Part shown: piece by piece, positions 1-64,000 of the stretch | Position numbering within the stretch: the stretch's first letter is position 1 | How the letters are laid out: each line of letters opens with the position of its first letter | Assembly (NCBI GenBank): GCA_965223505.1 | Contig: CBDCWP010000043.1 | Coordinates: 73,014-137,013 of the forward strand | Source of the DNA: Planctomycetota bacterium | Lineage (GTDB): Bacteria > Planctomycetota > PLA2 > JAEUHO01 | Direction of reading: 5' to 3' | DNA length: 64,000 nucleotides | Made by a program: the position numbers and the translations under genes | Notes under the pieces: model-generated | The model's input: the letters and a program-made list of their open reading frames with translations, nothing else | What the model was told of the DNA's origin: nothing | The model's database searches: none

Positions 1-276
1 GAACGTGCCGAACATGCCGCTCAGCGCGAAGCACCACCACGCCCAGTTCATCCAGATGCCGTGGTCGCGCACCCAGCCGGTGATCACCAGCGGCGTGTCG
101 GCGGCGAAGCTCGTCGCGACCATCGAGGTTCCGGCGATCCACCACGGCAGGCTGCGGCCGGTGAGGAAGAACTGATCGACGCTCTTGCTCGCCCGCTTCG
201 AGAGGACCAGCCCGATCGTCAGGGCCAGGCCCAGGTAGGCGAAGATCACGAGCCAGTCGACGACATGGAGCTTCAA
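1..276 (-). CDS. Sodium:solute symporter (SSS) family protein, N-terminal part; runs off the window edge
   Basis: Manual translation, not in ORF track: (L)KLHVVDWLVIFAYLGLALTIGL..KRASKSVDQFFLTGRSLPWWIAGTSMVATSFAADTPL, the typical SSS N-terminus. TTG start at 276 with GAGAGG upstream. Confidence 0.85.
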   Translation of the reverse strand, partial: MKLHVVDWLVIFAYLGLALTIGLVLSKRASKSVDQFFLTGRSLPWWIAGTSMVATSFAADTPLVITGWVRDHGIWMNWAWWCFALSGMFGTF

Positions 277-317
277 CGGCTGCCTCTCCGGTTCCGCGGC
301 GGGATCGCCCTGCCGGG

Positions 318-499
318 CTAGGGTGTGTCGGAAAGCTCTCCGTCGCGAGGTCGGGGAGACCGAAGCGAGTCGAGGCTCGGACGAGCGGTTCTCGCCGGAG
401 GCGGGCTCTGTGCCCGCTGAGGACGGGGTTCCGAGTTCGAGCCCGACGGAGCGAGAGAATCGCCGACCGCAGCAGGACGAGTTTCCAGACAGACCCTAG
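318..499. mobile_element. MITE-like non-autonomous element (182 bp) with terminal inverted repeats and CTAG at both ends
   Basis: Left end CTAGGGTGTGTC-GGAAA (318-334). Right end TTTCCAGACAGACCCTAG (482-499), reverse complement CTAGGGTCTGTCTGGAAA. Nested internal inverted repeats, no credible ORF. Confidence 0.6.
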
Positions 500-550
500 G
501 ATGCGGGACCCCGGGGACGCCGCGCAAACGGGCCCGCAGTGGAGACATCG

Positions 551-1816
551 ATGTCGGTCCTTCGCAATGCCAGTGTGGCGCTTTGCCTGCTCGCGATCGC
601 AGCGGCATGCGGCGAGTCGCCGGCCGGGAAGCAGCCCACGTCTTCGATCGAGCTGAACGCGGACACGTTTGCGGCCCTCCGCGACCAGATCCAACCGTCC
701 GAGGCCGAGCGTGCGTGGCAGCAGATCGACTGGTATCCGTCCTACGCGGAGGGTCTGCAGGCGGCGTCGGTGCAGCAGAAGCCCGTGCTCCTGTGGGTGA
801 TGAACGGCCACCCGCTCGGCTGTACCTGAAACAACGGTGTCGCGGGCCGGCGGTCCGTGTGGTCGAACCCGGACGTGATCGAAACGGCGAAGCCGTTCGT
901 GGCGGTCACCGACGAAGTCTGGCGACTGCAGCGCGGCACGGACGCGGAGTGCCGCCACTTTCAGAAGATGGCCGACCAGGGCCACTACCGGGCCAAGGGC
1001 GGCACGCGCCAGGGCATCTACGTCCTCACGGCGAACGGAACGTTCCTCGCATCGGTCAACGCGCTCGACGCGGCGAAGGTGCTCGAGACCATGGAGCAGG
1101 GACTCGCCGCGTGGGAAGAGACGTCCGCGGACGCGCGCACGCTCCCCGACGACTGGGACCTCCCGCGCCGCCGCTGGGAGTCGAGCTATCCCGAGGACGG
1201 TCTGGTGCTGCGTACCCTCAACGCCGACCTCGGGCCGAACGCGGATCGCAAGCGTCTCAATCGCGACCACGTCTGGTTCACGGTCGGGGAGGCGCGTGGC
1301 TGGCTCGGTGCGGATCCGGCTGTCGGCGACGTCCACGAGGTCACGAAGACGATCGTCGAACGGCTCGCGCAGTTTCATCTCGTCGACAACGTGCGCGGCC
1401 AGACGCTGCCGTTCGCGGCGGAAGAGACCGCGGGGTCCAGGATCACGACGACGGTGCGCTCGCGCGACGGCGACGTCGTGGCGTTCGGGATCGAGGGAAC
1501 GACGACCGCGGAGACCGACGGCACGTGGAAGTTGGGCAAGAGCGACTGGACGCCCAAGGAGGCGTTCCCGCGCCGCGTCACGACGAAGCTGCTCGGCTCC
1601 GGCCGCTACGACCTGTCGTCGCGGCGCTTCACGGCGTTCGAGCTGGTCGCGGTGGGGGAGCGCGAGGGGCGGACGAACCTGAACGGGCGGCGCGACGACG
1701 ACGTCGGGCCCGCCCCGATCGGGTTCTACTTCGAGCTCGCGCCGGATCGACCGGCGGAGCGCGTCGCGCCCGCGTTCGTCGACATCTACGCGGACTGGGT
1801 CGTTGACCCGCGCTGA
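551..1816 (+). CDS. Putative selenoprotein: thioredoxin-like lipoprotein with C-T-U motif (TGA 827-829 read as Sec, 421 aa)
   Basis: ORFs 539-829 and 857-1816 are in the same frame, separated only by TGA. Joined sequence KPVLLWVMNGHPLGCT-U-NNGVAGRRSVWSNPDVIETAKPFVAV is a continuous Trx-like segment. GGAG RBS before ATG 551, lipobox-like LLAIAAAC, hairpin at 841-859. Confidence 0.75.
841..859 (+). promoter_or_regulatory. Candidate bacterial SECIS hairpin
   Basis: CGCGGGCC-GGC-GGTCCGTG: 8-bp stem (2 G-U pairs), G-rich loop, starting 11 nt after the in-frame TGA. Confidence 0.6.
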
Positions 1817-2570
1817 CGACGCGCCGACGCCGCGGCGATACGCGTGCCCCAAGCTGGCGGCGCCGCTGCGGCTGACGGGACGCATGGACGACCCGCAGTG
1901 GGAGCGCGTCCCGTGGACGGAGGACTTCGTCGACATCGAGGGCGACCGCAAGCCCACGCCGCGTCATCGCACGCGCGCCAAGATGTGCTGGGACGACACC
2001 TACTTCTACGTGGCCGCCCGGCTCGACGACCCGCACGTCTTCGCGACGCTGACCGAGAAGAACGCCGTCATCTTCCACGACCCCGACTTCGAGATCTTCA
2101 TCGACCCCGACGGCGACACGCGCCACTACTACGAGTTCGAGATCAACGCGCTCGGCACGATCTGGGAGCTGTACCTGGAGAAGACCTACCGCGACGGCGG
2201 GCCTGTGCACGAGGGGTACAACCTCGACGGACTGCGGAGCGCGGTGCACGTCGACGGGACGATCAACGACCCGTCGGACGTCGACGGGGGCTGGTCCGTC
2301 GAGGTCGCGATCCCGTGGGAGGCGCTGCGCCTGTTCGCGCGCGAGATGCCCTGCCCGCCCGAGCCGGGCGACGAATGGCGTGTGAACTTCTCACGCGTTC
2401 ATTGGCGCTTCGAGATCGTCGACGGCGCGTATCGCAGGTTTCCGCGCGAGTCGCATCCCGAGGACAACTGGGTGTGGTCCCCCCAAGGGGTCGTCGACAT
2501 GCACCGGCCAACGACCTGGGGCTACGTCACCTTCGAGGATCCTGGCGGCGTCAGTGGCGTAGGTGAATGA
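1803..2570 (+). CDS. Carbohydrate-binding family 9-like (CBM9/DOMON-like) protein
   Basis: TRAKMCWDDTYFYVAA, DPDFEIFIDPDGD..YYEFEINALGT, WSVEVAIPW, WRVNFSR, NWVWSPQG..MH.P..WG. Start overlaps the stop of the upstream gene. Confidence 0.8.
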   Translation: MTRADDAPTPRRYACPKLAAPLRLTGRMDDPQWERVPWTEDFVDIEGDRKPTPRHRTRAKMCWDDTYFYVAARLDDPHVFATLTEKNAVIFHDPDFEIFIDPDGDTRHYYEFEINALGTIWELYLEKTYRDGGPVHEGYNLDGLRSAVHVDGTINDPSDVDGGWSVEVAIPWEALRLFAREMPCPPEPGDEWRVNFSRVHWRFEIVDGAYRRFPRESHPEDNWVWSPQGVVDMHRPTTWGYVTFEDPGGVSGVGE

Positions 2571-2737
2571 TCGTCGCGAGGACGAAGAAGAGCGCCGCGA
2601 AGCCGCCGCAGAAGACGATCGCCAGGCCAAGTCGCGTGCCGGTTCCGAAGATGAGCAGGAACAGAGCGACGAGCAGCAGCAGGAATCCGAGTCCGAAGAA
2701 CGTGAAGCGGATTGCCTCTCGCCGCCTGCTCCGACAT
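2551..2737 (-). CDS. Small two-TM membrane protein (~61 aa), apparent 1-nt frameshift near 2723
   Basis: AGGAG RBS and ATG at 2737 are one base out of frame with a hydrophobic segment (REAIRFTFFGLGFLLLLVALFLLIFG..LAIVFCGGFAALFFVLATII). Removing one G joins them. Confidence 0.4.
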
Positions 2738-2875
2738 CGACTCCTCTTCGTGTGGAGGAGTGTGACCGATTCCCACGGCGCCGTGCGCGGGTACCCCCTC
2801 GCGGCAACCGGCCCCTTCACGCTAGCATTCGTTTGTTGATGAACCTGCGTGCGCGTTTGGATTGGGGGAACCGCG

Positions 2876-4099
2876 ATGGCAAAGAGCTTCAGCGCTGCCG
2901 AATGGAACAAGGTCAACACCGAGCTTCGACGGAACCCGAGCAAGTACGGGATTCCGGCTCGTGTCTACGGCTCCGTCGTCATGGCGTCCTTCAACATCCG
3001 CAAGCTCGGCGCCGAGGCCGGCCGGGACGACCGCACCTGGCGCTTTCTCGGCAACGTATGCCGCAACTTCGATCTCATCGCGGTGCAGGAGATCCTCGAG
3101 GACCTGACCGGGCTCGAGCGGCTGCGCAAGGAGATCGGCAAGGGCGGAGTGGACTACCACGTCATCGTGTCGGACGTGACGGGCGTCTTCCCCGGTGACA
3201 AGGGCAACCCCGAACGTCTCGCATTCCTCTATCGCCCCTCGGTGATCGAGCGCGGCAACATCGTCTCGGACCTGACCTTCGACCGCACCAAGGTGCTGCA
3301 GCTGCTCGACGCCGACCTCGACGCCTTCCACAAGGGCATCCGCGACCACCGCAAGGCGGTCAAGGAGTGGGAGAAGGAGAAGGTGAGGCGCAAGGCCGCG
3401 GGGAGGCGCGCGCCGGCCAAGCCCAAGCTCGTGTTGCCCTTCCTCGGGTTCATCCGGCAGCCGTACGCCGTGAGCTTCAAGGTCGTCGGCATGCCGGGGA
3501 CGAGGCCCTATGCGTTTCTCGCGGTCAACGCGCACCTCGTGTGGGGGAGCGGCGAGGAGATCGAGCGCGACCGCGAGTTCCAAGCGCTCATGGAGTGGAT
3601 CCGGTCGCGTGAAGCCGGCACCGACGGGACGAGCTACCCCGGCGTCATCCTGTTGGGCGACTTGAATCTGGATTTCGACAAGACGCTTTCCGACTTCGAG
3701 AAGATCGCGCCGTTCCTGAAACCGTTCGAGAACAAGAAGGGCGAGCCGATCCAGGTCCGCTTTCCCTTCCTCGTCAAGCACCGGAACCAGCCCGGGGTGT
3801 TTCGGACGAACGCGCGCGCCAACCAGACCTACGACCAGATCGGGTTCTTCTTCCGGGAAAACCAGATGGCGCGGCACGTCATGGAGACCATTGCGGATCC
3901 GCAGCTGTCACGCATCGGCGAGCACGAGCGCGGCCCCGACTACGGCATGTTCAACTTCGTGGAGCTCTTCAGTCAGGCGCTTCACGGCAAGCCGTTCGCG
4001 CAGCTTCCGGGGTCGAAGCGAAAGGCGTTCTACGCCCTCTTCGAGCACAACGTCAGCGATCACATGCCGCTCTGGGTGCGCGTTCCGCTGCCCGACTGA
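2876..4099 (+). CDS. Endonuclease/exonuclease/phosphatase (EEP) family protein
   Basis: SFNIRKLG, DLIAVQEI, GDLNLDF, YDQI and SDHMPLW motifs. Confidence 0.85.
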   Translation: MAKSFSAAEWNKVNTELRRNPSKYGIPARVYGSVVMASFNIRKLGAEAGRDDRTWRFLGNVCRNFDLIAVQEILEDLTGLERLRKEIGKGGVDYHVIVSDVTGVFPGDKGNPERLAFLYRPSVIERGNIVSDLTFDRTKVLQLLDADLDAFHKGIRDHRKAVKEWEKEKVRRKAAGRRAPAKPKLVLPFLGFIRQPYAVSFKVVGMPGTRPYAFLAVNAHLVWGSGEEIERDREFQALMEWIRSREAGTDGTSYPGVILLGDLNLDFDKTLSDFEKIAPFLKPFENKKGEPIQVRFPFLVKHRNQPGVFRTNARANQTYDQIGFFFRENQMARHVMETIADPQLSRIGEHERGPDYGMFNFVELFSQALHGKPFAQLPGSKRKAFYALFEHNVSDHMPLWVRVPLPD

Positions 4100-4104
4100 C
4101 GCTG

Positions 4105-5472
4105 CTAGCCGTTCGAACGCGTCGTCTGGGTGAGATAGTCGACGAGGTCGATCTTGCTCAGCAGCCCGAGCAGGCAGCCGTCGTCGTCGACGACCAGCGC
4201 GACGTAGCCGTCGGCGAACAGCCGCGTCAGGCACGCCGCGTCGTCGTCTACGTGGACCGTCTGCACGTTGCGCAGCATGACCTCCGCGACCGACGTCTCG
4301 AGCGTCGCGTGTCCGTCGACGAGCCGCGAGAGCAAGTCGCCCTCGGTGACGATGCCGGCCAGGCGTCCCGACTCGAGCACCGGCAGCTGGCTGATGCCGT
4401 GCTCCTTCATGCGGCGGACGGCGGTCTCGAGCGTGTCGCTGCCTTGCGCCGTGACGACGTCGCGCTGGGGAAGCGCGCGCAGCAGCTCGCCGAGCGATTG
4501 GGCCGCGAGCCGCTCTTCCTCGAACCCGTTCTCGCGCATCCAGCGGTCGTCGACGAACTTCGTCATGTAGTTGCGCACCGAGTCGGGCAGGAGCGTCACG
4601 ATGCGCTTGTCGGGGCCGTACTTCTTCGCGATCTCGACCGCGGCCCACACCGCCGAACCGCACGACCCGCCGACGAGCAGTCCTTCCTGCCGGATCAGAC
4701 GCCTTGCCATCTGGAACGAGTCCCGGTCGTTGGACTTGAGCCACTCGTCGACCAGGTCCACGTCGAGCACGTCGGGGATGAAGTCGTAGCCGATGCCTTC
4801 GACCTTGTACGGTCCGATCTCGCCCGGCCCCGCGAGGATCGAGCCCACGGGATCGACGCCGATGATCTTGCAGTCCGGCGCGCCTTCCTTCACCCGCTTC
4901 GCCGCGCCCGTCAGCGTGCCGCCGGTGCCGGCCGTCAAGACGAGGTAGTCGAGGCGGCCGTCGGTCTGTTCCAGGATCTCCTGCCCCGTGCCCTCGAAGT
5001 GCGCGAGCGGATTGTCGGGGTTGCCGTACTGATCGAGGATGTGCGCGTTCGGGAGGATCTCTTCCAGCTGCTTGGCCACGCCGATGTGGCTCTCCGGCGA
5101 GTCGAACGCCGCCTCGGTCGGCGTGCGAATGATCTCCGCGCCCAGCGCTTCGAGGATGACCTGCTTCTCGCGACTCATCTTCTCGGGCATCGTAATGATC
5201 ATCCGATAGCCCTTGATCGCCGCGGCCAGGGCCATGCCGATGCCCGTGTTGCCCGACGTCGGCTCGATCAGCGTGTCGCCGGGATTGATCCGGCCGCTCT
5301 TCTCCGCCTCTTCGACCATGCGCCGGCCGATGCGGTCCTTGACCGAGCCGCCGGGGCTCACGAACTCGCACTTGGCGAGGATCTCGCACCCGGTCTCCCG
5401 GCCGATGCGGTTGAGGCGCACCATCGGTGTGTTCCCGATGGCCTCCAGGATGGTTCCGAGGATGTGACCCAT
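4105..5472 (-). CDS. cbs: Cystathionine beta-synthase (PLP fold II plus C-terminal CBS pair)
   Basis: SPGGSVKDRIG, EPTSGNTGIG, GTGGT, YKVEGIGYDFIP, LPDSVRNYMTKF, then two CBS domains. AGGAG RBS. Confidence 0.9.
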   Translation of the reverse strand: MGHILGTILEAIGNTPMVRLNRIGRETGCEILAKCEFVSPGGSVKDRIGRRMVEEAEKSGRINPGDTLIEPTSGNTGIGMALAAAIKGYRMIITMPEKMSREKQVILEALGAEIIRTPTEAAFDSPESHIGVAKQLEEILPNAHILDQYGNPDNPLAHFEGTGQEILEQTDGRLDYLVLTAGTGGTLTGAAKRVKEGAPDCKIIGVDPVGSILAGPGEIGPYKVEGIGYDFIPDVLDVDLVDEWLKSNDRDSFQMARRLIRQEGLLVGGSCGSAVWAAVEIAKKYGPDKRIVTLLPDSVRNYMTKFVDDRWMRENGFEEERLAAQSLGELLRALPQRDVVTAQGSDTLETAVRRMKEHGISQLPVLESGRLAGIVTEGDLLSRLVDGHATLETSVAEVMLRNVQTVHVDDDAACLTRLFADGYVALVVDDDGCLLGLLSKIDLVDYLTQTTRSNG

Positions 5473-5706
5473 GGGTGCTCCTTGCGGGGGCCGGAAGGTA
5501 CCACCTCGCCCTTCGATGGTCGGTTTCGCGCCACGCCGGAATCCGGCCCGCGGCCTACCGGGGATCCGCACGGGGCGGTAGCCGATCCGCGATTTTCGTC
5601 CCGATTCGGCCCAATCGGCAGGATTCGAAATTGCGCGACGCCTTCGATTGGAGGTCGCGTGAGCTAGAATCCCGGCTCAGGGCATGCGCCCCTGGGAGTA
5701 CCCGCT

Positions 5707-6729
5707 ATGCGTATCTGCACACTTCTCGGCGCAACCGCGCTCGCGTTCCTTCTCGCCACGACGGCTTGGTCCGAAGGCGGCATCGCCGTCGGCGAAGAGG
5801 CCCCCGACTTCGAGGGCGGTGACGTCCTCAACTCCGAGCCGATCAAGGTCGGCGACCTGAAGGGACGGTTGATCCTGCTGGAGCTCTTCAGCACGACCTG
5901 AGGTCCGTGCAAGACTCAGGTCGGGCACCTGAACGAGCTTCACGAAACGTACGATGGCAAGGGACTCACGGTTCTCTCGGTGACCGGTGAGGACAGGGAC
6001 CGAGTCGAGCCCTTCGTCGAGGAGTTCGGCGCGAACTTTCCCATCATGTGCCAGGCACAGTCGGGCGCGTACTCGACGGGCGGCGTTCCGTCCGCGTACC
6101 TGATCGGCGCCGACGGCACCGTCGTATGGCAAGGCCATCCGGGCAATCTCCAGGATTCCGAGATCGAAGGACATCTGAAGGACGTCAAGAAAGCCGACCG
6201 CGTGAGCACGTGGGCCTTCACGATCGTCAAGCAGCTGCCGCCGGTTCCGGACAAGCTCAAGGGCGTCAAGAAGAGCCTCGAGAAGATGAAGTTCGGCGCC
6301 GCGCTCAAGACCGTGGAAGCGGCGCTTCCGAAGCTCGAAGGCGAAGATCTCGAGGCCGGCGAGGCGATCCGCGACTGGATCGCCGGCAACGGGAAGACCA
6401 GCATGGACAAAGCCGCCACGCTCGTGCGCGAGAACAAGATCTACGACGCGTTCCTCGTGTACGAGGGTGTCGAGGACCGCTTCAAGGGACACCAGCTCGG
6501 CAAGGACGCGAAGGCCGCCGCCAAGGAGCTCAAGAGCGGCAAGGAAACCGGTCTCGAGATCAAGGCATCCGAGAAGCTCATCAAGGCCAAGAAGGAAATG
6601 CGCGGCGAAAAGAAGTTCGAAGACCAGCTCAAGTGCTTGAAGCCGGTTCTCTCGAAGAAGTACGCCGAGACCGCAGCCGGCAAGGAAGCGGCCAAGATGG
6701 CCGAGGACATCGAGGCGAAGCTCAAGTAG
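5707..6729 (+). CDS. Putative selenoprotein: exported TlpA/peroxiredoxin-like redoxin with U-x-x-C motif and helical C-terminal extension (TGA 5899-5901 = Sec65, 340 aa)
   Basis: ORFs 5707-5901 and 5980-6729 are in frame. Joined: VGEEAPDF..DLKGRLILLELFSTT-U-GPCKTQVGHLNELHETY..GLTVLSV..GVPSAYLIGADGTVVW.GHP. TGA sits at the first Cys of CxxC. Signal peptide present. Confidence 0.88.
5916..5932 (+). promoter_or_regulatory. Candidate bacterial SECIS hairpin
   Basis: TCAGGT-CGGGC-ACCTGA: 6-bp perfect stem, G-rich loop starting 21 nt after the TGA. Confidence 0.6.
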
Positions 6730-6860
6730 CCCGCCTTCCGAGAGCGTCCAGAGCATCCGGCAAGCAGCAGGCCTGGGCGGGTCTACGAACGGACCCCGTC
6801 ACCAAAGTAGTTGCCTCCTTGCGCAGGGTCGGCTCCCACCGCTACGCTCGCGGTTTGGAG

Positions 6861-9095
6861 ATGACCTTGATGTATGTGACGAAGTTGCGCGTGTGGACGC
6901 TGGCGGTCATCGCGGTCGTCTGCGTCTCGTCCACCGCGGTGCGCGCGGAAGAGGCGACGCCGAAGGCGGAATTCGAGAAAGCGCTCCGGGTCGCCAAGCG
7001 GATGCTCCAGAACGAGCGTCCGAAGTCCGGGATGAGGATCCTGAAGAAGGCGCTCGAGACGCACGCCCGCAAGGACTACGTCTACGCCCGCAAGGCCGAC
7101 ATCGAAGACGTCATCCGCCAGCTGGCGTTCGGGACCGAGAACAAGCTGCCGAAGCCGGAGGACGTCGTTGCCGGCAAGCTGCTGAAGTACACGCCGAAGA
7201 CCGGCAAGATCCACATCCAGTACGACAAGCAGGCTGCCCTGAAGGACTTCGAGAAGGAAGGCCCCTTGATGCTGTTCCCGGGCCACTTCAAAGGGCCCTT
7301 CTACTTCAAGGTCCAGGGCGCCCGCTACCCCGGCCGAGCGGAAGACTCGCCGATGATCATCATCGGCCAGGTCGAGCACCCGGAGACGGGCAAGCTCCAG
7401 ATCTGGCAGTACCTCTGCGGCATTCCCGAGTACCGCAAGGGCGGCAGCGTCTATTGGCTGCCCGCCCAGCTCATCCATCACGACGGGGAAGAGAAGCACG
7501 TGGTCTGGGACGACGAGCAGTGTCCCGCGTCCATCGGCCGCTGGTACACGATCTCGGTGGAGGTCGATGAGAGGTCGCACGATCTGAGCGTCAATTCGAC
7601 GCACGTCGGCAGCGGAAGGAAGCCCGCGGGGGTCTACGGGCTGTGCGGCTTCGAGGCCCGGAGTTGGCAATCCGTCGAGATCAAGGGAACCGTCGAACCC
7701 GCGTGGATCCAGGCCAAGATCGACGCGATCGTCCAGAAGGAGCTCGCGGAGTTCGAGAAGACGTTCGATCGAGCCAAGTACCTTCCCGGCTGGCTGTTGA
7801 AAGCGCCGACACCACCCAAGACGCCGGCGCCTTCTTCGGGGCCGACCTTCGAGAGCACCGGCTATCCGAAGGACGTCACACAGGTGCAGGCCCGGAAGCT
7901 CGATCGGGTGCGCATGATGATCGAGATGGGCCAGTATGAGAAGGCGCTGGTCGAGATCGAAAAGCCGCGGCGCGAGTCCTATCCGTCCTCTGCCTGTTTC
8001 TATCTGTCCGCGCGGGCGCGGATGGAGCTCAATCAGATGAACCAGGCGCTCGCGGATCTGAACCGCTGCTTGAGGAAGGCGCCCGAGTTCGTCGAGGGCA
8101 AGCTCGTCAAGGGCACACTGCTGTGCAAGCTCGGTGACGTACAGGAAGCCGCGACGATGTTGAACAGCGTGCTCGATGCGCGGAAGTCGGACCCGCGCAC
8201 GTACGAGGTCGCCGCGTTGTCGATGCTGATCGCGGGCCGTCCCGCGGAGGCGAAGGAGATCACCCAGCGTGCCGCAGGCGCGTCCGTGCGTTCGGCCGGT
8301 CTCGATCGGCTCAACAAGGTGCTCGTGCGCATCGTGAACGGCCCGGACTGGACGAAGTCCTGGAGCGAGAAGACGGCAAACTATCAGGTCTGCACGGACA
8401 TCGACCGAAACACGGCGAAGAAGGCCGCGAAGGTGCTCGAAGAGGCCTACGCGATGTTCAACAAGGACCTCAAGAAGATCGAGCGCGATCGTACGCGCAA
8501 GTTCAAGGTCTACCTCTTCAAGGGGCAGGCGGGGTTCCTCGCCTACCAGGAGGACCTCGCCGGCTTGTCGGGCAAGCCGTCGGAGAACGCGGCCGGGATG
8601 TACAACACGCTTCTCAAGCAGCTGCTGATCTGGAACCTCCCCGAGCGCGAGGAGATGATGCGTACGGTGCGGCACGAGGGCTTTCATCAGTATCTCGACC
8701 GCTACATGCCCAACGCCGCCGTGTGGTTCAACGAGGGGCTGGCGGAGTACTACGAGAACGCCAAGAAGGTGCGCGGCACCTGGACCGGCGGCCACGTGCA
8801 CCACGCCTACCTGCGCATGCTGAAGAAGAAGCCGCCGCGGCCGCTCGAGGAGTTCCTCTACATCTCACCGCGGAAGTTCTACGAAGAAGGGCTCGACAAC
8901 TACGCGCAGTCGTGGGCCTTCGTTCACATGCTGCGCAAGGGCGACGCGGCCCATCGCGCGTTGTTCGAGCGCTTCATGGACGCCTTCCAGGAGCACTCTT
9001 CGTTCGACGCCATGAAGAAGGTGTTGGCGGACGTCGACCTGAAGGAGCTCGACCAAGAGCTCGCCTCCTACTTGCAGGACCTTCGGGACGACTAG
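6861..9095 (+). CDS. Secreted TPR-containing protein with C-terminal DUF1570-like zincin domain
   Basis: GGAG RBS and ATG 6861, signal peptide (AVRA), TPR-like helices, HEGFHQ (HExxH)..WFNEGLAEYYE..YAQSWAFVH. Confidence 0.75.
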   Translation: MTLMYVTKLRVWTLAVIAVVCVSSTAVRAEEATPKAEFEKALRVAKRMLQNERPKSGMRILKKALETHARKDYVYARKADIEDVIRQLAFGTENKLPKPEDVVAGKLLKYTPKTGKIHIQYDKQAALKDFEKEGPLMLFPGHFKGPFYFKVQGARYPGRAEDSPMIIIGQVEHPETGKLQIWQYLCGIPEYRKGGSVYWLPAQLIHHDGEEKHVVWDDEQCPASIGRWYTISVEVDERSHDLSVNSTHVGSGRKPAGVYGLCGFEARSWQSVEIKGTVEPAWIQAKIDAIVQKELAEFEKTFDRAKYLPGWLLKAPTPPKTPAPSSGPTFESTGYPKDVTQVQARKLDRVRMMIEMGQYEKALVEIEKPRRESYPSSACFYLSARARMELNQMNQALADLNRCLRKAPEFVEGKLVKGTLLCKLGDVQEAATMLNSVLDARKSDPRTYEVAALSMLIAGRPAEAKEITQRAAGASVRSAGLDRLNKVLVRIVNGPDWTKSWSEKTANYQVCTDIDRNTAKKAAKVLEEAYAMFNKDLKKIERDRTRKFKVYLFKGQAGFLAYQEDLAGLSGKPSENAAGMYNTLLKQLLIWNLPEREEMMRTVRHEGFHQYLDRYMPNAAVWFNEGLAEYYENAKKVRGTWTGGHVHHAYLRMLKKKPPRPLEEFLYISPRKFYEEGLDNYAQSWAFVHMLRKGDAAHRALFERFMDAFQEHSSFDAMKKVLADVDLKELDQELASYLQDLRDD

Positions 9096-9150
9096 CGCGT
9101 CGATACGAAAGCGGCGCGCCTCCGCTGAGAGCGCGCCGCGGACTCGAACG

Positions 9151-9291
9151 ATGCTGCGCTCAGTGGACGGCGCGAAGGGCGTCGACGCGGCGACGGCGTT
9201 GCAGCGTGCCCAAGCGCACGTTCGAGCGCAGAAGGCGTGGGCGCACCCGTACTACTGGGCCGCCTGGGTGTTGTTGGGCGCGTCTTCGTAG
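9151..9291 (+). pseudogene. C-terminal remnant of a CHAT (caspase-like) domain gene, 46 aa
   Basis: Manual translation MLRSVDGAKGVDAATALQRAQAHVRAQKAWAHPYYWAAWVLLGASS*. ALQRAQ..HPYYWAA.VL.G is the CHAT C-terminal signature. Confidence 0.7.
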
Positions 9292-9298
9292 CGAACCG

Positions 9299-11497
9299 CT
9301 ACTTGTCGTCCGGGGTCGTCAGCTCGACCTCCGCCGACGACACCGACGACGTATCGATCGCGCCGAGCACGACGCGCTTGCCTTCGCTGAGGATCGAGAG
9401 CTCGATCGTTCCCCGCGGGAGGCCGGCGAAGGCGAACGTCCCGAGCCGGACCGGCGCCGTCCACTCGATGCCGCGATGGCGTTCGTCCGTGGACGTCGCC
9501 CGGATCAGGCTCGCGTACCCCTTCAGCGAACCCGAGACGCGCACTCCGCGTTCGACGTGCAGGTCGACGTCGGCGCCTCGGCCGGCGACGGCGCGAACCG
9601 GCGGTCCCGACGGGTGGAAGGCCGAGTCCTGGCCGCCGGCGCGGAGACGAAACCTGTACGGACCGAGCATCGTGAAGGAGAAGCGACCCTCGCGGTCGGT
9701 CGTGACCATCTCGACGGTGCCGAGCGCGTCGGCCGGCGCGTCGATCGCCTCGGCCAGCACCGGAATGCCGTAGAGAACGGCCGATGCGTCGAGTCCGTGA
9801 ACCTGCCCGTGAAGCGAGTGCGAGCGCTGAAGCGTCAGCGTCACGGCCTCGCCGCCGGGCGCGGTGTTCTCGGCAAACGCGTCGAGGAAGCCTTCGATCT
9901 GCGTCTGAACGGTGTAGGTCCTGCGCTGATCCACCAGCCCGAACGTGTAGCGTCCGTTGCCGAGGAGTTCCGCGGATCGAGCGGACGGATCGTGATCGCT
10001 CGTGAGCCACACGCCGCTCCCCACGGAGACCGGCGTGCCGTCTTCATCCGCCAAGGTCACGTCCAGTCGCCGTCCGCGCGGCATCGTCAGCACGACCGCG
10101 TCGCCCACGGCGACGCGCGCGCTAGCGTTCGCGAAGCCCTCGTCGAGGCGTTCACCGGGCTGCGCCGCGTGCGCGCCCGCAAGGACGTACTCGCCGTCCT
10201 TCGGGACACCGACGAAGCGAAAGCGCCCCTCTTCGTCCAGCGTCGTCGTGCGGCGGTAGACCCGGCGGCTCTCCGCGGAATGCGCGTGAACCTCGATGTT
10301 TCCGGTCACGGCGTTCCCGAGGTCGTCGACGACGCGCCCCTCGATGACCGCGCCCGTTCGCACGGCGAGCTGCAATCCGTGCGAACCGCTCTCGACGCCG
10401 GTCCAGGAGTGCGGCAGAAGCACGGCGCCTTCGCCGTTCTCCCGCTGGTTCCTCGCATGGACGACGCGCAGGATGTACCGCGCCTTGTTCAGCCCGCGAA
10501 GGACGAATCGTCCGCCGCCATCCGTGCGGGTCGTGATCTCGGACGCACCCAGCGGGCGACCGATCTCGCGGGCCCCGATCAGGATGCCGGCGACCGGTGC
10601 GGCGTGCGTTGCCGGAAGCAGCCTGCCCGAGATCCCGTCCGCGTGTGCGACGACATCGCCGGGCGCCGGATCGACCTCCGTGTTCGCATTCGCCCCGTCG
10701 GGTTCGCCCGACGGCACGGCCCGTCCGGCAAGACCGGGCGTCGCGCGATCCGTTCCGGCCAACGTCGTCGCGCCGTCCTCGGTCGTCGTCGAGTGCGTTG
10801 TCGTCGTGTCGTCGCCGGATCGCGCGAAGCTCAGCACACCGAATCCGACCGCGACGGTCACGGCCGCCGCCGCCACGACCTTGAGCGCGCCGCCGTTCGA
10901 CGCGAACCAGCCTTGCGCCGCCGTCGCGCCGGTCGCGGTCGCCGTCTCGAAGACCCCGTGCGGCAGCAGCAGCGGTGTCAGCGCCGCCATCCACGCGCTG
11001 CGGCCCCCTTCGTGATTGCGGTCCAGCCGCTCGCGCAGCTTGGCGCGCGCGCGGGCCAGCCGCGACTTCACGGTCTCGATCGACACGCCCTGGGTCTCCG
11101 CGATCGAGCTAAGCGAACGACCCCCGACGTAGCGGAACAGCACCGTGCTGCGATACGGCTCGGACAGCGAGAGCACGGCGTGGGTGACGCGCTCGTGCGT
11201 CTCGGCGCGTTGGGCGAGCTGCTCGGCGGTCGCCTCTTCGAATGCGGGCTCATCGAGCGGCGCGCTCCGCACCTTGCGCGCGCGGCTCTTGTCGTACGCG
11301 ACGTTGCGCATCACCGTCGCCAGCCAGCCGCGGATCGAACGCCGGTGCCGCGGCGGCTTCCGGAGCGCGCGCAGCCAGACCTCTTGTTCGAGGTCGTCCG
11401 CACGGCTCTCGTCGCGGACGAGCTCGCGCGCGAGTCGCTTCAGCCAGCTGCGGTGCTGCAGCAGCTCGTCGAACGGAACCGGTGTGGCGTCAGCCAT
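9299..11497 (-). CDS. ECF sigma-70 factor with TM segment and extracytoplasmic carboxypeptidase-regulatory-like beta repeats
   Basis: ADDLEQEVWL, RGWLATVMRN, ETVKSRLARAR, then a TM helix and TDGGGRF / LDEEGRFRF / TDREGRFSF repeats. Confidence 0.8.
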   Translation of the reverse strand: MADATPVPFDELLQHRSWLKRLARELVRDESRADDLEQEVWLRALRKPPRHRRSIRGWLATVMRNVAYDKSRARKVRSAPLDEPAFEEATAEQLAQRAETHERVTHAVLSLSEPYRSTVLFRYVGGRSLSSIAETQGVSIETVKSRLARARAKLRERLDRNHEGGRSAWMAALTPLLLPHGVFETATATGATAAQGWFASNGGALKVVAAAAVTVAVGFGVLSFARSGDDTTTTHSTTTEDGATTLAGTDRATPGLAGRAVPSGEPDGANANTEVDPAPGDVVAHADGISGRLLPATHAAPVAGILIGAREIGRPLGASEITTRTDGGGRFVLRGLNKARYILRVVHARNQRENGEGAVLLPHSWTGVESGSHGLQLAVRTGAVIEGRVVDDLGNAVTGNIEVHAHSAESRRVYRRTTTLDEEGRFRFVGVPKDGEYVLAGAHAAQPGERLDEGFANASARVAVGDAVVLTMPRGRRLDVTLADEDGTPVSVGSGVWLTSDHDPSARSAELLGNGRYTFGLVDQRRTYTVQTQIEGFLDAFAENTAPGGEAVTLTLQRSHSLHGQVHGLDASAVLYGIPVLAEAIDAPADALGTVEMVTTDREGRFSFTMLGPYRFRLRAGGQDSAFHPSGPPVRAVAGRGADVDLHVERGVRVSGSLKGYASLIRATSTDERHRGIEWTAPVRLGTFAFAGLPRGTIELSILSEGKRVVLGAIDTSSVSSAEVELTTPDDK

Positions 11498-11538
11498 GAC
11501 TGTTCAAGTATGCACGGAACCGGATCGCCGGTCGGCGA

Positions 11539-12825
11539 TCAAGACCGATACAGACCGAGCTTCGTCTCCCGCGGCGTGTGGCCCTTGAAGAGCGACTTCG
11601 ACGGATGCAGCTTCAGGTGGTCGTACAGCACCTCGCGGAACACGTCGCGGAAGTCGGTCGTGACCTTCAGATCGCGCTGGTTCGCCGACAGATCCCAGTC
11701 GCCGTACACCCTCTTGCCGGCGATCTTCCCGCCGATCAGATACATGTTGCTGCCGTGGCCGTGATCGGTGCCGAAGTTGCCGTTCTCGCGGTTCGTGCGG
11801 CCGAACTCGGTCATCAGCATGAGGGTGACGTTGTTCTTCATGCCGTCGATGTCGCGCATGAACGTCTCGCACGCGAGCCCCATCTGCGTGAGCATGACGC
11901 GGATGCGGTCCTGCTCGGACGCCCCGCCCTCTTCGATGTGATGGTCCCAACCATTCCAGTCGATGGCGATGCACTGCACGCCCTGGCCCGACTTGAGCAC
12001 GCGCGCGGCGAGCTTGAGCTGCTGCCCGAGCCGGCCGGCGCCGGCGGGGTACGCCGTGACCTTGCCGCGCTCCTTCGTCTCGAGGATCTCCTCGAGCTTG
12101 CGCAGCGTTTCGATGGTCGTTCGACCGTTCTGGGTCAGCTCGTCCTCGTCGGGGCGGTTCTCCGTCATGCCCGGCCGCTTCATCGACGGCGGGCTGCCGT
12201 ACACCTCGTCGAACAGGTCGAGCACATCCTCCTCACCCCGGCGGCGTCCGCCTCTGAGCATCTGATCCGGCACTGCGAGCACCGGGTACTTCCCCCTCAT
12301 CGAGCGTGGCAGCCGGCCCTGCATGGCGACTGCCCGGAATTCGCCTTCGGCGCCGTCCGGACCGGACGTCGCCGACAGGAATCGGTTGAGCCATCCGTCG
12401 CGCACCGACTTGTCGCCCGGCGCGCCGTACTCCATGAAGTCCTGGCAGTCGAAGTGACTGCGTGACGGATGGTGCATGCCGACGTTGACGATCGGCGCCA
12501 GGAGGCCCTTGTCCCACAGCGTCTTGAAGCCCGTCAGCCCGGGGTTCAAGCCGAAGCGTCCGTCGAGGTCGATGGCCCCGTTCTCCTCGTTCGGCGGCGG
12601 CACCGCGATGTTCGGACGCATGTCGTAGTACTTGCCCTCGGTGTAGGGCACGAGCGTGTTCAGCGCGTCCTGCCCGCCCCGCAGGAACACCGCGACGACG
12701 GCCGGCTTCACCGCGATCTCCCGTTCGGGCGCAGCGGCGGCTCGCTTGGCCAGCGCGCCGTAGAACGTCATGCCGGCCAGTCCGGCGGCGCCTGCCGCCA
12801 ACAGCTCACGACGGGTGGATGCCAT
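11539..12825 (-). CDS. DUF1501 domain protein (Tat-like signal)
   Basis: AGGAG RBS, TRRELL, FLRGGQDALN, SRSHFDCQ, GWDHH, MTEFGRT..GTDHG, TTDFRDV. Confidence 0.85.
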   Translation of the reverse strand: MASTRRELLAAGAAGLAGMTFYGALAKRAAAAPEREIAVKPAVVAVFLRGGQDALNTLVPYTEGKYYDMRPNIAVPPPNEENGAIDLDGRFGLNPGLTGFKTLWDKGLLAPIVNVGMHHPSRSHFDCQDFMEYGAPGDKSVRDGWLNRFLSATSGPDGAEGEFRAVAMQGRLPRSMRGKYPVLAVPDQMLRGGRRRGEEDVLDLFDEVYGSPPSMKRPGMTENRPDEDELTQNGRTTIETLRKLEEILETKERGKVTAYPAGAGRLGQQLKLAARVLKSGQGVQCIAIDWNGWDHHIEEGGASEQDRIRVMLTQMGLACETFMRDIDGMKNNVTLMLMTEFGRTNRENGNFGTDHGHGSNMYLIGGKIAGKRVYGDWDLSANQRDLKVTTDFRDVFREVLYDHLKLHPSKSLFKGHTPRETKLGLYRS

Positions 12826-12848
12826 GTGAATCTCCTCTTGCGTAGCGT

Positions 12849-14490
12849 CTACTGGCGCTGGAACTCGGGCGAGCCCAGCAACAGCGTGACGAGCACGCTC
12901 AGCTCCTTGCGCAGCTCGTTCGGCCGCATCTTTCGGTACGTGGCGCCGAGCTTCGCGAGACGCTTGCGGAAGTGCGCGAGCGTCAGGGAGCCCGGGGGTT
13001 GGTTGGCGAAGACCGATTCGATCAACAGCGACTCCCAGGTGTCGGGCGTCTGCCGCGCGTGGTCCAGAATGCCGCTCTGCGACACGCGCACCCCGGCGAC
13101 CCGGTCGAAGAGCAGGTCGTACGCCAGCCGCCAGCGGACGGCCAGCACGCCGGGATCGATCCAATCGGCGGCGAGGTCGCTGTAGCCGGTCGGGTCCTCG
13201 CACGAGTAGATCGGCTGCTGCATGTCCGTGAGCCGTTCGAGCAGCATGCCCGCGTCCTTGACGTCGGCGTCGGCGACGCGCAGGCAGCTGATGACGAACT
13301 CGAACGGGGTCTTCGACTTCGAGAGCACGGCTTCCCTCGCGTAGAAGTCGTCGTGCAGCAGGATGGCGCGGGTCACCTCTTTGAGGTCGCCTTTGGTCTT
13401 GGCCCACACCTTGACCACGTCGGCGACGAGCTTGGATGTCGGCTCGTCCCTTGGCCAGGTAGCGCGCCATCTTGCTCACCACGAACTCCCGCGTGTTCTT
13501 GTGCCGCGCGAGATGACGAACGGCGTCTTCGCCCTCTTCGATGCCACCGCTCTTGAACGTGCGCCGCATGACGCGCTTCGAACCCTGCGCGTGGTAGTTC
13601 CCGCGGAAGAGGAACCGGCCGTCCTGGATCGACCAGCCCGTGAGCAGCAGCGAGAGCTGGATGACGTCGTTCTGGTCGTAGCCGTTGTCGACGCCGACGG
13701 TGTGAAGCTCCATGAGCTCGCGGGCGTAGTTTTCGTTCAGACCGTTCGTTCGATCTTCGTCGCGGCCTTGCAGGACACGCTGCCCACGCGCCAGCGGCGC
13801 CTGGGACACGTGGTTGTCGAGATAGAAGAGCATCGCCGGGTGCTTCGCCGTCGCCATGAGGAACGTCTCGAAGTCGCCGAAGACGTGCTTGCGGAGCACT
13901 TCGCGTTCCCAGTCGGCGATGTGGTACCGAACGGCGCCCTTGTTGACGTCGACGTTGAAGTGATTGCGCCAGAAGTCGACCATGACCTCCTGGAGCTGAC
14001 GTTCGCTGTAGACCGCGCGCAAGATGACGGCGCGTGGAATCTCGCGCCGCGCAAGGTCCTGGATGCGATTGATCTCGCGTTGGCGCATGCGCGCGAGCGC
14101 GACGCGGTCCTCGCCTTCGCCGGGGGGCCGGACGGGCGGCACGTCTTCGCGCAGCATCCGGATGAAGTCGGCCCCGTCGAGCTTGAGGCTCTCGAACGAC
14201 GCGAGGCGCTGGTCGACGACCGGATCGGGAATGCGCGACGGCTTGAGCTGGCGGTCGATCCAGCCTTCGATGCCCAGCTCGCGCACCTCGGCGACGTCCC
14301 GGGGACGCGGGCCGAACGTGGCCCGGCGCAGGAGGTGGCGGATGCGCGCCTCGGAGCCCCGATCCGACGTGACCGTGCCGTCCGCGGCTGCGCGGCGGGC
14401 GCCGACTGCGACCGCCGTAAGTCCGGCTGCGACAAGCGGTAGGGCCCTGCGCCCGCGCGTGCTCGGGGATGTCCCGTCCTCGGTGTTCAC
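12849..14490 (-). CDS. DUF1800 domain protein with a 1-nt frameshift at ~13449
   Basis: HLLRRATFG, FWRNHFNV, HPAMLFYLDN, NENYARELMELHTVG in one frame; KSKTPFE, PTGY, LLGSPEFQRQ in another. Deleting one G from AAGGGAC gives RYLAKDEPTSKLVADVVKVW. Confidence 0.85.
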
Positions 14491-14513
14491 ACAAGAGAAA
14501 CGGACGAGGCGAC

Positions 14514-14543
14514 CCCGCGGGTGCAGCGAACTGCACCCGCGGG
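14514..14543. repeat. Perfect 13-bp GC-rich hairpin (possible terminator or mRNA stabiliser after the NmrA-like gene)
   Basis: CCCGCGGGTGCAG-CGAA-CTGCACCCGCGGG; TTCG loop on the minus strand; no U-tract. Confidence 0.55.
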
Positions 14544-14557
14544 CAGGGGCGGGCGTG

Positions 14558-15463
14558 CTAGCGGGCCGGCGGCAGCACGAAGGCGCCCGCGAACGCCTCG
14601 CGATGGGCACGCACGAACGACGCCAGCGACTGCGCGGGCGCGCCGGTCACGCGCTCCACCGTATCGGTCCGGACGTCGAAGACGCCGTCCTTGTGGTCCT
14701 GGGCGACGTGCTCGAGGTGCGCGACGAGGTACGCCGGCAGGCCCTTGCGGCGAAGGACCCCGCCCCACATGTCGATGGGCAGCTCCACGTACTCGACGGC
14801 CGAGCCGGTCTCCGCCGTCAGCACCTGCGTCATCTCCGCGATCGTCAGGTTGTCGGGGCCGGTCAGGACGAGTCGCTCGCCGAGGTAGGGTCCGGGGTTC
14901 TCGAGCAACGCGACGACGACCCGCGCGATGTCGGACGCCGCCACGGGAGCGTGCCGTTCGTCCCCGTACGGCAGGTACAGCTTGCCTTCGCTCGCGATGC
15001 TCTCCACCCCGAACATCAGCAGGTTCTCGGCGAAGTACGTCGGACGGATGTGGATCGCGCCGACGCCGGCCCAGTCGAACACGTTCTCGGAAAGCCAGTG
15101 GGCCCTGGTGAGCGGGCTCGGAGCGTCGTCGCGCGAGGTCAGCTGCGACATGTTCACGACGGCGTCGACGCCGGCCTCCTTGGCCGCCACGGCGAAGATC
15201 GCCGACGCGTCCACCAGCCGGTCGCCCTGGGGCGGATAGCAGAAGTAGGCGCGACGAACGCCTTGCATGGCATCGCGAATCGAAGCGAGGTCGGTGAAGT
15301 TGCCGACGACGATCTCGGCGCCGCGTTCGGCGAGTCGCTCGGAGCGTTCGTCGTGCTGGCGCACCATGGCGCGGACGGGGAAGCCGCGCTCGAGCAGCTG
15401 CGCGACGACCAACGCACCGGTCTTGCCTGCGGCGCCGGAAACGAGAATCGGGGGGTTCGACAT
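14558..15463 (-). CDS. NmrA-like NAD(P)H-binding protein (atypical SDR)
   Basis: ILVSGAAGKTG Rossmann motif, IRPTYFAEN, APVAASDIA. AGGAG RBS. Confidence 0.85.
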   Translation of the reverse strand: MSNPPILVSGAAGKTGALVVAQLLERGFPVRAMVRQHDERSERLAERGAEIVVGNFTDLASIRDAMQGVRRAYFCYPPQGDRLVDASAIFAVAAKEAGVDAVVNMSQLTSRDDAPSPLTRAHWLSENVFDWAGVGAIHIRPTYFAENLLMFGVESIASEGKLYLPYGDERHAPVAASDIARVVVALLENPGPYLGERLVLTGPDNLTIAEMTQVLTAETGSAVEYVELPIDMWGGVLRRKGLPAYLVAHLEHVAQDHKDGVFDVRTDTVERVTGAPAQSLASFVRAHREAFAGAFVLPPAR

Positions 15464-15475
15464 GGGAGACTCCTT

Positions 15476-15491
15476 TGTTGTATATACAACT
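15476..15491. promoter_or_regulatory. Putative MarR operator, copy 1
   Basis: Palindrome GTTGTATATACAAC inside the 16-mer TGTTGTATATACAACT, just upstream of the NmrA-like gene RBS. Confidence 0.75.
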
Positions 15492-15528
15492 AGAATGAGA
15501 AAAAAGGGGATTGATGAAAGGGGGGAGG

Positions 15529-15990
15529 TCAGACGTCGCTGCCGCGGCGCCAAGCTGCGTTTGCTGCCTCGCTCACGGCCTTCGTGCCTTGCGTCCCGAG
15601 CAGCGCGCGCGCCTCGGACTGCGCCTTGCGCCACGCGGGGCCCGCCTTCTCGAGCAGCCTCCGGCCCTTGGCCAGGAGCGAGAGTTGCTGTTGGTTGCCG
15701 GACGCCGCTTGGCGGGCGGCGAGCCAGCCCTGCTTGCGCATGCGCTCGACGGTGCGGCTCATCGTCGACTTCTCGATGTTCAGGAGCGACGCGACGGCGC
15801 CGGGCGCGATGGGGCCGCGGCGCGCGATGACGGCGAGGATGCTCATCTGGCCGGCCGTGAGCCCGACCGGGGCGAGCGCCTTGTTGTAGATGCCCGTGAT
15901 CGTGCGGCTCAGCACCCGCGTACGCAGCGCGATGCAGCCGGCGCTCATCTCCGCCGCAAGCTTCTCGATGTCGGGGGGCCTGCCTGTCAT
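15529..15990 (-). CDS. MarR family transcriptional regulator
   Basis: CIALRTRVLSRTITGIYNKALAPVGLTAGQMSIL..EKSTMSRTVERM..GW..KGRRLL. Confidence 0.9.
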   Translation of the reverse strand: MTGRPPDIEKLAAEMSAGCIALRTRVLSRTITGIYNKALAPVGLTAGQMSILAVIARRGPIAPGAVASLLNIEKSTMSRTVERMRKQGWLAARQAASGNQQQLSLLAKGRRLLEKAGPAWRKAQSEARALLGTQGTKAVSEAANAAWRRGSDV

Positions 15991-16003
15991 GGTTGCCTCG
16001 TAG

Positions 16004-16019
16004 TGTTGTATATACAACT
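16004..16019. promoter_or_regulatory. Putative MarR operator, copy 2
   Basis: Identical 16-mer TGTTGTATATACAACT just upstream of the marR start. Confidence 0.75.
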
Positions 16020-16137
16020 GATGCGTCCCGAGGCGAGGGGGTTTCCGGTTTTCGAGAATTCGTGCCCGCGTTCCCGTGGGCGCGGCGTCCAGCGCGTGCG
16101 TGGTACCCTGCGCGGCCCGCACGGCAGGTGGCCATCG

Positions 16138-17619
16138 ATGTTTGCAAGACCGCTTCGCAGAACGGCTTGGGTGCTGGTCGCGCTGTGCGCCGGCGCCGTG
16201 CCGGCCGGCGCCGAAGAGGACCTCGACGCGCGCTGGCAACGCCTGCGCAAGGCGTCCATGGAGCGCGTTCACGAGCTCATCGCCTGGTGTGGGACGAAGA
16301 AGCTGTTCGGCTGCCGGGCCGACGCTTGCGAAGGGGTCCTGACGATCGCGCCCGACGACCCGATCGCCCGCAAGTGGCTCAAGTACAGGCGCGCCAACGA
16401 CGGCACGTGGTACCGCAAGGGAAAGTGGACGCGCCCGCGGAATCTCTCGAAAGGGCAGGACAAGTTCGAACAGCGCCGCGAGGAGCTCGGCGAGTGGTAT
16501 CTCAGAGAAGCTGCGCCGATCTTGGACGAAGCCGAGGAAGAGGGGGCATTCCGCCTGCGCGCCAAGCTCATCGCCACCGCGTTGGCCGTCGATCCGGAGA
16601 GTGCGACCTTCAGGGACTGGAATCACGAGGTGCGCGACGGGGACGAGTGGATCCTGCTCGAGACCCGGAACGCCCGCACGCGCCGCAAGGGACTCAAGGA
16701 GACCGCCGAGAAAGCGATCGAGGCCGTGCCCAAGCCCTCCTGGGTCGCGGCGCGAGTCGAGGACAAGATCGGCGGAGTCAAGTGGTCCGCGGTTCTCGCG
16801 GTCCCCCGGGTACGGGTTCTCGGAACGCCACCGAGCGCCGAGCTCGCGGAGACTCTTCGTTTCGTCGACGCTTCGTGGCCGGTGGTCGAGTACGCGGTCG
16901 GGCTCCGCGCGCCCGGCTACGGAGCCTCCGGCAAGTATGCCGAAGCGGTGACGATCTACTCGTTCGACAGTGTTCTGGAGGGTAATCGCTTCTATGCGAA
17001 GCAGCCCGGCGTCACTGCGCGCGACGTCGAATTCACAGCGGAAACATGTGGGTCCTGGCTGCCGGGCCGCGATGCGGCAATGGCCAAGGCCGAAGATGAG
17101 GCGACGAGACACGAGGCGGCCACGACGCAGGTCGTCAGCCACCACCTCGCCCGCCTCTTGGGCTTGGGCGTTCGCCACGCGTGGATCGCGGAAGGAATGG
17201 GGATCTACCTGACGTGGCAGATCACTGGCACGCGCATGCTGTATAGCGTCAACGACGTCGAGTCGAAGTATGCGGAGAAGGACAAGCCGATTCCGGAGTA
17301 CGAAGAGCGCATGAGCGACGGCAAGGCGAGCTGGCTAGCGCTGGGGCGTGCGCTGCTCAAGAGCGAAGACAAGCCGGAAGTCCACCTCATGACGGGCAAG
17401 AACTTCAACGACCTCACGAAACCCGAGGTGCTGTATGCGTACTGCGTGTCCGCCTATGTCGTCGAGGGGTGGCCGGAGAAGGCCGCAGCGTTCCTGCGCG
17501 AGGCCGGCGGCCGCGACGGCAACGACCTCGACCTCGTCTGTCTGAAGGCCCTGGGGTTCGACGCGGCCACGTTCGAAGCGCGGCTGCTGCGTTGGCTTCG
17601 CGAGACCCGGCGGCTATGA
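16138..17619 (+). CDS. Secreted hypothetical protein, degenerate zincin/DUF1570-like C-terminus
   Basis: Signal peptide (AGA-EE). AWIAEGMGIYL and YAYCVSAYVVE resemble the DUF1570-like tail, but HExxH is absent. Confidence 0.6.
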   Translation: MFARPLRRTAWVLVALCAGAVPAGAEEDLDARWQRLRKASMERVHELIAWCGTKKLFGCRADACEGVLTIAPDDPIARKWLKYRRANDGTWYRKGKWTRPRNLSKGQDKFEQRREELGEWYLREAAPILDEAEEEGAFRLRAKLIATALAVDPESATFRDWNHEVRDGDEWILLETRNARTRRKGLKETAEKAIEAVPKPSWVAARVEDKIGGVKWSAVLAVPRVRVLGTPPSAELAETLRFVDASWPVVEYAVGLRAPGYGASGKYAEAVTIYSFDSVLEGNRFYAKQPGVTARDVEFTAETCGSWLPGRDAAMAKAEDEATRHEAATTQVVSHHLARLLGLGVRHAWIAEGMGIYLTWQITGTRMLYSVNDVESKYAEKDKPIPEYEERMSDGKASWLALGRALLKSEDKPEVHLMTGKNFNDLTKPEVLYAYCVSAYVVEGWPEKAAAFLREAGGRDGNDLDLVCLKALGFDAATFEARLLRWLRETRRL

Positions 17620-17644
17620 GCCGGCGTCGCCGGCACGATCTGTC

Positions 17645-18973
17645 CTAGCTGCCCGAAGGCGGCGCTCCGGCCGAGCACGCCGGGGGAACGTTTGCGGCGC
17701 AGGTGCCGCCAGGTGCCACGCCGGCATCGAGCGTCGAGCGGTTCCACGGCGCCTTGGCGAGCAGCAGCCCCATCCCGCACCAGTCCGTGACGCCCGCGAA
17801 GATCTGGCCGGCGCCGATGAACGCGGCCATCGCGATGAAGGCCGGATGCACGAAGAGGCTCAGCGCGACGCCCGTGAGAACCAGCGATCCGGCAACGATC
17901 CGCACCTGCCGCTCGAGCGACATGCGCTCGCCGGTCTGCAGCGTCTGGCCGCCGGCGGATCGATACGCCTCGATGCCGCCCTCGATCACGCTCGTGCCCG
18001 CGATGCCCAACTCGCTCAACAGCTTTTGCGCCATCGCCGCGCGGCTGCCCGTGCGGCAGATGATGAGACGCGGCGCCGGCGTCGCCCTCACCTCGTCCGC
18101 GCGAGCCTTGATCTGATCCAACGGAACGAGGCGTGAGCCCTCGACGCGTTCGCTCTCGAACTCCATGCCCGTGCGTACGTCGATCACGCTGCTCGCGCCG
18201 CCGTCGTTGACCAGTGCAGTCGTCTCGGCTGCCGAGATGCGCTCGGGAATGTCGACACCGTTGCGGTTGAGCTCGAGCAAAGCGTCCATGTTGGCGGGAC
18301 GCGGCGGCTTGTTGGCGCTGAGCTGAGCGGCGAACGTGGCGCGATCGTCGATCGCAAGCCACGGGTTCGAGGCGCGCTCCTCGCCGATCGTGCTCTCGAT
18401 CCGGCCCTCGTAGTCGTGCCCAGGGTAGAGGATCGTCTCGTCCGGCAGGTCCTGCAGGATCGCGTGAATCGAGTCGAAGAGCTGCCCGGCGTCGCCGCCG
18501 AGGAAGTCCGTGCGCGCGACGCCGCCGATGAACAGCGTGTCGCCGGCGAACAACACGCCTTCGCTGAGCAACACGATGTGGTCGGGCGTGTGGCCCGGCG
18601 CGTGACGCACCGTCACGGCCGTGTCGCCCAGGTGCAGCGCCTCGCCGTCGGCAGGGTGGCGCGCCACGCCGACGTGCTGCGCGAGCTCGTGGGCGATCCG
18701 CGTCGAGCCGAAGCGTTCGGCGACCGCGCCTGCGCCGGACGGATGGTCGGCATGGGTGTGCGTGTCGACGACGTAGGGCAGGGTCCAGCCCTCGGCCTCG
18801 ACGCGCGCGATGACGTCGTCGACGAGGTCGAGGTGGACGTCGATTGCGAGCGCCTGCTTGCTGGCCGGATCCGCGGCGAGATAGGTGCGGCAGCCCTGGG
18901 GGTGGGCGAGCGCGGCGATCCGAAGCGCGCCGACGGCCTTGGCGGGCTCCGGCTTCAGGGTCGTGGTGGTCAT
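17645..18973 (-). CDS. MBL-fold persulfide dioxygenase-like domain fused to rhodanese and DUF2892 (YgaP-like) membrane domain
   Basis: DTHTHADHPSG, PGHTPDH, GVARTDF, YPGHDY; DVRT..EF, ICRTGSRA; SLERQVRIVAG, GVTDWCGMG.LL.K.PWN. Confidence 0.85.
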   Translation of the reverse strand: MTTTTLKPEPAKAVGALRIAALAHPQGCRTYLAADPASKQALAIDVHLDLVDDVIARVEAEGWTLPYVVDTHTHADHPSGAGAVAERFGSTRIAHELAQHVGVARHPADGEALHLGDTAVTVRHAPGHTPDHIVLLSEGVLFAGDTLFIGGVARTDFLGGDAGQLFDSIHAILQDLPDETILYPGHDYEGRIESTIGEERASNPWLAIDDRATFAAQLSANKPPRPANMDALLELNRNGVDIPERISAAETTALVNDGGASSVIDVRTGMEFESERVEGSRLVPLDQIKARADEVRATPAPRLIICRTGSRAAMAQKLLSELGIAGTSVIEGGIEAYRSAGGQTLQTGERMSLERQVRIVAGSLVLTGVALSLFVHPAFIAMAAFIGAGQIFAGVTDWCGMGLLLAKAPWNRSTLDAGVAPGGTCAANVPPACSAGAPPSGS

Positions 18974-19005
18974 CTGTCGTCTCTCCCGATGTGATCCCTT
19001 GTATT

Positions 19006-19023
19006 TATGAACATTTGCTCATA
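19006..19023. promoter_or_regulatory. Putative ArsR operator between divergent genes
   Basis: TATGAACA-TT-TGCTCATA: 8-2-8 inverted repeat with one mismatch, in an AT-rich spacer. Confidence 0.6.
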
Positions 19024-19033
19024 TAGTCAAGAA

Positions 19034-19381
19034 ATGACCCAGCGAGCGACCAAGGCCGGCGGACTCCCTGACGTGCTGCTGGGGGAGGTGGCCCGGCGGT
19101 TCCAGGCCCTCTCGTCGGTGAGCCGCTTGAAGATCGTGAACGCCCTGATGGGCGGGCCCCTGGCCATGTCGGCGCTGCAGGCGGCCACCGGGTTGGAGCA
19201 GAGCAACCTCTCGCGGCAGGTCGCCGAGCTCGAGCGGGCGGGCTGCGTGGCGCGGACTCGCGACGGACGCCGGGTGACCGTCGAGATCGCGGACCCGACC
19301 CTCGAAGCGCTCTGCCACCTCGTGTGCGGCTCGCTGAAGGAGCGCGCCGAGGCCTCCCAGGCCCGCTACCGAGCGCTCTGA
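19034..19381 (+). CDS. ArsR/SmtB family regulator (possible sulfane-sulfur sensor)
   Basis: FQALSSVSRLKIV, EQSNLSRQV..L, C-terminal LCHLVC. Divergent from the PDO-rhodanese gene. Confidence 0.85.
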   Translation: MTQRATKAGGLPDVLLGEVARRFQALSSVSRLKIVNALMGGPLAMSALQAATGLEQSNLSRQVAELERAGCVARTRDGRRVTVEIADPTLEALCHLVCGSLKERAEASQARYRAL

Positions 19382-19409
19382 CGATTCCGGCGGACAGTGT
19401 GCTTTCGGC

Positions 19410-19447
19410 TTGACCCGCGGATAATATGTGACTAAAAGGTCACATAT
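19410..19447 (+). promoter_or_regulatory. Promoter plus perfect operator for the arsR-SRPBCC pair
   Basis: TTGACC (19410-15), 17 bp, TAAAAG (19433-38). Inverted repeat ATATGTGAC-N6-GTCACATAT (19424-19447) overlaps the ATG at 19446. Confidence 0.7.
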
Positions 19448-19811
19448 GAACGCAACGCGCCGATCCCCGTCCCGTCCCTCGCGTCCAACGGCACGTGATC
19501 GCGAAGACCTCGTCTGGAAGGCCCTCGCGCATCCGCACCGAAGGCGCATCCTCGATCTGCTGCGCAAGCGCGCGCGCACGACGGGGGAGCTGGCCGCCGC
19601 GTTCGACGAGTCACGTTTCGCGACGATGAAGCACTTGCGTCTGCTGGAAGACGCCAAGCTCGTCGTCGTCCAGCGCCGCGGCCGCGAGCGTTGGAACCTG
19701 CTCAATCCCGCGCCGATTCGATCCATCTACCGGCGCTGGATTCGACCGTTCGAGGAGGAGAGTGCCGATTGGCTGCTCCGCATCAAGGACTTCGCAGAGG
19801 AGAAGAAATGA
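19446..19811 (+). CDS. ArsR family regulator
   Basis: VWKALAHPHRRRILDLL..TTGEL..SRFATMKHLRLLEDAKLV..RGRERWN. Confidence 0.9.
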   Translation: MNATRRSPSRPSRPTARDREDLVWKALAHPHRRRILDLLRKRARTTGELAAAFDESRFATMKHLRLLEDAKLVVVQRRGRERWNLLNPAPIRSIYRRWIRPFEEESADWLLRIKDFAEEKK

Positions 19812-20305
19812 CCAAGCCCGTACAAGTGATCGAACACGTTCAGGAAATCGAGATCGACGCGACGCCCGACAAAGTGTGGCACGCGCTCACACACGAAACG
19901 CATCGTTGGTGGCACCCCGGATTCTTCACGAGCGAGCAAGCCATCGGCTATCACATCGAGCCGAAGCTCGGCGGCCGCGTGTACGAAGACTGGGGCGACG
20001 GCCAGGGACAGATCTGGTACACGGTGACCGGCCTCTCCACCGGCAAGCACATCCAGCTGGCGGGAGACATGGACGCCAACTACGGACCCGCGCGCATTCA
20101 GACGACATTCCGGATTCAACCCCGTGACGGCGGGTGCACCTTGCGCCTCGAGGAGTGCCTGGTCGGGCGCGTCGACGAGTCGACGAGCAAGAGCCTGGGC
20201 GGCGGTTGGCAGACGCTGCTCGGCGGTTGTCTGAAGGTGTTCGCCGAGACCGATGCGCCGCCGGCAGAGTGGCCGGAGGTCGCGGCGTGCGGCGCGGCCT
20301 CCTGA
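19808..20305 (+). CDS. SRPBCC/AHSA1-like protein
   Basis: EIEIDATPDKVWHALT..WW..EPKLGG..GWQTLL..LK. ATGA overlap with arsR. Confidence 0.85.
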   Translation: MTKPVQVIEHVQEIEIDATPDKVWHALTHETHRWWHPGFFTSEQAIGYHIEPKLGGRVYEDWGDGQGQIWYTVTGLSTGKHIQLAGDMDANYGPARIQTTFRIQPRDGGCTLRLEECLVGRVDESTSKSLGGGWQTLLGGCLKVFAETDAPPAEWPEVAACGAAS

Positions 20306-20356
20306 ATCGCGCGTCTTCTTGAAATGCGCGCGCCTCGACCGGCAAGGTAGGGATGG

Positions 20357-22942
20357 ATGACGACGCAGACGGCACAGCTCTGGGGCGCGTGGATCGAACG
20401 CAGCGACGAGGTCGCGTTCGAGAAGCTGGTGCGCCCCGAGCTGCCCGCCGTCTACCACCTCGCGCAGCGCATGGGGCTCGCTCGCGCCGACGCGGAAGAC
20501 GTCGTGCAAGACGCGCTGACGGACCTCGCACAGACGCGAACGCGCAAGCCCGGCGAGGTGGGCGTCGGCGCCTGGCTCATGCGCGCCGTGCGCATGAAGT
20601 CCCTGATGAACCGCCGCAGCCGCGCGCGGCGCGCACGCCACGAGAAGGCGCACCCGCTGCACGGCGTGTCGGCGAACGCGCCGCGGCTCGACCTGCAAGA
20701 AGAGGTCGAGCGCGCGTTGGACCAGCTCGAAGACGACGACCGCCAGGTCCTGGTCTTCCGCTTTCTCTACGACCTCGACTATCGCGAGATCGCCTACGTG
20801 CTCGGCGTCTCCGAGAACGCGTGCCGCATTCGCGTTCATCGAGCGTCTTCGCGTCTGCGCGACCGCATCGGTCACAAGGCGCCGGCCTTGCTCGCGGCCA
20901 TCCCGCTACCGGACCTGCCGACGGCCGCCAACGTCATTGCGTCGGCGACCCAGGCCGGCGCTGCGGCGGCCGGAACGGGCAGCAGCATCATTGGAGGGTT
21001 GATCGTGAACACCGGAATGAAGATGGCCGCGTCCGCCGTCGCGGCCGCCGCGCTCACCGCCGGGGGCTTCTTCGCGTTCCAGGACGACGAACCGATCGAG
21101 CCGGTCCCGGGCACGTACGAGGTCTCCGGCAGCGAGGACGGTCAGGGCGTGAACGTCCGTCCCCGCCTCGAGCCGAACACCATGGTCGAGGGCGCCTACG
21201 AGACGACCTCGGCGCCGACCAGCGGTGACGGCGTCATCACCGGCAGCGTGACGACGAGCGACGGTCAGCCCGTCGAGGGTGTCGTCGTCGTCGCGGAGCC
21301 CGTCCCGACCGGCAGCCGCTGGTCGCCGTTCGAAGCACCGGAGGTGCCCGACATCGACGAGGCCGCCGCGCAAGCTGCCGAGGAGACGCGCCGCCGTCTG
21401 CTCGCGACCCGCAGAGCGACGAGTGATGCGAACGGACGCTTCGAGCTCTCCGCGCTCGCCGACCTCGGCTTCTCGATTCGCGCCTTCGCGCAGGGCTACC
21501 GCGTGAGCGCGCCGCGCGGACAGAAGACGTGGGGCGTGCGCCCCGGCGGAACACTGGACTTCGTCGCGAAGGCCGTTTGCGAGGTCGACGTCCGCATTCT
21601 CACCGCGGACGGCTCGCCGCCGAGCGAGGCCGGCGTGATCCGCGCGCGAACCGAAGAGCGACTTCAACGCTCCGGCATGAGCGTCTGGACCGCCGACGCG
21701 TCGAAGCTGTATCTCGAGCCCGGGACGTGGTGGATCCAGGGCGTCAGCGACCGCGACAAGCGCAACGCGTCGAAACCGCAGAAGATCACGCTCGAAGCGG
21801 GACAGGGCACGGTGGAGCTCGTCCTCCGGCTCGAGGACCGCCCGGGGATCCGCGCGCGGGTTCTCGGCGCCGCGGACCTCGACCCGACCGGCATGCAGGT
21901 GTGGATCCTCCGGTTCGAGGGCCGCGAGCCGCCCTTCTCGCAGGTCGGGAGCCATCCCGATCTCCTGCGCGAGAGTCGGCCCGGCAAGGACGGAACGTAC
22001 CTCTTCAGCGACCTCGAGCGCGGGAGCTATGTCGTGACGGTGGTCCTCGGTCGGGGGGAGCCGTTCGGGTCGACGGTCGTCGCGGTGAACGACCGCACAG
22101 TCGATGCCGACGTCGTGCTCGATCCGATCGACCGCAAGAAGTACGTGCTGCTGCGCGTCCTCGACGAGAACGGGCTCGCGCCGGCACCGCGTGACATCCG
22201 CCTCTCGACCTCGTACGCAGGCGAGAGAACCACGGTCGGCGGAGGCGGCTCGTTCATTCGGCGCACGGACGGGAGTTGGTGGGTCGCGCACAGTCCGATG
22301 ACCCCGGAGCCTTCGGAGGGCAAGGACGGTACGTACCGCATCACCGTCTCGACGGAGGCGCACGGCGAGATCGAGCGGATCTACGACCCGCTGGCGGAGC
22401 GCGAGATCGAGATCCGCCTCGCGGCGCCGCCGAGCCTCACGGTGAACCTCACGGGGCTCGGAGAGCTGGAGGGGCGCGTGAACGTGACGCTGCGCGGCAG
22501 CGTTCCCGACAATCACATGTCGGGCGGCGGTGCGCGCGGAAAGATGCTCGGCGCCACGTACACGTTCGAGAAGGTCCAGCCCGGCGATCACATCCTGACG
22601 CTGCAGCTGATCGAAGGCGATCCGCCGAAGACGACGTTCATCAACGTCGCGATGCGCAAGGTCACGCTGACCCACGGGGACAACGTCGTCGATTGGACCC
22701 TGCCGACGCTGCACACGCTGCGCGTCGAACACGGCGATCCGGAGGCGTCGATCCGGTTCGGCCTGAAGTGCACGAGCGATGCGTGGGGCTGGTACCACCA
22801 GTTCGCGAACGGCGAGAAGGGCGAAGCGGCCGAGTACAGGTACGTGCCGCCCGGCGACTACGTGCTCGAGGGGTCCTACAAAGGGGAAACGCGCAGGATC
22901 AAGGTCAACATCCCTGCGCAGGCGGTCGTTCGACTCGACTGA
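20357..22942 (+). CDS. ECF sigma-70 factor with TM segment and carboxypeptidase-regulatory-like beta domains
   Basis: DEVAFEKLV, DAEDVVQD, AWL, DYREIAYVLGVSENACRIRVHRA; then ITGSVT..GQPVEG and SDANGRFEL. Confidence 0.8.
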   Translation: MTTQTAQLWGAWIERSDEVAFEKLVRPELPAVYHLAQRMGLARADAEDVVQDALTDLAQTRTRKPGEVGVGAWLMRAVRMKSLMNRRSRARRARHEKAHPLHGVSANAPRLDLQEEVERALDQLEDDDRQVLVFRFLYDLDYREIAYVLGVSENACRIRVHRASSRLRDRIGHKAPALLAAIPLPDLPTAANVIASATQAGAAAAGTGSSIIGGLIVNTGMKMAASAVAAAALTAGGFFAFQDDEPIEPVPGTYEVSGSEDGQGVNVRPRLEPNTMVEGAYETTSAPTSGDGVITGSVTTSDGQPVEGVVVVAEPVPTGSRWSPFEAPEVPDIDEAAAQAAEETRRRLLATRRATSDANGRFELSALADLGFSIRAFAQGYRVSAPRGQKTWGVRPGGTLDFVAKAVCEVDVRILTADGSPPSEAGVIRARTEERLQRSGMSVWTADASKLYLEPGTWWIQGVSDRDKRNASKPQKITLEAGQGTVELVLRLEDRPGIRARVLGAADLDPTGMQVWILRFEGREPPFSQVGSHPDLLRESRPGKDGTYLFSDLERGSYVVTVVLGRGEPFGSTVVAVNDRTVDADVVLDPIDRKKYVLLRVLDENGLAPAPRDIRLSTSYAGERTTVGGGGSFIRRTDGSWWVAHSPMTPEPSEGKDGTYRITVSTEAHGEIERIYDPLAEREIEIRLAAPPSLTVNLTGLGELEGRVNVTLRGSVPDNHMSGGGARGKMLGATYTFEKVQPGDHILTLQLIEGDPPKTTFINVAMRKVTLTHGDNVVDWTLPTLHTLRVEHGDPEASIRFGLKCTSDAWGWYHQFANGEKGEAAEYRYVPPGDYVLEGSYKGETRRIKVNIPAQAVVRLD

Positions 22943-23030
22943 CCCCATCCCCGACGGCGCTCATCTGGACAGCCGGGATCGCACCCGGATCCTGGGTGTG
23001 CCGTCCCGCGGGCCGACCTAGGATCCAAGC

Positions 23031-24410
23031 ATGCGTCGGCTCCTGCTGTACCGCGTCGTCCTCCTCGCAACGGCCCTGACGGTGGCGTTGTGCTGGCGCA
23101 TGGACGCGCGCGCCGACGAGCAGCCATCGGAGACAGCCGCCGAACGCGGCTACCGCCATCTGATCGACACGCCCTTCGTGCCCATGGGGTTCGATCAGGA
23201 GGTCTTCGACAACGTGTGGCGGGTGTGGCCGGAAGCGCTGCGTGCAGAGGCCGAGAAGGCGACGCCGGAGGAGCGCCGCCGCATGGCGTTCGAGCGCTAC
23301 GGCCTCACGGCCCGTCCCGGCGACGACTCCGGACGTCCGCTGCAGTTCGTCGTCGGCGAAGACGGCGGCTGGCACACCAACTGTCTCTCCTGCCACGGCG
23401 GCCAGGTGAACGGCGTCGTCATGCCGGGGTTGCCCAACGCGCACCTCGCGTTGCAGACGATCGTCGACGACGTGCGCGCCGCGAAGCAGGCGATCGGCCG
23501 CAAGCTGAAGCCCGCCGACTTCGCCTCCGCGATGATCCCGTTCGGGAAGACCGTGGGGACGACCAACGCGGTCGTATTCAGCTTCGCGCTGCTGCAGTTC
23601 CGCGACCTCGATCTGAACGTGATTCAGCCGAAGGAGAAGCTCTACCTTCCGCATCACGACCTCGACGCGCCGCCGTGGTGGCATTATCGCAAGCGCTCGC
23701 ATCTCTACATCGACGGGTCCGGCAAGCGCGGTCATCGCAGCCTCATGCAGTTCTTGCTCGTCCCCATGAACGGGCGGGAGCAGGTGCTCGCGTTCGAGCC
23801 CGCTTTCAAGGACATCGAGAAGTACATCGAGTCCCTGCGGCCGCCGTCGTATCCGTTCGAGATCGACAGCGCGCTGGCCGCACGCGGCGCGGCCGTGTTT
23901 CGCAAGCACTGCGCGGGTTGTCACGGGACGTACGGCAAGGACGGTGCCTACCCGAACCGCCTCGTGCCGATCGACAAGGTCGGCACGGACCGCGTCCGTC
24001 TCGACGCGATCACCAAGGAGCAGCGCACGCTGTACGCGAAGAGCTGGCTGACCGGCTACGACCCCGACGGCGTTCGCGTCGATCCGGGCGGCTACGTCGC
24101 GCCGTCGCTCGACGGCATCTGGGCCTCCGCCCCCTACTTCCACAACGGCGCCGTGCCGACGCTGTGGCACGTGCTGCATTCGAAGGCGCGCCCAGCGGTC
24201 TGGCGACGCCACCCGTCGGACTACGACCCGGAGCGCGTCGGCTTGCGCTTCGACCAAGCCGAGCGCGTGCCCGCCACCGACGACGAGCACGAACGCCGGC
24301 GCTGGTTCGACACGACGCTGAAGGGCAAGTCGGCCGCCGGACACACGTTCCCGGACCGTCTCACCGACGAGCAGCGCAGCGCCGTCCTCGAGTACCTCAA
24401 GACGCTGTAG
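23031..24410 (+). CDS. Di-heme c-type cytochrome (RoxA-like family)
   Basis: Signal peptide; CLSCH and CAGCH; GYVAPSLDGIWASAPYFHNGAVPTL; GHTF..VLEYLKTL. Confidence 0.8.
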   Translation: MRRLLLYRVVLLATALTVALCWRMDARADEQPSETAAERGYRHLIDTPFVPMGFDQEVFDNVWRVWPEALRAEAEKATPEERRRMAFERYGLTARPGDDSGRPLQFVVGEDGGWHTNCLSCHGGQVNGVVMPGLPNAHLALQTIVDDVRAAKQAIGRKLKPADFASAMIPFGKTVGTTNAVVFSFALLQFRDLDLNVIQPKEKLYLPHHDLDAPPWWHYRKRSHLYIDGSGKRGHRSLMQFLLVPMNGREQVLAFEPAFKDIEKYIESLRPPSYPFEIDSALAARGAAVFRKHCAGCHGTYGKDGAYPNRLVPIDKVGTDRVRLDAITKEQRTLYAKSWLTGYDPDGVRVDPGGYVAPSLDGIWASAPYFHNGAVPTLWHVLHSKARPAVWRRHPSDYDPERVGLRFDQAERVPATDDEHERRRWFDTTLKGKSAAGHTFPDRLTDEQRSAVLEYLKTL

Positions 24411-24521
24411 TCAGTTCGCCAACATGTCGCGTTCGATCTTGACGTTGAACGTGCCCTTGATCGTCGTGCCCTTCTCGCTCTTGAAGTCGATCGATCCGCA
24501 GACCCGCGTCGGCGTCGACAC
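24411..24521 (-). CDS. 36-aa ORF or C-terminal gene fragment
   Basis: VSTPTRVCGSIDFKSEKGTTIKGTFNVKIERDMLAN*, with host-like GC3 codons and GAGGAG upstream. Confidence 0.35.
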   Translation of the reverse strand: MSTPTRVCGSIDFKSEKGTTIKGTFNVKIERDMLAN

Positions 24522-24588
24522 CCGTCGATGGTCTCCTCTTCGCTCCGCCAGGCGACCCCATCCGATGCGCACCCGCGCCGACGAGCCT

Positions 24589-25539
24589 CTACGGCAGAAG
24601 CGCGCCGCGCGGATACAGCCAGCCCGGCGCGGTGTTCTCGAGCGTCGCGAAGAACAGCGCGGACGTGGCCACGACGAACAGAAACGTCCCGGCCACGCAG
24701 AGCACGGCGAGCGGTCCGCGCGGGCGGAGGCGGAACGTCAGCGCGACGGCGATGCCGTGAATCAGAAAGAACGCGATCTGGTAGCCCTGCACGCGCTGCA
24801 CGAGGATGAAGGCCATGTACTCGTGTAGCACGCCGTTCACCGTGAAGGTCAGCAGCGTCGCGCGCAGCGGCGCCCGGCGGCCTCCGGCCTGGCGGAAGAC
24901 GTTCTCGTACAGGAAGCGTCCGCCCGGTCGATTGTAGCGACGCCAGAAGTCCGCCGGTGAGACGGAGAGGATGGGGTGACGGCTGAACGTCATCACGTGC
25001 ACGCCGAGCAGCCGGTGCAGCGCGCACAAGAAAGCCATGCCGCCGTCGAACGCGATGCCGTAGGCGGCCAGGACTCTCACGGTGTGATCGAGCCAGGGCG
25101 AGACATCGACCAGGTTCCAGTCGCTCGCGTGATGGAGGATCCAGACGCCGGCCGCGATCTCGACGGCGCCGCGAAGGAGCATGCGAACGTTCGTGGCGAG
25201 CGGTCGGGGCTCCTCGTTGACATGCCGGCGCAAGACGAGAATGAACGGCATCGGAAGAAACCGCAGCCAGGCGTGAAACGGCTGCGTGGACCACCAGTGG
25301 GCGCCGACATGGAAGTCGCGCACCTTCAGGACCAGGATCAAGCTCACGCACGCGACGAAGAGGAACGGGCCGAAGGGGTCGCGCGGCTGCAGCCAGGGGA
25401 GGAGAAACAGGCCGGCCGCGAACGCGGTGAGCAAGAGTCCGCGCCCGCCCGCGTCCCATCGGCGCGCCGGCCACAGCGCTGCCGCCCCGGCGAGGGCAGC
25501 CAGCCAGAGGAGCGCGGCGTGGAGGATGGCGTCGAGCAC
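24589..25539 (-). CDS. MBOAT family (wax-synthase-like) membrane acyltransferase
   Basis: Multi-TM; HPILSVSPADFWRRYN; TFTVNGVLHEY with the catalytic His. Confidence 0.8.
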   Translation of the reverse strand: MLDAILHAALLWLAALAGAAALWPARRWDAGGRGLLLTAFAAGLFLLPWLQPRDPFGPFLFVACVSLILVLKVRDFHVGAHWWSTQPFHAWLRFLPMPFILVLRRHVNEEPRPLATNVRMLLRGAVEIAAGVWILHHASDWNLVDVSPWLDHTVRVLAAYGIAFDGGMAFLCALHRLLGVHVMTFSRHPILSVSPADFWRRYNRPGGRFLYENVFRQAGGRRAPLRATLLTFTVNGVLHEYMAFILVQRVQGYQIAFFLIHGIAVALTFRLRPRGPLAVLCVAGTFLFVVATSALFFATLENTAPGWLYPRGALLP

Positions 25540-25565
25540 GGGGCTCCTTTGTAGGATTCCGGCGT

Positions 25566-26201
25566 ATGCGCGCCAACCGGAACCTGATCCTCGTGACGGT
25601 GACGTTCGTCGTCGCCATCGTCGTCTCGGGGATCAAGCCCGTGGAGCGCGGTACGTGGTGGCTCGAGGTCGCCCCGATTGCGATCGTGCTCCCCGTACTC
25701 TGGTTTACTGCAAGGCGATTTCCACTGACGTCGCTCCTCTACGCCTTGATCGCCGTGCACGGCGTAGTGCTCGCCTACGGCGGTCACTACACCTACGAGC
25801 GCACCCCGCTCGGCGATTGGGCGCAGGAGGCGTTCGGCTTCGCCCGCAACCACTACGACCGCTTCGGGCACTTCATGCAGGGCTTCGTACCGGCGATCGC
25901 AGCGCGCGAGGTGTTGCTGCGCACGTCGCCGCTTCGGCCCGGGGGCTGGCTCTTCTTCTTGGTGCTCTGCGTGTGCGTCGCGATCAGCGCGTTCTACGAG
26001 CTTGTGGAGTTCGCGGCCTACCTGATCTCCGGTGAGAGCGCGGAGTCGTTCCTCGGTACGCAAGGCGACGTGTGGGACGCGCACTGGGACATCACGTTCG
26101 CGCTGGTCGGATGCGTCGTGGCGTTGTCGGCGCTCGGCCGGTTCCACGACCGGCATCTCGCGAACCACCTCGAGCAACTCGAAGCCGGCGCATCGCAATG
26201 A
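25566..26201 (+). CDS. DUF2238 (YjdF-like) membrane protein
   Basis: TWWLEVAP, GGHYTY..TPLG, RNHYDRFGHF, AFYELVE, FLGTQGDVWDAHWD. Confidence 0.9.
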   Translation: MRANRNLILVTVTFVVAIVVSGIKPVERGTWWLEVAPIAIVLPVLWFTARRFPLTSLLYALIAVHGVVLAYGGHYTYERTPLGDWAQEAFGFARNHYDRFGHFMQGFVPAIAAREVLLRTSPLRPGGWLFFLVLCVCVAISAFYELVEFAAYLISGESAESFLGTQGDVWDAHWDITFALVGCVVALSALGRFHDRHLANHLEQLEAGASQ

Positions 26202-27400
26202 ACACCGCAGCGCAGCGTACGAACGCCGCGACGGTGTTCCTGGTCTTCCTACGCCTCGGCCTGACGTCGTTCGGTGGCCCCATCGCGCACCTGGGGTACT
26301 TCCGCGAGGAATTCGTCACGCGGCGCCGCTGGCTCACCGAGCGGAGCTACGCCGAGCTCGTGGCCCTGTGCCAGTTCCTGCCCGGGCCCGCGAGCAGCCA
26401 GGTGGGTCTGTCCATCGGTCTCACGCGCGCGGGTTTTCGCGGTGCGCTGGCCGCGTGGACGGGCTTCACGCTGCCGTCCGCCGTCGCCCTGCTCCTGTTC
26501 GCGATCGGCGTCTCGGCTTGGGGGGACGGCATGCCCGCCGGCGTGCTGCACGGGCTGAAGGTCGTTGCCGTCGCCGTCGTTGCGAAGGCGGTCTGGGGCA
26601 TGGCCAGGAGTCTGTGCACCGACGCGCCGCGCGTCTTGATCGCGGCCGTGTCGGCGGGCGCCGTGCTCTTGCTGCAGGCGGCGTGGGGCCAAATCGCGGT
26701 GATCGCGGCGGCGGCCGTCGTCGGACGCCTGCTGTTCAAGCCCGCAGAAGACGGTGAGCACGACCCACTGCCGATCTCGGTCCGGCGTCGGACGGGTGCG
26801 GTGCTCTTGACCGTCTTCTTCGCGCTGCTGGTCGGTCTCCCGATCCTCGCGCAGGCCTGGCCGAACCAGACGGTCACGGTATTCGACGCGTTCTACCGCG
26901 CGGGTTCGCTCGTCTTCGGAGGCGGGCACGTCGTCCTGCCGTTGCTGCAGTCCGAGGTCGTTCCGCCAGGCTGGGTGACGAACGACACGTTCCTCGCGGG
27001 CTACGGCGCCGCGCAAGCCGTCCCGGGTCCGCTGTTCACGTTCTCCGCCTTCCTCGGCGGCTCGATGAGCAGTCCGCCCACGGGATGGCTCGGCGGTCTC
27101 GTCTGTCTCCTGGCGATCTTCCTGCCTTCTTTCCTGTTGGTTGGCGGTACGCTTCCGTTCTGGGAGCAGCTGCGGCGCAACGCCCGCACACGTGCCGCGC
27201 TCGCAGGCGTCAACGCCGCCGTCGTGGGCTTGCTGCTCGCCGCGCTCTATCGCCCCGTGTTGACCAGCGCGATCTTCGACCTCGCGGATCTCGGCCTGGC
27301 GGTGCTCGCGTTCGTCGCGCTTACCTACGCGAAGCTGCCGGCGTGGCTGGTGGTCATCGCGACCGGCGCGGCGGGGTGGTTGCTGAGCGTCGTTCTTTGA
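26198..27400 (+). CDS. chrA: Chromate efflux transporter (CHR family)
   Basis: FLRLGLTSFGGPIAHLGYF, CQFLPGPASSQ, GSLVFGGGHVVLPLL, AQAVPGPLFTF. Confidence 0.92.
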   Translation: MNTAAQRTNAATVFLVFLRLGLTSFGGPIAHLGYFREEFVTRRRWLTERSYAELVALCQFLPGPASSQVGLSIGLTRAGFRGALAAWTGFTLPSAVALLLFAIGVSAWGDGMPAGVLHGLKVVAVAVVAKAVWGMARSLCTDAPRVLIAAVSAGAVLLLQAAWGQIAVIAAAAVVGRLLFKPAEDGEHDPLPISVRRRTGAVLLTVFFALLVGLPILAQAWPNQTVTVFDAFYRAGSLVFGGGHVVLPLLQSEVVPPGWVTNDTFLAGYGAAQAVPGPLFTFSAFLGGSMSSPPTGWLGGLVCLLAIFLPSFLLVGGTLPFWEQLRRNARTRAALAGVNAAVVGLLLAALYRPVLTSAIFDLADLGLAVLAFVALTYAKLPAWLVVIATGAAGWLLSVVL

Positions 27401-27478
27401 CCCGTCGACGCACGGCTGAAACTCCGGCGGTCGCAAGGCGTCGTGCTTTCCGGCACACACACGCAACGGAGGGCCTCG

Positions 27479-28081
27479 ATGGGCTACTCGACCGACATCG
27501 CGTTCACGCCGGCGGTCAAGGCGACGCAAGCAAGGAACGGCTCACGGGAGCTCTACGCCAACTACGAGAAGAACCGGGAATGGCGCGGCATGGTCACGCC
27601 GGATCTCGCGGCGTTCGTCACCCAGGCGGACATGTTCTATATGGGGACCGCCAGCAGCGAGGGGCAGCCCTACATCCAGTACAAGGGTGGCCCACGAGGC
27701 TTCTTGCGCGTCATCGACGAGAAGACGCTCGGTTTCGCCGACTTCAGCGGCAACCGGCAGTACATCTCGCAGGGCAATCTGTCCGAGAACGGCAAGGCGT
27801 TCATCTTCCTCATGGACTATGTGGGTTGCAAACGGGTCAAGATCTGGGGCACGGCTCGCATCGTCGAGGACGATCCGGCGCTCATGGCGAAGCTCGAAGA
27901 TCCGGCCTACGAAGCTCGCGTCGAACGCGGTGTTCTGTTCACGATCGAGGCGTGGGACACGAACTGTCCGAAGCACATCCACCGGCGTCTACCCGCCGAC
28001 GAGGTGGAGCCGGTCATCGAGGGACTTCGCCGGCGCGTCGCTGAGCTCGAGTCGAAGCTGGCGTCGGCGCGCTCCGCGTAA
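27479..28081 (+). CDS. Pyridoxamine 5'-phosphate oxidase-like FMN-binding protein
   Basis: IAFTPAVKATQ, GQPYIQYKGGPRGFL, ADFSGNRQYIS.GNL, WDTNCPKHI. GGAGG RBS. Confidence 0.9.
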   Translation: MGYSTDIAFTPAVKATQARNGSRELYANYEKNREWRGMVTPDLAAFVTQADMFYMGTASSEGQPYIQYKGGPRGFLRVIDEKTLGFADFSGNRQYISQGNLSENGKAFIFLMDYVGCKRVKIWGTARIVEDDPALMAKLEDPAYEARVERGVLFTIEAWDTNCPKHIHRRLPADEVEPVIEGLRRRVAELESKLASARSA

Positions 28082-28163
28082 GAATTGCGTAGTCGGCGCT
28101 CGAGCGCACCATTGGTTACCGCACCGTAGATCGCGGATGCTCGAACACGAACGGAGAACGGCC

Positions 28164-28598
28164 GTGGACGGACAGGTGATCGTCGAGACGACGGAGACCG
28201 ACGGCTTCACCAACGAGGTGAAGGCCGGAGCTCACGCGCTCGCGGCGGACGAGCCGACGTCGGTCGGCGGCGCCGATGAGGGACCGAACCCGTACGAGTA
28301 TCTACTGGCTGCACTGGGCGCGTGCACGTCGATGACGCTGCGCATGTACGCGAAGCGCAAGGGGTGGTCGCTCGACCACGTCGAGGTGAAGCTTCGTCAC
28401 GGGCGTATTCATGCGAAGGACTGCGAGGACTGCGCGAGCGACAAGGGGCTCGTCGACGAGATCTTCACCGAGGTGCGGGTCGAGGGAGATCTCGACGAGG
28501 AGCAGCAAGCGCGGCTCATGGAGATCGCCGAGCGCTGCCCCGTTCACAAGACGCTGACCACCGAGACCAAGATCCGCATGTCCCGCGGCGGAAGCTAG
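28164..28598 (+). CDS. OsmC family protein
   Basis: ADEPTSVGGADEGPNPYEYLLAALGACTSMT..HAKDCEDC..RCPVHKTL. GTG start after GGAG (alternative ATG 28137). Confidence 0.9.
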   Translation: MDGQVIVETTETDGFTNEVKAGAHALAADEPTSVGGADEGPNPYEYLLAALGACTSMTLRMYAKRKGWSLDHVEVKLRHGRIHAKDCEDCASDKGLVDEIFTEVRVEGDLDEEQQARLMEIAERCPVHKTLTTETKIRMSRGGS

Positions 28599-28756
28599 CG
28601 CCGGCGAGCCCTTGGTGGCATGCCGGCCGTAGACCCCCATTTGTAGCGGCTTCGGCGCTCCGCAGCTTTTCTCGAAATCACCTGTCCCCGGGCGCGGTGG
28701 CCCGGGAGTTCTTCCCCCATGGACCGGCGGGTGCCGGGACCGCAAGGAGAAGCAAA

Positions 28757-29512
28757 GTGATTTCCAAGAACAACCTGTTCGCAGCGGCCCTCTGCGCGGC
28801 CCTGCTCCTGATCGTGCCCGGCTGCAACGACGAATCCAGCTCCGCGCAGGCCGGCGAGAAGACCGATGCGCCCAAGGACGGCCGCATCGCGTTCGACGTC
28901 GCCTTCGTCACGCACCTCGACATGGACCTGCCCGAGCAGGACGTGTACATCGAGCGCGAACCGGGCTCGAAGAAGGTCTACCGCGTCACCAAGGGCGACA
29001 ACGACATGAACGCGCCGCTCTACAAGACGGCCGTCGCGGTCAAGCACGACCCCTTCGATCCGAAGGCCGTGGGACCGCATCCCAAGGGCGAGAAGCTCGG
29101 CATCACGCTCGGCCAGTGGCTGCGCCACAAGGGCACCGGCACGTACAAGTACGAGAACGGCACCGGCTACCTGAACCTGAAGTTCAGCGGGCTCGTCCCG
29201 AATGGCGTCTACACCATGTGGCACGCGTTCATGTCGATGCCGCCGACGATTCCGTTCTCCGGCGCTCTCGACATGCCGCTGGGCGCCCGTGACGGCTCCG
29301 AGAGCGTGTTCACCGCCGACGAGAACGGCAACGCCGAGTTCGTACACTCGTTCAAGCCCGGCTTGCAGATGTCGGACCTCTGGACGACGTCGCTGCTCGC
29401 CATCGCCTACCACTCCGACGGCAAGACCTACGGCGGGATCCCGGGCGAGTTCGGCCTGAACGTGCACGTCCCGCTCTTCATCATGCTGCCCAAGCGCGCG
29501 GGCCTCGAGTAG
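28757..29512 (+). CDS. Hypothetical lipoprotein
   Basis: AAGGAG RBS and GTG; lipobox-like IVPGC; strongly host-like codon usage. Confidence 0.75.
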   Translation: MISKNNLFAAALCAALLLIVPGCNDESSSAQAGEKTDAPKDGRIAFDVAFVTHLDMDLPEQDVYIEREPGSKKVYRVTKGDNDMNAPLYKTAVAVKHDPFDPKAVGPHPKGEKLGITLGQWLRHKGTGTYKYENGTGYLNLKFSGLVPNGVYTMWHAFMSMPPTIPFSGALDMPLGARDGSESVFTADENGNAEFVHSFKPGLQMSDLWTTSLLAIAYHSDGKTYGGIPGEFGLNVHVPLFIMLPKRAGLE

Positions 29513-29580
29513 CGCGCACTTCGTTCGCGCGGCGGCCCAAGCGGGTCGCCGCGCACAACCGTTTTCGCAGGGAGGCCGTC

Positions 29581-31053
29581 ATGCGCCTTTTGCTCGCCGT
29601 CATCGCATTCATCATCACGTCGGTCCTGGTGCCGCTCACCGGGCTCGCATTGCCCGAGACGCCGGAGCCCGTCACCGACGCGGACTTCTACGAGAACGGC
29701 GCACCGTCCGAGGCGAAGGTCGAGCTCGGCCGGATGTTGTTCTTCGACAAGGTGCTCAGCGGCAACCGCAACATCTCGTGCGCGACCTGTCACCACCCCG
29801 ACCACGCCTCGGGTGACGCCGTCGCCCTGGGCTTCGGCGAGGGTGCGCAGGGCCTGGGCGGCGATCGCCGCCCGGGCACGACGCTCGCAGAGACCATTCA
29901 CGAGCGGGTCCCGCGCAACGCGCCGGCGTTGTTCAACGTGGGCACCCACGAGCACGAGCGCCTGTTCCACGACGGGCGCGTCGAGACGGACGAGAAGGGC
30001 TACTACGAAGGCGGCTTCATCACGCCCGCCAAGTGGAAGCTCCCCGGCGGTCTGGACAACGTCCTCGCGGCGCAGGCCATGTTCCCGGTGACCTCGCCGA
30101 TCGAGATGGCCGGTCAGAAGGGCGAGAACGAGATCGCCGACGCGAAGTCGTTGAACAACGCCGCAGGTCCCGGCGGCGTCTGGGACCTGCTCGGCAAGCG
30201 GCTGCAAGCCATCCCCGAGTACGTCGAGCTGTTTCGGCGCGCCTTCCCCGACAAGGTGGAGACGAAGAGCGACATCACGTACGTGCTCGCGGCGAACGCC
30301 ATCGCCGCGTTCGAGACGGTTGCGTTCCGCGCCGACCGGAGCCCCTTCGACCTGTATCTGCGGGGCGAAGGCGAGCTCTCACCACGCGCACGAGCCGGCA
30401 TGGACCTCTTCTACGGCAAGGCCGGCTGCGGTGACTGTCACACCGGAAAGTTCCAGACGGACCACGAGTTCCACGGCATCGCGATGCCGCAGATCGGTCC
30501 CGGCAAGGGCGACGGCCGCGACGGCACGTACTGGCGCGCCACCGGCGTGCAGGCGTTCGTCGAGGACTTCGGTCGCGGCCGCGTCACCGTACGGCAGGAA
30601 GACAACTACCGATTCCGCACGCCATCGCTTCGCAACGTCGAGCTCACCGGTCCGTGGGGCCACGACGGCGCTTACGCGACGCTGGAAGACGTGGTTCGCC
30701 ACCACCTCGACCCGGTGCGCTCGCTCGAGCGCTACGAGCTGCCGAAGGGCCTGCTTCCTCCGATCGACCGCGTCGCCGAGCTGACGGCGACGGGTGACAC
30801 GATCGAGCACGAGTTCCTGAGCGCGACGCGCTTCCAGGGGTTCCTGAAGCGCGACACCTGGGTGCAGGGCAACGAGAAGCTGCGCGCGAAGATCGCCGAT
30901 GCGAACGAGCTGGACCCGGTCGAGCTCACCGACGCCGAAGTCGAAGCGCTGATCGCGTTCCTGAAGAGCCTGACCGATCCGCGCTCGCGCGATCTGCGCT
31001 CTCAGGTCCCCGCACGCGTGCCGAGCGGCCTGCCGGTCGAGGACGAGGAGTAA
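29581..31053 (+). CDS. Di-heme cytochrome c peroxidase/MauG family protein
   Basis: LGRMLFFDKVLSGNRNISCATCHHP, RNAPALFN, CGDCH, FRTPSLRNVELTGPWGHDG. Confidence 0.9.
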   Translation: MRLLLAVIAFIITSVLVPLTGLALPETPEPVTDADFYENGAPSEAKVELGRMLFFDKVLSGNRNISCATCHHPDHASGDAVALGFGEGAQGLGGDRRPGTTLAETIHERVPRNAPALFNVGTHEHERLFHDGRVETDEKGYYEGGFITPAKWKLPGGLDNVLAAQAMFPVTSPIEMAGQKGENEIADAKSLNNAAGPGGVWDLLGKRLQAIPEYVELFRRAFPDKVETKSDITYVLAANAIAAFETVAFRADRSPFDLYLRGEGELSPRARAGMDLFYGKAGCGDCHTGKFQTDHEFHGIAMPQIGPGKGDGRDGTYWRATGVQAFVEDFGRGRVTVRQEDNYRFRTPSLRNVELTGPWGHDGAYATLEDVVRHHLDPVRSLERYELPKGLLPPIDRVAELTATGDTIEHEFLSATRFQGFLKRDTWVQGNEKLRAKIADANELDPVELTDAEVEALIAFLKSLTDPRSRDLRSQVPARVPSGLPVEDEE

Positions 31054-31055
31054 CC

Positions 31056-31796
31056 ATGAACGACCTCGTTCGCACACTGGATCGTCGCCTCACCGGTTGG
31101 CTGGATCGCAACGCCGTGCACGCCCTGCGGGTCGCCATGGGCGTCGTGTTCCTGTGGCTCGGGGCGCTCAAGTTCGTCCCGGGGATGTCCCCGGCCGAGG
31201 GGCTCATCGAGCGAACGGTCGACTGGATCGTGGATCCGGCCTGGTTCCAGCCGGTCCTGGCCGCGTGGGAGAGCGCGATCGGGCTCGCGCTCGTTGTCAA
31301 TCGCTTCCGGCGCCTGACGCTGCTGCTGCTGTTCGCCCACATGGCCGGGACGTTCATGCCGTGGATCGCGTGCCCGGAGCTCGTCTGGACCCAATTCCCG
31401 TTCGGATGGACGCTCGAGGGCCAGTACATCCTCAAGAACCTCGTTCTGATCGCGGGCGGGCTCACGATCGCTTCGCGCCTCCCGCGAACCGCGAACCGGC
31501 TATCCTTGACGGCGTGGGAACGCACACCGACCCCGACCTCACCGCGCTACAAGCCGCGGGCGAAACCGATGCCGAACGCAAGGCGCGGCTTGGCGATCTT
31601 CTCGAGAGGCATCGAGGACGTCTCCTACGGATGGTTCAGCTCCGAATGGATCCGGCCCTCCGGGCGCGGCTCGGTGCGTCGGATGTCCTACAAGAGGCCT
31701 ACCTCGAGATCGCCGAGCGTATCGACGACTACCTCGACAACCCACGCATGCCATTCTTCGTTTGGATCCGCTTCATCACGGCGCAACGCCTCCTGA
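31056..31796 (+). CDS. DoxX family membrane protein (domain ends ~31490; the tail overlaps the next gene)
   Basis: LRVAMGVVFLWLGALKF.PG.SPAE..TLEGQYILKNLVLI. True stop uncertain. Confidence 0.75.
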   Translation: MNDLVRTLDRRLTGWLDRNAVHALRVAMGVVFLWLGALKFVPGMSPAEGLIERTVDWIVDPAWFQPVLAAWESAIGLALVVNRFRRLTLLLLFAHMAGTFMPWIACPELVWTQFPFGWTLEGQYILKNLVLIAGGLTIASRLPRTANRLSLTAWERTPTPTSPRYKPRAKPMPNARRGLAIFSRGIEDVSYGWFSSEWIRPSGRGSVRRMSYKRPTSRSPSVSTTTSTTHACHSSFGSASSRRNAS

Positions 31797-32164
31797 AGCT
31801 GTACCGCTTTCACGTCGGCGCGCAGAAGCGCGACGCGAGGCGCGAGGTCGCGCACGGGGCCGCCGGCCCCGCGGCGACCTCGATCGCCCTGGTGGATCAC
31901 CTCATGGCCTCCGGAATCACTCCCAGCGTCGTCGCCGCCGAAGGGGAGCTGCGCGCACGTCTCATGGAGGCGCTCGAGGAGATGAACGAGCTCGACCGGG
32001 AGGTGCTCGTCCTGCGCCACTTCGAAGAGATGAGCAACGTCGAAGCGGCGAAGGCGCTCGACATCGAGACGAACACCGCCAGCAAGCGCTACGTACGCGC
32101 CCTCCAGCGGCTCGCACAGGTGCTCAAGAACGCCGGCGCCGACCCGGGCTCGATCATCTCTTGA
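31514..32164 (+). CDS. ECF sigma-70 factor, planctomycete-type subfamily
   Basis: LLERHRGRLLRMVQLRMDPALRARLGASDVLQEAYL, FFVWIRFIT, DREVLVLRHFEEMSN.E.A..L, KRYVRALQRL. Confidence 0.85.
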   Translation: MGTHTDPDLTALQAAGETDAERKARLGDLLERHRGRLLRMVQLRMDPALRARLGASDVLQEAYLEIAERIDDYLDNPRMPFFVWIRFITAQRLLKLYRFHVGAQKRDARREVAHGAAGPAATSIALVDHLMASGITPSVVAAEGELRARLMEALEEMNELDREVLVLRHFEEMSNVEAAKALDIETNTASKRYVRALQRLAQVLKNAGADPGSIIS

Positions 32165-35100
32165 ATACCGGCACGTTCTCCATCGCGCGCTCGCGTTGAT
32201 CGTCCGTCATCGAATCGAGCAGCGCGTCGGTTTCGCATCGCGCCGCTTCGATCAAGGCATCTTCCTTCGTGCGGCGTGCCAGCGTCGCCGCGGCGCGCAA
32301 CCTGAGGAGGGCCGGCATGTTCGCGCCGTGTTTCTCGAGCTCCAGCCGCGCATGCAGGAGGCTCTCCCCGGGAAGCAGCTCCAGCCAGAAACGGCACAAC
32401 GCCGCGATGCCGGGCATGCCGCCCGGCTCCGCCAGGCGTCGTACGTCATCGAGCAGTGTTCGCGCGCGCTCCTCGTTGCCCTGGTGCGCGTGCAGCGCGC
32501 CGAGCTGGAGGTCGTCGATCAGGCTCAGATACCGGATGGTCTCGCGGCTTTCGTCGGCCAAGCCCTCCAGGGCCGCGATCGCCTCCTCGAAGCGATCCTG
32601 CGTCTCGTGCATCAGGCCGGCCGCCCAACGCAGGGAGTGGCCCACCCGCCGCATCTGCGTCTCCTCCGCGAACGGCAGCGCCTGCTCGAGGACAGCGGCC
32701 GCTTCGTCGCATCCGCCCGTCCAGCTGTGAACGCTCGCTAGCGCGACGGCGCGGCGCACCTGGAGCACCGGGGTGGGCATCTCGTCGATCAGCACGCCCG
32801 CTTCGTGCAGCGTTTTCAGCGCGTCGGCGAACTTGCCCTGCTGGACGTAGATCTCGCCCAGCGACAGCACCGAGCGAGCGTGGATCTCGCCGTACTCGAG
32901 CGACCCCGCAACGGAGCGCGCATGACGCGCCTGTTCGGCGGCGGCCTCGAAGTCGCCGGTGAACGGAATCGCCTGTGCGAGATTGACGGACGTGATGGTC
33001 TCGGTGCGCGTCTGACCAAGCTCGTGGGCGATCTCGAGCACGTTGCGGAACAGCCTCACACCGTCGCCGATGCGGCACTCGTGAAAGGCGATGGTCGCCA
33101 GCGAGCTCAGCGCGGCGTTCTCGAGGTCGCGTTCGCCGTAGACGTGGGCGATCGAAACCGAGCGATCCAGCAGCGCTCTTCCTTCGGTCAGATTCCCCGC
33201 ATCCACCTCGAAGGCGCCGGCGAAGAACGACAGGATGCCGACCGCGTTCGACTCCCCGAGCGCCTCCGCGTACTCCAGACCCTGTCGGGCGGCCTCGCGC
33301 GCCTCGTCGAGGCGTCCCATGTCGCGCAGCAGCCTCGAACGCTGGCCGTGAAGCTCAGCCGTCAGCTGTGCGTCGCCCAGCGCTTCGCAGTCGTGCAAGA
33401 CGTTCTCGACGCGCGCGAACGCCGACTCGATCTCACCGGTCTCGCGTTCGCAGTCCACGAGCTGCACCAGGACCCGCATCGCGAGGTGTGCGTCCGGGAT
33501 CGATTGCGCGGCCGCGTACGCCTTCTCGAAGTACGCCAGCGCGTCGGCCGGCGAGCCGTGCGCGACGAGCGCGGTGCCATGAGCCAAGAGCACGTTGGCA
33601 CGCACACTCGGGGGCACGCGGTCCTCGAACGCCTCGATGCATTCCGCGATCTCGACGGAGCGTCGCGACTCGTGATTTCGCGTCGTGTACGCGAGCGCAT
33701 CGATCGCGTACGGAATGGCACGCGCGGCGTCTTCCCCGCGCAGGTGGTGCCGCGTGATCGCGAACGCGACGTGTCCCGGCACGGGCTCGTTCTCTTCCAG
33801 CCGCGACTCCATTGCGTCGCCGAGTGCGGTGTGGTATGCCGCCCGAAGCGCGGGCGGCAGATCGTCGTGCAGCTGCTCCTGCACCAGCCGCTGGCGGAAG
33901 CGGTAGCGGTCGGCGACGGCTTCGAGCAGCCGGTGCTCGCGATCGAGCGCATGCAGCATGCGTAGGCCTTTCAGCCTCGGGATCTGCGCCGCCGTGATCA
34001 CGAGGTCCGGGTCGAAGAGGTCGCCGCTACACGCCGCGGCCGAGAGCAGCTCGCGCGCGTCCGGCGGCAACGCAGCGACGCGTGCGTCGAGCAACGCGCC
34101 CAGCGAGTCCGGAATCCCGGGGCGTGTTCCCACGGTCGTCGCGCCGGCGGTCGTCCGTTCCAGCTCGCGGCACAGCTCGATCAGGAAGTGCGGATTGCCG
34201 CCGGATCGCCGAACGAGATCGCGGACGGCGTTGGCGTCGGACGTGACGCCCTGGATCACGTGCTGGACGAGCGCGAAGGCCGACTCGCGGTCGAGCGGGG
34301 GGAGCATCATGCGCGTCGTGTCTTCGATCCGCGCGAGCCCCTCTGCGAGCGCCGGGTGGAGCGGGGTCCGCGTTGTCGCCAGAAGCAGGACCGGCGTGCG
34401 GGCGATCCCCCGCGCGAGCTCGAGGAACGCCTGCGTGCCGTTCTCCGAGAGGTAGTGCAGATCCTCCATCACGACGATCAGGCCCTCGTCACGCGCCAGG
34501 TCTTCGAGCAGACGCGCGTAGGCGCGGTCGCGTGTGGCCGAGGGAAGCCCGAGTGCCCCCTCCTCTTCACCCCGCAAGTGCGTCAGCACGGCGTCCACGA
34601 GCTCGTCGTTCGAGCCGACGGCGTCGCGCACGCGGGACTCGAGCGCGTTGCAGCCGATGTGTTCCGTGAGCGCCGCCGCGAACGGGGCGGCCGCGCCCGG
34701 CGCATGCGTACCCGCGCGCTCGACGAAGAGGACCGGCGGCAGCGTCCCGCGCTGGTGCCCGCGTCCGAGCCACGCGGAAACGAGATGACTCTTGCCGATG
34801 CCCGGATCGCCCTCGATCACGAACGGTCCGCCGACGCCGTCGCGTGACGACTGCGCGGCGTCGTCGAGCCGCTCGAAGGCGTCCCGGCGTCCAAAGGTCT
34901 CGAGCGCGTGCTTGCGCCTTCGTGCCGCGGGGCCCAGCTCGCGGCGATCTGCGTGCGAACGCCACCACGCCGACGACTCTCCCTCGGTGAGCAGCGTGGC
35001 GACGGTCTCGGCGTCCGGGGGCCGCTTGCGCGGATCGATCGAGATCAGCGAGCGCACGAGCGCGTCGAGGAACGGGCTGGCGTGCGGCGCGTCGTCGAGC

Positions 35101-35984
35101 AACGAGATCTCGCTCTCCGGCTTGCGCAGGATCGGTATGCGTCCTGTCGCCGGATCCGCGTGCGCGTTGCGCGCGGTCATGAGCTCGAACAGCAGGAGTC
35201 CCAGCGCGTACAGATCGGCGGCCGGCGTGACGTCGTCGCCGCTGATCTGTTCGGGTGCCGCGTACAGCAGCGAACCGACGAACTCGCCGGTCGCCGTCAA
35301 GCGCATGGCGTCCTCTTGCAGCGCCGCGACACCCAGGTCCATGAGCTTGACCGTCTCGTTTTCCGTGATGACGACGTTCTCGGGCTTGATGTCGCGGTGC
35401 ACCATGCCGGCCGCGTGGATCGCGGCCAGGCCCCGCGCGACGTTCGCCCCGATGACGCGGCACAATCGCTCCGACAGCGGCGAGACTTCGTCCAGGAGCT
35501 CGCGCAGGTTCTGCCCTTCGACGAACTCGAGCGCGAGGTACGGCGTCTCGATGCCGTCCTGCTCGGCGATGCCGGAGCCCAGCGTGCGCACGACTCGCGG
35601 CGAGTCGAGACGCACGCCCGCCTCGACCTCGCGAAAGAAGCGTGCCAGGTAGCCCGGTCGCTGAACGAGGTGCGGATGCACCACCTTGAGCGCGACCCGC
35701 TCGCCCGAGGCGTCGAGGGCCTCGTAGACGCGGCCCATGCCGCCGCGGCCCAGCTCGCGCACGATGCGATAGGGGCCGATGGCGTCTCCCGCCCGCTCGT
35801 CCCCGCTTCCAGAGGAGCTCTTCATGCCCTCCATGACCGCGAGCACCGGAAAGAGCTCGCGAATCGCGTCGGCCAGCGCCGGATGGCGCCGGGCGTACTC
35901 TTCGACCTGCACCGGCTCGCCCCGGCGGATGCGATCGACGTACTGCTCCGCGAGCTGGTCGAGTTCGGCCGACGTACCATCCAT
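32154..35984 (-). CDS. Ser/Thr kinase + AAA ATPase + TPR-like repeats
   Basis: ELGRGGMG, VALK, HRDIKPEN, DLG, YAAPE; Walker A GDPGIGKS; Walker B VMEDLH; helical repeat tail. Confidence 0.88.
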   Translation of the reverse strand: MDGTSAELDQLAEQYVDRIRRGEPVQVEEYARRHPALADAIRELFPVLAVMEGMKSSSGSGDERAGDAIGPYRIVRELGRGGMGRVYEALDASGERVALKVVHPHLVQRPGYLARFFREVEAGVRLDSPRVVRTLGSGIAEQDGIETPYLALEFVEGQNLRELLDEVSPLSERLCRVIGANVARGLAAIHAAGMVHRDIKPENVVITENETVKLMDLGVAALQEDAMRLTATGEFVGSLLYAAPEQISGDDVTPAADLYALGLLLFELMTARNAHADPATGRIPILRKPESEISLLDDAPHASPFLDALVRSLISIDPRKRPPDAETVATLLTEGESSAWWRSHADRRELGPAARRRKHALETFGRRDAFERLDDAAQSSRDGVGGPFVIEGDPGIGKSHLVSAWLGRGHQRGTLPPVLFVERAGTHAPGAAAPFAAALTEHIGCNALESRVRDAVGSNDELVDAVLTHLRGEEEGALGLPSATRDRAYARLLEDLARDEGLIVVMEDLHYLSENGTQAFLELARGIARTPVLLLATTRTPLHPALAEGLARIEDTTRMMLPPLDRESAFALVQHVIQGVTSDANAVRDLVRRSGGNPHFLIELCRELERTTAGATTVGTRPGIPDSLGALLDARVAALPPDARELLSAAACSGDLFDPDLVITAAQIPRLKGLRMLHALDREHRLLEAVADRYRFRQRLVQEQLHDDLPPALRAAYHTALGDAMESRLEENEPVPGHVAFAITRHHLRGEDAARAIPYAIDALAYTTRNHESRRSVEIAECIEAFEDRVPPSVRANVLLAHGTALVAHGSPADALAYFEKAYAAAQSIPDAHLAMRVLVQLVDCERETGEIESAFARVENVLHDCEALGDAQLTAELHGQRSRLLRDMGRLDEAREAARQGLEYAEALGESNAVGILSFFAGAFEVDAGNLTEGRALLDRSVSIAHVYGERDLENAALSSLATIAFHECRIGDGVRLFRNVLEIAHELGQTRTETITSVNLAQAIPFTGDFEAAAEQARHARSVAGSLEYGEIHARSVLSLGEIYVQQGKFADALKTLHEAGVLIDEMPTPVLQVRRAVALASVHSWTGGCDEAAAVLEQALPFAEETQMRRVGHSLRWAAGLMHETQDRFEEAIAALEGLADESRETIRYLSLIDDLQLGALHAHQGNEERARTLLDDVRRLAEPGGMPGIAALCRFWLELLPGESLLHARLELEKHGANMPALLRLRAAATLARRTKEDALIEAARCETDALLDSMTDDQRERAMENVPVFKR

Positions 35985-36053
35985 CGTCAGCGGACGATAC
36001 ACGGCGGCGCAATCCGCCGTCGAGGCCGTTACGATCCCCTGTGTGGAGGGTGA

Positions 36054-36542
36054 ATGAAGACGCTCCTGGTGCTGCGCCACGCGAAGTCGAGCTGGAAGCA
36101 CGTGGGCCTGACGGACCACGACCGGCCGCTCAACAAGCGCGGGAAACGGGATGCGCCCCGGATGGGCGCGCTCATGGCCGACGAGGACATCGTTCCCGAT
36201 CTCATCCTCAGCTCGACCGCCAAACGCGCGCGAACCACGGCGCGCCGCGCCGCCGCGGCCGCGGGCTACGAGGGCGAGATCGAGCTGCGCGAAGATCTGT
36301 ATCACGCCGCGCCGAGCGACTACATCGACGCCGTCGCGGCGGTCTCCGAGGCCGTCCAGCGGGTGATGGTCGTGGGGCACAACCCCGGCATGGAGTCGCT
36401 CGTCGAGGTGCTCACCGGGCACGTCGGTCACTTTCCGACCGCGGCGCTGGCGTGGATCGAGCTCGACATCGACGAGTGGCCGCGCATCTACGACGGCGGC
36501 GGGCGCCTCGTGCAGCTCTGGCGGCCGCGCGAGCTGCACTGA
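36054..36542 (+). CDS. sixA: SixA-like phosphohistidine phosphatase
   Basis: LRHAKSSW, DHDRPLNKRG, SSTAKRARTT, VGHNPG. Confidence 0.88.
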   Translation: MKTLLVLRHAKSSWKHVGLTDHDRPLNKRGKRDAPRMGALMADEDIVPDLILSSTAKRARTTARRAAAAAGYEGEIELREDLYHAAPSDYIDAVAAVSEAVQRVMVVGHNPGMESLVEVLTGHVGHFPTAALAWIELDIDEWPRIYDGGGRLVQLWRPRELH

Positions 36543-36547
36543 CGGCG

Positions 36548-39500
36548 CTACTTCGGCGGCGACCAGACCGGCAAGCGGCTGGGCGTGAACGGCGCGCCGC
36601 TCTGCTCGACCGTGGTCTCGAACGCGACCAGCGCGTCGATCAACGCGCGTACGTCGGCCAGGACCCGCGCGAACATCGGTTCCGTCTTCGCCAGCATGTC
36701 GCGCTGCGTCTTCGTTGGTGCGGACGTAACGCGCAACCCGCTACCGGCAAGGTCGTTCGCCCACTCCTGAATGCTCCTGGGACTACCGGTACTGCGCGAC
36801 CGCAGGGTCCGATCGCCCGTCAACAGCGTCTTGATCCGCGTGAGCTCGTCTTGGAGGTCTTCCAGCGCCTTGATCTGGGCGTCCTCCGTCGCCGGCGTGT
36901 CGATCAACGCCTTGCGCAGGTGGTCGATGCGCGTCTGCGCCTCGCCGATCACGCGCACCGTCCCCGATGCCGCGCGCTGCAAGCCCGCCGCCCTGCGCTG
37001 GAACGCCAGCGCCGCGGCCTTGTCGTCGGCCGGAAACGTCGCGAGCTCCAAGGGGACGACGTCGAATGTCTGCGGCGCCGCGAGCGGCGTGACGATCCCG
37101 TCCACCAGCTTCACCAGCTCGACGGCGTAGGTGCCCGGCAGCGCCAGCGGGCCGATCGGAGCGCGGCGCCACGGTGACCCGTTCGGGTCGGGGCCGATGC
37201 GCGTCGGCTGCACCGAGGGGTACCGCAGATTCCACGCGACACGGTGGAAGCCGCGGTTGCGCGATCCCTTCACGCGTTGCACGACCGCGCCGGTGTCGTC
37301 GCGCACGATCAAGAACACCGCCGGCTCCTTCTCGGCGTCCTCCGCACGCAGCTCCTCGTACGTCGGATAAGGCGAGTTCTCGCCCTTCTTGCGCGCCTCC
37401 TTCTCGCGCTTGCGGCGCTCTTCCTTGCGCGAGCGCAGCTTGTCCTCGAGGTAGTACGTGAAGACGGCGCCGAACTCGGGATTGGGCGCCGCGTAGTAGC
37501 TCGCGCCTTGTGAGCCCTTGCCGTTGTTGCCGCCGAGGCGGCTACGCTCGACGTACTGAAGCGCGTCCTTGACGGGGAAGAGCGCGTCCTCGCTCTCCAG
37601 CATCTCGCGGGTCACGTGCCGGAGCGGCGTGTAGTCGTCGAGGATGTAGAAGCCGCGGCCGAACGTGCCGAGCACGAGGTCGTTCTCGCGCCGTTGGATC
37701 GCCATGTCCCGCACCGCGATCGTCGGCACACCGGCCTTCAGCCGCACCCAGTGACCGCCGCCGTCGATGCTGAAATAGACGCCGAACTCGGTGCCGGCGA
37801 ACAACAGATCCGGCTTCACGTGATCCTGCAGGATCGACAACACGACGTCGCGCTTCGGGAGGTTGCTCGCGATCGACGTCCAGGTCTTGCCGCGATCGGT
37901 GCTCTTGAACAGGTACGGCGTGAAGTCGCCTTGCTTGTGGTTGTCGAACGCCGCGTACACGGTGTCGCCGTCGGTGGGGGAGGCGGTCAGGCAGCTCACG
38001 TACGTGAGCTCGGGCACGCCCTCGAACGACTCGATCTTGCGCCACGTCGTCCCTCCGTCCTCGGTGATCTGCACCAGGCCGTCGTCCGTGCCGACGTACA
38101 GCAGGTTCTCGACGATCGGCGACTCGTCGAGCGACACGCAGTTGCCGTATTGCGAGGTCGAGTTGTCCTTCGCGACGGCATCGACGCTTTGGATCTTGCC
38201 CATGACTTCGAGCTGGTTCCGGTCGAGGTTGCGGGTCAGCTCTCCGCTCACGAGACGCCAGCTGTTGCCGCGGTCGTCCGACCGGAACAGCTTGTTCGCC
38301 GCGAAGTACAGTCGCTTGTGGTCGTGCTCGCTCAGGATGAACGGGCTGTCCCAGTTCCAACGCAGCGGCGGGTCCCCGGGATCCTCGCGCGGCTTGATGT
38401 CGACGCGCTCGCCGCTTCGACGGTCGTGTCGCACGAGGCCGCCGTACTGCCATTGGCTGTAGACGATGTTCGGGTCGTGTGGATCGACGCGCGTCTCGTA
38501 GCCGTCGCCGCCTACGGTGATGAACCAGTCGGCGTTGGTGATGCCGGCGCGGTCGGTCGTGCGATGCGGACCGCCCTGCGAGTTGTTGTCCTGGGTGCCG
38601 CCGTACACGTAATAGAAGGGCCGCGAGTCGTCGACGCTCACGCGATAGAACTGCGTCACCGGCAGATTCGTCTTGAAGTGCCAGTTCTTGGCGAGATCCC
38701 AGCTCTCGTACACGCCGCCGTCGCTGCCGACGAGCAGGTGGTCGGTGTCGTCCGGGTCGATCCACAGCGCGTGGTCGTCGACGTGGCGGTTCTTCCGGGG
38801 CACGCGTTGAAACGTCTTGCCGCCGTCGTTCGTGACCTGAAGGAACGTCTGCAGCGCGTACACCCGGTCGACGTTCACGGGATCGCAGACGATCTCGTTG
38901 TAGTACTGCGCGCCCGGCGGTACGTAGCTTCCCGGCTTGGTCCAGGTCTCGCCCCGATTGTCGCTGCGGAAGAAGCCGCTCTTGCCCATCGCCGCTTCGA
39001 CGACGGCGTAGACGACGTCCGGGTTCGCCGGTGAGACGGCGAGCCCGATGCGGCCCTTGTCGACGCCAGGCAGTCCCTTCTCGATCTTGCGCCAGGTCGC
39101 GCCCGCGTCTTCGGACTTGTAAATCGTCGACTCCGGGCCGCCGTTGATCAGCGTCCAGGTGTGACGCCGGCGCTGGTAGGACGACGCGTACAGGACGTCC
39201 GGATTGCGCGGATCGATGTGCACCTCGTTGATGCCCGTCTCGTCGCTCACGTGCAGGATGCGCGTCCAGGTCGCGCCGCCGTCGGTCGTCTTGTAGAGCC
39301 CTCGGTCGCCCCCCGACCGCCACAGCGGGCCCTGCGACGCGACGTACACCGTGTTCGAGTCGCGCGGATCGACCGTGATCATCCCGATGTGCTCGGACTC
39401 CGGCAGGCCCATGTTCTTCCAGCTTCGACCGCCGTCGCGCGAACGGTAGACCCCGTCGCCGAACGAGACGCTGCGTTGCGAGTTGTTCTCTCCGGTGCCG

Positions 39501-39865
39501 ACCCAGATCACCGACGAGTTTTTCGGGTCCATCGTCACGCAGCCGATCGAGTACGAGCCCTCCTTGTCGAAGACCGGCTCGAAGGTCGTGCCGTTGTTGG
39601 TCGTCTTCCACACGCCTCCGGAGCACACCGCGACGAAGTACGTGCTTGGCCGTTTCGGGTCCACGGCGAAGTCCCCGATCCGACCCGACATGAGCGCCGG
39701 ACCGATCGAGCGGAACTTCAACCCCGTGAAATTGGCGGCGCTGAGGACCTTTTCGGGCTTCTCGTTCTTCTCTTCCTCCTCGTCGGCCTCGTCCTCCGCG
39801 CGGACGGCCGGCGCGGCGAGTAGGAGGCAAACGAGGAACCAGAGGGCGAGTCGTAGATTGCGCAT
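36548..39865 (-). CDS. Secreted BNR/Asp-box beta-propeller protein (VPS10/glycosyl hydrolase-like)
   Basis: Signal peptide, FRSIGPA.MSGRI, many S/T-x-D-G-G-x-T-W Asp boxes, GGTQDN. Confidence 0.88.
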   Translation of the reverse strand: MRNLRLALWFLVCLLLAAPAVRAEDEADEEEEKNEKPEKVLSAANFTGLKFRSIGPALMSGRIGDFAVDPKRPSTYFVAVCSGGVWKTTNNGTTFEPVFDKEGSYSIGCVTMDPKNSSVIWVGTGENNSQRSVSFGDGVYRSRDGGRSWKNMGLPESEHIGMITVDPRDSNTVYVASQGPLWRSGGDRGLYKTTDGGATWTRILHVSDETGINEVHIDPRNPDVLYASSYQRRRHTWTLINGGPESTIYKSEDAGATWRKIEKGLPGVDKGRIGLAVSPANPDVVYAVVEAAMGKSGFFRSDNRGETWTKPGSYVPPGAQYYNEIVCDPVNVDRVYALQTFLQVTNDGGKTFQRVPRKNRHVDDHALWIDPDDTDHLLVGSDGGVYESWDLAKNWHFKTNLPVTQFYRVSVDDSRPFYYVYGGTQDNNSQGGPHRTTDRAGITNADWFITVGGDGYETRVDPHDPNIVYSQWQYGGLVRHDRRSGERVDIKPREDPGDPPLRWNWDSPFILSEHDHKRLYFAANKLFRSDDRGNSWRLVSGELTRNLDRNQLEVMGKIQSVDAVAKDNSTSQYGNCVSLDESPIVENLLYVGTDDGLVQITEDGGTTWRKIESFEGVPELTYVSCLTASPTDGDTVYAAFDNHKQGDFTPYLFKSTDRGKTWTSIASNLPKRDVVLSILQDHVKPDLLFAGTEFGVYFSIDGGGHWVRLKAGVPTIAVRDMAIQRRENDLVLGTFGRGFYILDDYTPLRHVTREMLESEDALFPVKDALQYVERSRLGGNNGKGSQGASYYAAPNPEFGAVFTYYLEDKLRSRKEERRKREKEARKKGENSPYPTYEELRAEDAEKEPAVFLIVRDDTGAVVQRVKGSRNRGFHRVAWNLRYPSVQPTRIGPDPNGSPWRRAPIGPLALPGTYAVELVKLVDGIVTPLAAPQTFDVVPLELATFPADDKAAALAFQRRAAGLQRAASGTVRVIGEAQTRIDHLRKALIDTPATEDAQIKALEDLQDELTRIKTLLTGDRTLRSRSTGSPRSIQEWANDLAGSGLRVTSAPTKTQRDMLAKTEPMFARVLADVRALIDALVAFETTVEQSGAPFTPSRLPVWSPPK

Positions 39866-39974
39866 GCGGGGGAGGGTAGCAGGTCGCCTCGCTCCCGTTG
39901 ACCCTCCAAGGCCGAACCCGGCTTCCCGAGGCCGGGTGGAGCCCGCGTGACGTCTGGAGCGTCACAGGGGTCTC

Positions 39975-40262
39975 TCACTCGAGACGAATTCGATGTGTGC
40001 CAATCCGCCGCGGTCGATCTACACGAAGCTGCCGCGCCGATTCTGCTTCCGCCGGACGCATCACGCGCCGCGCTTCCTGCACGCGACGCGCGATCGCAGG
40101 CTGCGTCGAACACTCTCGGATCCGGTGACGGACTGGTTCGTCCTCGAACTGTAGACCCAAATCCAACATGCGAGGTTGCCGTTGGAGCGACACATCTCGA
40201 GGACGCCGTCGTTCGGATCGGTCCACCGATGCGTGCAAGCAGACTCGTTCGAGAGACTTCAC
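39975..40262 (-). CDS. Possible small Arg-rich hypothetical protein (95 aa)
   Basis: GGAGGAG RBS and GTG; fills an otherwise empty gap; codon usage atypical. Confidence 0.3.
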   Translation of the reverse strand: MKSLERVCLHASVDRSERRRPRDVSLQRQPRMLDLGLQFEDEPVRHRIRECSTQPAIARRVQEARRVMRPAEAESARQLRVDRPRRIGTHRIRLE

Positions 40263-40355
40263 GGCGATGCTCCTCCGGAACCGAATGTCTGAACTTCCGT
40301 GCCGGTGCGCGATCTCGATTGAGATGGGGCTGGTCCCGTCGGTTATCTTGCGTCG

Positions 40356-41231
40356 ATGCGTACCACCTTGCTGGTTCTGATTCTGTGCGTGGCGGCACAT
40401 GCCGAGGAGACGCTCCAGGCGAAGGACGCGAAGATCGAGAAGGTCGCCGGAGGGTTCCGGTTCACCGAAGGGCCGGCCGCGGACGAAGACGGCAACGTCT
40501 ACTTCAGCGACATCCCGAATCAGTGCATCCACCGGCTGGACGTCGCGTCGGGCAAGGTGACGGTGTGGAGCGACGACTCAGGTCGCTCGAACGGACTGAT
40601 GTTCGACGCCAAGGGACGCCTGCACGCTTGTGAGGGCGGACGCAGACGACTCGTGCGCTACGAAGGCAAGAAGGCCCACGTCCTGGCCGAGCGCTGGAAC
40701 GAAAAGCGGCTCAACAGCCCGAACGATCTCGCGATCGACGACAAGGGCGGCGTCTACTTCACGGACCCGCGCTACGGGAAGCAGGACGGGCGTGAGATCG
40801 ACATCGAGGCCGTCTATTACGCGGCCGCCGACGGCAAGGTGACGCAGGTGATCACGGAGGTGACCAAGCCGAACGGCATTCTCCTTTCGAAGGACAAGAA
40901 GACGCTGTACGTCGCGGCGAGCGGCGCCAAGCGGATCCGGTCGTACCCCGTCGAGGCCCCGGGCAAGCTCGGCAAGGGCGTCGAGTTCGCCGCGTTGGAC
41001 ACGGCGCCGGGCGGCCCCGACGGCATGACGCTCGACGAGCAAGGCAACGTCTACGCCGCCGGCCAGGGCGCGATCTGGATCTGGGACAAGACCGGCAAGC
41101 GCCTGGCCCGCATCGAGTTTCCAGAGTCGCCCGCCAACTGCGCCTTCGGCGGCAAGGACCGCAAGACGCTGTACGTGACGGCGCGCACGTCCTTGTACCG
41201 CCTGGAGATGAACGTTCGAGGTGCGCGCTGA
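40356..41231 (+). CDS. SMP-30/gluconolactonase family protein
   Basis: FTEGP, FSDI, SNGL, NSPNDL, FTDP.YG, PNGI, PDGMTLD. Signal peptide. Confidence 0.92.
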   Translation: MRTTLLVLILCVAAHAEETLQAKDAKIEKVAGGFRFTEGPAADEDGNVYFSDIPNQCIHRLDVASGKVTVWSDDSGRSNGLMFDAKGRLHACEGGRRRLVRYEGKKAHVLAERWNEKRLNSPNDLAIDDKGGVYFTDPRYGKQDGREIDIEAVYYAAADGKVTQVITEVTKPNGILLSKDKKTLYVAASGAKRIRSYPVEAPGKLGKGVEFAALDTAPGGPDGMTLDEQGNVYAAGQGAIWIWDKTGKRLARIEFPESPANCAFGGKDRKTLYVTARTSLYRLEMNVRGAR

Positions 41232-41388
41232 GCCGGCGCCGCGCGCCCGCGCCGACCCAACCCCTTGCTCGGAACGAACATGCGTCGTTTCCGCATCGTG
41301 AGGCGGCTGCGCCCGTCCGTTGCACGGGGTCTCCGGCTACATCTACCATTGCGTCCCGGTGGGTGGGGGCGGCTTGACGGAAGGCGAG

Positions 41389-43899
41389 ATGGACGACACC
41401 GGACGCCCCGACGAGATCGCGTTCGAGGGTGCGCTCTTGCGCGAGCGCTACCAGGTCGAGTCGAGGCTCGGCCGCGGGGGCATGGCCACCATCTACAGCT
41501 GCACGGACACCGAGCTCGGGCGCAAGGCCGTCGTCAAGGTGCCGTTGGCCGGCTTCATGAAGCTCGACGGGTTCAAGGAGCGGTTCGAGCTCGAGGTCAA
41601 GGGCCTGATCGACATCGAGCACCCGCACGTGGTGTCGATCTACGCGCGCGGTGAGCATCACGGCATTCCCTACTTCATCAGCCAGTTCCTTCCGGGCGGC
41701 AGCCTCGAGGACCGGATCAAGGAGGAGAGCAAGACCTCCGGCCGCATGAACCCCAAGGACGTGCTCACCTGGTTGCCGCACGTCGCCGACGCGCTCGACT
41801 TCATGCATTCCAAGGGCATCGTTCATCGAGACGTCAAGCCGGGGAACATCCTGTTCGACGACCACGGCAACGTATTCCTCTCCGACTTCGGGGTCGCCAA
41901 GGCCCTCGGGACCCAGGACACGGAGCTCACGGCTGCCGGCATGGCGATCGGCTCGATCGAGTACATGCCGCCGGAGCAGGCGATCAACGAGAACATCGGT
42001 CCGAACTCGGACCAGTACGCGCTGGGCGTGACCCTCTTCGAGTGCCTCTCCGGCACGCTGCCCTACAAAGCGGACAACCCGGTCGACCTGCTCATCCAGA
42101 AGAAGAACGCGGTCGCCCCGACGCTGCAAGACCAGCACGGTGTCCCGAGGGAGATTTCCGACGTCGTCGCCCGCGCTCTCTCGATCGATCCGGAGGATCG
42201 ATTCGAGTCGTGCGCCGCACTCGTTGCTGCGCTCGAGGTGGCCGTGTGGTCGGTCGACCCCACGCCGGGCATGCGAACGCCGCCCGGTCGCGCCGCGGAG
42301 GTGCCGCTCAAGCACACGCTCGGTGGATCCCTGGACTTCACCGGGCTCACACTGCTCGGCCACTACAAGGTCGGCGCGCGCATCGGTGCGGGCGGGATGG
42401 GAAGCGTCTACCTCGCGATCGACACGGACCTCGGCAAGAACGTGGTCATCAAGGTGCCGCACGTTCGTTTCCTCGCGGAGAAGGGCTTCCGCGATCGTTT
42501 CGAGCGCGAGGTGAAGCAGCTGCTGCGCATCGAGCATCCCTCGATCGTGCGCGTGCTCGCGCGCGGTGAGCACCAGAAGGTGCCCTTCTACGTCTTGCAG
42601 TACATGAAGCGCGGGTCACTGCGCGAGAGAATGAAGAAGGCCGGCAAGATGTCGGTCGAGGACGTACTGCCGTGGTTCGGCGCGACCGCGAAGGCGCTGG
42701 ACTTCCTGCACTCCCGCAACCTGATCCACCGCGACGTGAAGCCCGGCAACATCCTGTTCGACGAATACGATCACGCCTACCTGTCGGACTTCGGGATCGC
42801 GAAGGCCACCGAAGACACGAAAGTCACGCAGTCCAACACCGGCGTCGGTTCGCCGCGGTACATGGCGCCCGAGCAGACAGGCGAGAACTTCGAGGGCACC
42901 GCCGATCAGTACGCGCTCGCCATCACCGTGTTCGAGGCGTTGACCGGTCGGATGCCGTTCGAAGACGGCACCGCGATGGAGATCATGCTGCGGAAGATGC
43001 AGGAGAGACCGCCGTCGCTGACGACGGTCCTGCCGGGGCTTCCGCAGGGCGCGGCGGACGCGGTGAGCCGAGCCTTGTCGGGCGAAGCCGACGAGCGCTT
43101 CCCGACGTGCCGCGCCTTCTATCTGGCGTTCAAGCGCGCGCTCAGAGAGGCCCCCGCGGTTGCCGCGCTGCCGGAAGCGCCCGTCGCGACCGCGACGCGT
43201 CAATCCGCGCCGCTCGTGCCCGCCTCGGTTGCAGCGCCTGCACCGGCTGCCCCCCAGGTCGAGCATCCGCCTCGAGCGCGCTCGCCCGAGCGCGCGCCGT
43301 CCACGCCGCCGTCGGTCCGAGCGCAGCCGGCGGCGCTCTGGCAGCCGACGTTCATCCTGGGGTTCGTCGGCGTCTGGCTTCTCGCGCGCCTCGCGCCGTT
43401 CGCGCGGTTCCTCGCGCCGCACGATCCGACGGGCGGCATGTCGTTCGACATCTGGGTCGTGCTCTGGGTGTTCGCGCCGTCGGCGTTCATCATCGCCGTC
43501 GGTCACGGGTGGCTGTTTCAACGGCGCGGCGTGACCGCGGCGTGGGCCTGGGTGACCGGGACGTTGATCGGCGCGGCCGTCGCGGGCGTCGTCCTGCTGC
43601 TCTACGGCCGCGTCGCCGCGCTGACGTGGCATCCGCTCGGGATGGTCACCGGCGCCTTGTTCGGCGCGTCCCTCGGCGTTTGCCAGTGGCTTGCGCTCGG
43701 GACGCGCCTGCGCCGCGCGCATCGCTGGATCCTGCCGACGCTGTTGGGCGCCGCGGCCGCCGGCGCGCTGCTCGAATTTGCCGGGGGGCGAGGCGCGCAG
43801 GTCGACTTCCTCCTCGTGCTCGCATCGGCCGTGCTCATGGCGGCAGTGCAGCTCTTGGCGCTTCGGCCGATGACGGCGGGTCGCAGAGGCGGCGCATGA
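41389..43899 (+). CDS. Membrane protein with two tandem Ser/Thr kinase domains
   Basis: Two complete sets of GxGG, VxK, HRDVKPGN, DFG and (A/P)PE; Pro/Ala linker; about 6 TM helices at the C-terminus. Confidence 0.9.
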   Translation: MDDTGRPDEIAFEGALLRERYQVESRLGRGGMATIYSCTDTELGRKAVVKVPLAGFMKLDGFKERFELEVKGLIDIEHPHVVSIYARGEHHGIPYFISQFLPGGSLEDRIKEESKTSGRMNPKDVLTWLPHVADALDFMHSKGIVHRDVKPGNILFDDHGNVFLSDFGVAKALGTQDTELTAAGMAIGSIEYMPPEQAINENIGPNSDQYALGVTLFECLSGTLPYKADNPVDLLIQKKNAVAPTLQDQHGVPREISDVVARALSIDPEDRFESCAALVAALEVAVWSVDPTPGMRTPPGRAAEVPLKHTLGGSLDFTGLTLLGHYKVGARIGAGGMGSVYLAIDTDLGKNVVIKVPHVRFLAEKGFRDRFEREVKQLLRIEHPSIVRVLARGEHQKVPFYVLQYMKRGSLRERMKKAGKMSVEDVLPWFGATAKALDFLHSRNLIHRDVKPGNILFDEYDHAYLSDFGIAKATEDTKVTQSNTGVGSPRYMAPEQTGENFEGTADQYALAITVFEALTGRMPFEDGTAMEIMLRKMQERPPSLTTVLPGLPQGAADAVSRALSGEADERFPTCRAFYLAFKRALREAPAVAALPEAPVATATRQSAPLVPASVAAPAPAAPQVEHPPRARSPERAPSTPPSVRAQPAALWQPTFILGFVGVWLLARLAPFARFLAPHDPTGGMSFDIWVVLWVFAPSAFIIAVGHGWLFQRRGVTAAWAWVTGTLIGAAVAGVVLLLYGRVAALTWHPLGMVTGALFGASLGVCQWLALGTRLRRAHRWILPTLLGAAAAGALLEFAGGRGAQVDFLLVLASAVLMAAVQLLALRPMTAGRRGGA

Positions 43900-46800
43900 C
43901 GACGTCCACCACCGTGCTGGGCGACCGCTACGAGCTCAAGCGACGCCTCTATTCGGAAGGCAACCAGGCCGCGTACGAGGCCCGCGATCGAGTTCGCTCC
44001 GACGAGGTCGTCGTATTCCTCGTGCCGCCGGCGAAGAAGCTCAACGCGGACACGGACCAGGCCGTGCGGGCCGACATCGAGCGTGCGTTCGATGTCGCGT
44101 CTCCGAACCTGATCCCGCTGCTCGACCTTCGCGAGGTCGGCGATCACCGCTTCCTCGTCATGCCGAAGCCCCGTGGAACGAACGCGTGGACGCGCATCAC
44201 GCAAAAGAAGAAGGCCGGCGCGCGGATGGGCGTCGAGCAGGTTCTGCGTGCCGCCGACGATCTCGTCGCCGCGGCCGAGGCGGCGCACGCGCGCGACCTG
44301 ACGCTGGGATTCTCGCCGAAACAGGTCTGGATCGAGGACGACGGCAGCGCACGGGTTCAGTTCTACTGGATCGACCGCGTCAACCTCGACGGCGGGGGGC
44401 CGGAGCGCTTTCAGACCGCCGGCGCCGAGGGCGGGTACTTCCAGGCGCCCGAGCTCGCCGAAGGCGCCGAGGGTGCGACGCCGGCCGCCGATCAGTTCTT
44501 CATCTGCGCGGTGTTGTACGGGTTGCTGACGGGCCAGGTGCCCGGCGGCAAGCTCGAGCCGATTCGCAGGAGCCGCGCGGACGTGCCGGCGCCGATGGCC
44601 GACGCGATCGAGCGCGGCCTTGCGCAGGCGCCCGCGCGCCGGCACCCCGATCTTCGCGCGTTTCGACGCGCGGTGCACCGGCGCAGCGCCGGCGTCGGAT
44701 ATCTCGTCCCGCTCTTGCTGGTGTTGCTGTCGCTCTGGGCCGGACGCGCGGTGTTCCTGGGCGGCGCGGACGTGTCGTCCTGGGCGTTCGAGGACGACGT
44801 CGCCGCCCGGCGCGACGCGGAGTACGGCAAGTTGCGTCCCTCGGTCGAGCCCGTGCCCGCAGCCGACGAGGCCGCCGTCCGACGCTTCGCCGGGCACTAT
44901 GACAGCTTCGAAGAGCATGAGCTCTGGCTGCGACCGGACGGTTCGTTCCTCCTGGACGACCACGCCAGTGACGCGCCGCGGCACGTGCGCGGTTTGTGGT
45001 GGCCGGACCCGTCGAGCGACGACGCGCTCGTCCTCATGCCCGTGGCCCACGGCGCGACGCGTCCTGCGCCGATCGAGGTCAGCGTCGAGAACGGGCGGTT
45101 GCTTGTCGCGGAGGCGGGCACCGTTCAGTGGATGACCAAGGTCGGATGGCCGTCCGAGTCCGGAGCGTATGCCCCCTTGCTCCAGGTCGATGCGCCGCTC
45201 GCCGGCGCGGTCGTGACGGAACGGAAGATCCGCGTCGTAGGCCGGGTCGCCGTCACCGGCGTTCAGGTACGAATCGGGAACGAGCCTGCTCCGGTGGTGC
45301 GAACGACCTTCGACAAGATCATCGACGTCTCCGAACGCGGCGACGTCGAGGTCGTCGTCAGCGCCCGCGCGAAGGACGGGTTCGAACAGACGATCACGCG
45401 CGTCGTCCGTGTCGACGACGGGGTTCCGGAGATCGACGTGACCGCGACGCTGGAGGAGACGGACGGTGTCTGGAACCTCGACGTCAAGGGGACGTGCGTG
45501 GACGACGGCGCGGTCGTCGCGCTGAGCGTCAACGAGGAGCCGGTGAAGATCGGCGCCGACGGGACGTTCGGATACGCGCGGCGGGGCGTCGATGCGCACG
45601 CGCACGCGTTCGTCGAGATCGTCGCCGTCGATGACGCCGGCCGCGCGGCCCGCCGCCTGGTTTGGCCCTCGATCTCGGCCGTCACCGCTGCGACGCTGGC
45701 GCCGGCGTTCGAAGCGCTTCGCGCGGCGCTCGCGGCGGGCAAGACGGGAGAGGCCGAAGACCTCTTGCGCGCGATCCGGGACCAGGGCGGCCTCATCGAG
45801 GAGCTGAGGCCCGAGACCCTCGAGCCCGTGGTGCGGCAGGGACGCGAGCCGCGCATCACGTTCGACGACTATCCCGATCCGAAGCGGGGCCGGTACTTCG
45901 TCGACGACGGCACGATGCAGATTCGGCTTCGCGGAACCGTCGAGTGGTTCGGCGCCGGCGACGTGTTCGAGATCATGGGCAAGCGCATCGACATCGACGC
46001 GGGCGGCCGTTTCGACGGTGTGATTCAGCTGCCAAGGCTCGGTCCCAATCCCATTCCCGTACGCGTGCTGCGCGAAGGGGAACCGGCGGCCGAGCGTCCG
46101 ATCGAGGTGTGGCTCGCCGATGGAGACGGCGAGGTCCCGAAGTGGACGGGCGTTCCCGTGAGCGAGGCGCAGCGCAAGGCGTCTGCCCAGTTCGGTCTTC
46201 CGATCGGCCGCACGAACGACCTCGGCATGCACTTCGCGTTGATTCCGCCCGGCACGCTGCGGCGCGAGACGAAAGACGGCCAGCGCTTCGGCGTGAAGAT
46301 CACGCGGCCGTACTACATGCAGGTCGGCGAGGTCAGCCGCCGTCAGTTCAATCGTTACATCAGCCGGCGCCTGCCCACGACGTACGAGGCGAAGAGCGGC
46401 GAGCTCCCGTTGGGCGACGACCGTCATCCGGCGATGGACGTCTCTCGGGACGAGTGCATCGAGTTCGCCCGTCGGCTGAGCGCCGATCAGGGCGGGACCT
46501 ACCGTCTTCCGACGGAGGCGGAGTGGGAGCTGGCAGCGCGTGCAGGTGACACGACCGGCAACACCTACTGGGACCGCGACGCGTCGCAGCTCGAGCGCCA
46601 TGCCAACTTTGCCGACCAGTCCATTCGACGTCTGCTGTCGGGCTGGCCGGCCGAGCGACTTTCTTCCGGCAACGACGGCGCGCCGGGCACCTGGCCCGCC
46701 GACTTCGGAGCCGCCAATCGGTTCGGGCTCAAGAACATGCTCGGCAACGCGTCCGAGTGGGTGGCCGACTTCTACGACCACTACGACCCGTTCGACGACG

Positions 46801-46964
46801 AGGACCCCACAGGTCCCGCCGTGGGCAAGCACGGCGTCAATCGGGGCGGCAGCTTCCGAAGCCATCCGCGCGGGCACGGCTTCGCGAAGCGATTCGGCTT
46901 CGCCGTGCACGAGCGTCGTCCCTACGTCGGGTTCCGGCTCGTCCTCGAATCGGAGGTGCGCTGA
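43896..46964 (+). CDS. Pseudokinase + TM + Ig-like repeats + FGE-sulfatase (SUMF1-like) domain
   Basis: Kinase-like N-terminus keeps APE and ADQF but lacks VAIK, HRD and DFG; YRLPTEAEWE.AAR, FGLKNMLGNASEW, RGGSF, GFRLV. Confidence 0.8.
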   Translation: MTTSTTVLGDRYELKRRLYSEGNQAAYEARDRVRSDEVVVFLVPPAKKLNADTDQAVRADIERAFDVASPNLIPLLDLREVGDHRFLVMPKPRGTNAWTRITQKKKAGARMGVEQVLRAADDLVAAAEAAHARDLTLGFSPKQVWIEDDGSARVQFYWIDRVNLDGGGPERFQTAGAEGGYFQAPELAEGAEGATPAADQFFICAVLYGLLTGQVPGGKLEPIRRSRADVPAPMADAIERGLAQAPARRHPDLRAFRRAVHRRSAGVGYLVPLLLVLLSLWAGRAVFLGGADVSSWAFEDDVAARRDAEYGKLRPSVEPVPAADEAAVRRFAGHYDSFEEHELWLRPDGSFLLDDHASDAPRHVRGLWWPDPSSDDALVLMPVAHGATRPAPIEVSVENGRLLVAEAGTVQWMTKVGWPSESGAYAPLLQVDAPLAGAVVTERKIRVVGRVAVTGVQVRIGNEPAPVVRTTFDKIIDVSERGDVEVVVSARAKDGFEQTITRVVRVDDGVPEIDVTATLEETDGVWNLDVKGTCVDDGAVVALSVNEEPVKIGADGTFGYARRGVDAHAHAFVEIVAVDDAGRAARRLVWPSISAVTAATLAPAFEALRAALAAGKTGEAEDLLRAIRDQGGLIEELRPETLEPVVRQGREPRITFDDYPDPKRGRYFVDDGTMQIRLRGTVEWFGAGDVFEIMGKRIDIDAGGRFDGVIQLPRLGPNPIPVRVLREGEPAAERPIEVWLADGDGEVPKWTGVPVSEAQRKASAQFGLPIGRTNDLGMHFALIPPGTLRRETKDGQRFGVKITRPYYMQVGEVSRRQFNRYISRRLPTTYEAKSGELPLGDDRHPAMDVSRDECIEFARRLSADQGGTYRLPTEAEWELAARAGDTTGNTYWDRDASQLERHANFADQSIRRLLSGWPAERLSSGNDGAPGTWPADFGAANRFGLKNMLGNASEWVADFYDHYDPFDDEDPTGPAVGKHGVNRGGSFRSHPRGHGFAKRFGFAVHERRPYVGFRLVLESEVR

Positions 46965-49723
46965 TGGACGTCGCGCAAGCCTTCGAGGTCTTGGGACTGG
47001 AGATCGACGCCACGACCGAAGAGGTCGAGCGCACGTACCGGCAGATCCGCAAGCCGCTCCTCAAGCAGCTCAACCGCCATGACGAGGGGGAGGCGCCGGA
47101 GGGCCTGGTCAAGCTGCTCGACAACGTCGAGACGGCGTTCCGCGTGATTACCGCGACCCCACGGACTCCGGTGCCGACGCAGCCCGGCGGACGGGCCAGG
47201 AGCAAGAGCACGGGGCGCGTGACCGGCCTGCAGCCCGGCGTCGTGATCGGCGATCGCTACGAGGTGCGCGCTCACGTCTCGCATCGGCCGGAAGGCGACA
47301 CGTACCGTGTGACCGACCGGGTGCGCGGTGTCGACGTGGCGCTGAAGGTCGTCGACGCCGGACTCATGCGCGACCCCCGGATCCGCACACGCTTCGTCAA
47401 GGGACTGCTGGCTGCAAGCCGGATGAACCACCCCAACCTGGCTCGTGTGCTCGACATCGTGCGCCTGCAGCACACGCTGGTCGTCATTCAGGAGCTGCCG
47501 AACGGCGACAACCTCTGGGACCTCATGTACGGGCCCGAAGCGCTTCGCGAGCGCCTGACGCAGGATCTCGTCCTCGGGATCACCGAGCAGGCGGCGCACG
47601 CGCTCGCCTATCTGCACGGGGAGATGGCGCATGGGACGTTGCGGCCGGAGAGCATCTGGGTCGACGACGACGGCCGCGTGCAGATCAGCGACTTCGGTCT
47701 GGCGGGGCTCCAAGCGCCGCTGCGCGAACGGCGCTTGAGTCGCGCGAAGCTGGGAACCGTCTACTGGGCCCCCGAGCAGTACCGCGACGACATCCGGGTG
47801 AGTCCGCGCTCCGACCAGTACGCGTTGTCTCTGATCCTCTACGAGATTCTCAGCGGCAAGCCGTCCGTCGGTCGCACGGTCGGGATCCGCACCTTCCGGC
47901 GCGACTACCCCAAGCGCTTCACCGCCGCGATCGAACGCGGACTGTCGTCGAAGGCGCCGCAGCGATTCGGCGACATGGATGCGTTCGGGCAGGCCGCGCT
48001 CTCCACGTACGAGACCGAGCAACCCGAGGTCTCGAGCGTCGCCATCGGCTCGATCATCTTGCCTGCCCTGGTGTTGTTCGGCCTCTTCATCGGGTTCGTC
48101 GCGTCGCCGTTGGGGACGCAGGCGTCCGACGCGATCAGCGACGTCGTTCGCCGCTGGCATGTCGCCGAGGAAGACGAGAAGCGGGCGCACCTCGATCTGC
48201 GCCGGCTGCGCGACATCGGCAACCGGCTCGACAAGCGTCGCGCGTCGCTTTCGCAAGTCAGCCAAGACGAGCTGCGGCGGCTGCGCAGCGTGGTGGCGCG
48301 CAACGATCTCGACGCGGAGCGTCGCGCGACCGCGCGCCACGACCTGACCCAGATCGTGAAGCAACTCGTGGACACCTCTCGCCGCAGATCGCACGAAGCG
48401 TTCGAACGCACCACAGCCGCGCTCGATGCGTTTCAGGAGTTGGGCGAGGCCGTGGCGCGGACGGACGAGACCGGCGATGCCGCGACGGACCTGTCGTCCG
48501 CGACGCTGGAAGAGCGCAACGAGAAGGTCATCGAGCTCGTGTATCGGCAGGCCGGCGCCGCGCGGCGCAAGGCGCTCTGGCGCGAGCAGCGTCGGGAGCT
48601 CTTCGCGCAGCCGTCGTTCGCCAAGGCGTATCGAGCGCTGCTCGAAGCGGACGCCGCGCTGGAGATCGGGGACGAGACGACGACCGGGCAGGCGTACGAC
48701 GTCGCGGCCGTCGAGCTCACCGCGGTGGCCGAGAGCGTCGAAGCGGCCGTCGAAGCCGTCATGTCGTTCGATCCGTTCGAAGCGGCGCCGGGCGCCGCGA
48801 CGCGCTTGGACGCCGTCGATTGCAGGAAGTGCCTCGAAGCGTGGCTCGGGGATCCGACCACATGGACCGACGACGAGGCGCTGGCCCGAATGCTCAAGGA
48901 CCTGTGGGCGGAGGGCGTCGACGACGCCGAGGCGCGCGCGCTCGTGAGCAAGGCCGGGTACTGGGTGCTGGAGATGTCGGTCGGCGCGACGGTGCTCGGC
49001 GTCGGCGGAACGTGGGACGACGACACGGGGGCGAGGCGCCTTCACGTGACGGTGGTCAACGGTGTGGCCCTGGCCGAGCGCATCGGGGTCCCCGCGCAGC
49101 ATGGCGATCAGCGGCCGGGGTTGCGCGATTTGCTCGCCGCGCTCGCCGCGGTGCCGCGGGATGCGCGCGCTTTGTGGACAAGGCGGTCGTCGAGCCTGAC
49201 ACCCTTGCCGAAGCCGGCGTTCGACGAGACCCACGAGACGTTGCAGTCGGGGACGCTCGACGTACGTGGCGCATTGGCGACCTCTGCGAGCGCGTGTTGC
49301 GTGCTCGTCGACAAGCGCCGGGTCGAACCCGCGGACGAGCGATTCGAGATCCCGGTTCGCGTCCCCGGCGACGTGCTGTCGACCTGGATCCGCGCCCATG
49401 CGGCCCGGGGTCTGCGGTCCGGACCTGCGACCTGGATGCGTGTGCGGACCGACGGGTTGAAACCCCGCGTCGCGCCACTGTACCCAGCGCCCGGCCACCC
49501 GGTCGATGCCGGGAGCACGGTCGAGGTGCGGTTGCTCGTCTACGACTCGAATCTCCAGACGACGGAGATCGCAGGCAGGCAGCACACGCTCCGCAAGGGC
49601 GAGGTGCACGTGATCCTCCACACGGTGACCGCGCCGGACCAGGACGAGCTCGAAATTCCCGTCCGCGCCGTCGATGCCGCGGGCAACGAACGGGTGGTCA
49701 CGTTCACCTGGCCCGTAAAGTGA
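46964..49723 (+). CDS. J-domain-like + probable pseudokinase + TM + large extracytoplasmic region
   Basis: AFEVLGL..DAT.EEV...YR without HPD; VALK, DFG and APE present but catalytic loop is HGTLRPES; TGATG coupling. Confidence 0.75.
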   Translation: MDVAQAFEVLGLEIDATTEEVERTYRQIRKPLLKQLNRHDEGEAPEGLVKLLDNVETAFRVITATPRTPVPTQPGGRARSKSTGRVTGLQPGVVIGDRYEVRAHVSHRPEGDTYRVTDRVRGVDVALKVVDAGLMRDPRIRTRFVKGLLAASRMNHPNLARVLDIVRLQHTLVVIQELPNGDNLWDLMYGPEALRERLTQDLVLGITEQAAHALAYLHGEMAHGTLRPESIWVDDDGRVQISDFGLAGLQAPLRERRLSRAKLGTVYWAPEQYRDDIRVSPRSDQYALSLILYEILSGKPSVGRTVGIRTFRRDYPKRFTAAIERGLSSKAPQRFGDMDAFGQAALSTYETEQPEVSSVAIGSIILPALVLFGLFIGFVASPLGTQASDAISDVVRRWHVAEEDEKRAHLDLRRLRDIGNRLDKRRASLSQVSQDELRRLRSVVARNDLDAERRATARHDLTQIVKQLVDTSRRRSHEAFERTTAALDAFQELGEAVARTDETGDAATDLSSATLEERNEKVIELVYRQAGAARRKALWREQRRELFAQPSFAKAYRALLEADAALEIGDETTTGQAYDVAAVELTAVAESVEAAVEAVMSFDPFEAAPGAATRLDAVDCRKCLEAWLGDPTTWTDDEALARMLKDLWAEGVDDAEARALVSKAGYWVLEMSVGATVLGVGGTWDDDTGARRLHVTVVNGVALAERIGVPAQHGDQRPGLRDLLAALAAVPRDARALWTRRSSSLTPLPKPAFDETHETLQSGTLDVRGALATSASACCVLVDKRRVEPADERFEIPVRVPGDVLSTWIRAHAARGLRSGPATWMRVRTDGLKPRVAPLYPAPGHPVDAGSTVEVRLLVYDSNLQTTEIAGRQHTLRKGEVHVILHTVTAPDQDELEIPVRAVDAAGNERVVTFTWPVK

Positions 49724-49727
49724 ATCG

Positions 49728-50069
49728 TTACTTCACGACGCGCAGGTACTTGAGCCCGTAGATGAAGAAGGCGACGGCGATGACGCCGAGCAGGATCTTC
49801 CCGGCGGTCGCCAAGAACAGACTCTCGATCACGTCTTCGAGGCTGATGATCGCGTCGCGCTGTCCGAGGAACAGCGCGCCGATCAGCGAGACGGCGAGGA
49901 CGATGAACAGCAGACCGCGGACGGCTTCCGCGAAGCGCACGCCCGCCGAGGTCCGCCGGGCGGGCGGCGCGGTCTTTCCGGCCTTCGCGTACGCCTTGAT
50001 CCGCTTGGCCTCGAGCTTCGCCTCGGTCTTGAGCAGCTTCTTCTCGCGCTTGGCCTGTTTGTCGCCCAC
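49728..50069 (-). CDS. Small membrane protein (basic N-terminus, 2 TM)
   Basis: GDKQAKREKKLLK..GLLFIVLAVSLIGALFL..ILLGVIAVAFFIYGLKYL. Start codon uncertain. Confidence 0.65.
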   Translation of the reverse strand: MGDKQAKREKKLLKTEAKLEAKRIKAYAKAGKTAPPARRTSAGVRFAEAVRGLLFIVLAVSLIGALFLGQRDAIISLEDVIESLFLATAGKILLGVIAVAFFIYGLKYLRVVK

Positions 50070-50113
50070 GGCGACACGGTACCGTCTCGTGGAGGTTTCG
50101 CGTAGCTCCCGCG

Positions 50114-50524
50114 CTACGCGTCGCGGCTGTGGGATCCGTCGCAGAACGGGGCGTTGCCGGTGCGGCCGCAGCGGCACAGCGCCATCTTCGCCGCTTCCTT
50201 CAAGACCTCGCCGGACGGCGTACGGACGACGCACGGGCCGTCGACCATGAGCGGGCCGTTGTCCAGCACGGTGACGGTCACGTTCGCCGCGCTCGCACCT
50301 TCCGCTCGTGTGTCCTCGCTCTCTTGGATTCTCAGCGCCTCGGTCGGGCACTTGGCAACGACCGCGCGCACGTCGTCCGCGGAGGCGTTGTCGGGCTGGA
50401 TCCACGGGCGCGCATCGACGTCGAACACGCCGGGCAGGCCCCGAACGCACTCGCCGGCATGAATGCAGGCCTCCCTGTCGTAGGTGACGACGACGTCCTC
50501 GCCGCGGTAGGTCTTTCTGCCCAT
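50114..50524 (-). CDS. Divergent 4Fe-4S (Fer4_19-like) + CDGSH iron-sulfur domain protein
   Basis: CIHAGECVRGLP.VF..RPWI..CPT.AL; ALCRCG.T.N.PFCDGSH. GAGGAG RBS. Confidence 0.9.
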   Translation of the reverse strand: MGRKTYRGEDVVVTYDREACIHAGECVRGLPGVFDVDARPWIQPDNASADDVRAVVAKCPTEALRIQESEDTRAEGASAANVTVTVLDNGPLMVDGPCVVRTPSGEVLKEAAKMALCRCGRTGNAPFCDGSHSRDA

Positions 50525-50688
50525 GGGTGTCTCCTCGGGATCACGCGCGCAACAGTACCGAATGCGGCGCGGGGCGCGGTCGAAGACCTGGACAGCGGCC
50601 CGCTGGCGCCGCAGTCACACCGCGTCGTAGACTGTGTGTCGCTGATACGCCCTACCGGCTACCCGCTGAATCAAGAAGGGAGGGCTAG

Positions 50689-50889
50689 ATGCGCTGCATG
50701 AAGTGCCACGAGCACGCGACGTTCCAGCAAACGGTCTTCAAGGGCACGATGCCGACGACCGTCAAGTTGTGCAACGCCTGCGCGGACAAGGTCGACGTGA
50801 GGTTTCACCTTGAACGCATCCACGCCGCCGACAACCACGACGCGAAGAACGCCGCCGTAGGCAACTTCCTGGACGCCATCGAGGCGTAG
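50689..50889 (+). CDS. Small zinc-finger protein (McsA N-terminus-like)
   Basis: CMKC..AT..LCNAC; GGAGG RBS. Confidence 0.6.
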   Translation: MRCMKCHEHATFQQTVFKGTMPTTVKLCNACADKVDVRFHLERIHAADNHDAKNAAVGNFLDAIEA

Positions 50890-51089
50890 GGGGCCAGACC
50901 GCACCCGCAGACTGAGCTCGTTCCCGCCGGAACGGGGCGCGGCGAACGTATGGTCCCCTGGCGCCGTGCCGCACTGCGGTTCGCCGGAGAACATGAAGTG
51001 GCCGGCCGCCGCGTAGGCGGAGACTGCGTCGAAGTCCGCACGGTCGAGCGACGTCTCGCTCGGCACGATCGGTGTGGTATCCCGCACGC

Positions 51090-52130
51090 ATGGGCAACCG
51101 GGTGAACCCGCAGACGGACGGCCGTTTCGCGTCGCTGCGCAACCTGATCGGCGACACGCCGCTGATCGAGATGGAGTGCACCTTCCGCGGCAGGCCGTAC
51201 AGCGTGTACGCGAAGCACGAGATCGGGAACTTCACCGGCAGCACCAAGGACCGCATGGCGCTGCACATCATGGAGGCCGCGTACGAACGCCGCGAGGTCG
51301 AGCCCGGCCACGTCGTGGCGGAGGCGACCAGCGGCAACACCGGGATCTCGTTTGCGGCGCTCGGCCGGGCGCTGGGCCACCCCGTGCGCATCTACATGCC
51401 GGACTGGATGAGCCGCGAGCGCGTCCTCGTGATTCAGGCGCTCGGGGCCGAGGTCGTGCCGGTGTCCGTCGAGCAGGGCGGATTCCTCGGCTCCATAGCC
51501 CTCGCCGACGCCTTCGCCGAAGAGTCGGACCACGTGTTCCGCCCGCAACAGTTCGACAGCGCCGCCAACGTGGAAACGCACTACCGGACGACGGGCCCGG
51601 AGATCCTCGGGCAGCTTGGAGCCGTCGGGAAGCAGCCGACGGCGTTCGTCGCGGGCGTCGGAACGGGCGGCACCGTGATGGGCGTCGGCGCGTACCTGCG
51701 TGAGCACGTGCCGGGCATCCGCATCCATCCGTTGGAGCCCGCGAACTCGCCGACGCTTCGAACCGGCACGCGGGTGGGGAAACACCGCATTCAGGGCATC
51801 AGCGACGAGTTCGTGCCGTCGCTCGTCGATCTCGACGAGCTCGATCACATCGTGGACGCGTGGGACGGCGACGCGATTCTCACGGCGCAGCGCATTGCGT
51901 CGGAGCTGGGGTTCGGCGTCGGGATCAGCTCGGGCGCGAACCTGCTGGGGGCGTTGCAGGTGGCCGCGGAGCAGGGAAGGGACTCCGTGGTCGCGACGGT
52001 GTTTCTCGACTCGAACAAGAAGTACTTGAGCACGGCGCTCTGCGCCGAGGAGCCGATGCGGGACGACTACCTCGTCGGCGAGATCGAGTTCGGCCGCTGC
52101 CGCGTGCTGCCGCGATGGAGTCGAAGCTAG
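51090..52130 (+). CDS. PLP-dependent cysteine synthase family protein
   Basis: IGDTPL, FTGSTKDRMA, EATSGNTG, GVGTGGT, HRIQGISDEF, GISSGAN, KYLST. Confidence 0.9.
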   Translation: MGNRVNPQTDGRFASLRNLIGDTPLIEMECTFRGRPYSVYAKHEIGNFTGSTKDRMALHIMEAAYERREVEPGHVVAEATSGNTGISFAALGRALGHPVRIYMPDWMSRERVLVIQALGAEVVPVSVEQGGFLGSIALADAFAEESDHVFRPQQFDSAANVETHYRTTGPEILGQLGAVGKQPTAFVAGVGTGGTVMGVGAYLREHVPGIRIHPLEPANSPTLRTGTRVGKHRIQGISDEFVPSLVDLDELDHIVDAWDGDAILTAQRIASELGFGVGISSGANLLGALQVAAEQGRDSVVATVFLDSNKKYLSTALCAEEPMRDDYLVGEIEFGRCRVLPRWSRS

Positions 52131-55100
52131 CCCTCGTCGTCGGGCCAGGCTTCGTCGAAGAGCTTCCCCACGAACTGCTCCAGTGCCTGAGCAACCGTAT
52201 GGACTCGTCGCTTGCCTTCCGGCGAGTCGGCTTGCAGTTCCCCGATCGACTCGATCCATGCCTTGACGACGTTCTGCTTGGAGGCGGCCCTCGGGACCGA
52301 CATCGCGCGATCGCGCTCGATGAGCGCGGCGACGTCGGCGCGCACGTCCGGAGTATCGAGAGACGCCTCCACGAGAGCGAGCCCCGGCCTCGTCATCGAC
52401 TTCGCGTCAGGGAAAATCTCCGGTCGGCTCCTGACAATTGCACGAAGGGACCAGAGCACGGGAATTGACCTGGTACTCCTCTTCACCGCCGCCATCGATT
52501 CTCGGTCTGTTGATCCCAGGATCTCGTTGATTCTCGCCAACCACTCCTTCTTGCCAAGGGTCGGTTCACGACGATCGAGCCTCAGTTGTCCCCCCGTTCG
52601 AGTCTTGTGCGCGCGGGCGGACGTGGGAAGACCGGTGGCCCGATCGATCCGCATGACGGCTCGCTGAGAACTCAGGACGATCTGGTTTCTCCCTTCATCG
52701 ATGTGAACGCGTTTCTTCGCGAAGAAACTCCCGTCGAGCCACGTCACGGCATCGCCCGGTCCCACACCCAATCCCCATCGGTACTCCACCATGTCGTACT
52801 CGCTTTCGTCGACTACGAGACTGAGCAGGGTGCGTTGCCGACGATGCCGTACGCGTTTCATTCCGAGTTGGTCGCAAAGCGCGTCGGCGGCCGGTTGCAG
52901 GACTTCCAGCACCTCGTTGAGCGCCTCCGCTCCCGGCATCACGTCCGAGTCGCCGCTTCCAAGTCCAACCGTGAGCGCTCCGTTCGTCACGAACCAGAAG
53001 TCCGTTTGAATGCCGGCTGAGCGCCACGTTTGCAGTGCGCCGTACAACGGGCCCTGACGGAAGAACTCCGTCACGCCGATCATGGGCGTGGCTTCGGTGT
53101 CGAGTCCCTTCGTCATGATCACGTCGTAGGCGACATGAAGGTCGCGCAGTGATTCGAGGCGCCGCAGAAGCGACTTGCGAATCTCCTCCGGCACACCCCG
53201 GGTCGGCCGCTCGGCCGCGACGACGGGCCAGGCTTCGTCGAAGTATCTCTCCGCATGGTCGCGAAGCACCATCGCGATCTCGTGGCCGGCGACGCGCTCG
53301 AACTCGAAGAACTCGTATCCCGCGGACTCGCGTATCGTCGTCAGGGGGCTGACCCAACACTGGACGATCCGTTCTCGCGCGATCTCCCGTGAGGGCGCCA
53401 GCTCACGCTCCTGCCGAACGAGGGCCGTCACGTCCGCGCGTGCTTCTTCGGTCCTGAGCGCGGCGTTGCCGAGTCGACGCGCGGCCTCCCGGAGCCGCTC
53501 CCCATCTCCCAGGAACTGTGTGTAGACCTGACGGATGGCGGCCAGCCCGCTTCGTATCGACATGACGCGATGCAGACGTTCCGTGGGCCGCTGGTCTACC
53601 TCCGGACCGCCTCGGCTCGTCAGGATCGATCGGATCTTCAGGGGCCACATTCTCGCCGGGAGCTTCGCAGCGGTTCGCACGATGTGAAGTCGCTCGCCGG
53701 TTCCCTCTGCGTGCGCAGTCGCTGAGATCAGTAGGCCGGTACTACGTTGGATCTTCATCTCGGCCCGACCGGAGGAAAGCACGACCAGATCGGCGCTCTC
53801 GTGGACGCGAACGGCTTTTCTCTTGAAGAGACTCTCCTCGAGCCAATATGCGGGACCCTCTGCGTAGGTCGCCAGCGAGAAGAGGAACTCGATGTCACCG
53901 TGGGGCGACTCGTCGACCCCCACCCGCAGACCCGTCTGATGGCGGCCGACCTCGACGTTCAGATTCCACTCACGTGCGAGCCCGTGGACTGCGGCGTTCA
54001 CGTTCTCGAGAATCGCATTGAGAGCAGCCGTCCCCGGCTGCACGTCGTACACGTCGCCCTGACGCACAGCGACCATGGTCGTTCCATCGGACACGAACCA
54101 GACGTCGTCTGGCAATCCGTCGACCTTCCGGTACATCCCGGTAACCGCTCCCTCACGATAGACTTCGATCAACCCGCTCGTGTGGGATGCAGTCGTACTT
54201 TCGCCGGGGTCTCGCGTGAAGGCGTATGCCGCGTGAACGCGGTCCAGCCCGTTGAATCGCTCGAGGAGTTCCTTTCGCACCGACTCGCTCGCGTCGTGTC
54301 TAGAGGCTTTGTCGAAGTTGCTGTTGGCGAGCCTGCGAATCGATGCCTCCATCGCGGCGTAGATCCGACCGCGTATCTGCTCGTCACCACCAAACTGACC
54401 GCCGTACTCTCATCAATGATTCCATGGGCTGGACCCATGCATCGACCACGGTCGATCGCACCAGTTCGATCGAAGGAGACAGCACACGATCTTCCTCGAT
54501 GATCGAAGCGACATCCTCGCTCGCACCGTCGGAATTGAGAGTGACGGATAAGAGCGCTTCCGCGGCGTCCGCAAGACGAAGTGCGTCGTCGAAAACCTCG
54601 GTTGACTCACGAACAATGGCCATGAGCATCTCGAAGACCAGACTGACGCGCACGAGTCGACCCTTGAGACGAAGGCGCTGTGCGGCGTCAGGGCTGGCGA
54701 GGACGGCCCGAATCACCTGAGGCCACGTGTCCGGCCCGAGCTCCGGTTCTCCGCGCGTAATTTCCACCTCGTGTCCGGCGGAGTCTGATCCGCGGGCCGA
54801 CAAGAGCAGTCCGGTGGAGCGCTCGATCTCCACGTTCGACTCGTTCGTCCTCAAGATCACGCGATCGCGACCTTCGTCGATGTTCATGGCGTGGCTGGAA
54901 AAGCGGTCTCGCCAGAGCCAGGAGGCGGGTGCGTCGAATACCAGGTGTATGCCAGCGTCGATGCCCCATGCGCTATCACTGCCAGCGCTTCTCTTGACGT
55001 CGAAGTAGACCTGCGTGTCCGCGACGGATGGGACCGAGACGCCCCAAGCTCGGCACAGTCGTGCCAGCTCCGGTCGAAGCCGTTGGAGTCCACGCGATCG

Positions 55101-55430
55101 GATCTGAGGTCCCCAGTCGGCAAAGGTAACCTCGCCGTTGTCGATGACGACGAGCAGCGCTCCGTCGCAGGCACACCATCGCTCGCTGTGCCCTTCCTGG
55201 GACGTCAGCCTGGCGTGAAGGCCGTAGACGCTTCCTTGGCGGAAGAGCTCGACGACTCCACTCTGATCGGGATGAGCGGTGAACCCGTACGCCGCGTGGA
55301 CGCGCTCGAGCTTCCGGAAGCGTTCCTCCAGCACCTGCCGAATCTTCTCTTTCGCGTCGGCCGCCTCGTCGGCGTGCACCAGGGTCGCGACGAGGAGAAC
55401 CGCGACCAACCCACGAATCAGCCCGAGCAT
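52127..55430 (-). CDS. Secreted hypothetical protein with three tandem ~340-aa repeats, frameshifted at ~54410 (~1100 aa if joined)
   Basis: ORFs 54384-55430 and 52127-54352 carry homologous repeats (RFRKLERVHAAY / RFNGLDRVHAAY / RLESLRDLHVAY; IERSTGLLLSA / IQRSTGLLISA / IDRATGLPTSA). A 1-nt shift restores the end of repeat 1. Confidence 0.7.
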
Positions 55431-55602
55431 CGTGCCATTCTACGCAATCGGCTCCGCTCCGGGGCCCCGGTCGCGGTCGCGGGGACGGCGCCCCCTGTTG
55501 GTCCTTCTGATCCGGAACGTCCGGCCCCACAATGCGCAGCGGTCGTCCGGTGGGGGTAGGCACCGGCCGGCGACTCGTCGATTCGTGCCGGCCGGACTTT
55601 TC

Positions 55603-56556
55603 ATGCGCGCCATCCTCTCTCCGCTGAGCTACATCGTTCGCTGGTTCGACAGCTGGGCGCAGACCAAGCACCGCCAGAAGAAGCAGAACGAGGTCTCCGA
55701 CAAGATCGACTTCGTACGCACGATCCCGTTCATCGTCATGCACCTGGCGTGCTTCGCGGTGATCTGGGTGGGCGTCAGCCCCATCGCCGTCTTCGTCGCC
55801 GTGGGGCTCTATTTCGTCCGCATGTTCTTCCTCGCGGGCTTCTATCACCGCTACTTCTCCCACCGCACGTACAAGACCTCGCGCCCGATGCAGTTCGTCC
55901 TTGCCGCGCTCGGCGCGACGACCGTCCAGCGCGGTCCGCTCTGGTGGGCGGCGCATCATCGCCATCACCATCGCTTCTCCGACACGGCGCAGGACCTGCA
56001 CTCGCCGACGCAGAAGGGCTTCATCCGCAGCCAGCTCACCTGGGTCATGGACGACCGCTGCCAGCCCACGAAGCGCGAGTACGTCAAGGACCTGATGCGC
56101 TATCCGGAGCTCGTCTTCCTCGACCGGTTCGACACGCTCATTCCCATCTTGCTCGGTGCGTCGATCTTCGGACTGGGCGCGCTGCTCGAGTCCGTCGCCC
56201 CCGGGCTCGGCACCAACGGACCGCAGATGTTCGTCTGGGGCTTCGTCATCTCGACCGTCTTCCTCTTCCATGCGACCGGCACGATCAACTCGCTGTCGCA
56301 CATGTTCGGCACGCGGCCGTACGACACCGACGACACCAGCAAGAACAACCCGTTCCTCGCGTTGCTCACGCTCGGCGAGGGCTGGCACAACAACCACCAT
56401 CGGTACCAGAGCACCGTTCGCCAGGGCTTCCGGTGGTGGCAGATCGACATCGTCTGGTACGGCTTGCTCCTGATGGAGAAACTGCGGTTGGTGTGGGACC
56501 TCCGCCCGATCCCCCCCGAGATCATTGCAGAGGGCTACGGCCGCTCCGACAGGTAG
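55603..56556 (+). CDS. Acyl-CoA/fatty acid (delta-9-like) desaturase
   Basis: His boxes YHRYFSH, HHRHHH, GEGWHNNHH. Confidence 0.92.
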   Translation: MRAILSPLSYIVRWFDSWAQTKHRQKKQNEVSDKIDFVRTIPFIVMHLACFAVIWVGVSPIAVFVAVGLYFVRMFFLAGFYHRYFSHRTYKTSRPMQFVLAALGATTVQRGPLWWAAHHRHHHRFSDTAQDLHSPTQKGFIRSQLTWVMDDRCQPTKREYVKDLMRYPELVFLDRFDTLIPILLGASIFGLGALLESVAPGLGTNGPQMFVWGFVISTVFLFHATGTINSLSHMFGTRPYDTDDTSKNNPFLALLTLGEGWHNNHHRYQSTVRQGFRWWQIDIVWYGLLLMEKLRLVWDLRPIPPEIIAEGYGRSDR

Positions 56557-56589
56557 CATCTCTGCCCACCTGGGAGAGGAGGAGCGCCC

Positions 56590-57540
56590 GTGTCAGCCAT
56601 GTCCTATCGCCCGCTCGGCCGCTGCGGCACCAAGGTCGGCGCGTTCAGCCTCGGCGGCTGGACCACCTTCGGTGGCTCGATCACGAGCCAGGAGACGACG
56701 CGCGAGATCCTGCACGCGGCGTACGAAGCCGGCGTCAACTTCTTCGACATCGCCGACGCCTACGGCCGCGGCGAGGCGGAGGTGCTCATGGGCCGCGCGC
56801 TCGGGGAGCTCCCGCGGCACAGCCTCGTCATCTCGACCAAGTGCTACTGGCCGATGAGCGATGACATCAACGACCGCGGCCTGTCGCGAAAGCACCTGTT
56901 CGAGTCGATCCACAAGAGCCTGAACCGCCTCGGCACGGACTACGTCGACATCTTCTTCTGCCATCGTCCCGATCCCGAGACGCCGATCGAAGAGACCGTG
57001 CGCGCGATGGACGATCTGGTGCGGCAGGGCAAGGTCCTCTACTGGGGCACCAGCGTCTTCAGCGGCGAGCAGCTGCGGGAGGCGCACGCGGTCGCAACGG
57101 ACCTCGGCTGCCATCCGCCGCAGGTCGAACAGCCCGAGTACAGCCTGCTCGAGCGCAAAGCCGTGGAGAGCGACGTGCAACCCGCGGCCGACGAGCTCGG
57201 CATGGGGCTGGTCGTTTGGAGCCCGCTGGGTTCGGGCGTGCTCACCGGCAAGTACGACGACGGCGTTCCGGAAGACAGCCGCCTCGGCCGCATCGAGTGG
57301 TTGCGCAACCAGGTGCTGGTCGAGCAGGACGTCGAGCGGGTGCGCAAGATGAAGGCCGTTGCCGACGACCTGGGCTGTTCGCGCGCACAGCTCTCGCTCG
57401 CTTGGGCGGCCGCGCAGCCGGGCATCTCCAGCGTGATTCTCGGCGCCACGAGCGTCGAGCAGCTTCGCGAGAACCTGGGCGCGCTCGACGTCGACGTGAA
57501 CGACGAGGTGGCGCGCCGGCTCGACGAGCTCTTCAGCTAG
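56590..57540 (+). CDS. Aldo/keto reductase (Kv-beta-like)
   Basis: GVNFFDIADAY, STK, GLSRKH, FCHRPD, WSPLGSG.LTGKY. GGAGGAG RBS. Confidence 0.92.
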   Translation: MSAMSYRPLGRCGTKVGAFSLGGWTTFGGSITSQETTREILHAAYEAGVNFFDIADAYGRGEAEVLMGRALGELPRHSLVISTKCYWPMSDDINDRGLSRKHLFESIHKSLNRLGTDYVDIFFCHRPDPETPIEETVRAMDDLVRQGKVLYWGTSVFSGEQLREAHAVATDLGCHPPQVEQPEYSLLERKAVESDVQPAADELGMGLVVWSPLGSGVLTGKYDDGVPEDSRLGRIEWLRNQVLVEQDVERVRKMKAVADDLGCSRAQLSLAWAAAQPGISSVILGATSVEQLRENLGALDVDVNDEVARRLDELFS

Positions 57541-60217
57541 CCGAACCGTACTTCAACCGCTTGACCGTCTCGGCGAGGAAGAAGATCGGCAACGCCGCGC
57601 CGAAGATCAGCAGCCAGTCCGTGGCCCGCAGCGGCACGGTGTGCAGGGCGTCCTGCAGGAACGGCACGTACACGGCGCACGCCTGCAGGGCGAGCATGCC
57701 GACGAGCGCCACCAGCAACCAGGGGTTCGAGAAGAACCCCGTGCTCGTGATCGGACCGCGCAGCACACGGAAGTTCAGGACGTTGACCTTCTCGGCCACG
57801 ATGATCGCCGTGAAGGCGATCGTCTGCGCGACGGCGTTCATGCGCTCGTCCGCGGCGTTCAAGTAGGCGTAGAACAGCACCACCGTCACGATTCCGATGT
57901 AGCCCCCGAGCAGGAGGATCTGACGCACGCCGGCGGCGTCGAGGATGCCCGCTCTCGGGTCGCGCGGTTTCCCCCGCATCGCATTGCGTCCGACCGGCTC
58001 CACACCGAGCGCGATCGCCGTCGCGCTGTCGGTGACCAGATTCATCCAGAGGATCTGCACGGGAACGAGGATCAGCGGACCGCCGAGGAGGATGTTCACG
58101 AGAATCGCGAGCACCTCGCCCAGGTTCGACGAGAGCAGGTAGCGCACGAATCGCTGAATGTTGGCGAACTGCCGCCGTCCCTCCTCGACGGCGTTCACGA
58201 TCGACGCGTAGTTGTCGTCCGTGAGAATGATGTCTGCCGCGCCCGTCGCGACGTCCGTGCCGCGAATGCCCATCGCGATGCCGATGTCGGCCTTCTTGAG
58301 CGCCGGCGCGTCGTTCACGCCGTCGCCCGTCATGCCGACGATCTCGCCTTCGCGCTGCAACGCTTCGACGATGCGCAGCTTGTGTTCGGGTGTCGTCCGC
58401 GCGAAGAGCACGCGGTCCTTCAACGCTTCGGCGAGCGCGGCGTCGTCCATCTGTGCCAGGTCCGCGCCGGTGATCGCGCGCTCGGCGTCCAGGCCCACTT
58501 GCCGCGCGATCGCGAGCGCCGTCGCCGGCGCGTCGCCGGTGATCATGATCGTGCGCACGCCCGCGCCGCGAGCCAGCGCGACCGCGGCCTCCACGCCTTC
58601 GCGCGGCGGATCGAGCATGCCGACGACACCGAGGAGCGTCAGCTCGCTCTCCGCTTCGTCGGCCTCCAACGGTCGGTTCCCGTCGAGCCGCCGCATCGCG
58701 ATGGCGAGCGTGCGCAGCCCCGCGTCCGCCATGGCGTTCATCGCGGCCTCGACACGCTCGACGTCCTCGGCGCGGATCGGCCGGGCGCTTCCGTCTTCGA
58801 AGATGCTCGACGTACGCTCGAGGAGGACGTCGGGCGCGCCTTTGACGTAGGCCACGCGACCGTCCAGGCCGTCTTCCACCACGCTCATGCGCTTGCGTGT
58901 CGAGTCGAACGGAAACGGCGTCGTCCCGGGGCGGTCGAGATCGATCTCCGGCAGCGACGCCTTGTACGCCGCGACGAGGAGCGCTCCCTCCGTGGGTGCG
59001 CCCATCACGCGCCACGCATCGCCCTCGCGCGTAACGCGGGTGCGGTTGCAGCGTTGCCCCGCCTCGAGCAGCGCGACGAGATCACCGAACGCCGTCGCAT
59101 CCACCTCTTGACCGTCGAGCTCGTAGTGCCCCGCGGGGTCGTACCCGACACCGGTCGTCTGGAACTCGCGGGTCGAGGTCCACACGCGACGGACGGTCAT
59201 CTGGCTCTGCGTCAGCGTCCCCGTCTTGTCCGCGCAGATCACCGTCGCCGAGCCCAGCGCCTCGGGCGCCTGCAATCGCCGGATCAGCGCGCGCCGGCGC
59301 GTCATCGAGCGAACGCCCAACGCGAGCGTGATCGTCACGACGGCCGGCAGCCCCTCCGGCACGACCGCGACGGCCAGGGAGACGCCCGTCATGAACATGT
59401 CGAGCAGGTCGCGTCCGCCGAGCGCGCCGATCGCAGCGATGCCGAACGAGACGACCAACCCGGCCAAGCCCAACATGCGCCCCAGGCGGGCGAGCTTGCG
59501 CTGCAACGGCGTCGGGTGTCGTACGACCGTCCGCGTCATGCGAGCGATCTCTCCGAACTGCGTTCGCATCCCCGTCGCGACGACGAGGCCTTTCGCGGCG
59601 CCGCGCGTGACGGTCGTCCCCATCCACGCCATCGAGGATCGCTCGGCGAGGTCGGTCTCCTCGTCCACCGGCTCGCTCTGCTTGGCGACGGCGTCGGACT
59701 CGCCGGTCAACGACGCCTCGTCCACCTCCAGGTCCTGCGCCGTGAGAAGGCGAACGTCCGCCGGAACCCGATTCCCGACGGAGAGGTGTACGACGTCGCC
59801 CGGCACCAGGCGCTCGGCCTTGATCTCGACCTCGCGACCGTCGCGCGTCACACGGCACAGCGGCGCCAGCATCGATCGCAGCGCCTCGAGCGTGCGCTCC
59901 GCCTTCCACTCCTGCGCGAAGCCGAGGAACCCGTTGAGGACGACGATCGCGAGGATCGTGATCCCGTCGGCGACGTGCCCGATGGCGAACGAGATCCCGG
60001 CGGCGATCAGCAGAATCACGATCAACACGTTCTGGAACTGCCGGAAGAGAACGGTCGTCCAAGCCGCCCTCTCACCGCGGGCCAGTCGATTGGCGCCGCA
60101 CGCGGCGATCCGTTGTTCGGCTTCCGCCTCGCTCAGGCCCCGCGAATCGTCCGTCTTCAGCCCCGCAACGACGTCCGCTACCGGGAGCGCGTGCCACGAT
60201 CGCGCCGCGTCGCTCAC
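57533..60217 (-). CDS. P-type ATPase, P2 (Ca2+-transporting-like)
   Basis: LTGES, PEGL, DKTGTLT, KGAPD, MITGD, TGDGVNDAPAL, QILWMNLVTD. Confidence 0.95.
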   Translation of the reverse strand: MSDAARSWHALPVADVVAGLKTDDSRGLSEAEAEQRIAACGANRLARGERAAWTTVLFRQFQNVLIVILLIAAGISFAIGHVADGITILAIVVLNGFLGFAQEWKAERTLEALRSMLAPLCRVTRDGREVEIKAERLVPGDVVHLSVGNRVPADVRLLTAQDLEVDEASLTGESDAVAKQSEPVDEETDLAERSSMAWMGTTVTRGAAKGLVVATGMRTQFGEIARMTRTVVRHPTPLQRKLARLGRMLGLAGLVVSFGIAAIGALGGRDLLDMFMTGVSLAVAVVPEGLPAVVTITLALGVRSMTRRRALIRRLQAPEALGSATVICADKTGTLTQSQMTVRRVWTSTREFQTTGVGYDPAGHYELDGQEVDATAFGDLVALLEAGQRCNRTRVTREGDAWRVMGAPTEGALLVAAYKASLPEIDLDRPGTTPFPFDSTRKRMSVVEDGLDGRVAYVKGAPDVLLERTSSIFEDGSARPIRAEDVERVEAAMNAMADAGLRTLAIAMRRLDGNRPLEADEAESELTLLGVVGMLDPPREGVEAAVALARGAGVRTIMITGDAPATALAIARQVGLDAERAITGADLAQMDDAALAEALKDRVLFARTTPEHKLRIVEALQREGEIVGMTGDGVNDAPALKKADIGIAMGIRGTDVATGAADIILTDDNYASIVNAVEEGRRQFANIQRFVRYLLSSNLGEVLAILVNILLGGPLILVPVQILWMNLVTDSATAIALGVEPVGRNAMRGKPRDPRAGILDAAGVRQILLLGGYIGIVTVVLFYAYLNAADERMNAVAQTIAFTAIIVAEKVNVLNFRVLRGPITSTGFFSNPWLLVALVGMLALQACAVYVPFLQDALHTVPLRATDWLLIFGAALPIFFLAETVKRLKYGSAS

Positions 60218-60223
60218 CGTCGC

Positions 60224-61528
60224 CTATTCCCGGGGCGCGGCGGGCAGCTCGATGCGGAAGCACGCGCCGGTGTCGGCGCTGTCGACCTCGATCGACCCGT
60301 CGGCGGCGAGGACCGCGCGTCGTACGTAGGCGAGCCCCAGCCCGGTGCCCTCGGTCTTCGTCGTGTAGAAGGGCGAGAAGATCTTCTCCCACTTGTCCTT
60401 CGGGATGCCCGGTCCACGGTCGCACACGCGCAGAACGACCTGGTGGGGGGTGCGCGAGAGCTCGATGGTGATCTCGCCGCCCTCGTCTTCCTGTGCCTGC
60501 GCCGCGTTGAGCATGAGATTGGTGAGCGCCCGGCGCAGCGACTCCGGGTGTGCGCGGACGAAGATCGGCTCCTTCGGCATGTCGACCTTCGTCTCGATGT
60601 TCTCGAAGCGTGGATCCATCTGGAAGCCGAACAAGGCGGAGTCGATCAGCTCCTGCATCTCGACCGACTCGGGATGGCCTTCGAGCGGTCGCGCCATGCG
60701 CAGGGTGTCGTCGAGCAGCGTGCTCATCTGATGCAGTCTCGCGCGCGCCGCGGCGACGATTTGTTCGCGCTCGCCTGGGTCGTTCTCCTCTTCCAGCAGG
60801 TCCAGCGCGCCCGCCACGGAAGCAACGGGATTGCGGATCTCGTGCGCCAGCGTCGCGGCCATGCGCCCGAGGTCGGCCAGAGCCTGGATGTGTCCGTCCA
60901 CGATCTGCCCGCCGCCGGCCGGATCGTGGAGGAGGCAGACGATGCGCCGGCCGCCGTCGCCCGTCCACCAGACGGCGTAGCGATACGGATCGGGGTGATC
61001 GACCGCCATCACGCCGTCACGTCGATCCACCAACGCGCCTTTCAAGAGCTGCGGCAACGCGACCTCGTGCAAGGCAACCGGCAGCGCATCCGCAGCGATG
61101 TCGACGCTCTCGGCGCCCAGCGCGTTGCAGTTCAATACGACTCCGCCTTCGCCGTCGATGACGAACCACGGGTGCGGCGCGGCGGAGATGTCGGGTGCCG
61201 TGCGATCGACGGCGTCGATCGGTGCGTCGCCGTCGGTGAGCGCCCGTGTGAGCATCCGCGGGTTGAACGGCGGCTCCCACACCGCGGTGCCGCCGTGGCG
61301 CAGCGCCTGTCGCAGCGCCTCGGAGGGATCGCGGTCGGGCGGAAGGTTCAGCTGCGGCCGCAAGACCAGTGTCGCGCGTGCGCCGTTCGCCCCATGCGCG
61401 CTGTCGGTGATCTCGAGCTCGCACGACGACAAGTCACCGCCCAATACGACGTCATGCCCGTTCGAGCGCAGCAACGCCGCGAGCGCCTCTCGCAGCCTGG
61501 GATCGCCGAGGGCCAGTCCGATGCGCAT
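60224..61528 (-). CDS. Cytoplasmic sensor histidine kinase (NtrB-like)
   Basis: LAHEIRNP H-box, NLMLNA, DRGPGI, FSPFYTTK..GTGLGL. Confidence 0.88.
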   Translation of the reverse strand: MRIGLALGDPRLREALAALLRSNGHDVVLGGDLSSCELEITDSAHGANGARATLVLRPQLNLPPDRDPSEALRQALRHGGTAVWEPPFNPRMLTRALTDGDAPIDAVDRTAPDISAAPHPWFVIDGEGGVVLNCNALGAESVDIAADALPVALHEVALPQLLKGALVDRRDGVMAVDHPDPYRYAVWWTGDGGRRIVCLLHDPAGGGQIVDGHIQALADLGRMAATLAHEIRNPVASVAGALDLLEEENDPGEREQIVAAARARLHQMSTLLDDTLRMARPLEGHPESVEMQELIDSALFGFQMDPRFENIETKVDMPKEPIFVRAHPESLRRALTNLMLNAAQAQEDEGGEITIELSRTPHQVVLRVCDRGPGIPKDKWEKIFSPFYTTKTEGTGLGLAYVRRAVLAADGSIEVDSADTGACFRIELPAAPRE

Positions 61529-62692
61529 CAGGCGTCTCGCAGATGCATGCGGAAACCGGCGACGTTCGGCTCGTCGTGAACGATGCTCAGCGCACCGCGG
61601 TGCAGATCGGCGACGAACTCGCAGACCGAGAGGCCGAGTCCGGCGCTCGCCGGGTCCTTCGGATCGCACGCCATCACCCGATCGACCCATCCGGGCCCGT
61701 CGTTGGTGACCTCGACCTGCGTGTCGTCACCCATCCGCGTTCCCCGGATGACGATTTCGCCGCCGGGACTCCAGAGAACCGCGTCCTGCACCAGCTCTTC
61801 GATGGCCAGCCGCACCGCTTCGGCGTAGAGCGAGGCCGTGAGGTCGGGCGGATCGAGGTCGAGGCGCGTCCGCGTGTTGTGCAGCGTGACGCTGCCGAGC
61901 GCCTGCCCGAACACGTCGCGCAGCGGCACCCGCTCCGGAACGCACTGCTTGTCGTCGAGCACCGCGGGAATGTTGAGCGGCCGTCCGGCCCGCGCGATCT
62001 CCCGCAACACGTCGCGAAGCTTGACCAACGCCTCTTCGTTCGCCGTTCCCCGCGTCTGCGATGCGATCTCCGCGTAGCAGAGCGCGGTGTCCACGCCGTT
62101 GCGAAGCGCCTGTCCGTAGCGGTCAAGCGCACGTTCCGTGTACATCAGTCGGTCGCGGTGCCGGGCGACGGCGAACTCCTGCCGCCGATACGCGGCGAGC
62201 ATCAGCGCGAGCTCCATGTCGAGCGCCAGTGACATTGCGCGCGCGATCCGGCGCGCCAGCTCGGGATCGTCCGCGAAGACCTCCCATGTCGACGTGACGA
62301 CGTCGGTGCGAATCGCGCTGATCGCGGTCACCATCAGATGCTGCGGCATGCGGATCTTGACGTGGGCGTGGCCGATGGCTTCGCGCGCGAGCTCGTATCG
62401 CTCGTCGAATGGCATCGAGAAGAGCTCGTGGAACCAGGCGCTGAGGCTGCGCTTGAGCCGAATGACGCGCGCCTCGTCCTCGAGCAGGCTCATCGCGACC
62501 GGGTCGGTCAGCAACCGCAGGTAGAAGCGATCGACCCAGCCGTCGATCTCGGTCGAGAGGCGTTCCCTCGCCTTGCGAACGAGCGCCTCTTCGTTCTCGC
62601 CGAATCCGAGGCTCCTGCGCACGGCGGCGATGCCGCTCATCGGAACAGGGCGGCCGCCCGCTGCTACGGCCGCACCGCCCTGTCGAACCGCA

Positions 62693-62700
<8 letters not shown>
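61528..62700 (-). CDS. Globin-coupled (protoglobin-like) sensor fused to a degenerate histidine kinase domain
   Basis: VDRFY, RLKRSL..W..ELF, IGHAHVKI; kinase region GQALRNG (no His), ELVQDA, NDGPG, GLGL. Alternative start 62640. Confidence 0.8.

Positions 62701-64000
<1,300 letters not shown>

Follow-up and report, generated by a model that had tools for sequence, protein, structure and literature searches.

Nucleotides 551–1816 of the forward strand of the window (the whole stretch of 64,000 nucleotides analysed here) very probably constitute one selenoprotein gene, and the family of its product appears to be new within the bacterial thioredoxin (Trx)-fold selenoproteins. As the initial annotation had it, two open reading frames of 96 and 319 amino acids (539/551..829 and 857..1816, +) lie in a common frame, and re-reading confirmed that this frame is broken between 551 and 1816 only by the TGA at 827–829, in the context GGC TGT ACC TGA AAC AAC GGT. 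With this TGA read as U, the product comprises 421 amino acids, with U93 in the segment KPVLLWVMNGHPLGCTUNNGVAGRRSVWSNPDV. The features of the locus are as follows:

541..544 (+): GGAG resembling a Shine-Dalgarno sequence, 6 nt upstream of the ATG at 551, predicted from the sequence
551..1816 (+): whole probable selenoprotein gene, 421 codons including UGA-Sec codon 93, plus terminal TGA
551..610 (+): putative signal peptide at the N-terminus, containing a lipobox-like A-A-A-C (Cys20)
704..1138 (+): thioredoxin-fold domain, residues 52–196
800..838 (+): invariant active-site loop M-N-G-H-P-L-G-C-T-U-N-N-G, residues 84–96 (invariant alignment columns; GHPLGCTU[NG]NG in 105 of 108 loci)
827..829 (+): UGA predicted to be read as selenocysteine, U93 (TGA in 108/108 motif-bearing loci; Cys in 7 uninterrupted homologues)
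841..859 (+): hairpin of bacterial SECIS type with 8 bp and a GGC loop (comparative data; within four bSECIS constraints given in PMC13188914)
1139..1813 (+): C-terminal beta-barrel-like domain, function unassigned, residues 197–421
1814..1816 (+): terminal TGA, the genuine stop (TGA, TAG or TAA at this place in homologues)

Homologues align to the joined protein across the TGA, from about residue 5 to residue 421. The downstream reading frame had been described as devoid of a ribosome-binding site, and no purine run like GGAG was found in the window upstream of its GTG at 857. Contigs of four public runs, which stem from two samples of one study and one of which is possibly the source of the assembly, cover 809–851 without a single differing letter. 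Further downstream, 1803–2570 (+) encodes a CBM9-like protein (PF06452, E 1.4e-13), whose longest reading frame overlaps the selenoprotein stop, and 2849–4099 (+) a weakly matching endonuclease/exonuclease/phosphatase-family protein. No conserved neighbour gene hinting at a function was found, as at most 12 of 98 loci have any one in common.

The in-frame TGA is conserved across the motif-bearing loci of the family. To trace it, 401 genomes of the phylum were searched in six frames with stops read through, and 120 of them contained a match at E ≤ 1e-10. An in-frame TGA is present in 139 of the 150 matches listed for the 401 genomes (13 further matches were found besides these); among the 11 listed matches that have none, 4 barely or never reach residue 93. 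At the 30 best loci of the phylum, the TGA occupies the identical column in all 30, inside the invariant string M-N-G-H-P-L-G-C-T-U-[N/G/A]-N-G, while the real stops of these genes vary (TGA 19, TAG 7, TAA 4). In a collection holding one genome per species, relatives are encoded in 430 stretches, many of them in Marinimicrobia MAGs. Together with the 30 earlier loci, 80 stretches kept from this set gave 110 loci for examination, two of which yielded no motif match. The codon at the motif column is neither TAA nor TAG but TGA in 108/108 motif-bearing loci (40–69% identity, GC3 0.19–0.96). GHPLGCTU[NG]NG is found in 105 and G-C-T-U in 106 of the 108, the other two having A-C-T-U; the C-x-U motif that the initial annotation had recognized in the window, C-T-U, is borne out in these 108 loci. 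An alignment of 27 sequences with 40–66% identity to the window protein revealed invariant residues on either side of the TGA, namely W61, P78, W82, M84–L89, C91 and T92 before it and, among others, N95, G96, R100, D121 and E122 after it. Four genomes (G108, G067, G116 and G229) harbor up to four matches each, and the deep paralogues in them (26–35% identity) still carry G-H-P-L-G-C-T-U-N-N-G.

A profile search across 1.84 billion cluster representatives recovered 3,082 relatives at E ≤ 1e-3, 1,937 at 1e-10 and 498 at 1e-30. Of the best 150 representatives, 137 begin downstream of the Sec column; the 13 that extend across it show Cys (7), Ser (2), Asp (2), Ala (1) or Arg (1) at this position. 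The Cys forms read C-T-C, C-N-C (twice), C-D-C (twice), S-T-C and Q-A-C, five being C-x-C, and two Cys forms (L052, L053) were recovered as uninterrupted genomic reading frames. The inspection of codon 93 proposed at the outset thus found TGA or Cys in homologues, with conservation on both sides. The scaffold can also work without a redox residue, since Ser, Asp, Ala or Arg stands at the column in 6 of the 13 spanning representatives. Likewise, a resolving role of Cys91 is not general, because some Sec relatives (A-A-G-U; C-A-V-V-U) have no Cys91. In nearly all selenoenzymes, Cys homologues far outnumber the Sec ones, according to PMC13188914. Here, against this usual rule, Sec forms far outnumber Cys forms, which explains why searches based on Cys/Sec pairs would miss the family.

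Two unusual members deserve mention. One 404-amino-acid database protein (P0102) has Trp at the Sec column (A-C-V-W-N-N-G), reflecting either a real TGG or a call of TGA as Trp under code 4. On one contig (L051, G320:C321:4500-12500), the family is represented twice, at a distance of about 4 kb: one copy reads A-A-G-U (Sec without Cys91), the other T-G-D (Asp), the Asp copy being part of a 1541-amino-acid reading frame (P0150) that starts with a protein-kinase-like region.

The machinery for selenocysteine incorporation, which the initial annotation had advised looking for, is complete in the source genome (5.15 Mb, 44 contigs, 92% complete): tRNA-Sec (69.2 bits), selB (335.7), selA (507.2) and selD (338.1) all score above curated cut-offs. 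The tRNA-Sec gene (G000:C43:10939-11033) shares a contig with the window, some 62 kb upstream of it, and selA adjoins selD (G000:C8:36851-39232); selD has one in-frame TGA, corresponding to a Sec-containing SelD. Across the 401 genomes, selA is present in 290, and in 116 of the 120 family-positive genomes; a Fisher figure for this co-occurrence overstates it, because kin are not independent. Of the four family-positive genomes without selA, two have Ser forms lacking the TGA, a third has a partial match, and the last (G336) is 67% complete, with a TGA form and no selA match.

The initial annotation had also pointed to an 8-bp G-loop hairpin beginning 11 nt after the TGA, and this structure is present at 841–859 (CGCGGGCC-GGC-GGUCCGUG, 8 bp, with a 3-nt loop starting with G; −11.5 kcal/mol). 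The window DNA is GC-rich, and the fold energy of 821–900 is unexceptional against shuffles (z = −0.30). Hairpin energy being unremarkable in such DNA, the significance of the element rests on comparative data. The bSECIS model described in PMC13188914 has a loop of 3–9 nt with G in its initial two positions, a stem of 4–16 bp, a distance of 16–37 nt from the UGA and an MFE ≤ −7.5. The window hairpin lies within it (3-nt loop, 8 bp, 19 nt, −11.5 kcal/mol), and the hairpin alone reaches ≤ −7.5 in 65 of 98 sequences; Rfam returned no match for it.

Comparison of 98 distinct sequences (column 1 being the U of UGA, helix 15–22/26–33) showed the 8-bp helix to be paired in 85.1% of cells, versus 29.5–53.9% with the partners slid by 1–3 columns. 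Double-sided changes in the helix occupy 29 cells against 14.2 in shuffles, with 0 of 500 shuffles as high, although these shuffle statistics are inflated by the relatedness of the sequences. RNAalifold retained only 5 pairs (−1.12 kcal/mol), and pairing fails in 53 of 97 rows at the outer pair 15–33 and in 24 at pair 18–30. The hairpin shares sequence with conserved codons, so that the protein accounts for part of its conservation. The cleanest evidence comes from synonymous sites, in genes whose GC3 ranges from 0.19 to 0.96. Out of 32 conserved four-fold-degenerate codon columns, 31 have a third-position entropy of at least 1.40 bits (median 1.90). The single exception, the Gly codon 6 after the UGA, has zero, with C in 98/98, even where the residue is Asp or Ala. 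Codon 8 after the UGA has a final G in 98/98, whichever of Arg, Ala, Val, Gly, Glu, Gln and Met it specifies. The third bases of both codons, columns 21 and 27, pair together at the top of the stem and close the loop, whose first base is G in 98/98 (GG 64, GU 17, GA 16, GC 1). An RNA-level constraint therefore acts on the hairpin, and the search for a bacterial SECIS element ended with a candidate that agrees with the published model. In a set of ten loci, the GC-rich GGCCGGCGGUCC core is kept after the TGA; its carriers are MAGs rich in AT, plus a single-cell genome, with the label Marinimicrobia/Neomarinimicrobiota. One MAG labelled Luminiphilus and one labelled Saprospirales also have a family member.

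The protein had been taken for a thioredoxin-like lipoprotein with an uncharacterised C-terminal domain, and the AlphaFold model (pLDDT 92) agrees, with a signal peptide, a Trx fold of the Thioredoxin_7/DsbD-gamma/AGR-like type with Sec at the nucleophile position, and a beta-barrel-like C-domain (residues 197–421). The beta-alpha-beta-alpha-beta-beta-alpha core is present, with the redox residue before helix 1, and the TGA splits this fold, strand 79–84 lying before it and the helices and strands of 97–196 after it. Among the nearest solved folds are ER-lumen AGR2/AGR3 and UAS domains; a HMMER alignment to AGR2 is weak and not significant (E 1.2–2.5) and places U93-N-N-G opposite C-P-H-S. The C-terminal domain is tightly conserved, and no clear relatives of it were found. 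Six single representatives bear extra C-terminal domains (P0134, P0115, P0159, P0170, P0211 and P0229), these being EF-hand, Peptidase_M28, SecDF_P1_head, PQQ propeller, Laminin_G_3+EEP, or FGE-sulfatase plus planctomycete PSD/PSCyt.

Judging from its N-terminal sequence, the protein is probably exported and lipid-anchored in the periplasm; the 27 aligned homologues have hydrophobic N-termini, many with L-x-x-C. It is probably a periplasmic selenol/thiol oxidoreductase. SelB and tRNA-Sec would decode the UGA at 827–829 as selenocysteine, directed by the hairpin at 841–859. Sec93 would replace the N-terminal nucleophilic Cys of C-x-x-C, giving U-N-N-G instead of C-x-x-C/S, and the invariant loop N-G-H-P-L-G before it, five residues longer than usual, would carry Cys91. 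The likeliest chemistry is a selenol-based oxidoreduction of thiol/disulfide or peroxide type, in which Sec93 would attack the substrate and Cys91 would resolve the intermediate by forming an intramolecular selenenylsulfide (C-x-U), with the invariant His87 nearby; for this specific chemistry, with Sec93 as nucleophile and a Cys91 selenenylsulfide, we consider the case about evenly balanced. The beta-barrel-like domain may bind or present the substrate.

The initial annotation had further suggested a link to animal SELENON, in which case the two would descend from one ancestral protein that had Sec as its Trx nucleophile and a Cys just upstream and that worked in an oxidising compartment. The human SELENON sequence may have spacing similarities to this family. 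Both are Trx-like selenoproteins of an extracytoplasmic or luminal compartment with the partner Cys just N-terminal to Sec (as outlined for SELENON in PMC12839072), the ER-lumen AGR2/AGR3 and UAS domains are among the nearest solved folds, and the distant representative P0134 has a C-terminal EF-hand, a domain also ascribed to SELENON in PMC12839072. However, what they have in common is typical of the Thioredoxin_7/AGR subgroup as a whole, and an EF-hand occurs neither in the window protein nor in any of the 27 aligned members. The SELENON motif given in PMC12839072, S-C-U-G, differs from G-C-T-U by one residue and in its flanks. The domain order differs as well: the same source describes SELENON as an ER membrane protein of type II that has an EF-hand and its Trx-like part near the C-terminus, whereas here a signal peptide is followed first by the Trx domain and then by the barrel, with no type II transmembrane anchor. 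Table 1 of the 2026 review (PMC13188914) has no SELENON-like family among prokaryotes, and our literature search found no bacterial SelN-like protein. SELENON was likewise absent from the PDB matches of the window protein. We therefore regard such a relationship as unlikely. Equally doubtful is the wider proposal that the window protein is the first member to be described of a large GCTU family (about 3,000 cluster representatives) of periplasmic enzymes with a nearly obligate need for selenium, related by descent, as their counterpart in bacteria, to the Trx-fold proteins of SELENON/AGR type in the ER lumen. On this proposal, the C-terminal domain would be a new substrate domain, and the chemistry, with a Sec nucleophile, an upstream Cys and an invariant His, would lie outside the C-x-x-C paradigms. 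If that were true, the SELENON active site could be studied in a tractable bacterial model.

Reading of the UGA as Trp, Cys, Arg or Gly without selenium, through a near-cognate tRNA or a reassigned code, has in its favor the W of P0102, which may stem from code-4 calling or from a genuine TGG. It is nevertheless very improbable: these genes also use TGA for ordinary termination, the presence of the family tracks selA (116/120), the sulphur analogue Cys is the commonest replacement (7/13), and the hairpin fits the SelB-type SECIS model. Still less probable is that the TGA is an ordinary stop separating a gene for a 92–96-amino-acid exported peptide from one for a 319-amino-acid protein. Gene callers do read the locus in this way, and both the coverage of database relatives (see below) and the 137 representatives that start after the column accord with it. 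Against this, TGA is constant at the column while real stops vary, the starts of the supposed second gene scatter over profile positions 99–223 with no Shine-Dalgarno sequence in the window, the Trx fold would be split, and Cys-form homologues are continuous. A pseudogene or assembly error in the source genome, favored by nothing beyond the in-frame stop itself, can practically be dismissed given the agreeing contigs of the four runs, the identical codon in all motif-bearing relatives and the strong purifying conservation on either side of the TGA.

Compared with known systems, the proposed selenoprotein resembles the exported Trx-fold domains of Thioredoxin_7, DsbD-gamma and DsbH (PF13899; PDB 3f9u, 1vrs, 2ju5). 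It differs from the Thioredoxin_7 type in having C-T-U-N-N-G rather than C-x-x-C, a longer invariant loop, Sec and the extra C-domain. PF13899 itself scores 13.9 bits (E 0.061), below its gathering threshold of 27 bits, and matches 5 of 27 members at E ≤ 1; no Pfam model matches the family above cut-off. AGR2/AGR3 and ERp18/19 (ER-lumen PDI-family proteins, C-x-x-S/C) are also among the closest known systems, but these are eukaryotic and have Cys instead of Sec, no upstream Cys and no C-terminal barrel. Table 1 of PMC13188914 includes, as bacterial Trx-like selenoproteins, UxxC TlpA-like/Redoxin/Trx proteins, Trx7/PDZ NF041199 (CxxU), VPGUxxT NF041382/3 and Thioredoxin-like Sec.1 PF13192 (CxU). 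These have in common with our family the Trx fold, a single Sec in a redox motif, a SECIS just 3' of the UGA and frequent mis-annotation as split reading frames; the family is distinguished from them by the motif G-C-T-U-[NG]-N-G, the large novel C-domain and the excess of Sec over Cys forms. The window itself contains a second split selenoprotein gene at 5707–6729 (+), with TGA at codon 65, whose product has a signal peptide and a TlpA-like L-F-S-T-T-U-G-P-C-K active site.

From the curated selenoprotein models of NCBIfam release 20.0, only NF041382 matched, in 1 of 27 members (E 0.1; 11.9 versus a cut-off of 350 bits), and its V-P-G-U-x-x-T is absent, the motif being G-C-T-U-N-N-G. None of the 119 families in Table 1 of PMC13188914 has the family's motif, domain identifiers or architecture, as tabulated in the main text of that review. 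In the passages covered, the GOS, deep-Sep and BSepDB papers show no such family either; it seems to be missing from present selenoprotein catalogues.

A search with the joined protein gave 627 matches at E ≤ 1e-3 among 8000 scored candidates. Of the best 120, 119 cover at most 77% of the query, i.e. only the part after the TGA, and are called "hypothetical protein" where named, as the initial annotation had anticipated. In the profile search, the TGA cuts short about nine in ten of the best 150 cluster representatives. The prokaryotic selenoproteome thereby gains a widespread family (120/401 genomes, 430 stretches, 3,082 representatives), and with a model for it, annotations could be corrected by the thousand. 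Given the unusual C-x-U where Trx proteins have their nucleophile, and a domain without recognisable relative, new redox biochemistry is likely in the planctomycete and marine periplasm. Its excess of Sec over Cys forms makes this almost always selenium-dependent family well suited to the question of why Sec is retained.
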